In this document: piece after piece, positions 1 through 64,000 of the stretch
How the letters are laid out: each line of letters starts with the position of its first letter
Position numbering within the stretch: position 1 is the stretch's first letter
Source: Bispira polyomma
Lineage: Eukaryota
DNA: 64,000 nt
Assembly: GCA_965649765.1 (NCBI GenBank)
Contig: OZ287750.1
Span: 26,040,001 to 26,104,000 of the forward strand
Reading direction: 5' to 3'
Translations under genes and position numbers: made by a program
Notes under the pieces: model-generated
Told to the model about the DNA's origin: nothing
The model's input: the letters and a program-made list of their open reading frames with translations, nothing else
Database searches by the model: none

Positions 1-1725
1 GTTACACTAAAATGACTCTTCCATTTTATCAACCTCCTATTATCTAAACAAAATCTTGCTCTCATAACATGTTTGGATAATAGAAGTTCTACAGTCATTG
101 TATTTTATATATAAAGCACTGAATACAAAGGCTACATAGTTCAAAACAACTTTCTAAGGCACTAGTTCACCTGATGTTGTGACTGAGTGCTAGTGTCTTG
201 CCAAGTAAAAACTGGTCTAAATAGTTCAACTTTATTGAGCTTTATAGGTTTATATATCTATAAACAATTGATTATGTGATAAGAGAACTTCTTGTTAAAG
301 TGTCATAGGCAGTTTTTGGTAGAATTGTGGGTAATATTTGCTGAAATTTTTGACTATTTTACATTGCTTGACTAAATTCCAGTTATTTTTTGCCAGTTTT
401 TTTTTATTGAGTTGGCTCATACATTAGGGGTGGCGAATTTTAGATACAGTGGCAAACTTATAAATTTTCTTACTCTACGATATATGTATGTTTATAGTTG
501 GGTTTTCTCTTGAAATTTATATAAGGTAAATGTCATTTTTTATTTTCACACTGGTTCTGATGACTGCTGGCTCAGGATTATTGCTTGAATAACTTTCAAT
601 ATGCTGCGTGGATTCTATTAATTTTTAGAACAAAGTTTGCCTGGGAAAATTTTTTAGCATTTTAAAAATGGAACGATTCAGACAGATGTCGAGCCTTATT
701 TTTGACACAGAAAATTTTGTGGAATTTATATTCTCTATAAATTAAAGCTTTGGTTGGAAAATATGCTTCAGGATGACCAAATGATTAAATTAACATGTAC
801 TCCGGGTTATTTAGCCAAGCCTATATTTTGTCTGCCTCCCCCTGAGAATTCAAAACTGGGATCAAATCTAGGTCATCGCCATTCCAAATTGAGTTTGTGT
901 TTTACCGACAAAGTGACACAGGTAAGACATAAATCTAGTGATCAACTGATAATACACAAGAGATAAAGCAACAAAACTCGCGAAACTCAACTGGTTAGTA
1001 TTTTCTCAGACTGTCATAGTAAAGTAAAAGTAAATAATAATGTTAACTAGTGTTCTTTTGGTATACAGTAGTATTGTTTACTAGTGTTGGGAATTGGTCT
1101 AGTTTTCCAGGTCGATTAATAGTGGCCTAATTTTGCGACTGATGATTGACTTGTAATCGATTATTGGCCTAATTGTATGAAATATTATGATATTCATCAT
1201 ACTCAGTTAGGGATCTAGGACAGCATAAAGTGTGATCCGCTAAGAATTTGGTTAGCTTTAGACATGTCATTAGGGTGAAACATGGGTTTATAATGGGTAT
1301 AGCTTGCTTGGGATTTATTTTTGGACCTGTTCAAATGAACAAAATGGCCACTATTGACATTAACGTAAACATAAAAACTGGTGATGTATATTATTCTCTG
1401 AGTTCTCTTGAATTGATAAACAACACAATAAGGTATATTTTTAGTACCACTAACCTGTATACCACTTTCTGGGAGAACTTTAAATCTGTTTTCATTTGCA
1501 GAAAGTACATGAAAACAGATTAAAAGTGTAGCAACTTGCTTTGGTTCGCAATATAAACTCTATATAATAACTTTTAAAAATGCCGTGATATTTTGTTATT
1601 TCAAATAAGAAAACCAACATATCTGACTAATTGATTATATAAAAGTAAGACCAAAGGACCACAATGTTTAGGTGTCATCAATGATTAATCAATTGTCCAA
1701 TGACATTTTGTTTTCTGTGTTTCAG

Positions 1726-1815
1726 AAATGGCTGGAGATCATGAGTAAAAAGTCAAGAAAGCCACTCAAGTGTGAACTGTGCCATTTCCAATACCACAGA
1801 CACAAAAAATTCAAG
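1726..1815 (+). CDS. Internal exon of a MARCH-family (RING-CH) membrane E3 ubiquitin ligase; end of the RING-CH domain
   Basis: Acceptor ttttctgtgtttcag|, donor |gtaag, 90 nt, phase 0. Translates KWLEIMSKKSRKPLKCELCHFQYHRHKKFK, with the RING-CH W...CELC signature. Joins in frame to exon 3042. Upstream exons lie outside the window. Confidence 0.9.
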
Positions 1816-2226
1816 GTAAGCTTTAAAGAAATATAATATTAGGTGGATGTTTTTTTAGTGTCACAATACTGAAATCCTGATAACTGGGAAATAAGTCCGG
1901 CATAAAAAAGGGACTGGAGTATTTAATTTTAAGGAAATCAAAGTCAAAACAGAAACCTTCTCATCACTAGACCTAACCACTTGGCCACGAAAGACAATAA
2001 ATGTCTATTTGAAATATGTATTTGATGTTTTCCAAGAATTACCTGACTGTTTAAAAAAAATTTCGGAGTTGGAATTTCTACAGTATAGAAATATTCGATT
2101 TTTACCAAGAATTACCCGACTGTTTTAAAATTTATATTTGAATTGGAATTACTACACATGTATATATAATTATATTACAAAAAAAGCCGAAATATTTCTC
2201 AGGTTCTAATTCCGTTATGTGTCGAC

Positions 2227-2313
2227 TGATGCCCATGCACAGAAGTCTGTGCAGTAAAATCAGAATTAGTGATGCCCATGCACAGAAGTCTGTGCAGTAA
2301 AATCAGAATTAGT
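2227..2313. repeat. Perfect 2 x 43 bp tandem duplication (intronic)
   Basis: TGATGCCCATGCACAGAAGTCTGTGCAGTAAAATCAGAATTAG occurs twice. Confidence 0.9.
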
Positions 2314-2544
2314 AAGAAACTGTAAAAAATTATGAAAATTTTAGTAATATTTAATCTATTCATTGTAGTTTGCATGCATTGCTAAAATATTTCTGATTCT
2401 GTTGCTAATCTAGTATCTTGTGTGCCCTCACTCTTTATTTGTACAGCTTTCTGAGCGTAAATTGAATTATCCAATATTGGATATTGCGATATATTTGTAT
2501 TTCAAAAATAAATTTGGATATATTTAGGTATGGTATTGTACATT

Positions 2545-2688
2545 GATATCAAAATTTTTATTAAACCTAGACCGAAGATATCAAAATTTTATTAAACCTG
2601 GACCGAAGATATCAAAATTTTTTTTAAACCTGGATAGAAGATATCAAAATTTTTATCAAAGCTGGACCGAAGAGCCGATATCGAAATT
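2545..2688. repeat. ~32-bp minisatellite, about 4 copies (intronic)
   Basis: GATATCAAAATTTTTATTAAACCTGGACCGAA units with no spacers. Confidence 0.85.
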
Positions 2689-3041
2689 GTTGCATGATAT
2701 AGGAATATAAACTATATATTTAAATTTTTCACTTTTAAATTTGTTTAAGTTTACTGCCATGTGTACAGGAAGTGGTATATATAGGTTATCCCTGGGTTAT
2801 TGGTACATACTACTGCATACTAAATGTTAAAGCTAACCCAATTCTGATATTTTAATAACAATAAATCCAACTGCCTAGAAAATATAACAATATTGATTTG
2901 AAAAATACCCCATTTGACACTATAGCTAACTATTTGAAGTTGTCAATGTGTTGTTGCATCGTTGGACTAAACATAGGGAAAGAAAAACCCTGCAGAAATA
3001 AAGAGGTTTGGATTGTTGTATTACTTCTTGTGTTTTTTCAG

Positions 3042-3425
3042 TTCAACCATTTCCGTTTCCCAAAGGTCTCGCCTCAGGATCGGGTCATGCACACAATCTT
3101 TCTGTTGATGCTCCTGCTGATGATCGGCTGTGCCATCGCCACAGTCATGTGTTTTCTCTCAGACAAGGGACAGATCACCAAGTTCCCGAGGAATCGGGTG
3201 GACTTGACGACGGAAGAGATCATTACGCTGTCGTGTGGCGTCCTGTTCTTTGTGTCCTTCTTTGTGGCGATGTCTGTACAGATCAAGGCCAAGCACACGG
3301 TCTACCAACTCTTCCTTAAGTTCATTATGCAAAACATGGAGTGGGAGATCGATGAATACGATAAGAGTAAAGACTCACTGTACGCCAATAGGAATACATA
3401 CAAAGTGCCGCCCGCATACGTTTGA
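3042..3425 (+). CDS. Terminal coding exon of the MARCH4/9/11-like E3 ligase (two TM helices plus cytoplasmic tail)
   Basis: Acceptor tgttttttcag|TTC. Two hydrophobic helices (HTIFLLMLLLMIGCAIATVMCFL; IITLSCGVLFFVSFFVAMSVQI). Post-TM VYQLFLKF...NMEWEIDEYDKSKD resembles the MARCH4/9/11 post-TM segment. GC-richer than the flanks; stop TGA at 3423-3425. Confidence 0.88.
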   Translation, partial: FNHFRFPKVSPQDRVMHTIFLLMLLLMIGCAIATVMCFLSDKGQITKFPRNRVDLTTEEIITLSCGVLFFVSFFVAMSVQIKAKHTVYQLFLKFIMQNMEWEIDEYDKSKDSLYANRNTYKVPPAYV

Positions 3426-6400
3426 TCATGTGACCTTTACACTTACTCGTGTGTTCTCTTGGAAAAAAAAAATTTTGTTTTTGGCATCTTGCCAGCCCAC
3501 TACCTTCAACCGCCTCCATTTTTTGGGGGTTTTTTTACGGAAAGTGGAAGGGAGGTGTGTTTTCTTGTTAGTGCGTAGCCGTCGGAGGAGGCTTTGGATA
3601 TTGGATTAATGAAATAAAACAGTCTTGTAGCAGGGGAACAGGTAATTGTTCCCCCCCCGCCTCAAGTCGAGAGCTACTACTACTACTGAGAAAGCGTCTA
3701 TGTGATAATTGTGTGTGTTGTTTCAAAGCCAAAAAAATGGTTTGTGAGGGTGTATATAGCGCATATATAGTCATATGGCGAAGAGAGATGGTGGTTTGTT
3801 CATTGTGGTGTGTGTGTATGTGTGTAACATGTGTTTACCCCTGGATAAATGCCCTGGATGTGTTGGAATTATAACAGGCAATGCAGAAGACGTGTGGTTA
3901 TTGGATATATAAACCGAGTAGAGTACCAAGCACATTGGGGGTGGTTTGGTAGAAATGTTCATATTATAAGTGTAAAAAAATGAACAGTCAAGGTGGGTAT
4001 ATATTGTAACAATGATGGTGTTGTTCTTATTTCTCTGTAGTCTTACGTACGAAAACAAACACCATTCATACAGGTTCAGGATCAAATTGGAAAATATGGG
4101 ATCGTTTGTCAATATTTTGTCTCGTATTTCCCTCCACCACTCCCTAAAAAAAGTTTTACTTCGGAATTTGAATTAAATAAATTAAGAGATATGTATCTGT
4201 ACAGGGCTAATCAAAAGTACTGATCAGGCTATGTACCATACAGATCTGTCTTGAGGTCAAACTTATGACCCCATAAGAGCAGATTTTCATTATATTTTGC
4301 TTAAATATATATATATATGGGACAGTAATCAATTTCTCCCACTCGCCCTATGATTTAGAGAGTATGGGCGATCATTTTGGATAAATATAACGTTAGTTCC
4401 CTACTTTACTGTTTATTTTAAGCAGAGATGGTAATATAGTTGAAGCATCCGGATTCGAGGATTAATGTTTCACGTTTGTTTTTAAATATAAAACCTGCAA
4501 TTTTTATTTGCTTTAAATATTAAAATGCGTATAATTTTTGTAAGGGACTAATAATTTTAGTCAGCTACTATGCATCAGCTTACGTCCTCGATATATACAG
4601 TGCACCGACTATATATTTTCCTTTCAATAATTTAAAAAAGAAAATGATATTTCTTTTATGACCTTACATGGCCTTAATGTCTTCAGGATAACAAGTAGAA
4701 GTGGAGTGACTTTTATTGATAGAAAACATAATGTAGGCTTTTGTAGGGGGACTCTATTTATAGCCAGTGATCTATATATGTGCGTATTTAAAATCTCAGA
4801 AAGGTGTGTCGTGGAGTTTTAAACAAAATAAACTGCTATATTTGGACCAATGTCTTTTCACACAAAAGGGGGGGGAGGGGGGGAGGGGGGAGGGCGTTAT
4901 ATAGAATATATATCAACCACAAAGTTAGGAGTAGGGAAAAACATATACAGCATGTACTTCTATAATATTTGTTTTTCTTTTTATTGTGTGTGAAAAGTTT
5001 TCCAAACCCAGTGAAGAATATAGCTTATAAAAAAGTCTGCAAACAGAATATACACACACAGAGATGGTAATTACGGTTACAATTCTATATGTGAATGCAT
5101 TCTGGCTGTTATAATATAGTATATTATGACTGAGCATGCTTTTGATTCTTTATATCGGTACCCTTTCTATTATTTGCGATACTAGTGATCTTATAAAAAG
5201 TACAAGAAAAAAAACACAACCAAAAAAAAAAAAATAAAATTGCTATTGTAAGTATACAGACTGTCAATAATCTATAGTTTGTTTAGTGTCATATTATTTA
5301 TGTTTACTTTAAAAAAACCAATACTAAAATAGGCAATATACAAGATTAGTTGTTTAGATCTGTTGGTGGTATGCTTTTGCTAATTGTGTATTTATTAGGA
5401 AAGAGGCGAAACATATGTATCACTTACATCTAGCTGTGTTTGTTTTTGTAACATCCAGGTATTTTATCGCCTTCTATTTGTAAATGTCTATTCTCTCTCT
5501 CACTTTATATATAGTAGAGTAAGAAATCTAAAATTCACCACTGTATCTGACATTCGCTGCCAAGAAATTTTTTTTTTTTTTGTTGTTGTTGTTGTTGGTG
5601 GGGGGGGGGGGCGGGGGGGAATGGTTTTGCCCCTACTTGCCTAAATTCCAGTCATTTTTTAGCCGTTTTTTTAGTAATTTGGCTGAAATTTTAAAGAGGG
5701 TGGCGAATTTTCGATTGCTTACTTTGTTATTATGGTCTATGGTCTGTATATCGTATTGTGTACACAGGTTTTTGTGTGTACTGGTGAACACAATAGAGAG
5801 AGGGCCCAAGCAATAATAAACACAGGTTGCCTAGTGCTCCATCCCAATATGTAATATATATTTATTTTTTATCCTTTATTACTTCAGTACACACAGCACA
5901 AACCAGGCTGCCTATATATAAATAAATAAAAAACATTGTTGCTTGGAGTTTGGACAGTGATGAGAAGTATTGCATTTATTTAGAAATTTGTGTGCATGTG
6001 GCTGCATCTTTCTTTTTTCTTTGAAGTTCTATAGGTGTTGTCTTTTTCCTAAAAACACAATTGTTTTTGTGAAATTTGTGCAGTTGTTTTCCAGTTCTGA
6101 CTTTTAGAAAAAACAAGACTAGCTATTTTGTATGTTAGAAAATAAGGGAAGTAAAGAGAGGGGGGGGGGGGGGGGTTCTGGGCTAAAAATGTATTTAATT
6201 TAAATTGTGTTTTCAAAATTAGGTTAAAAATCCTGGTCTACCGGTCTAGTCAAAAGCTAGTTTGTTACTACTTGTTAGGGAGTTAAATCCTCTAATTGAT
6301 TGTATTCTTTCTGTAGAAACAATTGCTGTCAAAAAAGAAAGTGAAAGTAGAATAGATAAATTATGGCAAAAGCGAAACTGATTTCTAGGACTTAAAAAAC

Positions 6401-9400
6401 TAACAGAATATGGTATGTCTTGTCACATATCTAACTCAGCTGAAGCGTATAACAGGTGTACAGAAGCTATATAGCTTTAAAGCAAATCGGTGTACCAAAT
6501 CTTGCTCTCCCAAAGTATTCCATGATAGAGATTCCACTGTGTGAACCCTTTCAACCCCAAGAGAAAACTATCACCGCAAACCGAAGGATTTGGGGGGGGG
6601 TGGGAGGGGGGCTAATCGGTTAGAAATTTCTGGAGTCACTAAAACAGGCACCACAAACTACATCCAGCATATAGTAACGGCATTTCAGCACGTCTTAGTA
6701 AGGCTAGCTACTATCTCAATTCTTTTCTCTTGTGAGTAGAAATGTGGAGGTACCATATATATATTATTGATTATTGGCCATTGTCTTTTGCAACTGTGTG
6801 TGTGTGTGTTCTCACACTGTGGTTGTGTATTGATTTTCTGGAGGAGGGACAAAAAGAGAGCCCAAGTTATAATCAACTGACAAGAGAAAGAAGCCAGCAA
6901 GTGTACCATAAGATAAGTTGTAATAATATCCTTAATATTCTTAACATCTACAATCTAATAGCTTCAAATTTCACCGGGTCGTTTGCATTTTGGGGGAGAG
7001 TGATAATCTCTTTGCATAATGGAAGTTTTATAAAAATATAAAAAATGGCATTTTTGGTACAAAACAAATGAAGCAAAAATTTTTGTGGAACAGAATTGAG
7101 TTAATAAAACAAGGGAGGTTTGAGTATGTTAAGTACAACCAAATTTCTAGTACAAACTTAATTTAAAAGGATCAGTAATAAAGTTCAGTTTAAGAAGTTG
7201 AAGAGTCGAGAGAATCAATTCCTGTGGATATTGGACATTGACGTGTGCAGAGTCTTAAAGAATTCATGAATTTACTAATTTTGAGCACTGTTGTTTTCCC
7301 CCGAATGAAATTTAACAAAGTTATTTTAATAGGTGAAACTGTATTAAAACAATAATGAATCAACTGTACTAAAAGAATATACACATATTCCCTGATTATA
7401 CCTATTAACTGTAACATAATAATACAGATTCACAGATTATGTAGTAGTCACTTCATTACAGCTCAGTGAATCACTGTCCTGTCTTTTGAATATATATATT
7501 TTTTATAAGAGAAAAGTAAGTGTGTTGTCTATATGGAGAAAATTAATAGGAAGTGGCTGAGACAAGAATACAGAAAAGAAACACATTAACTATAATGATA
7601 CCAAACAAATCACTAATATTTCAATTTGAAGTTCTGATAAAATTGTGTAGAGCACTTGGTAATAATATTGAGCCAAAAATGAAGTCCTATAACTGATGTT
7701 TTATTGCTCTTGCCTTGGTGAAAATGTGACTTTTTTGTAATAATAATTGGTGACATTTAGTGTTAATTACTAAATGGATGTCTTTGTTGACACCCATTTA
7801 ACCCTATGTGTTTGCTTATTACAGTAACAAATCTAACATTCGCCACTGTTTTCCGAAAATTCGCCACCTAAAATTTAAGCCAAATTGAATAAAACTGGGC
7901 AAAAAAATAACTGGAATTTAGGTAAGTAAGCCAAAATAGTCGCAAAAATCTCAGTTTCAGCAGATACTACCCACAATTCTACCAAAAACACAACATTTTC
8001 TAGATGGTGAATTTCAAATACAGTGACGAATTTTAGATGCCTTACTCTAATGTCAGTCCAATGAATTAAAATGGCTACATAGAAAAGCACACATACTTCA
8101 GTACCTCACAACGGAAGTGAGGTGGGCCAGTGGTATTATAAGAGATTGAAATGCTGAATAAACAATTTATTGTAACTTTATTTGGTATTAACTTTTTATG
8201 TACACATTCTTTTATATGTTACTAAAATTGGAAAGAGTAATATTGAAGAAAAACAAGCTAGTTACAGTAAAACCCCTATTATCCGAACATGTTCAGAGAG
8301 AGCCAGATTTTGTTTGGATAATAGAAGGTTTGTGTAATAGAAGAGAATATTTTTGTATAAAACAATAGGAAAATGCAAATTTGGGATAGTGAACGTGTGT
8401 TAATAAAAGTGAATATCCGGATAGTTATTTATTTCATCAAAATTGCTGTTATAAGTCCAGCCCTAAGGTAAACTATGTTTAATTGATGACATCAATAACT
8501 AGATGTTACACAAAAACGTCATTGAGTAAATATTGATGAAATTGATAAAACCATTTAGCCAGTGCCCCATGGGGTGTAGTTTCTATTGAAGTAGACTACA
8601 TGTATTATGCAATCTTTTGTGTGTAATGGTTGCTTGTAGGTGACAAGAAAGGTCTGTATATCGAAGGACATACAATGTATGAATAAGAGGCTAACATTAC
8701 ATCGGTGGGCCCCAACTGATTACATGTATGCTCTTATGAATTATAAAGTCCAGCTGATGTTCATAGATTGATATGAAATGATGTGTTGATGGTATATATG
8801 ATTTTCCATTCTTGCAAACCACCACGTGATACAAAAACCCCAATAAAGGAACAAAGGCCAATTAATTTGAAATTGGCTTATTCTAGTACAAGAAAAAAAT
8901 TAATTCTTGCCTCATAATTAGTATATGTTCTCTGTATAGGTTAGGGTCTATGTAATAGTACAGTTATAGAGGTAACGGAGGGACTGAGTGTATTCTTAGC
9001 TGTATTTACAACTACTCAGTCGCAAGGTTGAGAATCGATATAACATCATTAAGTCCTTGGTTTAAGTTTTGTATCAGAACCTGTTGACATAATCTTTTGT
9101 CAGCTTCTCAAAGTTGTTGTTTTTTAGTTTAATTTTATTTTGTTAGCAATCACTTTATTTATCCTTCTCAAAGTGACCCTCTTAACAGTGTTTTACATTT
9201 GCCATTAAAAGTACCATTTTTCCAAAGTAAATTTTAAAAGCTGGGGTCAAATGTAGTATGGTTTAGTTTGCTATTCTCTTTGTATGTTGTCATTTTATAT
9301 CACACTTTGTGTTGTGAAGCCGGTGTACTATGAATAAACGGTATTTCATTCTGCAAAGCTAGGAATAATTTTGTTTTCCACATGGTTTCAAAGCCACAAA

Positions 9401-10406
9401 TGTATTTAGTTGATGTACAGAGTTGAACCCTCTGTAAAGTCGAACCTACAAAAGAACAAGGTGAAATACCTCTACTTAAGCAGGAATTCCACTTAAGAGG
9501 GTGGAGATTTTAGTATAAAAAAAGGCTTTTGTGGGACTAGAAATTTAACTTTCTCCCCATAAAAGAGAAAGTGACTCAACAGAGTTCTACTTAAAGGGGT
9601 TGACTACTTTTCTGTAGTTCGTTGTTATACTGTTGATGGAAATAGGAAAAATAAGGTAGAGTTACATGCACCTGTACTTTCAATTAAGACCTGATTGTGC
9701 AAGCTTGGGTAGTAATATATTAAACGTGTGTATGATTAGGTTCAAGTGCTATATCGTTCTAGATACAGTATTATTATCTGCTGAACTTCAGAGTTCAGGT
9801 GGGCAAATACATTTGTACTGAGGTTATGTGATGATAAGCTGTGTGCTTTAGTTTGCAGTTAGAAATTGGAATGTAGTTTATATTGCACCAATTCTTTTCT
9901 TGAAGCGTTCACTATTGGTTAAACAATCAAATTGTGTGGTATATAGTCACCTTTTGCGCACACAATTAATGTGTTTACTCTATACTGAGTGAGGCATTGT
10001 GGGTGATGTAAATGCACATAGTCCTTAGTTTAAAGTTTTACTGAAAAATGTGTATTTATTTGAAGTGACCTGTGGTGTACAATTTTTAGTGGTGAATAAA
10101 AACATTGTATGGTCACAAATATATGTCAGTTGAAAAAACTATAGCAAATGGTATAGTCAGGTGTGTCTTATGGGGTGTAATATAAAAACTTCTATATTTA
10201 TTATAGCAGGTTTTCAGGAGACAGCGAGATTTCAAAACGTAGTTTCTATATTAGTGCCTCGGTATGTCTGTGTGACAGACGAAAATACCACTCTTCATGA
10301 TTCTCTCTGAAGGCTCAATTAGTCACGGTATGTTGGAAAAATGTAAACGCACATTAACGTAACGCATGCAGTACACAGTATACCCGGTATATGTATTTGT
10401 TTTGAT

Positions 10407-11150
10407 GTAGGGGAGTTAGAGATCCGTACATGTTATCTGTGCACACGTTAATGAGAGGCAAGATCATTGTATTTTATAATATACAGTTTAAAAGGTATAT
10501 AACTTCCTTATTGGCGGGTGGATTTTGTATAATAGTCTCACTATGAAGTTTGTGGAATACTAGTATTGAATTATCTATAGAAAAAGACAGAAAATGTAAT
10601 AGAAAGTATCACAAATTTTAAATTATGTGATCTGTTACGTATCAATCTGTGTAGAAATATGTGCTCTTACATCTTTTTAGAATTTAAAATCTAGTACTAC
10701 TGTAGGGGAGTTGGAGATACTTTTCCTACAGAGTCAACAGCAGTATTTGTTAAGTACTGTTTCCAGATAGACACTTGTCACACACGTCATCTCTACCCGT
10801 TATCTGTGCATACGTCAATGAGAGGCAAGATCGTTGTATTTTATAACATACAGTTTTGAAGGTATCTAACTTTCTTATTGGCGGGCGGATTTATTATAAT
10901 TGTCTCACTATTTTGTTCCTTTTTTACGTGTCTATGGAAACGGCCCATGAAGCACATGTAGTAGTTTTTATATAGGTTGGGGGATGTTGTTACGAAGTTC
11001 CTGGAATAATACTACTAAATTTTTCATATAAAAAGACAGAAAATGTAATAGAAAGTAATACAAATTTAAATTTATGTGATCTGTTACTTATTAATCTGTG
11101 TATAAATATGTTGCTGTTACATCTTTTAGAATTTGAAATCTAGTACTACT
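10407..11150 (+). repeat. Diverged tandem duplication (10407-10701 and 10702-11150)
   Basis: Both units begin GTAGGGGAGTT.GAGAT and end AAATCTAGTACTACT; unit 2 has two extra blocks. Confidence 0.85.
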
Positions 11151-12811
11151 TAATTACCCCAATAATAGAGTGACCGAATCTGTGACTTTTTGGTTAGCTT
11201 ATGTTCTTATGTATGCGATATGCGACAACCAATATGTGACGGCAAATTTTTACCTATTCATATAAATTATCTTTACCTGTTTTCATGTTTGCTACTGCGA
11301 TTTGCGACAACCACAGTGGGAGTCTGGAGATGCAATTTTTTTCATTTGTATTTGGAAGGAATAAGCAATGTGAAATGTGTAGAGCAATGTTGATTTACTA
11401 AATATAGCATCTTGGGATTGTTTATCTCAAAACACCAACATACTGTTTTGCTATCGTAATACGGCCATCACCTGACGCATGAGAACGTAGGTTTACCTCT
11501 TAGTACATTGAACCCCTATCTATGTTGTAAAAACTCGTGGAGTGTGTAGTGCTTTACTGCGTTTTATTTGCCGACACATATACTTCCTGTTTGTTGCACA
11601 TTCCACCCCCCATCCCCTGTTTTCCGTTTTGTAGCAGCTTTTCTACATAACCTTTTTGTATTTCACGCCTTCCTGTAAAACTTTACCATGATATATGTTA
11701 CACATTGATCAGTTTCTCTCATGTTATTAGACAAGGCATTGATATAACCAAAGTATTTTTGTTTTTCTTCAATCGTTTTTTTTTTCTTTCTTAGTTTTGG
11801 CTACCAACTTTCTTTTATAATAATTGAACGAAACCTGTAATCAGTATGTTACAAGTATGTTATGAGAAACAGGTTTTGAATGTGTTTGTTAAATAGATGT
11901 ATATTATAATGATTCAGTTCTCATTCAATATTAAGTCAATGATATACTACCACTGTTTGCAGACTTATTACTCTTTAAAGCTTAAAGTAAAATGAAGTTG
12001 AGGTTTTGTTCGTTGTTCTATTTTTTATACACCACACAGTAAATGGGCACAGTGACACAATTGTGTATCACTGCAGAAGTTTACTTGTGTTGTCTATATA
12101 GAAATAAATACAGTAGAACCTCTATTATCCAAACTTCTGTTATATATACACTAAATGTTTTCATTGATTTTATATGAACTCATTCCTAACTCTCCCAAGA
12201 TAAACATTTTCCTGGGATTGCATTAACAAAAGGTTTTAGTCTTAACTTAGTCTTAAAATTTTGGCCTTTGATTTTGGCCGAAAAGCTTGGAAAGATTTTG
12301 GCCTTAATCCGAGTGACAGTAAGAAAAGAATTTTTGATTAGTGTTAACTTTGCTCTTAACACTGATTTTAACCGTTCATTTCAGACACAAATGTTAAGCT
12401 AATGGCTGAGTTAAGACTAAGAGGTTCAGTGGATATGGCCCCAGTGGTTTGATACATAATAAAAATGTCTCTTCTCTCTTTTATGAACCTTCTCATTATC
12501 CCCACAGACTAAAGTCTTACTCTTTCTCAACATGTTCGGATAATAGAGGCTCTTCACTGTATATATATATATAAATCTTTTTACAGTACATATATATATA
12601 TATTTGTTAACCAAGCTAATAAGAGTTTATATCTTTTTCTGCTATTCATTCTGTGATTCGTTCCTCCCGTTCATGTGTTTTAATTAATCGCTGTGTATCG
12701 GTTAAATATATGTGTGTGTGTTTGTGTGTACAGAGGTAGTGCTGCTGCTTAAAGAGAATATGTTAGTGCTAAAAATTGCTTTCTAGAAGTTTATATGTAT
12801 TTGTCTGTATA

Positions 12812-13029
12812 GAGTAAGAACTCTAAAATTCGCCACTGTATCTGAAATTCGCCACCTAGAAAATGTTGTGGTCTTGGCAGAATTGTGGGTAATATATGCT
12901 GACATTGAGATTTTTGGCGACTTTTTGTAAATTTCAGTTTTTTTTTCGTCCGTTTTTATAATTGATTTGGCGTATGTTTTAGTGGCTGGCAATTTTCAAA
13001 TACAGGGGTGAATTTTAGATTCCTTACTT
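12812..13029. mobile_element. ~220-bp MITE family 3; copies at ~300-475, 5517-5724, 7822-8047, 42365-42580, 45130-45357 and 51581-51789
   Basis: Long TIR (G/C)AGTAAG.AATCTAAAATTCGCCACTGTATCTGAAATTCGCCACC with TA flanks in the best copies; superfamily not certain. Confidence 0.82.
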
Positions 13030-14209
13030 TATCTCACACAGAGACCCGCATTAAAAATTTTTTGATGAACGTAAAAGTTTGATGATGCTACTTTCATCGA
13101 TGTTTGTCAGATGGAATTTTTTACTGTATTTTAAATGATACACATTTGGGAATGAAGGGATGAATGTGTTTTTTTTGTTGTTGTAAAGTACCCCGGCAGT
13201 AAGTATTACATTAAAGTTCTCTAGTGTTTATTTGTATTGACACATACGGGTGGATCAATGTTTTGATAACATTTGTAAAAGTTATCCACCAATATAAAAG
13301 CCCCAAGTTCTTTGGAAGGAACTTTAGGGTTTAGGTTGAGTGTAGCATGTATATTTTAAAATGTAGAACACTTCAAATCTTATAAATCCAGTTCACACCG
13401 TTCAAGTAACAAAAAACTTTCATATTGTTATTAAAAATCAAAATCAGATATTAACTGTATTATGTATATATTTATATGAATAGAGATTTGTTTTCCAGAA
13501 TAATTTGTGTACTTGAAGAGTGTATTGGATTATTTTAGCTTTTGTGTATGACAGTTTCTGAAATATTACATGTTTTATTTATGCCTGTTGTAAACCACTA
13601 GTTATAAGCAGATACAGCTGAAAAAGAGATAAAAAATATCTGAAACTTACAAACTTTGTGTTTTTCTCTCTTGTATTTTAACAGCTTTCCCGCATATTTA
13701 TTATTATTTTTTTTTTTTTTTAAGTTTACTCATGATTTTTATCGCGCCATATTGATGCCAGGCATCTTCTCAAGTGCATCATCAGAATTCATAAACCATT
13801 TTTTCATGATCCTAATACACAGCCAACTGGTTGTCATCCGAGTAGGCAATCACTGGTCTCTCACCTCTGGGCAGCGTGAGTTCGAATCCTGTCGATGCCT
13901 ATGTGGGAAAGGTGGTAGTTCCTTACTGTGGGCCGCTCGTTTCAGTGCAGAACCTTGATCAACTGTATGCAGCGTTTCCTCCAGCGTTTCGCAACTACCC
14001 CTCCCAATATAACCTAAACAGGTACTAGAGTGGATGTTAAATATCCAAATTCAAAGTCATCCGAGTAGACAATGTGGTGGTTACACCTTGCCCACGGTTG
14101 CTATCCCCCAATGTTGACCGGTATGGTATTGCCAAGAATCAAACTAAGGAGAGTATTCACCAGCCTAACTCGCCCCAACTAGGAGTCGAACCAGTGACCT
14201 TCTGATTTT

Positions 14210-14545
14210 GGTCTTTGTGGCATAGTGTCAGACTTTGGATCTCAGGGATCTTGAGAGCCCGGTTTCGATCCTCGCTGCAGGCCTAGAGATTGTACCCTTG
14301 GACAGATACTTTAAACAAATTGTCCCTCTCTACCCAAGTGTATAAATGGATACCTGGCCGCTAATGAGTGTTAGTGTTTGGGCGCTTCATGTAGCAGCAT
14401 GGCTAGTATGCTTCCTGAGGGAGCTAAGACTGAACAATGGTTGACAAGTTAAAGAACCCAGGCTGGTGTTGTAAACTGTAAAGTTGGCTTACACCTCAAT
14501 AGAGGTGATATCAGACTATAAACCTACACACATCTACATTTACAT
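14210..14545 (+). mobile_element. tRNA-derived SINE family A with CORE-like domain; copies at 19101-19430, 23070-23337 (-), 55965-56288 (-) and a 3' part at 43300-43421
   Basis: tRNA-like head; GTACCCTTGGACA...TGTCCCTCTCTACCCA.GTGTATAAATGG body; stem-loop CACCTCAATAGAGGTG and (TACAT)n tail. Confidence 0.82.
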
Positions 14546-17500
14546 CTCTAAACACCATCTGTCTTGGCATTAAAAACTATGGACTTAATAATGGAAAATT
14601 TTCTGAGCACACCATGGGTTGTACTTCTGAACCGGTCACTTGTAGACCATGTGACACTGTGTCAAAAGATGACTAAAAGTCTTTACCGGGACTTCAGCAG
14701 CATTAGAATACTCTGGGCAGTATATAACGGTAGTAAATCTACAGAAGTGGCACAATATGCATACTAATGTGGGGGTCACACTATGACAGTATGGACAGGC
14801 AGTAAGAGACTGAAAATCACCTGGTTGCACAGGGTTCTCAAACCTTCTGAGAAGCAGAAGTTTTGGGCATGTTAAAAACTTTAATGAAGCGAAAAAGGCA
14901 GAGAAATCATTCCGCCAGTAATCGTCCATTTCTGTTTGAAAGTATGACTGCAGATGAAGGGGTATATTTCCCTTAGATAGAACAGCCGATAGGACAAGCA
15001 GAAAGACAAGTTACCACCTTTGTGTGAACGGGGCATTACTCAATTGGTTTTTTTTTTCCTAGCAAGAGGAAATCATGAAAGCATCCAATCCTGAACATCA
15101 CTAAGAAACTGTTTCAAATTATCAAAGGTGTCAGAGAGGTCATCTGAAAACCAAACCATAAAGACAAACAATCCAGAAGAGTACTGTGATCAATGCTATC
15201 AAAAGCTTTCTTGTGCATATTACCTACATTTGTCTTTTCTGCATAACTTACAAGATTTTATAATTGGTATGGCTTGAGGGGTTAGTTCTGTTTGTAGATT
15301 AGATAGAGGTGTATCAAAGGTTACACAGAAGTTCAGAACATTCTTTCTCCACACCTATTGTAGTTCTCTTTCCGGCAGATAGATATATTTGTTGACCAAA
15401 ACTATAACACCAGAAGTACTTGCCACAGGTTTGTTTGATACAAATATGCTTTCAGTGGATTGAATTGTGCAACATTATGGTCTATCAAGACTAGATCTTA
15501 GCAGGTATTTGTCACAGGAAGTTGGAAACATGTTTCATAGGTGATAATAAAAATTGTTCCTACGATTTTTACCCAAGAAGGTTTTACTCACAATATGTTC
15601 AGTAAGTACTTAATACGTGTCACATGACCTTCATTAGGGTACATGTTCACCGATATGGTCTAAGTTGATTTTTTTTACCTTTGTAGTTTTAATCTTGTTA
15701 AAATATTGTCCACATTATATCTCCGTAGCTCTTCACCAAAGGAAGTGCATATTTTATTAAAAAAATGCTCATTATGACATGTGACCACATTTTGATCTTT
15801 TGACTTGTGACCTGGACCATATATATTCTTATATATTTCAGTGACAAATCATGACAAAAAATTTATGTATTTGGTTCATTGGATTGTAGAATCGTTCAAT
15901 GAATCAATGATCTGATCCAACCTTATATTCTGGCTTTTGACCTCAAGAGCTGTGACCTTCACCTTAAAAGACTGTCCAGCATGTCTGAAAAGCTATACAC
16001 ATATACACAAAGGTCACAGTCATTTGAAAGAGTTTTAGATGTCTTCAGATATATATGCCAATTCCCCTGTGCAGGTAGATTCCATGAATGTCCTACTGCA
16101 AATAACTGTTGGACATTCTGAACACCAAAACAGCTGCTACCGCTCTGCTTCTGAAACATCAGCTTTATTGTAAATTTCTGGACGCTACATAAAGCATACA
16201 TCTGCATCTGAGCATATCTTTCCTGCCTCTAGGGACTTGAGTAGATTTAGGTTGAACCAAGTACAACTAATTGCACTGAGGGCTGCAGATAGAATATCGG
16301 GTTTTACAACAGTATTTGTATTTTACTGTATTATATATTTATAACGTACTTTATTGATGCAATGCATCTTGAAAAGTAACACAACCAAATCAACAAATCC
16401 TGTGTCACACAACATAGCCTGGGTCGCTATCAGTAAGCAATTGAGTGTTCACATCTTGTCCAAGGATGTTATTGCACCAATAAACCTGGGCTAAGCAGCA
16501 TTAGCAGGAGCCGAACCGGGGACCTTCTGCTTACCAGAATAACTCCCCAAACACTAGACCATGGGAGACCACAAGGAATGTATGTTGACCTGAACTAGTT
16601 ATTAGAAAAAAATATGTAAGGCCTTCATAGATTGGTTGGAAGCAAGCAACATGGCCACACTGAGGGATGTTGGATTCATATTTCTTACACTGTGCACCTG
16701 TGTTTTTTTAAAAGACAACTCTTGTTTGACCATATTTTTACCTGCTTTGTTGGGCTCGATATTTTGACCATATTTTTACCTCCTTTGTTGGGCTCGATAT
16801 GATATGACACAACAACACAGACTATAAAACACAGATTTTGAAATGTTTCATCACTTTGTATTAGAAATCGCAATCCTAATGAATGCTGTAGTATTTTATG
16901 GACCTGTGTGTTACTATAGATGGTAGTGTCTGGCATTTTCAGTTGGCTCAGGCATATTCTAATTTGGCACAACTAAAAAGCATCGGCTGCTTCTTTGCCT
17001 TACCTCTAGTCATTAAACAGTAATTCACTTCTAATGTATAAACTTCCACATGACAGAAATGGTTTTGCGTTATTTGTGGTCAACAAGATGATTTTTAAGT
17101 ATGGTTAAACCTTTCGCGACTGGGACAAAAACTTATGCCAGTAAGTGAAGGAAAATTTTCTACAAGAGGTTACAGATAGCTTGAAGTCACTAAAACACAA
17201 ACCACTTCCTGCACCTAATAACTACCTTGTGTATAATTTATTAAACAGGAAGGTGTGCTGTAGTTAACAATTTCCTATGGCTAGAAACTATCCTATGGCT
17301 AGGAACTACTATCCTATGGCTAAGAACTAAAGGTAAAAAAAATTATCTTTTTTTTGGGGGGGGTGGGGGGGGGGGTGGGGGGTGGGGGTCAACTCCTTGC
17401 CGACAGACAAAGGTTGAGGAAGTTACAATTGCTGTCAGCTGCTTTCCGACAACCTATAGGGATCGAAAGGGTTAATGCTTATTAAACGTTTGTGAGAAAT

Positions 17501-20500
17501 AAGGCAAAATAGCATGATGACAAGGACAGCATTATCACCAACTGGTGTCATGTAGTATTAGTAAAGAATTGCAGTGTTAGTCCTTAAATAACACCAGCAG
17601 ACACTGTAACCATGTGAAAACACATAGACATTGGATGTTACTTTCTGGGCCACTTCAATGTAAAGATATGGATCATGAAATGTGGGTCCAGATAATAGAT
17701 TGTGAGACAATCTATCCACTAAATAATTAACATATTTAATATATAAATAATTTATATATTTATATGACAAAAACAATGCCACGGAGCCCTTGGTCGGAAA
17801 TCAATATACAGTCAAATGTCTTTAAGTAGAACTCTGATAAGTGGAATTACCTGTTTAGTGAAAGTTATTAGAAGGTCCCATTGCTACATTTTTGATTAAA
17901 ATTTACCCTGTTAAGTAAAATTTCTGTTGAATAGAACAAATTTTGATGGTCCCTCAAGATTCGACCTAACAGGGTTCCACGGTAGGTTTCCCCCATCTTT
18001 ATTGTCGTAATTACTAGATCATTTGCTGAAGATGATTTTGTGATCAAAGATAAAAGCTTGCTTAAATATAATGAGGTTGTAATTTGTTAAGTTAAGTTAA
18101 ACCTTCTGAAATCTATTGGGCCAAGATTTAATAAAAATCTTAAACGTAAACTCACAATAATCTTAAAACATGTCCCACATATTTAAGTTCATTGCTGAAA
18201 GCTTGGTTAAAATGAATGGCAATATGTCTAGGTTATTCTCATTAGAAAGGAAATTTATATACCGTACATGGTTTTCAAGCATGAGTTTCAGTTTTGAAAC
18301 ATAAACAGCCCCAGTAAGGTCCGACTAAGATCTACTTATATATCTGTGTATGTCTTTGTGACCAGTATAACTTTCACACTGGTCCACATGATATATGTTT
18401 GGTGATCAGATCTGCTAAGTTTCCACAGGAAAAACAATATCCTGTTTTTATCCTTTATTAACATAAGATTTGGTAAACACTTCAAACAGTCTGCCTGTCA
18501 ACTGTTTAAATGCTGCAACTGGATAAATGACAATCTAGTCATCGCTTTATATGGTGGAGAAAAATCACAACAAAAAATTCTGGTAATGCAAACAGTTACA
18601 AAGTATCAATTAGGTTTAGAGCTTCAACAAAAAGTATGATAGCAATTCATTGTTCTGTGTGGGTTATTCTAATACATTTACACTAAATACATTTAAATGC
18701 ATTTTGATTGTAGACCTGCTAGAACTATAATGGTGGAGTACTGTAGGTTATGTACATGTACTAATATATGCCAGAATATAGTCTTTGTAATAATTTTTAA
18801 AAATATATATAGCAAATATGTACAGTTAAAAGACCCTATTTCCCATATTCAAGTGGATGTCTGTTGATTTAGTGATTTACTTTTTATGTGGAGATCTGTA
18901 GTCCCACAAATGCGTTTACTTTTAAAATGTACCATCTTAAGTGACTATCCTGCTTCAAGTAGCCTATGCTCATTGAGGTTGGACTGAAAGGGGTTAAACT
19001 GTATAACTATATCCACTTACATTAACAACTTTTGTTATGTAATCTCTAAAGTGATGGAAACTAAATTCCAGAAAATAGTGAATATATGGGCCATATTGGT
19101 GGTCTCTGTGGCCTGGCGGTTGGAGTGTCGGATTTTGGATCTGAAAGATTAGAGGATCCCGGTTCGATCCTCGCTGCTGGCCTGTTGATTGTACCCTTGG
19201 ACAAGGCAAGTTGTCCCTCTCTACCCAGGGGTATAATTGGTTTATGTGTCCGCTAACAAGTGTTAGTCTTTGTGCGCCATATATAGCAGCATGACTAGTA
19301 TGTTTTTGAGGGAGCTGAGACTGAACAACTGGTAGACAAGTGAAAGAACACAGGCTGGAGTAATAATGTCAAAGTGCATTAGATAACAGTGATATTCATA
19401 ACTGCAGTATATCAAATGATAATTATTGATGAAGGGTTTTACAACTAAGCTCATATAGTTATGTCAAATAAGAGCATAGTCAAAGACAGCATGAGATATT
19501 GGGTCTTTTAAAAATACAGTGGATCCTCTCTTGTAGGAGGGGTCCCAGTCGCCTAGTGATCAGAAGCGCCTGTTTCCCAATCACTAGTTTCTCATCAATG
19601 TGGGTTCGAATCCTATTCGTTCCTTCATGTGGTAAAGTATGTCAGGTACTTACCTTAGGTCTGTGATTTACACGTGCTTCACAACTAGTTTCTTCCACTA
19701 TTGAATGTTGCCAATCAAAATTTTAATTTGGTCTAGGCAGATTTAAAATCCGCCTAGGCAGGATTAAAATTTTGATTGCGCCTAGGCGAGATTAGAATTT
19801 CGATTTGTAAATCTTGAATTAAAATCACTTTGAAATGCATAGGACCTGGTTTTAATAGCACTTATGGCCTGGTCACACATTGCCGGTATGATAGGCGGTA
19901 CTAGAAGGTGGCAGAAGATATTGTAACTTGTCTTTCTGCCTATTAATTTGGCTGTTCCAACTATGCAAAATGTACCCTCTGAAACATGTCGGGATAAGTT
20001 TAACAGATGAAATAAAAAAGGAAAAAGGCGATGCTACTACAATAGACCTACAGTAGTGAAAATGGAAATAGGCGGAAACTGGAGAAGGAGTTAAGGTAGT
20101 GAAACAGAAATACACGGAAAAAGGCAGAAATCCACAATTAGAGGGACGGAAGACCTACAGTAGAAATCGGTACTACCCAGAAATTTGCAGAGGTATTTTA
20201 CCGCTCTTTTCCGCTTTGGTGAGGCCAAAATTTACAGTCAGTTACAGACAGCAAGGGAAAGAAGCTAAACGTAGAGGAAGCTATAGATAGGGTTCTTGGA
20301 GGTAGAAGACGATTTTACAAACGTCTCTAACTGCCTATCCATACCACCATAGTGAGCTGGGCTTTACAGATAGATTTATTGCAGCTCAGATAACCACTTT
20401 ATAATGACATTTGTGTCATATCTGCAGTGGCTGCTTATAGAATCCTAAGGATGTTTTGTTAATACATTTTGTATCCTAAAATATTATGTTTTCCTCTTTT

Positions 20501-20910
20501 TTCTAATCTTCAAGTGTAAAAGTATGTACCAATGTTGCCCTAAATTACCCAAAACAATCTCAGATACCTTTTGTTGGAAATATATGATCTGAATGTTTCC
20601 TGCATGTTGCATTTATCATTTCATTTTTGGTTGTGTTTACTAAGTACTGGAACAATTATACACTCTTTTAAAATAGAGTAACATTAGGGCAACTGAGATA
20701 TTCAATAGGTACAATTAATTTTCAATTAGAAGGGTAAGAAATTTGATAAAAATAGCCATGGTTATGAACATACATTCACATCCGTATAAAAGGAAAATTT
20801 GAATCACCATATGTTTTTTGTGATAAGAAGTGTGAAATCTACAAGCTGTAAAAATATATACTAGAACAGATCTAAAGATAAAGGTCATATATCATCAGGA
20901 TGAAAGATAC

Positions 20911-21436
20911 AACTACAAAGGAACTCAGCGAAGTGCATACCTCAATCAAGGCCCCACATTCTACCCAAAAAAACCAGGTGTAAAGAAAATTGTATTGTAT
21001 TCTATAATTTTAACATGCTTTATTGAGGCAAGGCATCTTCTAAAGCACAACAACAGAATTAATCAACTTATCATATGTCCTACAACAAAGGCCTGGCATG
21101 GAACGTCACCAGTAGGCAATGGCATGTTCACATCTTGCCCAAGGATGTTATCACACCAATGAACTTATAGTGGCATTAGCAGGAGTTGGGCCGGGGACCT
21201 TCTGATCACCAGACCGACTCTTTAACCACTAGGCCATGGGAGACCACAGAAACTTCATGCACCTAAACTTCTATCTGGGTCCACTACAAAATTTAATCGA
21301 TTCTTAAATTGGCCCATGCCCCATATTCCTCTACCATATTTCTTGTAAATCGATTTCTGACTTTGTGTAGTCCTGGTGACATAGAAAAACCAAACAAAAC
21401 AGAGGTGAAAACATAACTTCCTTGGTGGAGATAATT
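20911..21436 (-). mobile_element. Non-autonomous Helentron (HINE-like) interrupted by a SINE
   Basis: Sub-TIRs TACCTCAATCAAGG (20938) and CCTTGGTGGAGATA (21420); terminal hairpin remnant ACTCAGCGAAGT; GAAAACATAAC motif next to the sub-TIR. Confidence 0.6.
20990..21245 (-). mobile_element. tRNA-derived SINE family C; copies at 16310-16570 (-) and 13690-14208 (-, interrupted); head-only copies at 36867-36965 and 31807-32110
   Basis: Head GGTCTCCCATGGCCTAGTGGTT...GTCTGGTGATCAGAAGGTCCCCGG, CORE-like CCTTGGGCAAGATG, (ATACA)n tail. Confidence 0.8.
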
Positions 21437-21689
21437 AAGACCATATTCTCAAGAGGTCTTAGTCTTAATCTCAAGATTTTGGCTAAAAATGTTAAGATTT
21501 TGGTCTCAGTCCCCAGTGACAGTGAGAATATATACATTTTTTTGTGCTAACTTTGCTTTTCATTCTAAGACCAAGAGTAGACAGTTTTTCAATATTTTAG
21601 ACACAAATGTTAAGCTTCAGACTAAGTTAAGACTAAAACCTTTTGTGTGATAACAGCCCCAGATTTATATTATAGCATAGATGTACATG

Positions 21690-22330
21690 GTATATATATA
21701 TAAATTCTGCACCAATAGGTAAATAACAGAAGTGCAATTAGAAATAATTGTGTGGTATAACAATAAGGAGACTATTTTACACAAATGTATTTAAGCATAA
21801 AGGTAATTTCCTCTTCTGAAAGACATACACTGTCATTAACTCTATTGCATTTAAGACTGTCTCTGAAACTAAGGAAACTTGCGATATTACTTACATTTAC
21901 ATAATCGTCAGTTGTACACTTTAAAATATGTTTTTTTTTATACGATTATGAATAAATTTATTACTGTAGGACAAACTATTTTCCAAGCTGATACCATATT
22001 TTAATCTAATATAATTTATATTCTTACAAACTACAGATTTACTACCATTGAGAGTCTAAGGCTGGCACATAACATAGTAACTGACTTATGACTACTGACA
22101 ATACTCTTCATCAACTTGATAAATCTCTTATGTACCTGAGCATCAATTGGTATACCTTTTTAATAAACTGATATTTAATATCTGATGCACACTAACTAAA
22201 TTGGGCAATTTTAAAAAGTTATCCTTGTCACAAAGTCTTATCAATTCAGATGAATTAGACCCAATGATATTTCCAAGGTGAGTTGCAATATTTACACTTT
22301 GAATATTAACGTTGTAATTTATGTAACATT
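21690..22330 (-). mobile_element. Degenerate 5'-truncated LINE (Proto2-like C-terminus; clade tentative)
   Basis: Minus-strand translation with frameshifts: ATHLGNIIGS (late RT), SDIKYQF, IPIDAQVHKRFIKLMKSI, NGSKSVVCKNINYIRLKYGI, and LSEEEI...LKYICVK*. Confidence 0.65.
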
Positions 22331-25300
22331 GAATACTTTAAACATAAAGTGAATAAATTTAAGATCTCAAACTGAATTTAGTTGTTGTTTTTTGTGCCAA
22401 TAAAAGAAAACACAAAATCTAAGCCTGTTTTTGGTTTTTGCTCTATGTGCGTCATCCAACATGTTACAGGACCTGCATTATCATCAGTTACAGCAAGAAT
22501 TCTCAAATGCTTAATAACAACCCAGTGTGTGAAATGATAAAACTGCTGTATTTATATAGAATGTCAAACAATACATTCATTGTCACTAGCTCATATTTTA
22601 GTTCATAGGTGAATTTTGCGGTTTCTGTTTTCTCGGTAGAATCTATCTCATCTTTAGTTTTAATAAAAGCACAAATACAGTATTTTATAATTCTCTCAGG
22701 AAGAATTTCACCTGATGTATTCTTTTTGTTTACAAGTATCTGGTAACAAAAAACTTTTGGAGGTTGATAACGAGTCTCCACCAGGTGACTAATACAGGGA
22801 TTTAAAAAACACAGCTGTAAATAACATTAAATATTATAATTTACCCTTAGAATTTTTACTGGCAGGGTTACTAAAGGGTTTGGTTCAGAAGGGATGATTG
22901 TACCCATTTCTGATAACTTCAAAATTGGCTGAGATTTTTTATAATTCCTAGTTTGAGCGGAAGATATGTAAGTGGCCCCCGACATGCATGGGTTGTTGTC
23001 AGAGATATGTTGTTTGTGCACAAATGGCTTTGGTAATGTATTGATTTCCTCCCCTGTATTTTATATAGAATGCGTTGTGCTGTGTTGTGTCGTCCCCTGT
23101 AGTGTAGTGTTGCAGTAGTCGACGGTTTGTGAGGCCCTTAAGGGGACACCTGTGACCCCCATCTGCTTCCACATGGGGAAAATAACCTTTCTGTCCTTGA
23201 CCTTGTTGCTGGGAGAGAGGGACAACTTTGTTGCAAAACACCTTGTCCAAGGGTACAATCACCATTCCAGCAGTGAGGATAGAATTGGAACCCTCAGATC
23301 CAAAGTCAGACACTCTAACCACTAGGCCACAGAGACCTCTCATGCAGTGGTACAATTTGAGAGGAGCTGCTAAAACAATAGCAGGTACAGTCAGGTGAGG
23401 GCCATAGTAAGATTCATAGTGTTAACTTTTTGTATTAGTCAATTTGATTGGATAAAAATTTTGTTTCAAAAAAGTTGTTTGGCTAAGACTAAGAAAACTC
23501 TAAGAATTGTATCTTCGAGCATCCAATTATCGATCACGTAAGCAGGAAAACGACGATAAATATAAAGAACAATTTAATACCTGTTTTCACCTCATTCTGG
23601 TAGTAAGCTGCGGTCACATGACCCAGTAAAATGGATATTGATCGATAATGGGAAGTGCCCGATAATAGGAAGTGTGGCAAGCATATTGTAAGACTGTTTG
23701 TGAATACAACATACAAGAGAGAACCACGATTATATGAACTTCTGTTATCAAATATTTTATTTTATAAATTTAATTTTACTCTCCCAAAACTGGCATTTTC
23801 TCCTATTGTTTTAAACTAAAATTCCTCTTTTAGTTTACAAACCTTCTATTATCCAAACAAAATTTTGTTATCCCAACATTGTTTAGATGGTACAGATTAC
23901 ACTTATATAATATTTGATTTTATGGGAAAAAATTTTGATGGTATAGGACTGTTATAGTGAATATTAGTGCCCAGTATAAAATGCTCGCCCATCTCATAAG
24001 TATATGCCAATTAACATAACTGCTCCTGTGATAAAAGCATTACTACTAAAACTGAGTCTATAAGTTGGTCCACTGAGTGCAGAATGTTTAAAATCGACCA
24101 CACCTCAAGAGGGGTTGAAGTATTAAAAATATTTAAAACTTTAGAATGGATTCTATGCTTGAAATAATAATATGTTTTCACTATGATTTATGTATTTATA
24201 GCATGCTGCATGTATATGTTGAATGACCAAAAGGAAGGTTATACCAACAAAGGACAATGGTCATTTATGACATCCGACCAAAGGACTTTTGAAAACTAAA
24301 CAAGTATTTTTTTTTTAAAAAAAAGACACAGGCGCACAGTGTGACAAATACAAATACACTGATGTTGATATGGCCACTCTAGAAATAAAGTCTGAGAGCT
24401 CATACTTTTTTGGCGATTTAACTTTAGGACGGGAATTGCTCACTGGTGACTTTGCGTTCGATGCACACTGCTGGTCTTCAATTTTAGGCAGTGCCTGATA
24501 GTTTCTTTCCGACACCCCTCAGTTTGGACTTACATATTTTTTTTAAGATGGCGGAGCCCTGAACAGAATAATATTAATATCTGTATGCGCCTGATAAAAA
24601 AATACCAGAAAGTTCAATGTACTTCATGTGTCAAACTGAAGTGATAGCTGTAATAATAAACTTAATTTGAAATAGTCAAAAGAATGGAGCCAAGATTCTA
24701 GAACATAAACACTACCAATTACTAAATGTGACCTCACAAATACAATTAAATCACAGAGGATTGTCATCTTAGTACTTTGACAAAAGACACTGTATATATA
24801 TGGTGATTCTTGCGATCTACAACTCTCTGCCACAATTCAGCGGAACCTCTATTATCCTCAAATTTCTATTATTCGATTTTATGAACTAATTTCCAGTGTA
24901 TAAACCAAAATATTTACACTTTCTTATTGTTTTACACTAAAATACCTTCTATTTTATGAATCTTTCTGTTATCCAAACAAAACTTGCTCTCCCAACATTT
25001 AGTTTGGATAATAGAGGTTCTACTATATATTGTATTTTAAGATTCTCTTCACAAAATCTTACATATATAGTGATTTAACCTCCATTATGTAGTGTTTACA
25101 CCTTCATAATCTATAGAGCCTTTTACTCCAGATTTCAAGAACTTGTGTCATCTGGAGTAAAACAGGGTATAAACAGGAGAGATTGGAAAGACTGGTATCA
25201 GAGCCAGAAGTTTTGGACATGTTCAAAACTTCTGTGGGTGGTCAGCTCTAAAACTAACATCTCGATGTGGTCAAGGCGTAAACGGGACATAAATTGGTCA

Positions 25301-26360
25301 CGATAAATCTGGCATAAACTAGTCATAATCTTTTGAGATCTGGTAAAAACTGGGCATATCCTGGTTAAAAACTGGGCATATCTTTTGGGCATGATCTGGC
25401 GGATCATATGCAAACGAGCATTTTCACTCATTCCCTCCAGTGTGGTCTAGTATAAATGAGGCTAAGATCTTGATAGTATATAAACGTTACATTAATAAAA
25501 ACATAAATATCTGTTAAATTGCTTTCTTTAGCCTTTCTTACACATACTATATGTAGTTTTGTAGTGCAGCAAATTTTCAGATTCCTTGACCTGGTGAAAC
25601 ATTTGACACCTTTCTAAAATATCGTTGACTTGCCATTCAAACATTGTGAATTGTCCTTGACTGGCTCTTCAACCTGTCATTAAATAACTAGTACTTGTTA
25701 CTCTCTCTTCAATGTATCTTTAAGTATCCACTGGTTACTGGTTCATGTATGTTACATATGGCACCATAATTTAAACAGGGTTGTCAGTGGTTAATTAGCT
25801 GAAAGACACTTGTTGAGGGTTAATTATGTGCTGGAACTTGAGAGCAAAAAGTATAGCTTCAAGTAGGGATTTTCATACACTATTCTAAAAAAGTAGGGTG
25901 ACAGTAGGGAAAAATGACAACAAATGGCGGCATTTTGGGATAAAAAAAATGGCCGTTAGACTCACATATTTGGCCGATAAATGAGTGATGTCTCTACAGG
26001 CCTGCTTTTTGCCTCAGCAAAATAAAGAAAATTTAATGTTATTTTCAGTCATATAAAATACTGTTTCCATAACCACAAAATGTAATTTTTACAAGTTGAT
26101 GTAAAATTATTTCTTGCTATGTAATGCTTGGAAATATTTCTGGTTTTATTTCCGTATATGGTCAAAGTGATTGGGCCATATTCACTAAAGGTCTTAATCT
26201 TAAGATTTTGGTCTTTTGTTTTGGTTAAAAAGATTAGGATTTTGGTCTTTAAAGTCCGAGTGACAGTAACAAAATATCTTTGTTTTGTTCAGTGCTAATT
26301 TTGCTCCTAACACGAAGACTAACATAGAAGGCAGGCTTAAATATATTAGACATTAATGTT

Positions 26361-26500
26361 AATCTAATCTATCTAATCTAATCAAACTTTTATTGCGCTT
26401 AATCTCCATTAAGGTGGATTCTAAGGCGCATATATCAAGTCCTTTAATGTTCTTTTCCGGAAGGTGGTCGTATCAGAGGAGACGCCAGAAAGAATAAAGT
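26361..26500 (-). mobile_element. Short L2-type 3' tail inserted in a Harbinger MITE
   Basis: Minus strand GCGCCTTAGAATCC...GGAGATTAAGCGCAATAAAAG plus (ATTAG)n matches the tail of the LINE at 40958-41020. Confidence 0.75.
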
Positions 26501-28568
26501 CTAAGTTAAGACAAAGACTCTTTGTGAATATGCTCCATGGAGTTTAGTATTTTTAGAAAATGTTGACACATTGAAAACGTATTTGTTATTTTCCTGTTAC
26601 AGCACAATAATAAAAACAACACCATATGTACACAATGATTTACACAGACTAGTGAATGATCTGATCTGTAATATTTGCATTGAGACAAGGTGGTCCTCAT
26701 ATTGGAGAAAAAATCTTTTATGGCTAATTTTAGGTGCCTTACTGTAATATTTGTGACACATGCAACTGTTTCTAATACTGTCTTTACTTTGACCAAGGCT
26801 ACATATATGGTGTATTTGTTTTATATCCTACGTGTGTAGAACACCAAGGATGCTTCACCTGGCTTCAACATCTGGTCATAAATGAGAGAAACAGAAATAG
26901 ACTTTCTGTTTCCTCTGTTAGACCCACCAGGAGGGTGGATCAAGAACTTTCTCTACTACTCCCTTATGTTATGGAATGGTCTCCCAGTCGCGACCTAAGA
27001 TCACTTGAAACAGTATCTGGGTTTAGAAAACAGCTTTATTAGGAGCTTTATTGCCGATTTTAGGAGCCTTACTGTAATCTGTGACACATACAACTGTCCT
27101 TGCTCTGACCATTGAGGCTACCTATATATTGTATTCTTTTTATATCCTACATGTGAAGAGCACCAAGGATGATGCTTGCTTCATCTGGGGCTACATTCAA
27201 GTTTTATTCTTAACTTAGCCTTAAGCTTGACATTTATGTTTAATTCAAACAGTTTTAGACTATCTTTGTGTTAAGGGCAAAGTTAACACTGACCAAGTTT
27301 CTTTGTTACTGTCATTTGGATTGTAAGAGCAAATCTTCACATTTTCAGCCAAAATCTTAGGCTTAAGACTAACAATAAGACATTTAGATGGCAGGTTTTT
27401 GACCTCTCGTTGACAGGTTTTTTGGTTGGACACCTCTAAATGTCAAAGAAATTGTGGGTTATTATTCTGATGGAGTAGGGCTCCCAAAGTTTAATAAAGT
27501 TTATATTTATAAATGCTCTTGTGTTTAACTTTGTTTTTCACCATAATATGTTATACGCTTGGAGGTTTTATTATATGCCCAGAGATATAATATATTTGTT
27601 GTTTTTAGCAACCCCCCTCCGACCGGCCTTTTTTAAAAGGCTACTCTTGTATATACCTATCTGTAAAGAACACCATTTGCAAGGTTGCTTCATCTGGCTT
27701 ACATATGGCCTCTCGTTGACATTCATTTTCTCACATTGAGTGCATCTTCTATAGTCACTTCAAGAGAACAATGTTTCCCCATTGTTAATGTCACCTTGTA
27801 CTATATAAGTCTGTGTAATTGTTATAATTATTGTTATTAAAAATAATAAGGTTCAAGTGTAATTTTTATAAGGCATAGCATGATGTTGTTTTGATTCTAA
27901 AAAGGGCGTCACTATTGATAAAACGAACAACCATCTTACAAATACTGTGTAAGGAGTCATAGATTGGTTGGAACCAATTAACCCGTTCAAACTGAGGGGT
28001 GTCAGCTTAATATTATCAGATGCAACCAGACATTGCTGCCATGTTTGAAATAATATGCAAGGCCATGGATTGATTGCAAACAATCGACCTGGCAAAACTG
28101 AGGGTGTCAGATTAACATTTCGAACCCTGTTTTTAATGTTTCAATTTAGTGCCTGGCATTGTAAATTTGGCAAAAGCTGTTCTAATTTGGCACAAATGTA
28201 TAAAAGGTGTAAAACCATACTTAAAAGTCATATTGTTCACCCAAACTAAATAGAAACATTTCTGACCTGGCAATCTATGAATTACTAATTTTATCTCCTG
28301 TGCCAGATTACAACACTATTGGCACTAATATAATAATTGTTTTATATATCAATTTTGATCCATTGAGCTTGCATAAAATGCATATAATAAAACCCAAGTG
28401 GTATGCAATTGCCATATTAAAGTGTCACTACACTATTTTCTAATGTAGTGTTCTTACTACCATTAAATAAAATAAAATATATAGTCAAGGAAGCATTCTT
28501 AATTTAATTAAAATTTTGTTTTCACTTATATGATAGATAAAGAGCTTGTTGCATGTACACCAAATGGT

Positions 28569-28710
28569 CTATTAGGGCCTTTAGGCCTTAAGCTAGGGAT
28601 AAGATATGACTGTCTGACTTTTAGCGAGGGGCCGCTATGTATAATTAGGGTCCCCTTGCTAAAAGTCAGACAGTCGTATCTAACACCCAGCCGTAAACAC
28701 CAATAAGTTT
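28569..28710. mobile_element. Palindromic MITE-like hairpin
   Basis: 30-bp arms at 28602-28631 and 28652-28681 with two mismatches; weaker pairing outside them. Confidence 0.6.
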
Positions 28711-28786
28711 ACCTAATGTAGTGCCACTTGGTATTTATCTAAATAAATGAAATAGAATTCTAGTGAATATTACAGAAATGTCTCTG

Positions 28787-29101
28787 CAGGGGCGTAGCTA
28801 CCATTAACGCCAGTACGCCCAGGCAAGAAAGAAAAAAAAAAGAAAAAAAAAAAAATTTTGAAAAAAATTTGAAAAAAATAAATAAATTTAAACTTTCTTT
28901 TTATTGTGTTTGTTTTAGTAGTAACATAGATTCCTGTTGTTAAATAAAAAAATTTTGGTCCCCCAATTAAACCAAACTATTACCTTGATGTCCCCCCCCC
29001 CCCCCCCACCCCACGAATTGAATTTTTGGTAGGACAAAAAAGAACATAATATATTGGTTTAATTTGGGAGTAACAGATGAAAAATTCTGGCTACTCCCCT
29101 G
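28787..29101. mobile_element. Non-autonomous TIR element (CAGGGGCGTAGC type)
   Basis: TIR CAGGGGCGTAGCTA / TGGCTACTCCCCTG, apparent CTCTG duplication, A- and C-run interior. Confidence 0.7.
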
Positions 29102-30110
29102 CTCTGTTTTATAAACCTTTTATTATCTAAGCAAAAAGTTGCTCTCCAAGCATGTTCGGATAATAGAGTTTCTAGTGTGGTAACATACAAGAATTCGGAT
29201 TCACTTGATGTATGCACAAATCCATAGGGAATTAAGTTGACCCTACAGATACAGGAATTCAATGTTATCTATATAGAATTTATGATTTCTAATACCGGTA
29301 TTGACAACCACCAGAAAGTGTCCGACTTGGGCACAAAGTCAGCTGAGTTACGGGTTATATAAAAAGTTTAACTAACAGATGTGAGTTGGAAAAGCAAAAT
29401 TATTATAGTGTTCTGTTTTTTAAATATTAAAATGTCCACTAAAAACAGAAAATATGTTCAGCTCCAATACTTTCTGAATACCCGATTTGGCCAAAAGATA
29501 TGCTTGAAATTGTTCTAGCTCAATCCATGTCCAGGTTAATCTACAGGTTTGTGTTACAGCAATTAAAGATACCCACAATACCTGAAACTTTGGTTATTTC
29601 TCCTAAAGTTTAGCTGGAACTATTCATTACAGGTATTTTTGTAAAGGTTGCCAAAACATGTAAGATGGCTGTCATAATCAAAATCATATTCAGAATTTTA
29701 TCTCATAATAATTCCTAAATTCCTAAAAAGGTAAAAAATAGGAGTTTGAAATACCTCTGTCATGTTTCCAAGAAAACCAGCATATTTTGTAAAAGAATGT
29801 AGAAATTCAAAAATGGCTGCACAAACTAACAATTTTTGGAATTTTATCAAAATGTAAATCTATAATTCCTGAGTAGCATTGGTGGTGTGGTAGTAACTGA
29901 CACTTGCATCCCATCTCTGTAGTCAGGGCTTTGAATGTCAACTCTGGCAGGCACATGGGAAAGTTGGCAGTAGACTTGCTGAAGGCCAGTGGGTTACAGC
30001 GAAGAAATTCTTCAAAATTGTATCTGCCTCATTGATTATTTAAAATGACAAAGTGTTGTTTTTTTGTCAAGGTCTCCGAAATTCAAGATTGTTAGAAGAA
30101 AGGGGTAAAA

Positions 30111-30175
30111 CTGACATTTTTAAGTCAAGTACCTGACATTTTTAAGTCAAGTACCTGACATTTTTAAGTAAAGTA
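30111..30175. repeat. 3 x 22 bp tandem repeat; other short tandem duplications at ~16728-16800 (38 bp), ~17273-17328, ~36070-36310 and ~63575-63755
   Basis: CTGACATTTTTAAGTCAAGTAC repeated. Confidence 0.8.
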
Positions 30176-31079
30176 TTGTATACGGTGAAAGATGTTTAAC
30201 ATCTAAAGCAAATTTATAGTATTTACCAGTAAAAATGGTGACCAGAGTGCATATTACCTCTCAGACCCAGTATAGCAACAATAACAAATCTAAATTCCTG
30301 CAAAAACTCACAGAATTTTTATCTCTACAGCATCTTCTATAGTAGTGGCTTTACTGCTCAGAAGTATGATCAAGTTGGTCGGTTAACCTGTACAAATGAG
30401 TAGTGCTTTGTCAGCAAACACGGACATAAAACAACTCAACGATGTTATCTATTGAGGAGAAAGGAAGAGGGAATAAAAAAAGGATGTGTATGGGGGTGTG
30501 GGGGGGGGGGGAAGTAAACATTATCCGAGTGAACACAAAAATTCTGAGTACAGAAAGATTAGTTGAGAAAACAAAGAAGTCTAGGGCCAAACAGTCAGCT
30601 GACGAGGGAGAATCAACAACAATCATAGTAGAACCTCTATTATCTGAACTTCTGTTATCCAACTACCTTGTAAGAAGTAAGAATTTTAGCCAGAAATTTT
30701 TTTTCAATCATTTGAGAATATTTTGAGACATTCACTAGAATTTCTTTCTTTTTTTAGTTAAATTATCAATACTGGTCCAAATTTTCACTGGGAATTAATT
30801 TGCAATATCCTAATTAGTTTTAGGTTCTATAGAAAATTGTTACTTTTACAGTATTTAATTTGATAAACAAATTATAGCTCTCCCAAATTCTATATTCCTA
30901 TTGTAACGATGTATATGTTTGGTTTTAGTACGACCCTGGGTCGAGAGTGTTCTGGTAAATAAACATGCTTTGTTTGTAGTTTCTCTTGTATGTTATGATA
31001 CAAACATGACATGGTACCAGAAATAAAACTGCTGCAAACAAATCCACAAAACAATCCCAGTTTATCTGGTGCAACTTAA

Positions 31080-31382
31080 CTCTTTCGACTCCAAGAGAAC
31101 ACCATCGCAGAGAACTGAAGGAAATTTTTCTGGTATAGCTAGGTTACAGATAGCTGAAGTCACTAAAACACACACCACAAACTACTTCTGGTATTCAATA
31201 ACAGCATCTCATATAATTTTTAAATCAAGGAAGTCTGCTATACCAACAATTTCCTATTGTGAGGAACTAAAGGAACATGCAAAAAATATTTAGGGGTGTC
31301 GAGGACTTTTTACTGATAGACATAGCTTTTGGGAGTAACAAATGCCGTGGGCTGCTAGTTGACAACTTAGGGCTCAAAAGGG
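31080..31382. mobile_element. piggyBac-like MITE family; copies at 17109-17471, 33567-34264 (interrupted), ~6546-6690, ~47068-47200 and ~60563-60750; a second family at ~48730-49141
   Basis: TTAA-C(C/T)CTT...AAGGG-TTAA termini; shared interior GGTTACAGATAGCTGAAGTCACTAAAACAC. Confidence 0.75.
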
Positions 31383-31829
31383 TTAAACTAAAATGCCTCT
31401 TCTATTTTTCTAAACCTTCTATTATCCAAACTATCAATCAATTGCTGTCTTAACATGTTAAGATGATAAAAGTTGCACTGTAATTATGTGTATAACTGAA
31501 GATTGAGTCTTAAAGAACGCATCAGTTATCAATTTACACAAGCTTCTTTGGCTTGACACTGGGGTTAGAACTGAGTGAATAGAGGACGCTTGTCACTTTA
31601 AAGCCAGACTGGGATCAAAACCAGGGTCCTCTGGCTTTCTAAGTGAATGTCTTACACACTAGGCCAAACTGCCAGATGTTGTTATATAATACAAACTCAT
31701 CCTGCCATGCGAATTCTTCCTGCCTATAACAAAAACTACAAAAATGCATGTCATATATAAGTTATAACATTTATAACTATAGTAGAATGCTACTTAGCCA
31801 AACAAAGGTCTCCTGTAGCCAAGTGGTAA

Positions 31830-32058
31830 TGTGGCAGTCACACTGTCCAAATTCCTGCAATGTTTATACCAGTTTACTCCCGATCATTAGAACTTGGGTG
31901 GTCAGGAGAGAATGGGGGAAAATTTTCATTTGCATATATTTGCATTCACCATTCATGCCCCGATTAGCCCTGTTAAGCCCACGTTTTATCCAGATCACAC
32001 AAGTCCTTCACATCGGAAGTAAACAGCTCTATAGAGCTTGGACAGTGTGACTGCCACA
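31830..32058. mobile_element. PIF/Harbinger-type MITE inserted in a SINE head
   Basis: Perfect 21-bp TIR TGTGGCAGTCACACTGTCCAA with TAA TSD. Confidence 0.88.
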
Positions 32059-32580
32059 TAAGGGAGTCGGTCTGGTAATCAGATGGTCTTTGATTTAACT
32101 CCAGACTATTTATTAAGATCATGATTAGAATCGTTTATCAACTACTGATATTGCACTTTGGAAGATGCCTGGCACCAGATAATCTAATCGAATGTGACAT
32201 TCACACTGTCCAAGTTCACGCCCCGGCATTGCCGTTTACTCAAGACCTGAAGAACTTAGCTGATCGGGAGAGAAAAGGCAGGGAAAATGTTCATTTGCAT
32301 TCACATATGTGGAGATTAAATAAATGTGAGTAGGTAAGTGTATTTTGAAATTCCATTTTACAAGAAGTTATAGAAAATCATATCCAATTGCAATGGTGTT
32401 ATTATACATGTGGAGACAGAATAATAAATTATAGACTACGAAAGTTAAATATTCGTTCAAAATGTTTTGTTTTTTTTAAGAAACAAGCAAATTGTTAGAG
32501 TAACAAACTGTCAGGATAATCAGGAGTAGCAAAAATATGATTGATAAATCAAAAGAAAATAAAAAAGAAAATTATTAAAA

Positions 32581-32700
32581 TGCTGGGTACATTTCCTCTC
32601 GCCCTTCAATTTAGGTGCTTGGTACTTTTCTTGCTGGGAACTTTAACGCTGGGCACTTTTCCTGCTGGGAATTTTTTCTGCTGGGTACTTTTGATGGATT
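32581..32700. repeat. Array of ~15-bp GCTGGG(A/C/T)ACTTTT motifs, probably a DNA-transposon subterminus; reverse-complement copy at ~44858-44942
   Basis: The same motif array appears on opposite strands at two loci. Confidence 0.6.
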
Positions 32701-33226
32701 TTTTTTGATATATACTTATCAGATGGCCAACTTTACTAGGTCTGTAGCTAATATTTGTACTCGATGGCAGAGGTTTTGCACTCTACAGCATATGAGTTAC
32801 TTTTGTGTTTTTTACACACTGATGGGTCTTTCCCATACTTTCTGTACTGCTACAGAAACTAAAATAGCTAATTATACGTGTACAGCAAACAATCAATTAA
32901 TGAGCTTTGAGGTGAAAAACACCATAATAAAGAAGTCACAAAAGCTCTTCTATACCTGTGTAATGTTTACATGTTCAGAAGCTTTGTGTTGGAAAATTGT
33001 TATAAAAAAGGTGAGAGAGTGTCTAAAAACAGTTAATTAGTAATTATAAAGACCGGAAGTGCGCATACAACACAAAAGCTGTCAGTGCGCAATTCATAAC
33101 CGTACTTTATCTGGGAGAATAGATCACGGATAAATAGTTCCGTCAGTAGCTACAAAAATAGTTCACAGTAAGTTGGAAAATATCTGAGTATTGCTCAAAA
33201 ATATACTGTTGCCAGTCTTTATAATA

Positions 33227-33330
33227 GAAATAAAGTACACGGGCTTGTACTTTATTGGCGCTCGTCCATTATTCCGCCGTAAGTCAGTCCTTGATTCGCC
33301 AATAAAGTACTCGCCCTTGAACTTTATTTC
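33227..33330. mobile_element. 104-bp palindromic MITE
   Basis: 34-bp arms GAAATAAAGT.CA.GGGC..GTACTTTATTGGCG with 4 mismatches, flanked by TA. Confidence 0.75.
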
Positions 33331-33809
33331 TACATAAACCTGTACTATCTTTGGAGAGTGCTAGAGTCATAAATTTAAGAAAATGTATTTTACAGTATAA
33401 ACCATAGAAAAATATCAATTTCGGAGAGTTAAATTAAGTTATTAAAATAGAATATTTTAGATAACAAAAGTACAGATAATAGAGGTTCTACTGTATGAAT
33501 TTCACACGATCTTTTGGAAGTGAATGTATTAATTTAGCTACAATTTGTGTCATGTCAAAGACTTACCCCTTATGACCCCAAAAGAAAAGGGGTCGCCGGA
33601 AACTAAAAGAAATATTTTCGGGTAATAGGTTACAGATAGCTGGTGTCACTAAAACACACATCACAGACTAGTTCCTGCATGCAATCACAGCTTTATTTAT
33701 AATTAGGTATAACAAAGGAGTCTGCGGTACTAACAATTTCTTTTTGCAAGGAACTGAAGGAAAACAAAATAATATTTCGGGGATGTGGACAAAGATTGGT
33801 TCTGGGAGT

Positions 33810-34195
33810 AAACTGCATGGCTGGTTCAAAATCATTTAAAGTTGCAGCACCTGCTCTGAGTGAAATGGTCTCACTACTAAATTCTAAAATAAAATATGCA
33901 TATCCATATACACCCATATATATAAATTTATAACACTACTTCCTATCTACATCTTATCCAAACACTATATATGTATATTTGAGGCACTGTGTGTACTAGT
34001 CTTTGCACTGAGACAAGAATTACAGGCTTCAGAAAAAAGCTCAAGACACATTTGTATCAACTCGCCTTTCCACCTCAACTTTCATCTCCTGGTTACGACT
34101 GAACTCTGATCACAAACCTTTTTCTTCTATTGGACTATTCTTTTGCATACTGATTAGGATGTGCACCACAGAGGATGCCTGGTCATGATCGATTA
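33810..34195 (+). mobile_element. L2-type LINE 3' fragment nested in a piggyBac-like MITE; related copies at ~56880-57127 (+) and ~54675-54870 (-)
   Basis: Reads SFKVAAP...FRKKLKTHL. The 3'UTR GGATGTG(C/A)ACCACAGAGGATGCCTGGTCAT is shared by all three copies. Confidence 0.7.
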
Positions 34196-37100
34196 TGCCC
34201 CAAGAGAAGTAAAAATCAAATAAATGCTGTTGGCTGCTTTCCGACAACATAAGGGTTGAAAGGGTTAAAAGATGTACAACAATATTATCCCTAAAAAGTT
34301 TTCCTTTGTATCTGCATTTTTCTCTTATGGACAGTTTTGTGCTTTGTCATTAGTCATCATATAGTCGTTTAAAAAAGAGAAGAAACCAGAAACACCTACT
34401 GTGTTCTATCTACAAAAAAACCTACAATAGACCATTGACGCATGTATTGTATTGTTCAGGTGTGTCTGGGTGTAAATATACTGTCGCCCACCCAAAAAAA
34501 CCCTTAACGTATCTACATGTAGTTATTTGCAGAGAAACAATATCTGACATGGACATCCCAAACATAAAAATACACACAATTTTGTGTTAGCAAATACTTA
34601 CTGAATTACAATGAAGAGGATTTGTCAGTTGTTAGGAATATGAAAGATTAAATGTATATTAGAGATTACAAATGTACCTTTTTTTAGTACAACAGGAATC
34701 AATCATATGATTAATTATATTATATGCTTAGAGCACGATATATATGAAGAAATAAATAAAAATAAAGTCCAGGAAATTAAAAGGGAGGGGGAGGGGGAGT
34801 AAAGGGAGGTAGGAAATTGGTGCACCAGAATAAGTGTTCATATTATGGCAGTGAAACTATAAAAAGTAAAGAAAGGAAAAAAAAGACAGCTCACTGTGGG
34901 AAAAAATTGGGCACATGATAAGAATTATCGAGCTTAATCTAGCCTGGTTTACTTCTATTCTGCTTGTATTGGTAAATAATATTTTGAGATGGACACATTT
35001 ATCCAGAGAAACCACTCCCAATACCTAGGTCTCATTTACACGGATGCCCATCATAAATGCACCATGGACGCCCAATAGCTGCCCAATTTGTCTTTATTTC
35101 TTCAGAACATAAACAACACCAAACCGACCTGTCAATCATTTTCCCTTGTTGTGAATAGCCTTCACAGAAGAAACATGTATACTGATCAACTACAGTAAGA
35201 CCAATTTAACTAAACGTGTCAGCAGATTGATAATGTTTGGATAACAAAAAAAGACAACTTACATTATCTAAATTTCTCTAATATGAATAATGTATTTTAT
35301 ATACTCATATATCTACACAACAACGGTTCTAGTGACCTATTGTGTTACACCTATCCGATAAAAATCTTAAGGACTTTACAGACCCACCCACGAAACGACA
35401 CAGCTTTTTTTTTTACAGATTTCTCCAACTTAAATTGCAGTGTCGTGCTGGAACCAGTCTGAATAATCAATATATATTGTCTTGTTTCTATTTTTATGTA
35501 GTCTCGTGTCGTGGGTTGTCTGTAAAGCATTTTACTCTCCAAATATGTTCGGATAATAGAGGTTCTATTGTTTATTAAAATGTAGCTCAAATGCTTTTTC
35601 TGATTTATGAGCTTTCTATTAACCAGACAAAAGTTTTGCTGTCTGAACATGTTTGATTAATAGAAGTTGTACTGTATAAATCTTCAGGAAAATCTCAATT
35701 TTGTACAGAAATATTTAGTGCAAAAATTTAATACACTAAAACCTCTTATATTTGAACATGTTGCGGGAGCAAAATTTTGTTCGTATAATAAAAGATTCAT
35801 AAAATAAAGGTATTTCTGTAAAACATAAATTTTAGGGAGAGTGAAAATGAGGTCATAAAATTAAATATTCGGATAATAGAACTTTGGATATTAAAATTTA
35901 AGGTTCTACTGTATTTGGAAAACCTACATGATCATGGATTATAAGAGGCTCTACTACAACAGATGTCTGTTGAGGCTAGTAACGTCTATGACAAATACTT
36001 CCCAAGATCTTTTCTAGAACAAGTTTTCCTATATGTAGACTGATAATAACTTTATGGACATTAATAGCTCTCCAGTGGTAAACAAATGAGGAACCTTGTT
36101 TCGGCTTACGTTCACGATATTTTGATTGGTTTAAAAATGATAATTTAATAATCCATACCATTGGTGATTCCATTGGTGTTCTGTTTCAAACCACTTTAAA
36201 CTTTTATTTTGAGAAACCCCAACTGTTCTGCGGTAAACAAATTAGAAATCTTGTTTTGCTTTGTGTCCTTGATTCTGATTTGCTAAAAATGATAATTTAA
36301 TACACCATACATCATGAACTGATGGTGCTCTATTTACTACCACTATAAACATGAAATGAAAAGAAACTGAAACTGTAAAGGCCTATAGAATATTAATTTC
36401 TTAAAGTTCATCATTCAATTAATTTTAGAAATGATTCACTAAATTGTAGCTATTGGAATTGACAGACACAGTAGAACCTCTATAATCTAAACTTCTATTA
36501 TCCATATATTTGATTTTATGAACCAATCTCCCAAATTTATGTTTTCCTATTAATGTTTTAGACAGGAAATGCCATTTTAGTTTATGAACTTCTAATATTC
36601 AAACAAAATCTTGCTCTCCTAACATACATTCAGATAATAGAGGGTCTACTGTACTTTACTCATACATTTAGATTCACAGCCACTTGAGCTGGTTGTGGCT
36701 TCTAATTTGGGGAAGTTAGCAGTAGACTTGCTGAAGGTCGGTTGAACCTTAACCAACCACCCTGTTGTGATTTCCTCAAATAGTGAACTGCCTGTTGCGA
36801 AACATGTTAAAAGTTCTGTTAATTCCAAAATAAAATAATAAACGGTAACCCTCCAGGATAAGCTATGTTATGGCCTAGTGGTAAGGGAGTTGGTCTGGTG
36901 ATCAGAAGGTCCCCGGTTAAACTCCTGCTGGTTGGGGGAGTCAGTCTGGTGATCAGAAGGTCCCCAGTGCGACAATATACAATACATTACACTACAATAC
37001 AAAACCATGGATTAATATATGATTACTTGGGCCGCCGTGGCGCAGTGCTGACACATTCACCTCCCACCTTTGAATTTCGGCTGGGGCTTTAAGTATTAAA

Positions 37101-37622
37101 GTTGGCAGTTTAACTTGCCAATGGTCACTGGTTTACAGCATAGAATATTGACCAATTACTAGTACACACTAGTTTCCTCTAGCACTGAAACTGCTTGACA
37201 TAATATATGACCTATAAAATGTGTTTAAAGCGACATTAAACCCAAAATCAAATACATGATTAATTTAGTCAGTGATTTTTAGACTGGGCCTGAGAAAGAC
37301 CAGAAATGCTGCACTTATAAAAGATGTTATTTTTTCCTCCTTTGCTCTATAAATGGGCCCATGGAGAGCTGAGTCGGCAGATTACAGCTGTACTTCTGGG
37401 ATCATACGATGCAACATATCAGCCTTCTTATTAGACCCTCTACAAAATGGTCCCACTGTTGTGAATTGTACACTCATTAGCTAATAGCTCAGCTATGTCC
37501 AATATATTACATGCCTTTCCAACACCAGGGGGTTGTTTCAAAATGGCACCCTTTTCAGGGGGAGTGCCATTTTGACATCTCAATAACAAATTAACTACAA
37601 ACTACTAAAAAATATAATAATA

Positions 37623-37793
37623 CAGTGAAACCCTGTTGAGTCGAATCTGTAGGGACTATAAAAATGTGTTCTACTTGAACTTTTACTTGACAGGGGCAAT
37701 TTATATTTGAAATATAGCAGTGGGACCTTTAAATAACTTCTACTTAACAGGTAATTTCACTTATCAGAGTTCTACTTAAAGAGGTTTATATTG
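37623..37793. mobile_element. Tc1/pogo-type MITE family 2; inverted copy at 17809-17982, relatives at ~9418-9606, 18823-19001 and 61540-61690
   Basis: TA-CAGT termini; repeated TTCTACTTAA / TTAAGTAGAA motifs. The 17809 and 37623 copies are reverse complements of each other. Confidence 0.72.
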
Positions 37794-37864
37794 TGCTAAT
37801 ATCATGTCTGTTCACTAGCGCTTTGACGAGGACTAATAAAACAGAAAAAATATGCACATGTACA

Positions 37865-38010
37865 GTATTTAGATTACATTTACACATGGTAAGTTTTTCT
37901 GAAGAGATATGACTAATTGTTTTATGAAGGAAGTTCTGATTCACAGTTTTTGTATGTTTTCAGGAAGTTTATTCCAAAGCTCTGGGGCTGCTTTTCCAAA
38001 GGCTTTGTAA
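37865..38010 (-). mobile_element. Old LINE 3' remnant
   Basis: Minus strand reads YKAFGKAAPELWNKLPENIQK, the typical L2/CR1 ORF2 C-terminus. Confidence 0.65.
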
Positions 38011-38029
38011 AACTATAAACTACTAAACT

Positions 38030-41022
38030 TATACGGGGTGTTAAATGCTAGATCCGTGAGGAACAAGGGTCTACTCCTTGTAGATATTGTGACATCGCAC
38101 GACCTCGACTTCCTTTGTGTTACTGAGACCCATGTCCGTCTATCTGATACGGATAGCTTCCTATGGTCTGTTACTCCTCCAGATTTTGTGTTTCCTCAAA
38201 CGCCTCGTCCCTCACGGATTGGTGGCGGTGTTGGTTTCTTCATCAGATCCTCCTACAAACCACATAAAATAGATTCTCCTGTCTATCAGTCCTTTGAAAA
38301 TATGGTGGTGTCAATTGGGCTTCATGGCCGCTCACTGTTGCTTGCCTGCGTCTATCGCCCCCAAGGATCATGTACCTGTAATTTTTTAGAAGAATTTATG
38401 TCTTTTGTTGGTTTCTTGTCTTCCATTAACAGTTCATATCATATCTGTGGTGACTTTAACATCCATGTTGATGCACCAGTTGGTGACGGTCATAAATTTA
38501 TGACCTTTCTTGATTCATGCGATTTAAAACAGTTAGTTAGACAACCTACCCATCTGCATGGTCACATTCTGGACCTTATTTTATCTCCTTGTGATCAGGA
38601 TACTATTGTGGATGTCAAAGTCTGTGATTTCATATCGGATCATGCATTAGTCAAATGCTCAATTGCTTCTCCCCCTCAGGTGGCTCATATTCCTAATACA
38701 GTGCATTATAGGAGGTACCACCGTATTAACATGTCTGACCTCCGTACTGATCTTGAGAGTACTTCCTTTATTAAGTCACCTGCCAATTCTGTAGCCAAAC
38801 TTTATGAACAATACATGACTTGGGTGATGTACTAGATAAGCATGCACCACTTGTATCCAGAATGTCAAAGAAAGAATCTGTGCATTGACTCTCTGATTCT
38901 TACCGACGGGCTAAATCTCTCAGGCGCCAATATGAAAGAACTTGGCGAAGGGCCAAGAATCCATTAAATAGAAGTCGACTATGTCGCCAGATTGCTCGGT
39001 GCAATGTACTTGTTAACGAGGATAAGTCGGTGTATTACAGTAAACTTATCTCTGACAACAGTCACAACTCCAGGAAGCTGTGGCACGAACTGCGCAAGAC
39101 CCTTAATATGGATACCAATGTGGCACTCCCGTCCCATGATTCTGATAAATCACTAGCTGATAAGTTTGCTTCCTTTTTTCGGACAAAATTAAGAGAATTA
39201 GGGATACTTTTATTGTCTCTGGAACTAAAATTGATGTTCATCCTCTTTCTGATCCCCCAGAAATTACTGCCTTTGCCAGAGTCTCTGAAGATGATGTTAG
39301 TAAAATAATAAGTAACTCGCCTACAAAATCCTGCATGTTGGATCCATGGCCAACATCTCTTATTAAAGAATGTAGTGATATATTACTACCATCCATTACA
39401 AAACTTGTAAACTGCTCACTTACGGAGGGACATGTACCTGATGGTTTTAAAACAGCTGTGGTTACTCCTCTTATTAAGAAGGCTTCTCTTCCAGTTAATG
39501 ACCTGAAGAATTATCGCCCTGTATCTGGTCTTAGTTTCATATCAAAACTGGTTGAACGCGTGGTTGCTAGGCAACTGTTAGATCACATCTTTGTCCACGA
39601 CTTGGACAACCCATACCAGTCTGCGTATAAAACTGGTCATTCAACTGAGACAGCTCTTCTGTCTATAAAAAATGAAGTTCACTTATCTTTGTCAAGAGGG
39701 GAACCTACTGCCCTGGTATTGCTCGACCTCTCTGCTGCCTTTGACACCATTGATCATTCCACGCTTCTCAGTTGTCTTCAGACTTGGTTTGGAGTTACGG
39801 GCTCTATTCTTAAATGGTTCACTTCCTACTTAACTGATCGTTATCAGTCAATAAAAATTGGCTCTACTCTGTCCGTTCTTTGTAAACTCTTGTTTGGTGT
39901 CCCTCAAGGTTCTGTTTTGGGCCCTCTGTTGTTCTCATTATACACTGCTCCTCTCAGATTGGTTATTGGCAAATACACAGGAATAAAGTTTCATTTTTAT
40001 GCAGATGATACCCAAATTTATGTGCACCTATCCCATAAAAACACATCTACTGCCTTTGAACAGTTGAACAGGTGTCTTGATGATGTGAAAGAGTGGATGT
40101 CAACTGGTAAACTCAAACTTAATCCCGACAAGACTGAGTTCATAATCTTTGGCTCAAAACAACAGAGGGATAAGTTAAAAGCATTGTTTCCAGTTGACAT
40201 CCTGGGTAGCCCTTTCAGTCCAGCTGATTCTGTCAAGAACCTGGGTGTATGGTTTGACTCTGACTTTTCTTTCTCTAAACACGTTCAGAGTGTCTGCAAA
40301 AGCTGTTTTATGCAACTCCGTGACTTTAGACGTGTCAGACGGTTTCTCACTTATGATGCTTCGATACTTGTGGCCAATGCTTTTGTCAGTAGTAGACTGG
40401 ATTACTGCAATTCACTTTTCAGGAGTCTCTCAAAGTTTAATTTACGCAAATTACAATGCATTCAAAATAGTGCAGCTAGAATTGTGTCAAACACCAGTCG
40501 ATACACTAGTATAACTCCTGTTCTTAAGAAATTGCATTGGCTCCCTGTTGGACAGCGTTCAGTGTTTAAGACAGCTACACTTGTTTATAAGTTTCTCCAC
40601 ACTGGGTTTCCAAAGTATTTTGCCCCATATCTTTCCACTTACAGTAGTTCCTACAATACCAGACGTAGTCAGAGTGGTAGTAATTTCCTTGTTGTTCCGA
40701 AGTTCCACCCATCTACTCAAAGGTCGGTAAAACAGTTTGGTCACAGCTTTGCTTTTGATGCTCCCATTGTTTGGAATGGTCTTCCTGATGTGATTCGTGC
40801 TTCCCCCTCACTAGCCTGTTTTAGAAAGAAGCTTAAAACCCACTTGTACACTAAAGCATATCCACCTTAGTCTCAATCATCCCCCGGTGCGCTCTATGTT
40901 GCTGACCCTTTTTCTGTCCCTTGATTTTGGAAATTGGATAACTGTCTTTTGTGCTGGTGTGCCTTAGAGTCCCCTTTGTTAAGGGGAGATTACGCGCAAT
41001 AAAAGTCTAATTACAATTACAA
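38030..41022 (+). mobile_element. L2-clade (CR1 group) non-LTR retrotransposon, 5'-truncated at the start of ORF2 and lightly disabled
   Basis: APE motifs (LNARS, TET, GGGVG, YRP, GDFN, SDH) in 38038-38835. RT motifs (NYRPVS, LLDLSAAFDTIDH, GVPQGSVLGP, YADD, RLDYCNSL, LHWLP, WNGLP) in 39335-40870. Frameshifts near 38818 and 39175, TGA near 38887. 3' stem-loop and (ATTACA)n tail. Confidence 0.95.
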
Positions 41023-41670
41023 TACTTAAATTTTAAATGTAGAAACATTCTTTCTAATATAATTAAATTGTCAATTGTCCTAAAAAAAACTTAATTCAAC
41101 AGAAATGGGATCAAAGTTACCTCATACTTTGGATTTATTATTGAGTTTATAATTTTGCTAAATTTTCTTGTCAATGTATTTTTTTATTTTGTTTTATTTA
41201 AGGTACAAATTTTCAAGGTAATACACTCACATTTTAAGAGTAAAAGTCACTGGTGTTGAAATGGCCAGATGTGCGGTTTCAAAACTGCCTTAGTGTTGAG
41301 ATTGTTCCCTTTCAAAAGACACATAACATTCTTGTTACTTAGGAGTCGTTGTTTTTTCCCATCTATTGCTCCTAAAAGCATGTGAAATGTCAGCTGTTTG
41401 GGTAAACAGTAGCAACATCTAAATTGCATCATTGATTCCAATTGATATTCACTTGTTACAATATTTACATGATAAAAATAGCATTTGATGTCATTGACTT
41501 TCAAATTTTTTTTCTAACACCCCATTTGCAGTTCGAGTCATTATTTCAGATTATAGTTAGGACCTTGACCAACTACCCTGTTCTGATTTCCTCCACCAGT
41601 GACCTGTCCTTTGTGATATGACATGAGATGTGTTAAAAGAGACGTAAGTGGCCGTTTCAATGTGCGCGGC

Positions 41671-41926
41671 GGGGCCGCGGTGGCCTAGTGGTTGGCAAGC
41701 ATTGTGCTTCACAATCACTAGTCTCGCACCTTTGGGATCGGCTGGCGTGGGTTCGACTCCCGTTGATGCCTATGTGGGAAAGGTGGTAGTTCCTTACTGT
41801 GGGCCGCCGGTTTCAGTGTAGAACCTTGATCAACTGTATACAGTGTTTCCTCCAGTGTTCCAACTACCCGTCCCAATATAACCTACTAAAAAGTACTAGA
41901 GTGGAGGTTAAATATCCAAATTCAAA
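41671..41926 (+). mobile_element. tRNA-derived SINE family B, young full-length copy; others at 13851-14055, ~19538-19702, ~29878-30010, ~36670-36835, ~37028-37250 and ~51290-51421 (-)
   Basis: A box TGGCCTAGTGG, B box GGTTCGACTCC, V-domain-like body (TGTGGGAAAG...GTTTCCTCCA), CAAAT tail. 14-bp TSD TC(A/C)ATGTGCGC(G/T)GC. Confidence 0.88.
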
Positions 41927-43074
41927 TCCATGTGCGCTGCATTGATCACTTCGTAGAAAGGTACGCACACACCAATTTGATTTATTGCATGATTATGCCA
42001 ATGCTTATTGGCATAATCATGTTTTCCTTGAGAAAGAATGAGATAGTGAAAGACCCTTGGTTATGCATGGTTACAACATGTCAACAGGGTAATCTCAGAA
42101 TCTGTAGGGAGTTGTGCTCTTATATTTAGTGTATATACACTCTTTTGTCTCTAGTTGGTCCAAAATTAATTTGGTGTGATTATGTGCGGTACAGTAGAAG
42201 TTATTCAAGTTTTATATATTGGGAGCCTCAGATTTGATTGAAGGGTCTGTTACCACCCATTTCAAATGGTTTCAAAAGGAATATATATACAGTATACGAC
42301 AAAAATTAGGTTTGGGAAGATATATAACATATATATACATACTGTGGTTGATTAGTGGTTGTGGCTGTAAGGAATATAAAATTTGCCACCATCTGAAATT
42401 CGCCACCTAAAAAATGTTGTGTTTTGGGTAGAATTGTGGTTAATATTTGCTTCAATTGATATTTTTATCACTAATATTTACCTTCCTTACCAGTTATTTT
42501 TTTCCAATTTTTATTTATTTGGCTTAAATTTTAGGGGTGGCGAATTTTAGATACAGGAGCAAATTTTAGATTCCTTACTGTATCAAGCTGAGGAAATAAT
42601 TTTGTGAACCCAATATATTGCACACAGGTTTACTGGACTATTTTAAAGGATAAAAGTTACAGTAGCTCAATGTCTCACAATATCAACAAGATAACAGTGG
42701 TCAGTAACTTGCTTTTAGTGGTATTATTATGATATGGCCGCCAGGCCATTCTCCTCTTGTTGTGGGTAACATTTGGGGTAAACGAAGTTTAGAATTTGTG
42801 GTTATTCTTTGGAAACATCCATTCAAAGCATTTTATGTTTATCCCAAAGATTATCCACAACACTCTAAATTGGTGGATGCGTGCCCATCTACAAAGTGAT
42901 TAATGCGAGTGCGTCTTGCGTTTATATTTTTGTGGGAGATATCATATCCCAAATACATTATTTTATTCTGAAAATCATAACTTTCTTATTTCTGGTTCGA
43001 TTTTGAAAATTCTTACAACATTTTAACCAGTAGAATAAGGTGATACCCAATAACCTATATACATTAAAGACAAA

Positions 43075-43245
43075 GTAAGTATTTTGGTGTATACTTCCGG
43101 CTTGCGGGATTGGTAAAATTCGATCCCAGAGGGAACTTTACTGCAATCACAAGCCGCATACATGGAATAGGTTCTTTTTTTACCAAGGATCAAATTTTTT
43201 ACCGCAAGCCGAGCAGTATCTCGCGCACATGGAAACGGTCACTTA
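43075..43245. mobile_element. Degenerate palindromic MITE-like element
   Basis: Arms CGGCTTGCGG...AAAATTCGATCC / GGATCAAATTTT...CCGCAAGCCG. Confidence 0.5.
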
Positions 43246-43474
43246 GCAATTAAACTAAACTCTAAATTCAGTGTATAGTTGATCAATATATTTCAGCACT
43301 ACTAGTATGCTTCCTGAGTGAGCTGAGAATAAGCAATTGGTTTACAAGTAGAAGAACCCAGGCTGGGGGATGAGACCTCAACAGAGGTGATATCAGACTA
43401 TAAACCTACACACATTTACATATTTCTACCCTAACATCAAATTAACCTTTTGAATTTGTTATACCATAAAGATG

Positions 43475-44519
43475 CAGGGTTGAGATGAAAAACCCGCCCG
43501 GGTATTAGCCGCCCGGGAAAACCCGGGTTAACCCGTACTGGGCAATACCCCAAAGTGGGCAATACTGGGCAATACTCCCAAAAGTGGGCAATACTCCAAC
43601 AGGGTGGGTAATACTCCAAAAGGTGGGTAATTCTCCAAAAGGTGGGTAATACTAAAATGTGGGCAACGCAATTTTTATTTAAAAAAGACCTTCAATAATA
43701 ATATTTTGTATTCACATTTCTTTTACAAAAGTCAATGTGAAACAATTTTTTTTCCCACAAGTTGTAACTGTTTAGTAATTTTTGAAAACTAATGAATGGT
43801 TCAAATTCTTTCCCTTTTTATATAAAGCACATTTGTCAAATTATCACAATAAATGGCACAGTGACAAGCACAATGTTATTATAGTTAAAGGCAAAGAAGC
43901 CACAGTTCTGATGTAGGAATGTCTCTAATGTGACATGGTATAATCCCACATAAAATGTCAAGTAAAATGTATCCTGTAACAGAAAGGATTAGCCACTCAA
44001 CTCAAACCTTATTTAAACAATTAATTGAAAATTCCTATTTTGTTTGTGTATGTGTGTGTCATTTTGTAAGTCTTTAGTGTTTGGGCTAGACAATGCTTTA
44101 AAATGCTATTAATATGATATTGAATATTCAGCTAATCCATTATGAACCAAAACTTTGATTTTAAGGACATATTTCTACTTCTCATTTCTATACTTATTTA
44201 CATTAACTTTTTATTATTCTTGAACACAAATTAAAAAATTCTTCTATATCTGAATTTCATAAATTTTGCTTTATTCTAAAAATATCATCTTAAAAGTTTT
44301 TTTGTTGTTTTTTGATGAAATTCAATAGTTTTGTCAGTGTAGGAACCACAACAATAATTTAATGCATAGTCAAATCTTAAATTTCACTAACATACATTTT
44401 TTTTTTGCATATATGTATTGCCCAGTATTACCCGGTATTGCCCAGTAAAACCCGGGAAAACCCGGGTTTTCCCACCGGGCTGGGCAATACTCATAAAACC
44501 CTGGTTTTACTCAACCCTG
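43475..44519. mobile_element. Non-autonomous hAT DNA transposon
   Basis: Terminal inverted repeats (TIRs) CAGGGTTGAG...CTCAACCCTG; perfect 8-bp TSD TAAAGATG (43467-43474 and 44520-44527); subterminal GGGCAATAC and AAAACCCGGG repeats; no ORF. Confidence 0.9.
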
Positions 44520-46668
44520 TAAAGATGTAATTAATAAAACACAAGATTTATCCAGTATAAAGTGGCATTGCTCTGTAAATTAAACAACTCGCATGAAAAA
44601 AGTGACACAACCTGATTGTTTTATTACCTGGGATCCTGATTTACCTTTAATCACATGCTATTTTTCTAGAAACAAACTTCTTTTTTTATAGGTTTTAATT
44701 TCAAGTATGCGTCTAAGGCTCCTACAAATACCACATTAGTGATATCCATTTCAATATAGCTATCATTTGAACTACATAATTGGTTAATTGATTCTGTGGT
44801 TATAGCATGAATGAGGTGGATTAAAAAATACCACACCAAATAAAAATACAAACAAGAGGGTGTACGGAAAAGGTCCCAGCAGAAAAGTTCCTAGTGGCAA
44901 AGTGCCCAGCAGGAAAAGTAGGGCAGGAAATGTACTCAGCAGTTTAATATTTTTTTTTAACTTTTTTTACACCCCTCAGTTTGGCCGGTTTTATTGCTTC
45001 TAACCAATCACATAAAGGTCTTATATATTTTCACAGACGGCAGCATCCTTTTAAAAATTAAAAAAATATCAGGCTGTGCCTGATAAAAATATTATTTAAC
45101 ACATAAATATGTACGGGTGATCATATGGAAAGTAAGAAATCTAAAATTCTCCACTCTATCTGAAATTTGCCACCCCTACAATTTAAACCAAATCAACAAA
45201 AAACTGGGCCAAAAATAGCTGGAATTTACAGGTAGGTAAGTGAGGCAAAGTAGTCACAAAAATCTCAAGTTTAGCAAAAATTACACACTGAAAAAAATCA
45301 CAACATTTTCTAGGTGGCAAATTTCAGACAAAGTGTCGAAATTTAGATCCCTTACTCTACTAGTAAATCACACATTGTTATGCTTGTATAAATAAATAAA
45401 TATTCAGAATAAATTTAGCTGTGATATGTTGTAAATTATACACTTATCTACTTTTAAGGCATCATTTAAAAGTATGGTATATACATTTATATAAGTTAAT
45501 TGCAAAATCAAAGATACCTACCCGTCTAAATACAATTTACAATCAGGAGACATTTTGATAAAATAAATAAGATTATTATTAAAAAATGAACACCACAAGG
45601 GAGGGCACTGAGGAAATTTAAAGCTTGTGTAAATTAACAAAAATAATGCACAATGATACGCCCAGATCTCTGGGTAAATCCGATTAATTAGAAAACATTT
45701 GACCATTTGACACAATATGCCATAAAAAATCAAAGGGTTTAATTGACTTTAGCAAACACATTGTTCACAAAGAAAATCAAAGGGTTTCCTTGATGTTAGA
45801 GATTAGTGCTAGCAAAAAGGTCTACAAAAAAATAGCCACCCCCCCACAAATAACCGACTAATTAACTTCTGTCATCTTTGAAAAAATGTATTGATTTTAT
45901 ATGTCACATGTGATTATTACAAACAACCTACAATTAGCCATATATACACTTCATAATAAACAACAATGGATTATTATGAATACATTTCTAAACAATAGAA
46001 TTTGGACAAGTGGGGAAAGCTTATTAAATACACTAACAATGGACTCAATGTTTTTGTTTCTATAAGTGCCAAATATACATTGAAAACAACAGGGGGGGGC
46101 AGTCTCTAAACATTATATTAACAAAAGGATAATTTAATTAGAGGGGAGGGATAACTGTCATGTGTTTATGGTGACATATAATTGTGTGGGGCCATAAGGT
46201 ATGAAAACATTTTTATAGGTATTCATTTAGAAGTCACATGGGTTACACAAGAGGTTGACGTATGTGACATAATAAAACATTGAGTAGCATAGTCAGTGAT
46301 TTTAAATACTTGATGTAAGGTTTTACAGGATTGGAAAAAAAAGCATAATTATATAAGTAAAGAGGAGCATTGAAAAAATAATATACAGAAATAAAACACA
46401 TGAAAGAAGTTACAACATATAGGTGATGCATTAATGATCAATTGATTGATTAACTATCTCAGTTCCTCTTGTGAATGATAGTTCCGAAAATAAAAAGATT
46501 AATAAATTGAACTGATTATAGCTCTCAGAAAAGTGGAGAAATGTTGACTGCATGAATTCTAGTCAGACATACATTTAACAGAAAGAATCACAAGTACTAA
46601 CATCATAAACCATTGCTTCAAAGAAATTAATTGTCAATAAAAAGGGAAAAAGAAAGTGAAACATTCTG

Positions 46669-46728
46669 ATGAAGATGGAAGCCCAGACTCCGCCCACTAA
46701 CGGGTTGCAGCAGTTCAGACAATTACTA
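46669..46728 (+). CDS. First coding exon of an uncharacterised single-pass membrane protein
   Basis: ATG at 46669 (second ATG at 46675 in AAGATGG context); in-frame upstream TGA at 46657. Translates MKMEAQTPPTNGLQQFRQLL. The donor |gtgagt is phase 0, matching the acceptor at 50267. Confidence 0.65.
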
Positions 46729-46829
46729 GTGAGTACATGACATAAAGAAATAAAATATTTTCTTTGAAAATAGTAGAATTCTAGTAACATTTAATTTGTC
46801 CTGAAAAAATTCAATTCTCGGTAATCCTG

Positions 46830-46937
46830 GGCCCATATTCACGAAAAAACTTAGCCAGGTCTTAGGCTAAAATCAGTATACTTTTGTGCTAGGTTTAAGT
46901 CTTAGACCTGGCTAAGTCCTTTTCGTGAATACGGGCC
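46830..46937. mobile_element. Small hairpin MITE, Harbinger-like, in intron 1 of the membrane-protein gene
   Basis: TIR GGCCC(A/G)TATTCACGAAAA, inner arms ACTTAGCCAGGTCT / AGACCTGGCTAAGT, CTG TSD. Confidence 0.82.
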
Positions 46938-49900
46938 CTGGACATTTTATTACGGGCCCTGGACACTTCTTTAGTCACAGACTCTGCCTACTAAAGGGGT
47001 GGGGCAGTTCAGATGTTCACTAGTGAGTTCTTAAATACTTAATACTTCACTATAGTTATGATTGTAACCCTTTTGACCCTATGTTATTGGCTAGCAACAG
47101 CTGACATCATTTATTACTCCTAGAACCTATGTCTGTTCTACTGACCAGCAGTTGACACCCCCAAAATATTATTTTATTTTAATTTAGTTCCTGGCAATAG
47201 AAATTGTTTGTAAAAAAAAATTCTTATTTTAAATTCAGATCATGGGAATAGTTTTCTCTTGGGGAATAAATTAAAACATTCATATCTATTTATATCTTTA
47301 TGTCATGTGATAGACAAGATTCCCCTCCTCACCCCCCCCCCCCCCCCAAATAAAAAAAAACCAAACAAACAAAAACACCACATATAAAACAGAAACTCGC
47401 TCAATGACAGTTGTTACAAATCAATGTCAGACATTAGTTGACATATTTCAAATTTAACTTTTTTATTTTGAAATTCAAGTATGGAGGTGGCTTATGTTAT
47501 TTTAGAATCATGAGTTTCTACATAAAACAGAATTTTCTGAATCATCCAAATTTGATAAGACAAATATTCGCCCTACTTAGAACTATCAGAGAGTGTTGAC
47601 ATGGACATATACACAATATAAGGTTTTTTTGTCCAAGTTATGTTACCATGTTTTCTGTAATAAAGGCCCCTCGGTAATTGTAGCCAATATTTTAGTCAGT
47701 CGATCTACTAGACTAAAATGTTATGGGAAAATCACTACATCTGTTCTTCAGGCAAATGTTAAAATAGTGCAACTTTTAAATTAGATAATCGTATGAGAAT
47801 GTCTGTATAAGCTTGTAAATTTCATTGACCTATGGTGATGTGAATAATTTGTTGATAGTTTAACTGTTTTATACATATGCTTTACACAACTGCATAACCA
47901 AAAATGCAAAGCCCTTAGGGCGCTTTTTACAGAAAATATGGTAATTTTGTTTTGTCTTGAAGCTTTTGTGCACTTTGAGATGATGCGGGGTATGGGGCAA
48001 GTGTAAGGCGGGCATCTCAACATGTGGGCTGTTTTAAAAAACCTGTGACTTTAATATTAAGTATAACTATTGTTTCCCAGAAAATCTCAAAATAAGCAAA
48101 AATAAAAAAAAAAAAAAAATAATAATAGGTAGGCATTTCGAAACAACCGCTGGTGTTGAACCGACACCTAACATGTCCTAAAAAGAATCACCAGCAAAAA
48201 ATATAGTGTAACAGCTTGTTCTTTTTAACACACACCAATAACATTCACATTTCTGAACCAGATATTTAGTACACAAACAAACATGTTTGGTTTGGGTTAA
48301 TTTCGCCACCAGCAGTTTTGCCACAAAACTTATGGGGGGGGGGGGGGAGTTAATTATGCCATGGTCTATTTTTGTATTCAGCGCATATATCAACTTTCAA
48401 TTGGTATTCAGAGTGCCGCTAATTAACCCTTTCATGACTGTAACTGTCAACTGCATCAGTTACTGCCATTCCTCTAATTGAAGAGATAGGCTAGGGAAAG
48501 GACCCAGTGACAGAGGACCACTATTTTAAGTGGTCATCCGAGCCACCAGGCAAGTTTGTGCACAGATCAAATGTTATCCCACCAACGGAACTAGTTACCA
48601 CCAACTTAAGTAGGACATTTTTTTACCAATATTTTGTGTAGATATTTTTATAATAATGCATTTTTACAAAAGGAATATGCTCAGGAATATCTGAATACTA
48701 ATTTACATACAGTTATTTATAGATCTTTACCCTTTAACAACCTTGATTGTCGATGACCGTTGACACCTTTTAATTCATAGAGACCATGCCTGTCAATTCA
48801 TATTGATCAACAGGAGTATACTGCAGTTGTCATATAACTCGGTTTGTGAGACAGTCTGTTTTCTACGGTTTCTATGAATTTTAGCGATAAGACTACTTTA
48901 TACAGGAGTACAAATTTTGGAGACTAAGTTTTACATAATATTGATTACATCTCATTATGGTGTGTAAAAAAAGGCCAAATGCGGCCATTTTTATTACATA
49001 AAACTGTACTTACCTTGTCCTAACAGACGCTATAGTTGATGGCTGTCAACTAAACCACAGTCATATAGCCGAAAAAGCTGTCAACCTACCTTAAACCTGT
49101 GGTTCAGTTACTCTGAAACTATTCCCTTGGTTATGGAAGGGTTAAATCCCATTATCTCATGTTTTACATATTAACAATTTAGAATAAGAAGAAACACAAC
49201 ACAGTATATTTGAATATCAATATTCTTTGGCATAGAATGTAACCCTGGCGAATAGAAATGTCTGTCAACTGCTAGCTGATGGACAAGAGGTTTACATAAG
49301 AAGTAAAAGAAGAGGACTAAAACTCTGCTTTGATGGAAATTATCTAAATCTCCAATTTTTAAAGCACGGTTGCAAAATGTCCTACCTTACATATGGGTGG
49401 TGAAATTTCCGTGGCCAAATTTCCAGTGGCGAATAATGACATACCACACAAGTTTGTATGATATTTACCAAGAAAGAGTTATTAACATTACTGAACTAGT
49501 TAGAATGCACATGCACAATTACATTATAATAACACCACTGAAGAATATATGTAAACTGTGAAAAGAAGCTACAACAATTTGTGTGTGAATGCAATTATCA
49601 CCAAAGGAACAAGGTAATAATAATAATAATAATAATAGAAGCATTTATAAAGCACAAAATTGATAAAAATCCTCTAATGTGCTGAATTCCAAAAAATGGA
49701 TAGTGCACTATATAAATTTGGTATATTTTTATTATTATTATTAATGCACGAATCCCTTACATGTTGTTTTGATGGCACTGCCATTATAAAAGATGGCAGC
49801 ATCCTTTTAGAATGAAAACAATAACAGGCTGTGCCTGATAAAAACAAGCATTTGTGTCCACTTTGAAGATAAGAGGCCAAAAGCAAAATTATAGGAAAAT

Positions 49901-50266
49901 TAATATACTTTTATAGTCATGAACACAGATCCTTTGAGAAAGAAGGCAGAAAATGCTCAAAGACTGAATCCAAATGAAGTGGAAATTTGTGTTGTCAAAT
50001 TATCTTTGAAGTACAGGTGAATTTCGGGCACTTTCTGAGATCAACACTTCGTTTAATTCATTGAAAATTCTCTGCGAAAATAAATACACTACTTCTATAT
50101 CCTTTAAGTTCAACATACAAGGTGGTTTTAAGTGCATTTGTTATTATTTTTTTCATAAGTTTTTGTTGCACTCTTCTTTGTAGCACTGTGATTTATAGAC
50201 GGAACCAGTTGACAGTAACTGAACGTATAATCTATAATTTAACCACATGATACCTTGTCTTTTCAG

Positions 50267-50430
50267 GATGTCAATGTAGTGTACAGTACAAAAAAACCCC
50301 AAACCAACTTTTTCGAAAGCACTCCTCAATTAGGATTCCAGGACTGGGAAATTGGGCTGACAATTGTGCTGGCTGTGACTGGTCTGATAGCAGTCTCTGC
50401 AGTGATGGTGTGGGCTATGTCATACAAAAG
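50267..50430 (+). CDS. Exon 2 of the uncharacterised membrane protein (transmembrane helix)
   Basis: Acceptor ccttgtcttttcag|, donor |gtatgt (phase 2). Translates DVNVVYSTKKPQTNFFESTPQLGFQDWE-IGLTIVLAVTGLIAVSAVMVWAM-SYK(R). Confidence 0.8.
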
Positions 50431-50805
50431 GTATGTATGTTATCTACACATGATTGGCCCCCTCAAAAAACCCTCTATTGTGACAGACGTTCTATATTAT
50501 GTAACCTACATCTGTTACAGTTTATGACCTCAGTTCTACTTTCTAATTAAATGCTATCTCTTTCCCCCTTGGTTCAACCTAAATTTCAAATTGAAGTAGA
50601 ACTTATACTTATAATTCCATGTTGGGACACAAGATTTTGTTCAGGTAATGGAAGGTTCATAAGATAAAAGAGGCATTTCAGTGTAAAACTATAGGAGCAC
50701 AAGTTTGGAAGAGTGGAAGTGTGTTCACAAAATTGAAATGACAAAACAACATGAATCAAAATCCTAAGCTTCAGACTAATTAAAGTCTAAGGCCTTTTGT
50801 AAATA

Positions 50806-50987
50806 CAGTAGAACCTCTATTATCCAACCTTCTATTATCTGACTATTCGACTTCACTCAATTTCACTCTCATAAACTTATTTTTCGCTAAGGTTTACAAC
50901 TAAAATGCTACTTTTATTTTACAAACCTTCTATTATCCGAATAAATTCTCACTTTTCCAAGATGTCCATAAAATAGAGGTTCTACTG
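50806..50987. mobile_element. ~180-bp Tc1/mariner(pogo)-type MITE family 1, the most abundant repeat in the window; copies or fragments near 1-93, 8265-8430, 12111-12559, 23720-23900, 24838-25025, 29110-29177, 30626, 31390-31461, 33400-33493, 35530-35675, 35734-35911, 36469-36651, 53940-54066 and 62520-62590
   Basis: TIR CAGTAGAACCTCTATT... / ...AATAGAGGTTCTACTG flanked by TA. Confidence 0.88.
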
Positions 50988-51149
50988 TAATGACTAAAAA
51001 CTTCTTCATCAGAGTGCTTCAAAAGATCTTCATTGAAGTTCATTCAAGTTGGACAGTTTCATTACATAAAATTTAAACAAGCAAACACTTCTAAAATATG
51101 TAAAAGTCCAGCTGTCCATTCAGTGGCCATTTTGACAAATTATTATCAT

Positions 51150-51290
51150 TATGTTGGCTCCTTCTCTCTGGAGTAATGTCCTACTCTTCATCAGGATAGC
51201 GAAGAACATTCCCTCTTTTGGAAAGCATATAGTTAAGTCTCATCCTTTCAACCAACCCTTGCCAACATAATATCCGTCCTTTTCGTTTGG
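51150..51290 (+). mobile_element. Degenerate L2-type LINE 3' remnant; similar remnants at ~26940-27040 (+) and ~16000-16250 (-)
   Basis: APSLWS...IR...SF...KSH.F pattern; the 26940 copy reads LWNGLP...FRKQL. Confidence 0.5.
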
Positions 51291-52012
51291 CTGAAGGGCG
51301 AGGGGGGCTCACCTCTGGGGATTGAATCCCAGATTCCTTCTTTATCTGAGAAAGTTTGTCATGTGCTTGCCGTAGTTCAGTGGTTTACATCACTGTTGCC
51401 CCTTACCACTAAACCACTGGGTGAATGTCAATCATTTTGTCCACAACTTTGGCTATACAGTACCCCTTTTATTATGAGTTTTTCCTGTGATTAGGATGCT
51501 ATGGCACTTTGATGCATTTTATGGGGAAAATTTAACCCGTTAAAAACACCTTAATAAAATAAACTTTTTTGATTCATGTAAAATAAGGCATCTAAAATTT
51601 GCCACTTTGTCTAAAATTTGCCACCCCTAAAATTTAAGCCAAATCAATAAAGAAACTGCAAAAAAATAACTGGAACTTAAGGAAGTACGGCAAAATAGTC
51701 AAAATATTACCCACAATTCTACCAAAAAACAAAACAATATGCAGGTGGCTAATTTCAGATACAGTGGTGAATTTTTGATTCTTTAGTCAGAAATATTCCA
51801 AATTTAATTATTATATTTTAGAAAACAGTACCAACTTTAGAGATGTGAAAAAATAGACAATGTATGAATATTTGTGTACAAAGTTTTTCTCTGCAATTTT
51901 AGTGTTAATTTAATTTCTGTCTTAAATTTTGGTGTAGCTTTTTCAACTGTTCAATTATACCTATCTTTAATAAATAAAAAAATAAAACACACCTTTTTTA
52001 TATCTTTTGTAG

Positions 52013-52532
52013 AAAATCTAACATTCGGCGACAAGAGTTCAACGAACGGATGTCCCAGTACTACGACAGCATCTCTATTACCGGCAATAACCTCCCGAGT
52101 TACGGCGACACAAGACGACACAGCAACGACTCTATGTGCACTGTGTTCACCATTATGTCCACTCCCATCTCTTCTAGGACCGGAAGCCTGGCCACTTCTG
52201 TCCATCACCCTCGGTCCTTCTCCTCTTTAGACACAGCCAGCACAAGTCTATCACCATCTGTCTATCATCAAGGCAAGCAATCGGACTACAAGTTCTCCTT
52301 AGAAGACACAGTGAAAAAGCTGAGAGAATTAGACTGTGACAACAACATTTCACAGATGAGGACCTCCTACTGGTCAGAGTGTGAGCTAGACATATCTTTT
52401 AGTCTCAGTGAGGAAGCAGAGCGTGAGATCATGGAGGATGACACGGAAGGATGTATAGGAACTCAGGACCTGTTTAGTAAAGCTGTTCTTAGGATAGACA
52501 ATAGGTTGTTCTCAGAATGCTCAGTTTTGTAG
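52013..52532 (+). CDS. Exon 3 (terminal) of the uncharacterised membrane protein; Ser/Thr-rich then acidic cytoplasmic tail
   Basis: Acceptor tatcttttgtag|A. The phase-2 join gives the basic stop-transfer RKSNIRRQ and runs in frame into ORF 52050-52532. Ends FSECSVL*. Total CDS 744 nt. Confidence 0.82.
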
Positions 52533-52940
52533 CACAACAGTACAATTTCTTTCTATGGTAATATATACAGTTCAACATGTATATTATTTGAACTAATGGT
52601 CTCAGTGTGAGCTATAGATATATCCTTTATAGTCTCAGCCAGAAGGAGGCAGAGCGTGGGATGATGAAGGATGACATGGAAGGGTGTACAGAGACTCAGG
52701 ACCCGTTTAGTAAAGCGGTTCTTAAGATAGACAATGCATTGTTTTTAGACAAGTGCTTGGATTCATAGCACAACAGTACAGTTGGCTTTATTTCTATGGT
52801 ATTATACAGCAGAACATCTCTATTATCTGGTCTCAATGTGAGTTAGATATATAACTTTTAGTCTCAGTTAGAAGGCAGAACGTGAGATTATGGAGGATGA
52901 CACCGAAAGCTATCCAGAAACTCAGGATCCGTTTAGTAAA
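52371..52940 (+). repeat. Diverged tandem triplication (~226-231 bp) of the end of exon 3 and the start of the 3'UTR
   Basis: Units start at 52371, 52597 and 52828; the third is truncated. Confidence 0.9.
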
Positions 52941-53118
52941 TTGAGTTGATAAAATTTAACTAAAATAGTAGCTTGGATATTAGAAGTTCTACTGTACAAT
53001 TAACGTAAAAATAATGACAATTGTAATGTTGTACTAGAAGTCAAAACAATTTAAGAACAATTCATTGAACTTCTAATATCCAAGCTACTATTTTAGTTAA
53101 ATTTTATCAACTCAATTT
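52938..53118. repeat. Perfect 52-bp inverted repeat with a 77-bp spacer
   Basis: 52938-52989 is the exact reverse complement of 53067-53118. Confidence 0.92.
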
Positions 53119-53248
53119 CACTTTCCCAAATTAAATTTTTTTTATATTGTTTTATATACTAATTAAATGTACTTCTACCATTTTGATACACATTCTATCA
53201 TCCAAAAATACTATCTCAAGGTGTTTATATGACAGATGGTCTTTTACT

Positions 53249-53480
53249 GGGGCTATATCCACAAAAGGTCTTAGTCTTAACTCAGTCTTAAGCTTAACAT
53301 TTGTGTCTAAAATATCTAAGACTGCTTACTATTAATCTTAGTGTTAAGAGCCAAATCAACACACTAAGCCCAAATATTTACTTGCTCTCATTGGGACTAT
53401 AACCAAATTCTTAACCTTTTCGGCCAAAACCATAATCTTAAGACTAAGTTAATACTAAAACCTCTTGTAAAAACGGCCCC
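53249..53480. mobile_element. ~230-bp Harbinger-like MITE family; other copies at ~12214-12442, 21438-21660, 26173-26537, 27187-27380, 58588-58820 and 61176-61385
   Basis: GGGGC...GCCCC termini, often at CWG; repeated GTCTTAGTCTTAA / TTAAGACTAA subterminal motifs; shared interior. Confidence 0.8.
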
Positions 53481-53569
53481 TATATTTTAACAAAGGATAA
53501 TTTTAAAAGGTTCAGTAGTTTTTGCATAATACTGCGGACAAACCAACAGGCAGGGGCAAAAACATGACT

Positions 53570-53905
53570 TGGCCTAGTGGTTAGGGAGTTAATCTAATGC
53601 CCAGAAGGTCCCGGGGTTCTGCTCCCAGTACCAATTGCTACTTTCGTTGGTGGGATAATATTCTTGGGCAAGATGAGTGTACACAAATTTGTCTGGTGAC
53701 TCGGATGACCACTTAAAATGGGTCCTGTTATCGCCAGTGGCAGGCTAAAGATCCTTGGGGATGTTGATAAATGGTGTCATCACCAAGCCTCTTTCTTCAG
53801 AATGACAGAGACAGATGCAGTTGACCGTTACAGTCAGGAAAGGGTTGATTAGCGCTCTAAATACCAGATGACGGTAGACATATGCGCTGAATATAAATAA
53901 AAATA
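53570..53905 (+). mobile_element. Composite SINE: C-type head, CORE-like and Deu/Nin-like domains; partial copy at ~48355-48600 (-)
   Basis: TGGCCTAGTGGTTAGGGAG head, CTTGGGCAAGATG, then GGATGACCACTTAAAATGGGTCC...TAAAGATCC. Confidence 0.7.
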
Positions 53906-56900
53906 TGAATGAATATTATCTGAAAATTTGGTGACAGCAAGATTTTGTTTGGATAACGGAAGCTTCCTCAAATTAGAATAGTCACTACTATACAAAACAA
54001 TACATATATATGAATAGGAAAGTTGTCAATAAATTCAGTGTTCAGATAATAGTATATGTTCTACTGTACTACAATTGAAATCTTTAAATTGCAAGTTTAT
54101 GTTAGCTTCTTTGATACATAAATGAATATAGTCTTTAATTGTAATATTGTTTATATGAACGCACTTTGAGTGAGAAAAATAAAATAAATAAATAAAAATT
54201 ATTAGTTTCACTATTTTTTTAAGCTTTTTTAAACTAAATTTTTTTTCTCCTACGTTCGTCATTCCATTCAATTCTTGTACTGCGATGCCTATGTCTATTA
54301 TGATGTCTGTGTCATATTACATAACACTACAAGCAGGATATAGCCAAAGGATAAACAGAAAAAAAAAAAAAACCTACAGGTTCAAATGGAATGGCTGGCA
54401 CTTTAAATCCACTTTTAACCAATTTTCTGTTAACCTAGTGCTTGGTACAAATATTAGTGAGAGATATTTCCGTCAAGACTACAAACACTCAAAACAATTT
54501 TTTGTTGTTTTTATTTTTTTGGTTTTGAGCACGTGAACACCAGGGTTGTTACCACACTGCCTTCACAGTTGGAGTAAGATTGTAAAAATTCACCACCTCT
54601 AAAATATTCACCATCATCTGTGAAATCACTAAGTGATTTTTTTAATGTTAATGTTTTTACTTCTGTAGCACCACAATCAATGACCAGGAATCGTCTGTGG
54701 CGTACATCTGAGTCTATATAGGCAAAAGAATAGTCCGATAGGAAATAAAAGCTTTGTGATCAGAGTTAAGTCATAAAAGCAACAGATGAATGTGAAGGTG
54801 GTTAAGCGAGTTAATACAGATGTGTTTTGAGGTGTGTTCTTTTCTGAAGCCTGTAATCCATTGCAGGTTATAAATTCTTTCAGAGGGCAATCTTGGTAGT
54901 TATAATAGCCCAAGTTCAGGGCGGTATTAGCTTAAGGGCTATATAACCCTCTAACAGAGTATATAACCTGTTTATTATACAAAAAAAAACATTTTGAATG
55001 TGAGATTATAAAATAATAATAGTCATCAAATAAAAAACAAACAAACACACAGCTTTTTTTGCAGCTTTATGGAAAGTGAATTTGCACAACGAGAGGGCAT
55101 TTCAGTAAATCATTATGCCTTAAGGCTATTTATTAAAGCTAAACCCGGACCATTGATGTTTATATTAAATGTAATGTCATGAAGACTTATGGAAACAAAC
55201 ACACACATACTGCAATATTTGCGACACGAAACGTCACTTTTAACAAATATAGGGAAACCCGCCAAGAATCTGTAGTGCTATTTTTGAACAGTTTTAAAAC
55301 TTTTGTGACGGAGCTACGAATTCTTACTTTCCCACACTTCTGAACATTTTTTGAGACCTATTGCCCAGTATAGTGTGACTAACCCTCCAAAAAAACCCTA
55401 AAATGTCATGTCATCGTTTCTTAGCCAATCAAATTGGGGGATTGTGTGTTTTGAGGTGTAATAATTAAGAATTTATACCGGCTTTTGGTCTGAAAATTGA
55501 CATATTTTTTCATTACAAGCATATCTAAACTGTAGTCTTTCACTAAATTAGGAGTCCTATTTTCTTAACATTTTGTTAATATCTCAGCAATGTGGTGAAA
55601 ATTTAAATATATATGGTAAATTTTAACTGTTTTACCGTAACAGTGTAAACATTAGGCTGTCAGAGGGATTTTTGTAACAGTCCTAAAACACATGTCAAGC
55701 ATGCCCCAAATGCTGACAAATATAGTATGTACAAGGACAATAACACATTCGCTTTATTAAGCAGATCAGTATCTAACAATAAGCCCTGGGTATGGCAGTA
55801 TATTGTGCACACGTGTAGAAATATTGTATTTTCTATAATACAGGCCCCCCTTTCTAATTTTTCTCGTCACGTAAAGTTAATATTTAGCAGAGTACCACAG
55901 TAAAATAAAATGGGAAAATCGGTAAAATCTTGCATGCAGGAAGTGATGGCAATGTGAAAATAATATAAATGTGAAGCATTTATATAGTGCTTTCTCTTTT
56001 TGGAAGCTCAAAGTCCTGGTCACAGTGTACACCACCAGCTTGGGTTCTTCCACTTGTCAACCAATTGTTCACTCTCATACTAGTATACCAGCCGTGTTGC
56101 CACATTCGTTGCAAAGACTAACACGCACCCATTAGCAGCCAGGTACCCATTAAAACACCTGGGTGTAGAGGGACCACTTTGTGTGAAGTACCTTGCCCAA
56201 GGGTGCAATCTCTAGGCCTGCAGCGGGGATTAAACATGGGATCCTCTGATTCAAAGTCAAACACTCTAACCCCTAATCTAGGGAGACCAAATGATGTTAT
56301 GACTTGCATTGGTACATAATTCAATGATAAAGTCACTAAATGTCAATATTTTTGCCAACTACTACACTAAAATATAAATAGGAACTTGGTAAAAATCTTC
56401 AGGCAATGTTAAAGATATTGACATTAAATTATATAATAATCCTAGAATAATGTAAACCAGCGTGTAGATTTCATTCACCTGTGGTTATAAACATCCAGAC
56501 ATTTTTGTGTGAATAGTTAAAATTCTTCTGTACATATTGCCATGATTCTTTTGACATTATGTTACAGCCCCCATACACACAAATTATGGACATTGTTTTC
56601 TTCAATAACATCCCAATTCTTTTGTTAAAAAATCCTGGAAAGCTTTGTGGGCTTTTATAAAATTGAAGTACATATATTTAATATGCAAAAACCTGCGGTC
56701 ATAAAAATTGGCGTTTTTTTTTTATCGACTAATGCAAACAATTTTTATTCAGATGTCTTTAAATTGGTTTAGTTGTGGAATATTGTTTTGTTCAATGAGG
56801 CTTGAAACTACTTCCCATACATATGCAAATGTGCAGTCAAGGAATGGCAAAAGTAGAGCATTGTTGTACAACTAGAAAACTAGCAGGTTTAAAATCATTT

Positions 56901-58865
56901 AAAGTTACAGCACCTGCTGAATGCAATAGTCTCCCTGCCAGTCTTCGTACTGAGACAAAGGATCACACGATCCAGGAAAAAGCTCAAAACACATCTGTAT
57001 CAACTCACTTTTCCACATTAACATTCGTCTGCTGCTTACAACTAAACTCTGACCACAAATCTTTTCTCCTATCGGACTATTCTTTTACACATTGACTGGG
57101 ATGTGAACCACAGAGGATGCCTGGTCATCAAGGACCAAATTATATGCTGACCTAAGGTTTATAAAAGCTTTCCTTATTAGTTATTTTCTGGCTTAATAAA
57201 CGTGTTTACTGGAAACCTTTTTCAGTAACTCTTTGAAACTCAAATATATTTGGTGTTCTGGCATATTCATCTAAAACAGGAGAACATGTACTGGATTGCT
57301 ATATTAAGATGAATAAAGTGTATGTTTTAAGCATACTATTCATTATCTGTCAAACCTAGAAGTTTTGCCTTTTCATTATTTGTAAATCCAATCGTTGAAG
57401 TATGATCTAACCACTAGTGTTAGAAATTGGCCTGTTTTTTCCGGGTCAATTTCATCGCTTAATTTACTAACTGAGGAGTAACCTGTAATCGATTATTTAC
57501 CAATTATTCATCTTTATTACTTGAAATATTAAGGTAGTCATCATGCTATCCTGGACCGAATATGTTGTGATCTGGTATGAATTTGGTTATTAGTTTCAGA
57601 CGTTTGACAATTAGCACGTACATGTACCTATAACCTACATACTACTTCCTGTAAACAAGGCAGTAAACAAAAACAAATTTAAAAGTGTAACAATTGTTTT
57701 GGTTAGCAATAAAACTATACAAAGCAACTTAAAAACACCAGGATATTTTTTTTTTGTATCTGGTAAAGGAATTTGTTGAGTAATGGATTATATAAAATTA
57801 AGAACAAGCGAAGACCTCTGCTGCAGTGTAACTGCTGATTAATTGACCGGACGTCTAATCGTACGGCCATTAATAGCTATTTGAGATATGTTTTTCTAGA
57901 TATGGTTTTATAATTTTATGACACCCCTATAAAATATGTTAGTACTACAATGTATGTAAAATATATGTATTGAATAGCAATATATGTAACATGGCCGACA
58001 ACATTCAATAGCTTTATCATAAGAACATAAAATGTGTAGAACTGCTATATTTGGTCTACTTGTTGTTATTTTGTTTACTTTCTTCATATTTGCAAAAATT
58101 AAGGTCTCATTATCATAAAGCATCAGGAATATCTTAAAGAATGTCATTGAGAAAACATAAACAATTAAATTACAGAAATATCGAATATCATTATGCAATC
58201 TTCAAAACAAAGACTCTATCTATAATATAAAAAAGCTACCTAGAATTGACCTAAGTTCATGCAGCCAACAGGCTCGGGTTGTCATTTGAATTGCAAATAG
58301 TCTTCAAACTGCTAATTACTATTTATCTACAGACCCTGGAGGACCAGGGGTGGTTCACACCAAAAGGTCTTACCCCAAGTTCTCAATTACACAATTTAAG
58401 GTAACCGACGACCAGTTTGTGGTCACAGATTCGGATAGGGTTCTTCTATGAATAACACCAATAGAACACAGGTAAGGACTTAGTCCCAATTTTAGTCTTT
58501 TGTCTCACTTACCTTTTGCGGTTAAAATGATACTCGGAAAAAGGTGACTTGGCAAAAACTAAAGTTTTAACTTAAAGCTAAAGCTCAGGGGCCGTATTCA
58601 CAATAAGTCTTAAGTCTCAACATAGTCTTAAGTCTCAACATAGTCTTAAGCTTACCACTGATGTCTAAAATAGTTAAGGCTGCCTACTTTTAGTCTTGTT
58701 AGTGTTAAAATCCAAAGTTAACACTGATCGAAGATGTTTTTCTACCGTCCCTGACAGAATCTAATGGTCAAAATCAAAGGCCAAAATGTTAAGCTCAACA
58801 CTAAGTCCTTTGAGAATACTGCCACTAGACCAGTCTACTTGTGAACACTGTTTGAAGTCAAGTCT

Positions 58866-59370
58866 GCCACGGTGGCCTAGTGGGTAACACACTCGCTCAG
58901 CAACGCAGACAACATGGGTTTGATACCTGTATCTGCCACTGTGGCCTAGTGAGTAACACACTCGCTCAGCAACACAGAGGACATGGGTTTGATACCTGTA
59001 CCTACCACTGTGGCCTAGTGAGTAACACACTCGCTCAGCAATGCAGAGGACATGGGTTTGATCCCAGTCTGGTCGACCAGATACAGGTAGACAGGCATAG
59101 TGGCTCAGATGACCACCAGATACAGGTAGACAGGCATAGTGGCTCAGATAACCACTTAAAATGGCGGTCCTTTATCATTGGGTTTTAACCCTGGTAGCAG
59201 GATAAAGAACCCTTTGAGACGTTGACAAATAGTCATTCTTAAACGTCTCTCTTCACCTAGGGGAATGACAGTTACTGGGGCTAGTTGGCTGTACTTGAGT
59301 AGTCAAGAAAAAGGTTAATTGGTACTTTGTTGAATACCAAGTTAAAGTGTCCAAAGGTGATATGTAATAC
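58866..59370 (+). mobile_element. SINE with a triplicated tRNA-like head (3 x 69 bp), a 2 x 39 bp internal duplication and a Deu/Nin-like body
   Basis: Head units start at 58867, 58936 and 59005; 39-bp units at 59076 and 59115. The body is shared with the 53570 copy. Confidence 0.8.
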
Positions 59371-59710
59371 AACAAAGAAGACTAGTTAAAGGTAGAATAA
59401 ATCATAAAAATGTGTGTTGAAGTATGAATAATATAATAATGATATAATTATCAGATTTTTTTGGCGCTTATTTTCGTTGGAAACGATGTGTTAGGGGCAA
59501 AAAACAACAGCCAGAGCCAAAAATCATTGGTGATTGACAGAAGGAAGTTAACATCAATACGTCCACCGAGAACAGGAAAGAGACTATGAAGAATACTACA
59601 GCAAAAAACTTGCTTTTAATATTGAGGCCATGACAGCCATCTTGTTTTCATAAATAGAACTTTTGGCCCAAAATAAGTTACCGTTACAAAGTGACATTTT
59701 CTTAACTTAA

Positions 59711-60228
59711 TGCGGTAGTCACACTTTCCAAGTTCTTGCCACTTTTTTTACCAGTTTACTTCCGATCATTAGAACTTGGTTGGTTGGGAGAAAATGGCAG
59801 TAAAATGTTCATTTGCATTGCATATACATGCATTTGCATCCCCCGTTCGGCCCCGTTTTTGTCTAGTTATGACCAGATCTCAACAGTTTTTAAGCAAATT
59901 ATGCCCAGACCTGACCAGATCTAAGCAGGTAATGACACATTCATGTAACAATTGCTCCAGATTACACCAAATTACTCCAGTTCTGGCCAGACCACACAAG
60001 TTCTAAGCAGTTTAATCCCTGTTTACACAAGTTCTGATCAGTTTAACCCCTGTTAAGGTCCAGTTCTCTCAAGATGTGCTTTCAGAGCCGACCACCCACA
60101 AAAGTTTTGAACATTTTCGGCTCTGCATCTCGTTCTTGCTGAACTCACCCTTTTATACCCAAATGCTAGACATTTACTCCAGTTTACACAGGTTCTCCGA
60201 ACGGGGCTCGAACAGTGTGATCGCTACA
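59711..60228. mobile_element. Longer member of the same Harbinger-type family; partial copy at ~32190-32330, related interior at ~25115-25465
   Basis: Imperfect TIR TGCGGTAGTCACACT / AGTGTGATCGCTACA with TAA on both sides. Interior CCGATCATTAGAACTTGG and TTCATTTGCAT is shared with the 31830 copy. Confidence 0.75.
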
Positions 60229-62130
60229 TAAAATTACTACAAATATTTTATGTTTTAAACTTAATAAAGGACACAGACATATGTCTGTTATTGGGTTTTG
60301 GGATAAATGAGATTTTTTGTGCTTCTATATATATTTTTTTAAAACACCATCCTTCAAAGATATCAAAAAAGGTACTTATGAAGAAGTTGATTTCTTTTTA
60401 TATTTCACAAATAAAACAATTGTGTAGCAGAAAATTTTATTTTTAACAATAAATCAATAGTTTACATACACACACATACATGCAAAGTTTTCAACAGTGG
60501 AGAATGTAAACATTCACAGAATCCCTTTTGTATGTAATGTTTTTGTGTTTTTCAAACATTAACCCTTTTCACATCAAAAAAAAACAGGAACTGAAAGAAA
60601 TTTTCGGGTAATAGGTAGCTGTCATGTAGGTAAGGTCACTAAAACACACACCACAAACTAATTTTAGCATACAATGAACGGACCCATGTATAATTTTTTA
60701 AACAAAAGCCTTTGCTGTGCTAACAATTTTCTTTTGTGAGTAACAAGGAACACAAAACTTGAACTTAAAGAAATGTAGGGTATGGGCTTTAAAGAGAATG
60801 TGGTTTTTTCATCCAAAATTTGAACAATATTTATAGAAAACTAGGGGTGGGCTCTTATAAAAGCATGGGCTATTATGAGGGAGTTTAGGGTAATATTAAA
60901 TATGTTCAAGCTAAGGTAATCATTCAATACAGAGTTTTCCTAGTAAAAAAACACGAACCAAAGTGCATGTAATTAACTTGATTTTCCAAATTTACCTTGT
61001 CTCGTTCGTTTCTTTCTTGTACATGTACTACATATATTTCTGCATGTTTGACAATTAAATAATATCATAGAAATTATTTCTAAATGAACAATGCATTACA
61101 TAAAAACTATATAATATAATCATAGACTTGTACAAACCTTGTAACAAATTATCACGTATAGGACCTAGTATTTACAGGGTCTTAGTCTTAACTTTGTCTG
61201 AAGCTTGAAGATTTTGGTCTTTGATTTGACCCAAAAATGTTAACATTTTGGCGATAGTAAGAGAAAATTTTTGTTTTAGTGTTCAGCTTTGCTCTTAACA
61301 CAAAGACTAACAGTAGGCAGTCTTAAATATTGTACATGTAAATGTTAGGCTTAAGACTAGCTTAAGACTAGGAGCTTTTCTGAATTTTAACTGCTGATGG
61401 AATACTGTATCATCACACCAAGAGAGTGACAGAGACATAGAAATTACTGGGGAAATAAGTGGAAATCTTAAACTAGTATATAATTTAACTGGTTTTTGCC
61501 TTTGAAGACAGTCACAAACACCTTTTTATTTGTGGCATACAGTCAATCCCCTTTAAGTAAAACTCTGTTGACTCAATTTTTGTGTCTGTGGAGAGAAATT
61601 TGTAGTCACAAAAAGGCATTTTCTTTTGACAGTCTACCCTGTTAAGTGGAATTAATCCTGCTTGATTAGAAAGTATTAATTTTGGTTCAATTGTATTTTG
61701 ATATAAAAATCAATTGAAAAATTTTAAATTTTTTTTTTCACTGGGGATTAAACTTTACTACTGACGTTCAATTGAAAAAAAAATAGTTAAAAGCAAATTC
61801 TTGTTGCTAAGTTGCCACTTTTTACAGTAATATTACCAAAGACGCTGAACAAATATGTCACCTAATTTACAATGTTAATATATTAAGCCCTAGTCAAAAG
61901 CTACATTTCCACAGTTGGAAAAATTTCTTAATCAGCAAAAAACCCTAAAATGCAAATTCTGACATACTTAATCCATTTTACTTATAAGTTCTTATACCCA
62001 ATTCATTGAGCATTTAAAACTACATGTTTGCTGTCCTAACCTGTAAACACTGCATATTACTGGTGTTTATTTGTTTAGTTACAGTGACATTCCCATAAAG
62101 ATTTCATAGAGTATTAGAGTATAATGTCAC

Positions 62131-62131
<1 letters not shown>

Positions 62132-62194
<63 letters not shown>
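62132..62194. repeat. Homopolymer C32-A31 tract
   Basis: Directly visible in the sequence. Confidence 0.9.
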
Positions 62195-62198
<4 letters not shown>

Positions 62199-64000
62199 AG
62201 ATGTTTTTGTACCATTTACCGTTATGGCAATAATAGGCTTTGTTGTGGTCACTCACATACCAGTATCAGAATATGATATTTAGAGGCTTTAACTTTAGTT
62301 TTTTATCCACAGAGATCTTAAGCTTATAAGAGGATCAAGGTAACACACATGGCTTCAGACATAGTTACTGAGGTTAAACCGCCCATTACAACAAATATAG
62401 TACAATTATCCAAAAGATCGATTGAATTAACTTATTTGTTCACTTTTTACAGTGGCATTCCTGACTGAGTTCTTAGAGTACATATGATGTCACCCCCCTC
62501 CCCCCTGCAGGCACTCACTTTCACTCCTAACTACTTTATAACTAAAATCTTGCTCTCCAAAAATGTTCATTTGACAGAGGTTCTAATGTACACCTATCAG
62601 CCCTCCCGATTTATTTTAACATTGCAAAATATTATTTTTAAAAACATCCAATGTTGGGTCCCCTTATCAGATGCATTTGTAACTGCTAGAACTTTATTTT
62701 GAATGAATATATAAAGACTAATGAGATGTAGATGAGTTTGTAATGATAAACAGTCAGGAACCTCATCCAGTAATTCTATCTTCATGTCCATATGTTATGT
62801 CTGTAATTCGATCTCCATATAGGTTACACTCCAAAGGACTGGAATAGCGTCAGAACCTAGAATGACAAGCGCAGACTTCCTACTTAAGGCTTTAGTAACG
62901 TAAACACAAATGCCCAGCCCGTTAATTATACTGCACTTACGAAAATATTTTAATCATAACTACCCACTATGGTAGTCTTAAAACATGTCTTTAGTGATAG
63001 TTTTAACCATTTTTATAGGCAAATACAATTTAAAACTTTAATATTTTGTTGCAAAGAAATAGTCATGTAACAATTCTTGTATTATGACGTTACACAATTT
63101 CAAAATCTACATAGAACGTCATATTTGTAAACAAATCTCAAATGCCTTTAGAAAATGTATATATTATTTTTATTGATTTCTTTTTAGAAATTTATTTCTG
63201 TACATGTTTATTTTGCCCCATTTCACAGCCCTAAAAACCCCTTCTTAAACTTTTGAAGTGGATTGACGTCAAATTGAGAACAGTAAACTACATTCTAGCC
63301 TATGTTTTTTCCCAACTCAGAATTACACAAAAAAAAATTGTTATACTTGTATATGGCTCTCTTTTACATACAGGCCACCCTTTTTAGGAATACATACTTG
63401 ACATTTTCTTCAACTGTGTTTTTAAATTTTGTTAAAGTGAAACAATTTCAAGCCTGCTTAAATATTTAATTATGTGTAAATAAAATATAAATACATTGCT
63501 GAATCAAAAAAAACAAAACTTTTTTTATATATTCGTTTGAAAAAAATGAAAATATCTCTTTTTCTAAATTTCCATACAATAAAATAAATGACACCTTGTA
63601 ACAGGAATCTAAAATGTTTCAGATACAGTAGTGATTTGTATAAACGCCCTCTCCTTTATAAACACCCCTCATGTCGCCATGTCTTCCCCAATTTTTTTAC
63701 AACAAAATAATGACACCTTGTAATAGGAATATAAAATGTGTCAGATGCTGTAGTACAAACATCCATTCACCCCTGCATTTTTACACACATTAAATTGTTA
63801 TATAACAAGTGGTGTTATAGACCCCGAAAAAGGCGGGTTGTGTAGTTGGTATCAGGGATAGGGTCCAGCAACAAATTTTAAGTTTATTATTTAAATGTCC
63901 GGAAGCCGTTTCCAAGATGGTGGCCATCTTGTTTTTTGGAATGGGCCCAAATACAATCCCAACCAAGCTATTGACATGATACACCTTCACAACAAATTTA

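What the first reader, a model, noticed from the sequence alone, without database searches (positions are those of the whole stretch)
46669..52532. Hidden three-exon gene for an unrecognised type III transmembrane adaptor-like protein
Seen: three exons with canonical splice sites and matching phases (0/0 and 2/2) give one 247-aa ORF. It has ~48 extracellular residues with no signal peptide, one 23-aa TM helix, a basic KRKSNIRR stop-transfer, and a ~175-aa tail with no recognisable domain (S/T-rich, then acidic) carrying YDSI, LPSY and a terminal CSVL. Known: this layout is that of transmembrane adaptors (LAT/PAG type) and of PY-motif sorting adaptors such as Commissureless and PRRG. Inference: a lineage-restricted signalling or sorting adaptor. 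I recognise no homologue.
Basis: partly seen in the sequence, partly recalled or inferred. Interest (0 to 1): 0.78.

Follow-up and report, generated by a model that had tools for sequence, protein, structure and literature searches.

The report
Unnamed small worm membrane-adaptor gene
The three exons form a real, conserved gene of a marine worm. It encodes a small single-pass membrane protein of an unnamed family known from only a few related animals, and its tail looks built to dock cytoplasmic scaffold and sorting proteins, which is still untested.

Summary
Exons 46669-46728, 50267-50430 and 52013-52532 translate as described into 247 aa, with GT/AG sites and phases 0 and 2.

Exons 2 and 3 are certainly coding:
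- A paralog lies 12 Mb away on the same chromosome, and a related assembly holds orthologs of both genes.
- All keep the same acceptor, the same phase-2 donor after the TM/basic cluster, and the same last-exon start.
- Only the exons are conserved, and pN is far below pS (0.13-0.30 against 0.74-0.76).

Exon 1 is probable, about 0.75. Its best partner in the ortholog has the same ATG-to-donor length and 29/57 identities.

No RNA run was available, so no splice junction was seen.

The family has no name. A profile search of 1.84 billion proteins found four unannotated ORF fragments. Pfam, PDB and the ESM Atlas gave nothing.

Invariant features are a Y-x-S-I motif about 17 residues after the membrane, an F-S-L-E-D helix, and a C-terminal E-x-[S/T]-x-L, which is a class I PDZ-ligand form. 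LPSY is not conserved, and CSVL is not a CaaX box for the family.

Best reading: a type III membrane anchor or sorting adaptor that works through short motifs.

Both paralogs independently carry tandem arrays of their 3' coding end. These fit the "mirage" arrays the scan already noted in this genome.

The parts
46669..46728 (+). Exon 1, coding part (20 codons from ATG; donor GTGAGT at 46729). Probable, not proven.
   Evidence: Translation. An in-frame stop lies 4 codons upstream. It is the best partner of L012 6759-6818 among all ATG..GT phase-0 candidates, with the same length and 29/57 identities, p 1.1e-4.
50267..50430 (+). Exon 2: the membrane-proximal ectodomain, the TM helix and the start of the basic cluster. 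It has a phase-0 acceptor and a phase-2 donor.
   Evidence: The ortholog L012 9382-9524 has identical boundaries. The paralog L006 2937-3076 and its ortholog L014 8497-8636 have the same donor phase.
50351..50419 (+). Transmembrane helix of about 23 residues. Acidic D-W-E lies on its N-side and Y-K-R-K on its C-side, which gives N-out/C-in by the positive-inside rule.
   Evidence: Kyte-Doolittle 19-residue mean is 2.42 here and 2.65 in the ortholog. The TM stretch and its flanks are the most strongly conserved part of the exon-2 alignment with the ortholog.
52013..52532 (+). Exon 3: 1 base plus 172 codons plus TAG. It encodes the whole cytoplasmic tail.
   Evidence: The paralog matches at E 1.9e-20 and the ortholog at E 6e-40. 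pN is 0.30 against pS 0.76.
52062..52073 (+). Y-D-S-I, a Y-x-x-hydrophobic motif 17-20 residues into the tail.
   Evidence: Y, S and I are invariant in all six family sequences. The motif lies at the end of a predicted juxtamembrane helix.
52284..52370 (+). Most conserved block of the tail (D-Y-K-F-S-L-E-D ... N-I ... Y). It is predicted helical.
   Evidence: F-S-L-E-D, L, D, N and Y are invariant. AlphaFold2 predicts helices at residues 96-108 and 111-128 with block pLDDT 70-78. It is the only part of the tail that is also conserved at DNA level with the paralog.
52515..52529 (+). C-terminal E-C-S-V-L, one form of the family-wide E-x-[S/T]-x-L-COOH.
   Evidence: E at -5 and L at 0 are invariant, and S or T stands at -2 in all six sequences: SVL, SDL, TYL and THL three times.
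52380..52940 (+). Tandem array of 2.5 copies (period 233) covering the last ~50 codons, the stop and about 65 nt of flank. Copy 2 (ORF 52634-52768) is open. Copy 3 is broken.
   Evidence: It is absent from the ortholog. A short-read contig lies on 51752-52649 without differences and continues beyond that stretch.

Best explanation
Shown: this is a genuine gene under purifying selection, with at least three exons. It encodes a ~247-aa single-pass membrane protein of an unnamed family. The family has two paralogs in this genome and both are present in a related assembly. Two further sequences come from a third sample and from a marine-biofilm metagenome.

Inferred layout:
- The short S/T/P-rich N-terminus (about 48 aa, no signal peptide) faces outside.
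- The ~175-aa tail is cytoplasmic and mostly disordered.

Inferred mechanism: the tail acts through short linear motifs as a membrane anchor or sorting adaptor.
- A Y-x-S-I motif about 17 residues from the membrane could be read by the mu subunit of AP-type clathrin adaptors, or by an SH2 domain after phosphorylation.
- A conserved amphipathic helix (F-S-L-E-D...K-L..E-L-D) would be a docking surface for an unknown partner.
- A free C-terminus E-x-[S/T]-x-L would fit the groove of a class I PDZ domain of a cortical scaffold.

On this reading the protein tethers a PDZ scaffold to a membrane domain, and its own surface level is set by endocytic sorting.
For: Gene reality:
- Exon boundaries and phases are identical in four loci.
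- A phase-2 donor also follows the TM/basic cluster in the distant metagenome member. I read this by eye from L013.
- Conservation is confined to the exons, and pN is far below pS.
- Exon 1 has statistical support.

Topology:
- There is one strong hydrophobic segment, with acidic residues before it and a basic cluster after it.
- Exon 1 has no hydrophobic start in either species.

Motifs and tail:
- Y-x-S-I, F-S-L-E-D...L..D..N....Y and the C-terminal E-x-[S/T]-x-L are invariant across six sequences that are otherwise 25-53% identical.
- AlphaFold2 gives mean pLDDT 53, with only the juxtamembrane helix and the helices at residues 96-128 reaching 70 or more.
- There is no domain hit in Pfam or PDB.

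That YxxPhi and [S/T]-x-Phi-COOH are AP-mu and class I PDZ recognition patterns is established knowledge. It was not tested here.
Against: - There is no RNA evidence: the only runs that hold the locus are genomic.
- Short motifs arise easily, and their conservation does not name their readers.
- The Y-x-S-I motif sits at the end of a predicted helix, whereas AP-mu binds extended peptides.
- The TM segment is more conserved than most of the tail, which hints at an intramembrane partner that this model does not explain.
- Copy 2 of the tandem array would end without a PDZ-type terminus.
- Exon 1, and with it the absence of a signal peptide, rests on a two-species comparison with a corrected p of about 0.01.
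Confidence: 0.45

Rival explanations
1. It is a phosphotyrosine signalling adaptor of the LAT/PAG (TRAP) type. A kinase phosphorylates the tail tyrosines, and SH2-domain proteins then assemble on them.
For: It has the type III layout with a short ectodomain and a long disordered tail. Two tyrosines are invariant, in Y-x-S-I and at residue 119. In the metagenome member the motif reads S-V-Y-H-S-I, which fits the ITIM pattern. From my own knowledge, PAG also ends in a PDZ ligand.
Against: Only two tyrosines are invariant, and there is no YxN site. The window gene and its ortholog have no juxtamembrane CxxC palmitoylation motif. In five of six sequences the residue at -2 of the tyrosine is not S/I/V/L. 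No sequence similarity to any TRAP was found.
Confidence: 0.15
2. It is an auxiliary subunit of a channel, transporter or receptor, in the manner of KCNE or FXYD. The TM helix packs against a multi-pass partner, and the tail regulates that partner's traffic.
For: The TM segment and its flanks are the best-conserved part between the orthologs, far above the 56% identity of the tail. The protein is small and single-pass and has no signal peptide.
Against: There is no similarity to KCNE, FXYD or any other Pfam family. The TM is not conserved between the two paralog types except for the W before it. A 175-aa tail is long for such subunits.
Confidence: 0.15
3. The three exons are the 3' part of a larger gene. 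Its true first exons lie further upstream and add a signal peptide and a real ectodomain.
For: No transcript was seen. For the paralog pair no first exon could be found within 13 kb and 8.5 kb upstream. In the metagenome member the TM exon begins just before the TM, so its ectodomain lies on other exons. I read this by eye from L013.
Against: Exon 1 is conserved with the ortholog at the same length and phase. Its ATG is the first in a frame closed by upstream stops in both species. No other conserved coding segment exists in 30 kb upstream of exon 2 in the window against 9.4 kb upstream in the ortholog, nor anywhere else in the 64-kb window against the ortholog's 20 kb.
Confidence: 0.12
4. It is a chance ORF or a decaying pseudogene.
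For: There is no expression evidence. The genome is AT-rich and the exons are short.
Against: The frames are open in all five loci, the splice sites are conserved, pN/pS is far below 1 at saturated synonymous divergence, and there are invariant motifs.
Confidence: 0.02

Closest known systems
PAG/Cbp and the other transmembrane adaptor proteins (LAT, NTAL, LIME)
   Same: Type III single-pass layout with a very short ectodomain, no signal peptide and a long disordered tail that works through short motifs. From my own knowledge, PAG also ends in a class I PDZ ligand that binds EBP50/NHERF1.
   Different: No sequence similarity. There is no juxtamembrane CxxC, only two invariant tyrosines, and no YxN or multi-tyrosine array. 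The animal lineage is also different.
Glycophorin C
   Same: From my own knowledge, it is a type III membrane protein with a short, probably O-glycosylated N-terminus, and its tail ends in a PDZ ligand that anchors a cortical scaffold.
   Different: No similarity was detected. The tail here is three to four times longer and carries a conserved helix and a Y-x-S-I motif. The juxtamembrane 4.1/FERM-type motif was not seen.
Podocalyxin/CD34 family tails (C-terminal D-T-H-L / D-T-E-L)
   Same: Three of the six family sequences end in (E)-x-T-H-L, preceded by acidic residues. This resembles the NHERF-binding D-T-H-L terminus, which I cite from my own knowledge.
   Different: There is no large mucin ectodomain or signal peptide. 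No Pfam family, including a CD34-type model, matched. The likeness covers 3-4 residues and may be convergent.
PY-motif sorting adaptors (Commissureless, PRRG, NDFIP)
   Same: Small membrane proteins whose tails recruit sorting machinery. The window gene has one L-P-S-Y.
   Different: L-P-S-Y is absent from the ortholog, from the paralog pair and from the two other members. It is therefore not a feature of the family.
KCNE / FXYD single-pass auxiliary subunits
   Same: Small single-pass proteins with a short N-out ectodomain. The TM is well conserved between the orthologs.
   Different: No Pfam hit for either exon. The tail is much longer and has its own conserved motifs.

Membership tests
Transmembrane adaptor proteins (LAT/PAG type) | Short ectodomain without a cleavable signal peptide (type III) | tested here: met
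   About 48 residues precede the TM. Exon 1 has no hydrophobic start in the window or in the ortholog. This depends on exon 1, which has a corrected p of about 0.01.
Transmembrane adaptor proteins (LAT/PAG type) | Juxtamembrane CxxC palmitoylation motif | tested here: not met
   The window gene and its ortholog have no cysteine at the cytoplasmic end of the TM or in the basic cluster. The paralog type has cysteines inside the TM only.
Transmembrane adaptor proteins (LAT/PAG type) | Several conserved tyrosine motifs for SH2 domains (YxN and others) | tested here: not met
   Only Y17 and Y119 are invariant, and no YxN is conserved.
PY-motif adaptors (Commissureless/PRRG/NDFIP) | Conserved [LP]PxY motif(s) in the tail | tested here: not met
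   L-P-S-Y occurs only in the window gene. The aligned residues differ in the other five sequences.
Proteins with a class I PDZ-binding C-terminus | Free C-terminus [S/T]-x-hydrophobic | tested here: met
   The termini are SVL, SDL, TYL and THL three times, with an invariant E at -5. Binding itself cannot be tested with these tools.
Cargo with a tyrosine-based (YxxPhi) sorting signal | Y-x-x-bulky hydrophobic in the cytoplasmic tail, more than 6 residues from the membrane | tested here: met
   Y-D-S-I in five sequences and Y-H-S-I in one, at tail residues 17-20. Recognition by an AP complex cannot be tested here.
CaaX-prenylated proteins | Cysteine at -4 from the C-terminus, conserved | tested here: not met
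   C at -4 occurs only in the window gene and its ortholog (CSVL, CSDL). The other four sequences have S or V there.
Any Pfam-A family or solved structure | Profile match above the curated threshold | tested here: not met
   The best Pfam hits have E 0.01-0.15, each in a single member, and all fall below their cut-offs. The PDB profile search returned 0 hits at E up to 10.

The most novel reading that the evidence does not exclude
This would be the founding member of a fan-worm-restricted family of PAG-like membrane adaptors in which the tandem 'mirage'-type arrays at the 3' coding end have been recruited as alternative terminal exons. Splicing from the phase-2 donor of exon 2 into copy 2 (open frame 52634-52768) would give a short isoform that lacks the Y-x-S-I motif and the helix and ends without a PDZ ligand. 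That isoform would uncouple the membrane anchor from its scaffold.
Probability: 0.08. Interest if true: 0.6.

Novelty: new member of a known kind. Interest (0 to 1): 0.35.

Why it matters
The gene adds a conserved family to the poorly charted set of small single-pass proteins of annelids, and no database names it. Gene callers miss such proteins easily: the public hits here are all bare ORF fragments. The three invariant motifs give direct hypotheses to test, namely PDZ scaffold docking and tyrosine-based sorting. The interest is moderate, because lineage-restricted single-pass proteins with motif-rich disordered tails are common and no function has been shown. The parallel 3'-end arrays in both paralogs add two cases at coding 3' ends to the exon-edge tandem arrays that the scan has already noted across this genome.

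Tried and rejected
RNA evidence:
- The look-up of sequencing runs listed only three runs of one study. Their contigs cover the introns evenly at depth 10-90, so they are genomic.

Homology searches:
- The word search with exon 3 found nothing.
- The word search with the six-sequence profile found only P0002 and P0004, and the search with P0004 found only itself.
- The full HMM search found only four unannotated fragments.
- The JGI metagenome scan found nothing.
- The best ESM Atlas score was 0.76, which is at noise level.
- PDB gave nothing, and Pfam gave nothing consistent.
- No fold search was run, because the model has pTM 0.18.

Paralog gene:
- I looked for its exon 1 within 13 kb and 8.5 kb upstream and found no convincing candidate.
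- A conserved ~80-nt non-coding block (L006 1795-1872 against L014 5312-5391) has no shared ATG.

Smaller points:
- An internal donor that would splice copy 1 to copy 2 in frame exists in the paralog (TATAG|GTACAT) but not in the window gene. This is from reading, so I did not adopt it.
- The poly(A)-signal scan was uninformative in this AT-rich DNA.

The joined 247-aa protein was never submitted to any tool.


Full report
**What is in the sequence.** The window is AT-rich (35% G+C), CpG-depleted (observed/expected 0.42) eukaryotic DNA. It lies at G000:C3:26040001-26104000 of a 1.035-Gb assembly.

- 46669-46728 gives 20 codons from an ATG, followed by GTGAGT.
- 50267-50430 follows a pyrimidine-rich ...CAG, gives 54 codons plus two bases, and is followed by GTATGT.
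- 52013-52532 follows ...GTAG, starts with one base, then gives 172 codons and TAG.

The split codon is AGA, and the product is 247 residues. The exon-2 peptide has one strong hydrophobic stretch with a Kyte-Doolittle 19-residue mean of 2.42. Acidic D-W-E precedes it and a basic cluster follows it, which by the positive-inside rule puts the N-terminus outside and the tail inside.

**No expression test was possible.** Their contigs lie on introns and exons alike at depth 10-90; one contig, for example, covers 49817-50658 in one piece. They are therefore genomic DNA. The junctions 46728/50267 and 50430/52013 remain unseen. The same contigs agree with the assembly across exon 3 and into the tandem array (51752-52649, no differences).

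**Comparative evidence that the gene is real.**
- A search of the window's own genome with the exon-3 peptide found a paralog 12 Mb away on the same chromosome, at E 1.9e-20 and 49% identity over 136 residues. About 1.3 kb upstream of the paralog's last exon lies a TM exon.
- That TM exon ends in a phase-2 donor directly after the TM and its basic residues, and the last exon starts at the homologous codon.
- A profile of the two tails, scored against 1.84 billion representative proteins, found only four proteins, all bare ORF calls without name or Pfam domain.
- Two of the four lie on long contigs of one ENA assembly (L012, L014). They are the orthologs of the window gene and of the paralog.
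- In both orthologs the exon-2 acceptor, the phase-2 donor and the exon-3 acceptor sit at exactly the same codons.
- Between the whole 64-kb window and the 20-kb orthologous locus, only exons 2 and 3 are conserved.
- Synonymous sites are saturated while replacement sites are not: pN 0.30 against pS 0.76 for the window gene's last exon, and 0.127 against 0.742 for the paralog pair.
- The fourth hit, on a marine-biofilm metagenome scaffold (L013; sample named in PMC6355793), also shows a phase-2 donor after a TM/basic cluster, then an ~97-nt intron, then the tail exon. I read this by eye.

A chance ORF or a pseudogene is excluded.

**Exon 1.**
- In none of the four loci is there an in-frame ATG in the open frame upstream of exon 2. 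An upstream coding exon ending in phase 0 is therefore required.
- I listed every ATG-to-GT phase-0 segment upstream of exon 2 in the window and in the ortholog and scored all pairs.
A shuffle test of that pair alone gives p 0.004.
- From the second ATG of the ortholog the distance to the donor is the same 60 nt. Of the 57 bases between ATG and donor, 29 are identical, against a background of 0.27. The binomial p is 1.1e-4, about 0.01 after correcting for 112 pairs.
- Both ATGs are the first in frames closed by upstream stops, and neither peptide has a hydrophobic start.
- I rate exon 1 at about 0.75.
- No first exon was found for the paralog pair.

**What the family looks like.** Six tails align: the window gene, its ortholog, the paralog, its ortholog, a Logan contig ORF and the metagenome member. 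They are 25-53% identical to the window gene.

Invariant features:
- Q7 in the juxtamembrane R-Q-E-F-N stretch.
- Y-x-S-I at residues 17-20.
- S49 and P51.
- P81.
- F-S-L-E-D, then L, D, N and Y119.
- At the very end, E at -5 and L at 0, with S or T at -2 (SVL, SDL, TYL, THL three times).

L-P-S-Y is confined to the window gene. A cysteine at -4 is confined to the window gene and its ortholog.

AlphaFold2 on this alignment gives mean pLDDT 53. Only a juxtamembrane helix (residues 2-18) and helices at residues 96-108 and 111-128, over the F-S-L-E-D block, reach 70-78. The rest is predicted disordered.

No lead came from any of these:
- Pfam on each member.
- A PDB profile search.
- The ESM Atlas, best score 0.76.
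- The two further word searches.
- A JGI metagenome scan.

The joined protein was not submitted anywhere.

**How it most likely works.**
- Shown: a conserved small single-pass protein with a short outside part and a long, mostly disordered inside tail that carries three invariant short elements.
- Inferred: the tail is a motif platform. Y-x-x-hydrophobic is the pattern read by the mu subunits of clathrin adaptor complexes, or by SH2 domains once phosphorylated. [S/T]-x-hydrophobic at a free C-terminus is the class I PDZ ligand. Both are textbook patterns and were not tested here.
- The helix would be a third docking site, for an unknown partner.
- I therefore read the protein as a membrane anchor or sorting adaptor for a cortical PDZ scaffold (confidence 0.45).

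Rivals:
- A phosphotyrosine adaptor of the LAT/PAG type (0.15). The layout fits, but the CxxC motif and the multi-tyrosine array were tested and not met.
- An auxiliary subunit that works through its unusually well conserved TM helix (0.15).
- A larger gene with undiscovered upstream exons (0.12).

**The tandem 3' end.**
- The last ~50 codons, the stop and about 65 nt of flank are repeated 2.5 times (52380-52940, period 233).
- The paralog has its own 2.6-copy array (period 181) that starts about eight codons earlier at the homologous place.
- Neither ortholog has an array. The two arrays therefore arose separately in this lineage.
- In both genes copy 2 keeps an open frame downstream of an acceptor-like AG (44 and 40 codons). 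Its pN/pS against copy 1 is 0.38 and 0.40. Copy 3 is broken in both.
- Earlier notes of this scan (s1-576399, s1-603385 and others) say that exon-edge 'mirage' minisatellites are common across this genome, which they call an annelid fan worm, and nearly absent from a relative.
- The term comes from amphioxus genes (PMC3087553).
- My result agrees with that picture. Whether copy 2 serves as an alternative terminal exon, as note s1-688990 proposes, needs RNA.

**Verdict.** The gene is real. Exons 2-3 are certain, exon 1 is probable, and expression is untested. The 'adaptor-like' reading is reasonable but needs correcting in its details: PDZ-type terminus and Y-x-S-I yes; PY motif, CaaX box and LAT/PAG membership no. 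It is a new, unnamed, lineage-restricted family of a familiar architectural kind.

Noticed in passing
window 52380-52940; L006 4735-5216 (G000:C3:14109735-14110216): Both paralogs carry independent 2.5-2.6-copy tandem arrays of the last ~50 codons plus the stop. The orthologs in the related assembly have none. Copy 2 stays open in both genes and copy 3 is broken in both.
   Followed up: partly
window 52938-52989 and 53067-53118: A perfect 52-nt inverted repeat with a 77-nt spacer sits exactly where copy 3 of the tandem array breaks off. It looks like a foldback or MITE-like insertion.
   Followed up: no
window 38038-40870 (+): Two long ORFs of 265 and 511 aa. The second contains an F-Y-A-D-D motif typical of reverse transcriptases. 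They look like a non-LTR retrotransposon about 6 kb upstream of exon 1 (read by eye, no Pfam scan).
   Followed up: no
window 46850-47049, 48450-48649, 49650-49849, 50650-51049, 51450-51849: These intron stretches have word depths of 10^4-10^5 in the DNA runs, against about 10 for the exons. They are very high-copy interspersed repeats that fill both introns. A related ~90-nt element also lies downstream of both paralogs (window 53269-53360 against C3:14111187-14111278).
   Followed up: no
L006 1795-1872 vs L014 5312-5391: An ~80-nt block, 75% identical, lies 1.1 kb and 3.1 kb upstream of the paralog's TM exon in the two species, with no shared ATG. It could be a 5'-UTR exon or a promoter element of the paralog.
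   Followed up: partly
window 2898-3425 (+): A 175-aa ORF with several hydrophobic stretches. It may be an exon of an unrelated membrane-protein gene.
   Followed up: no
L013 1-1185: A marine-biofilm metagenome scaffold holds the TM exon, an ~97-nt intron and a 259-codon last exon of a distant family member that ends in E-E-V-T-H-L. It is animal DNA inside a 'microbial' metagenome.
   Followed up: partly
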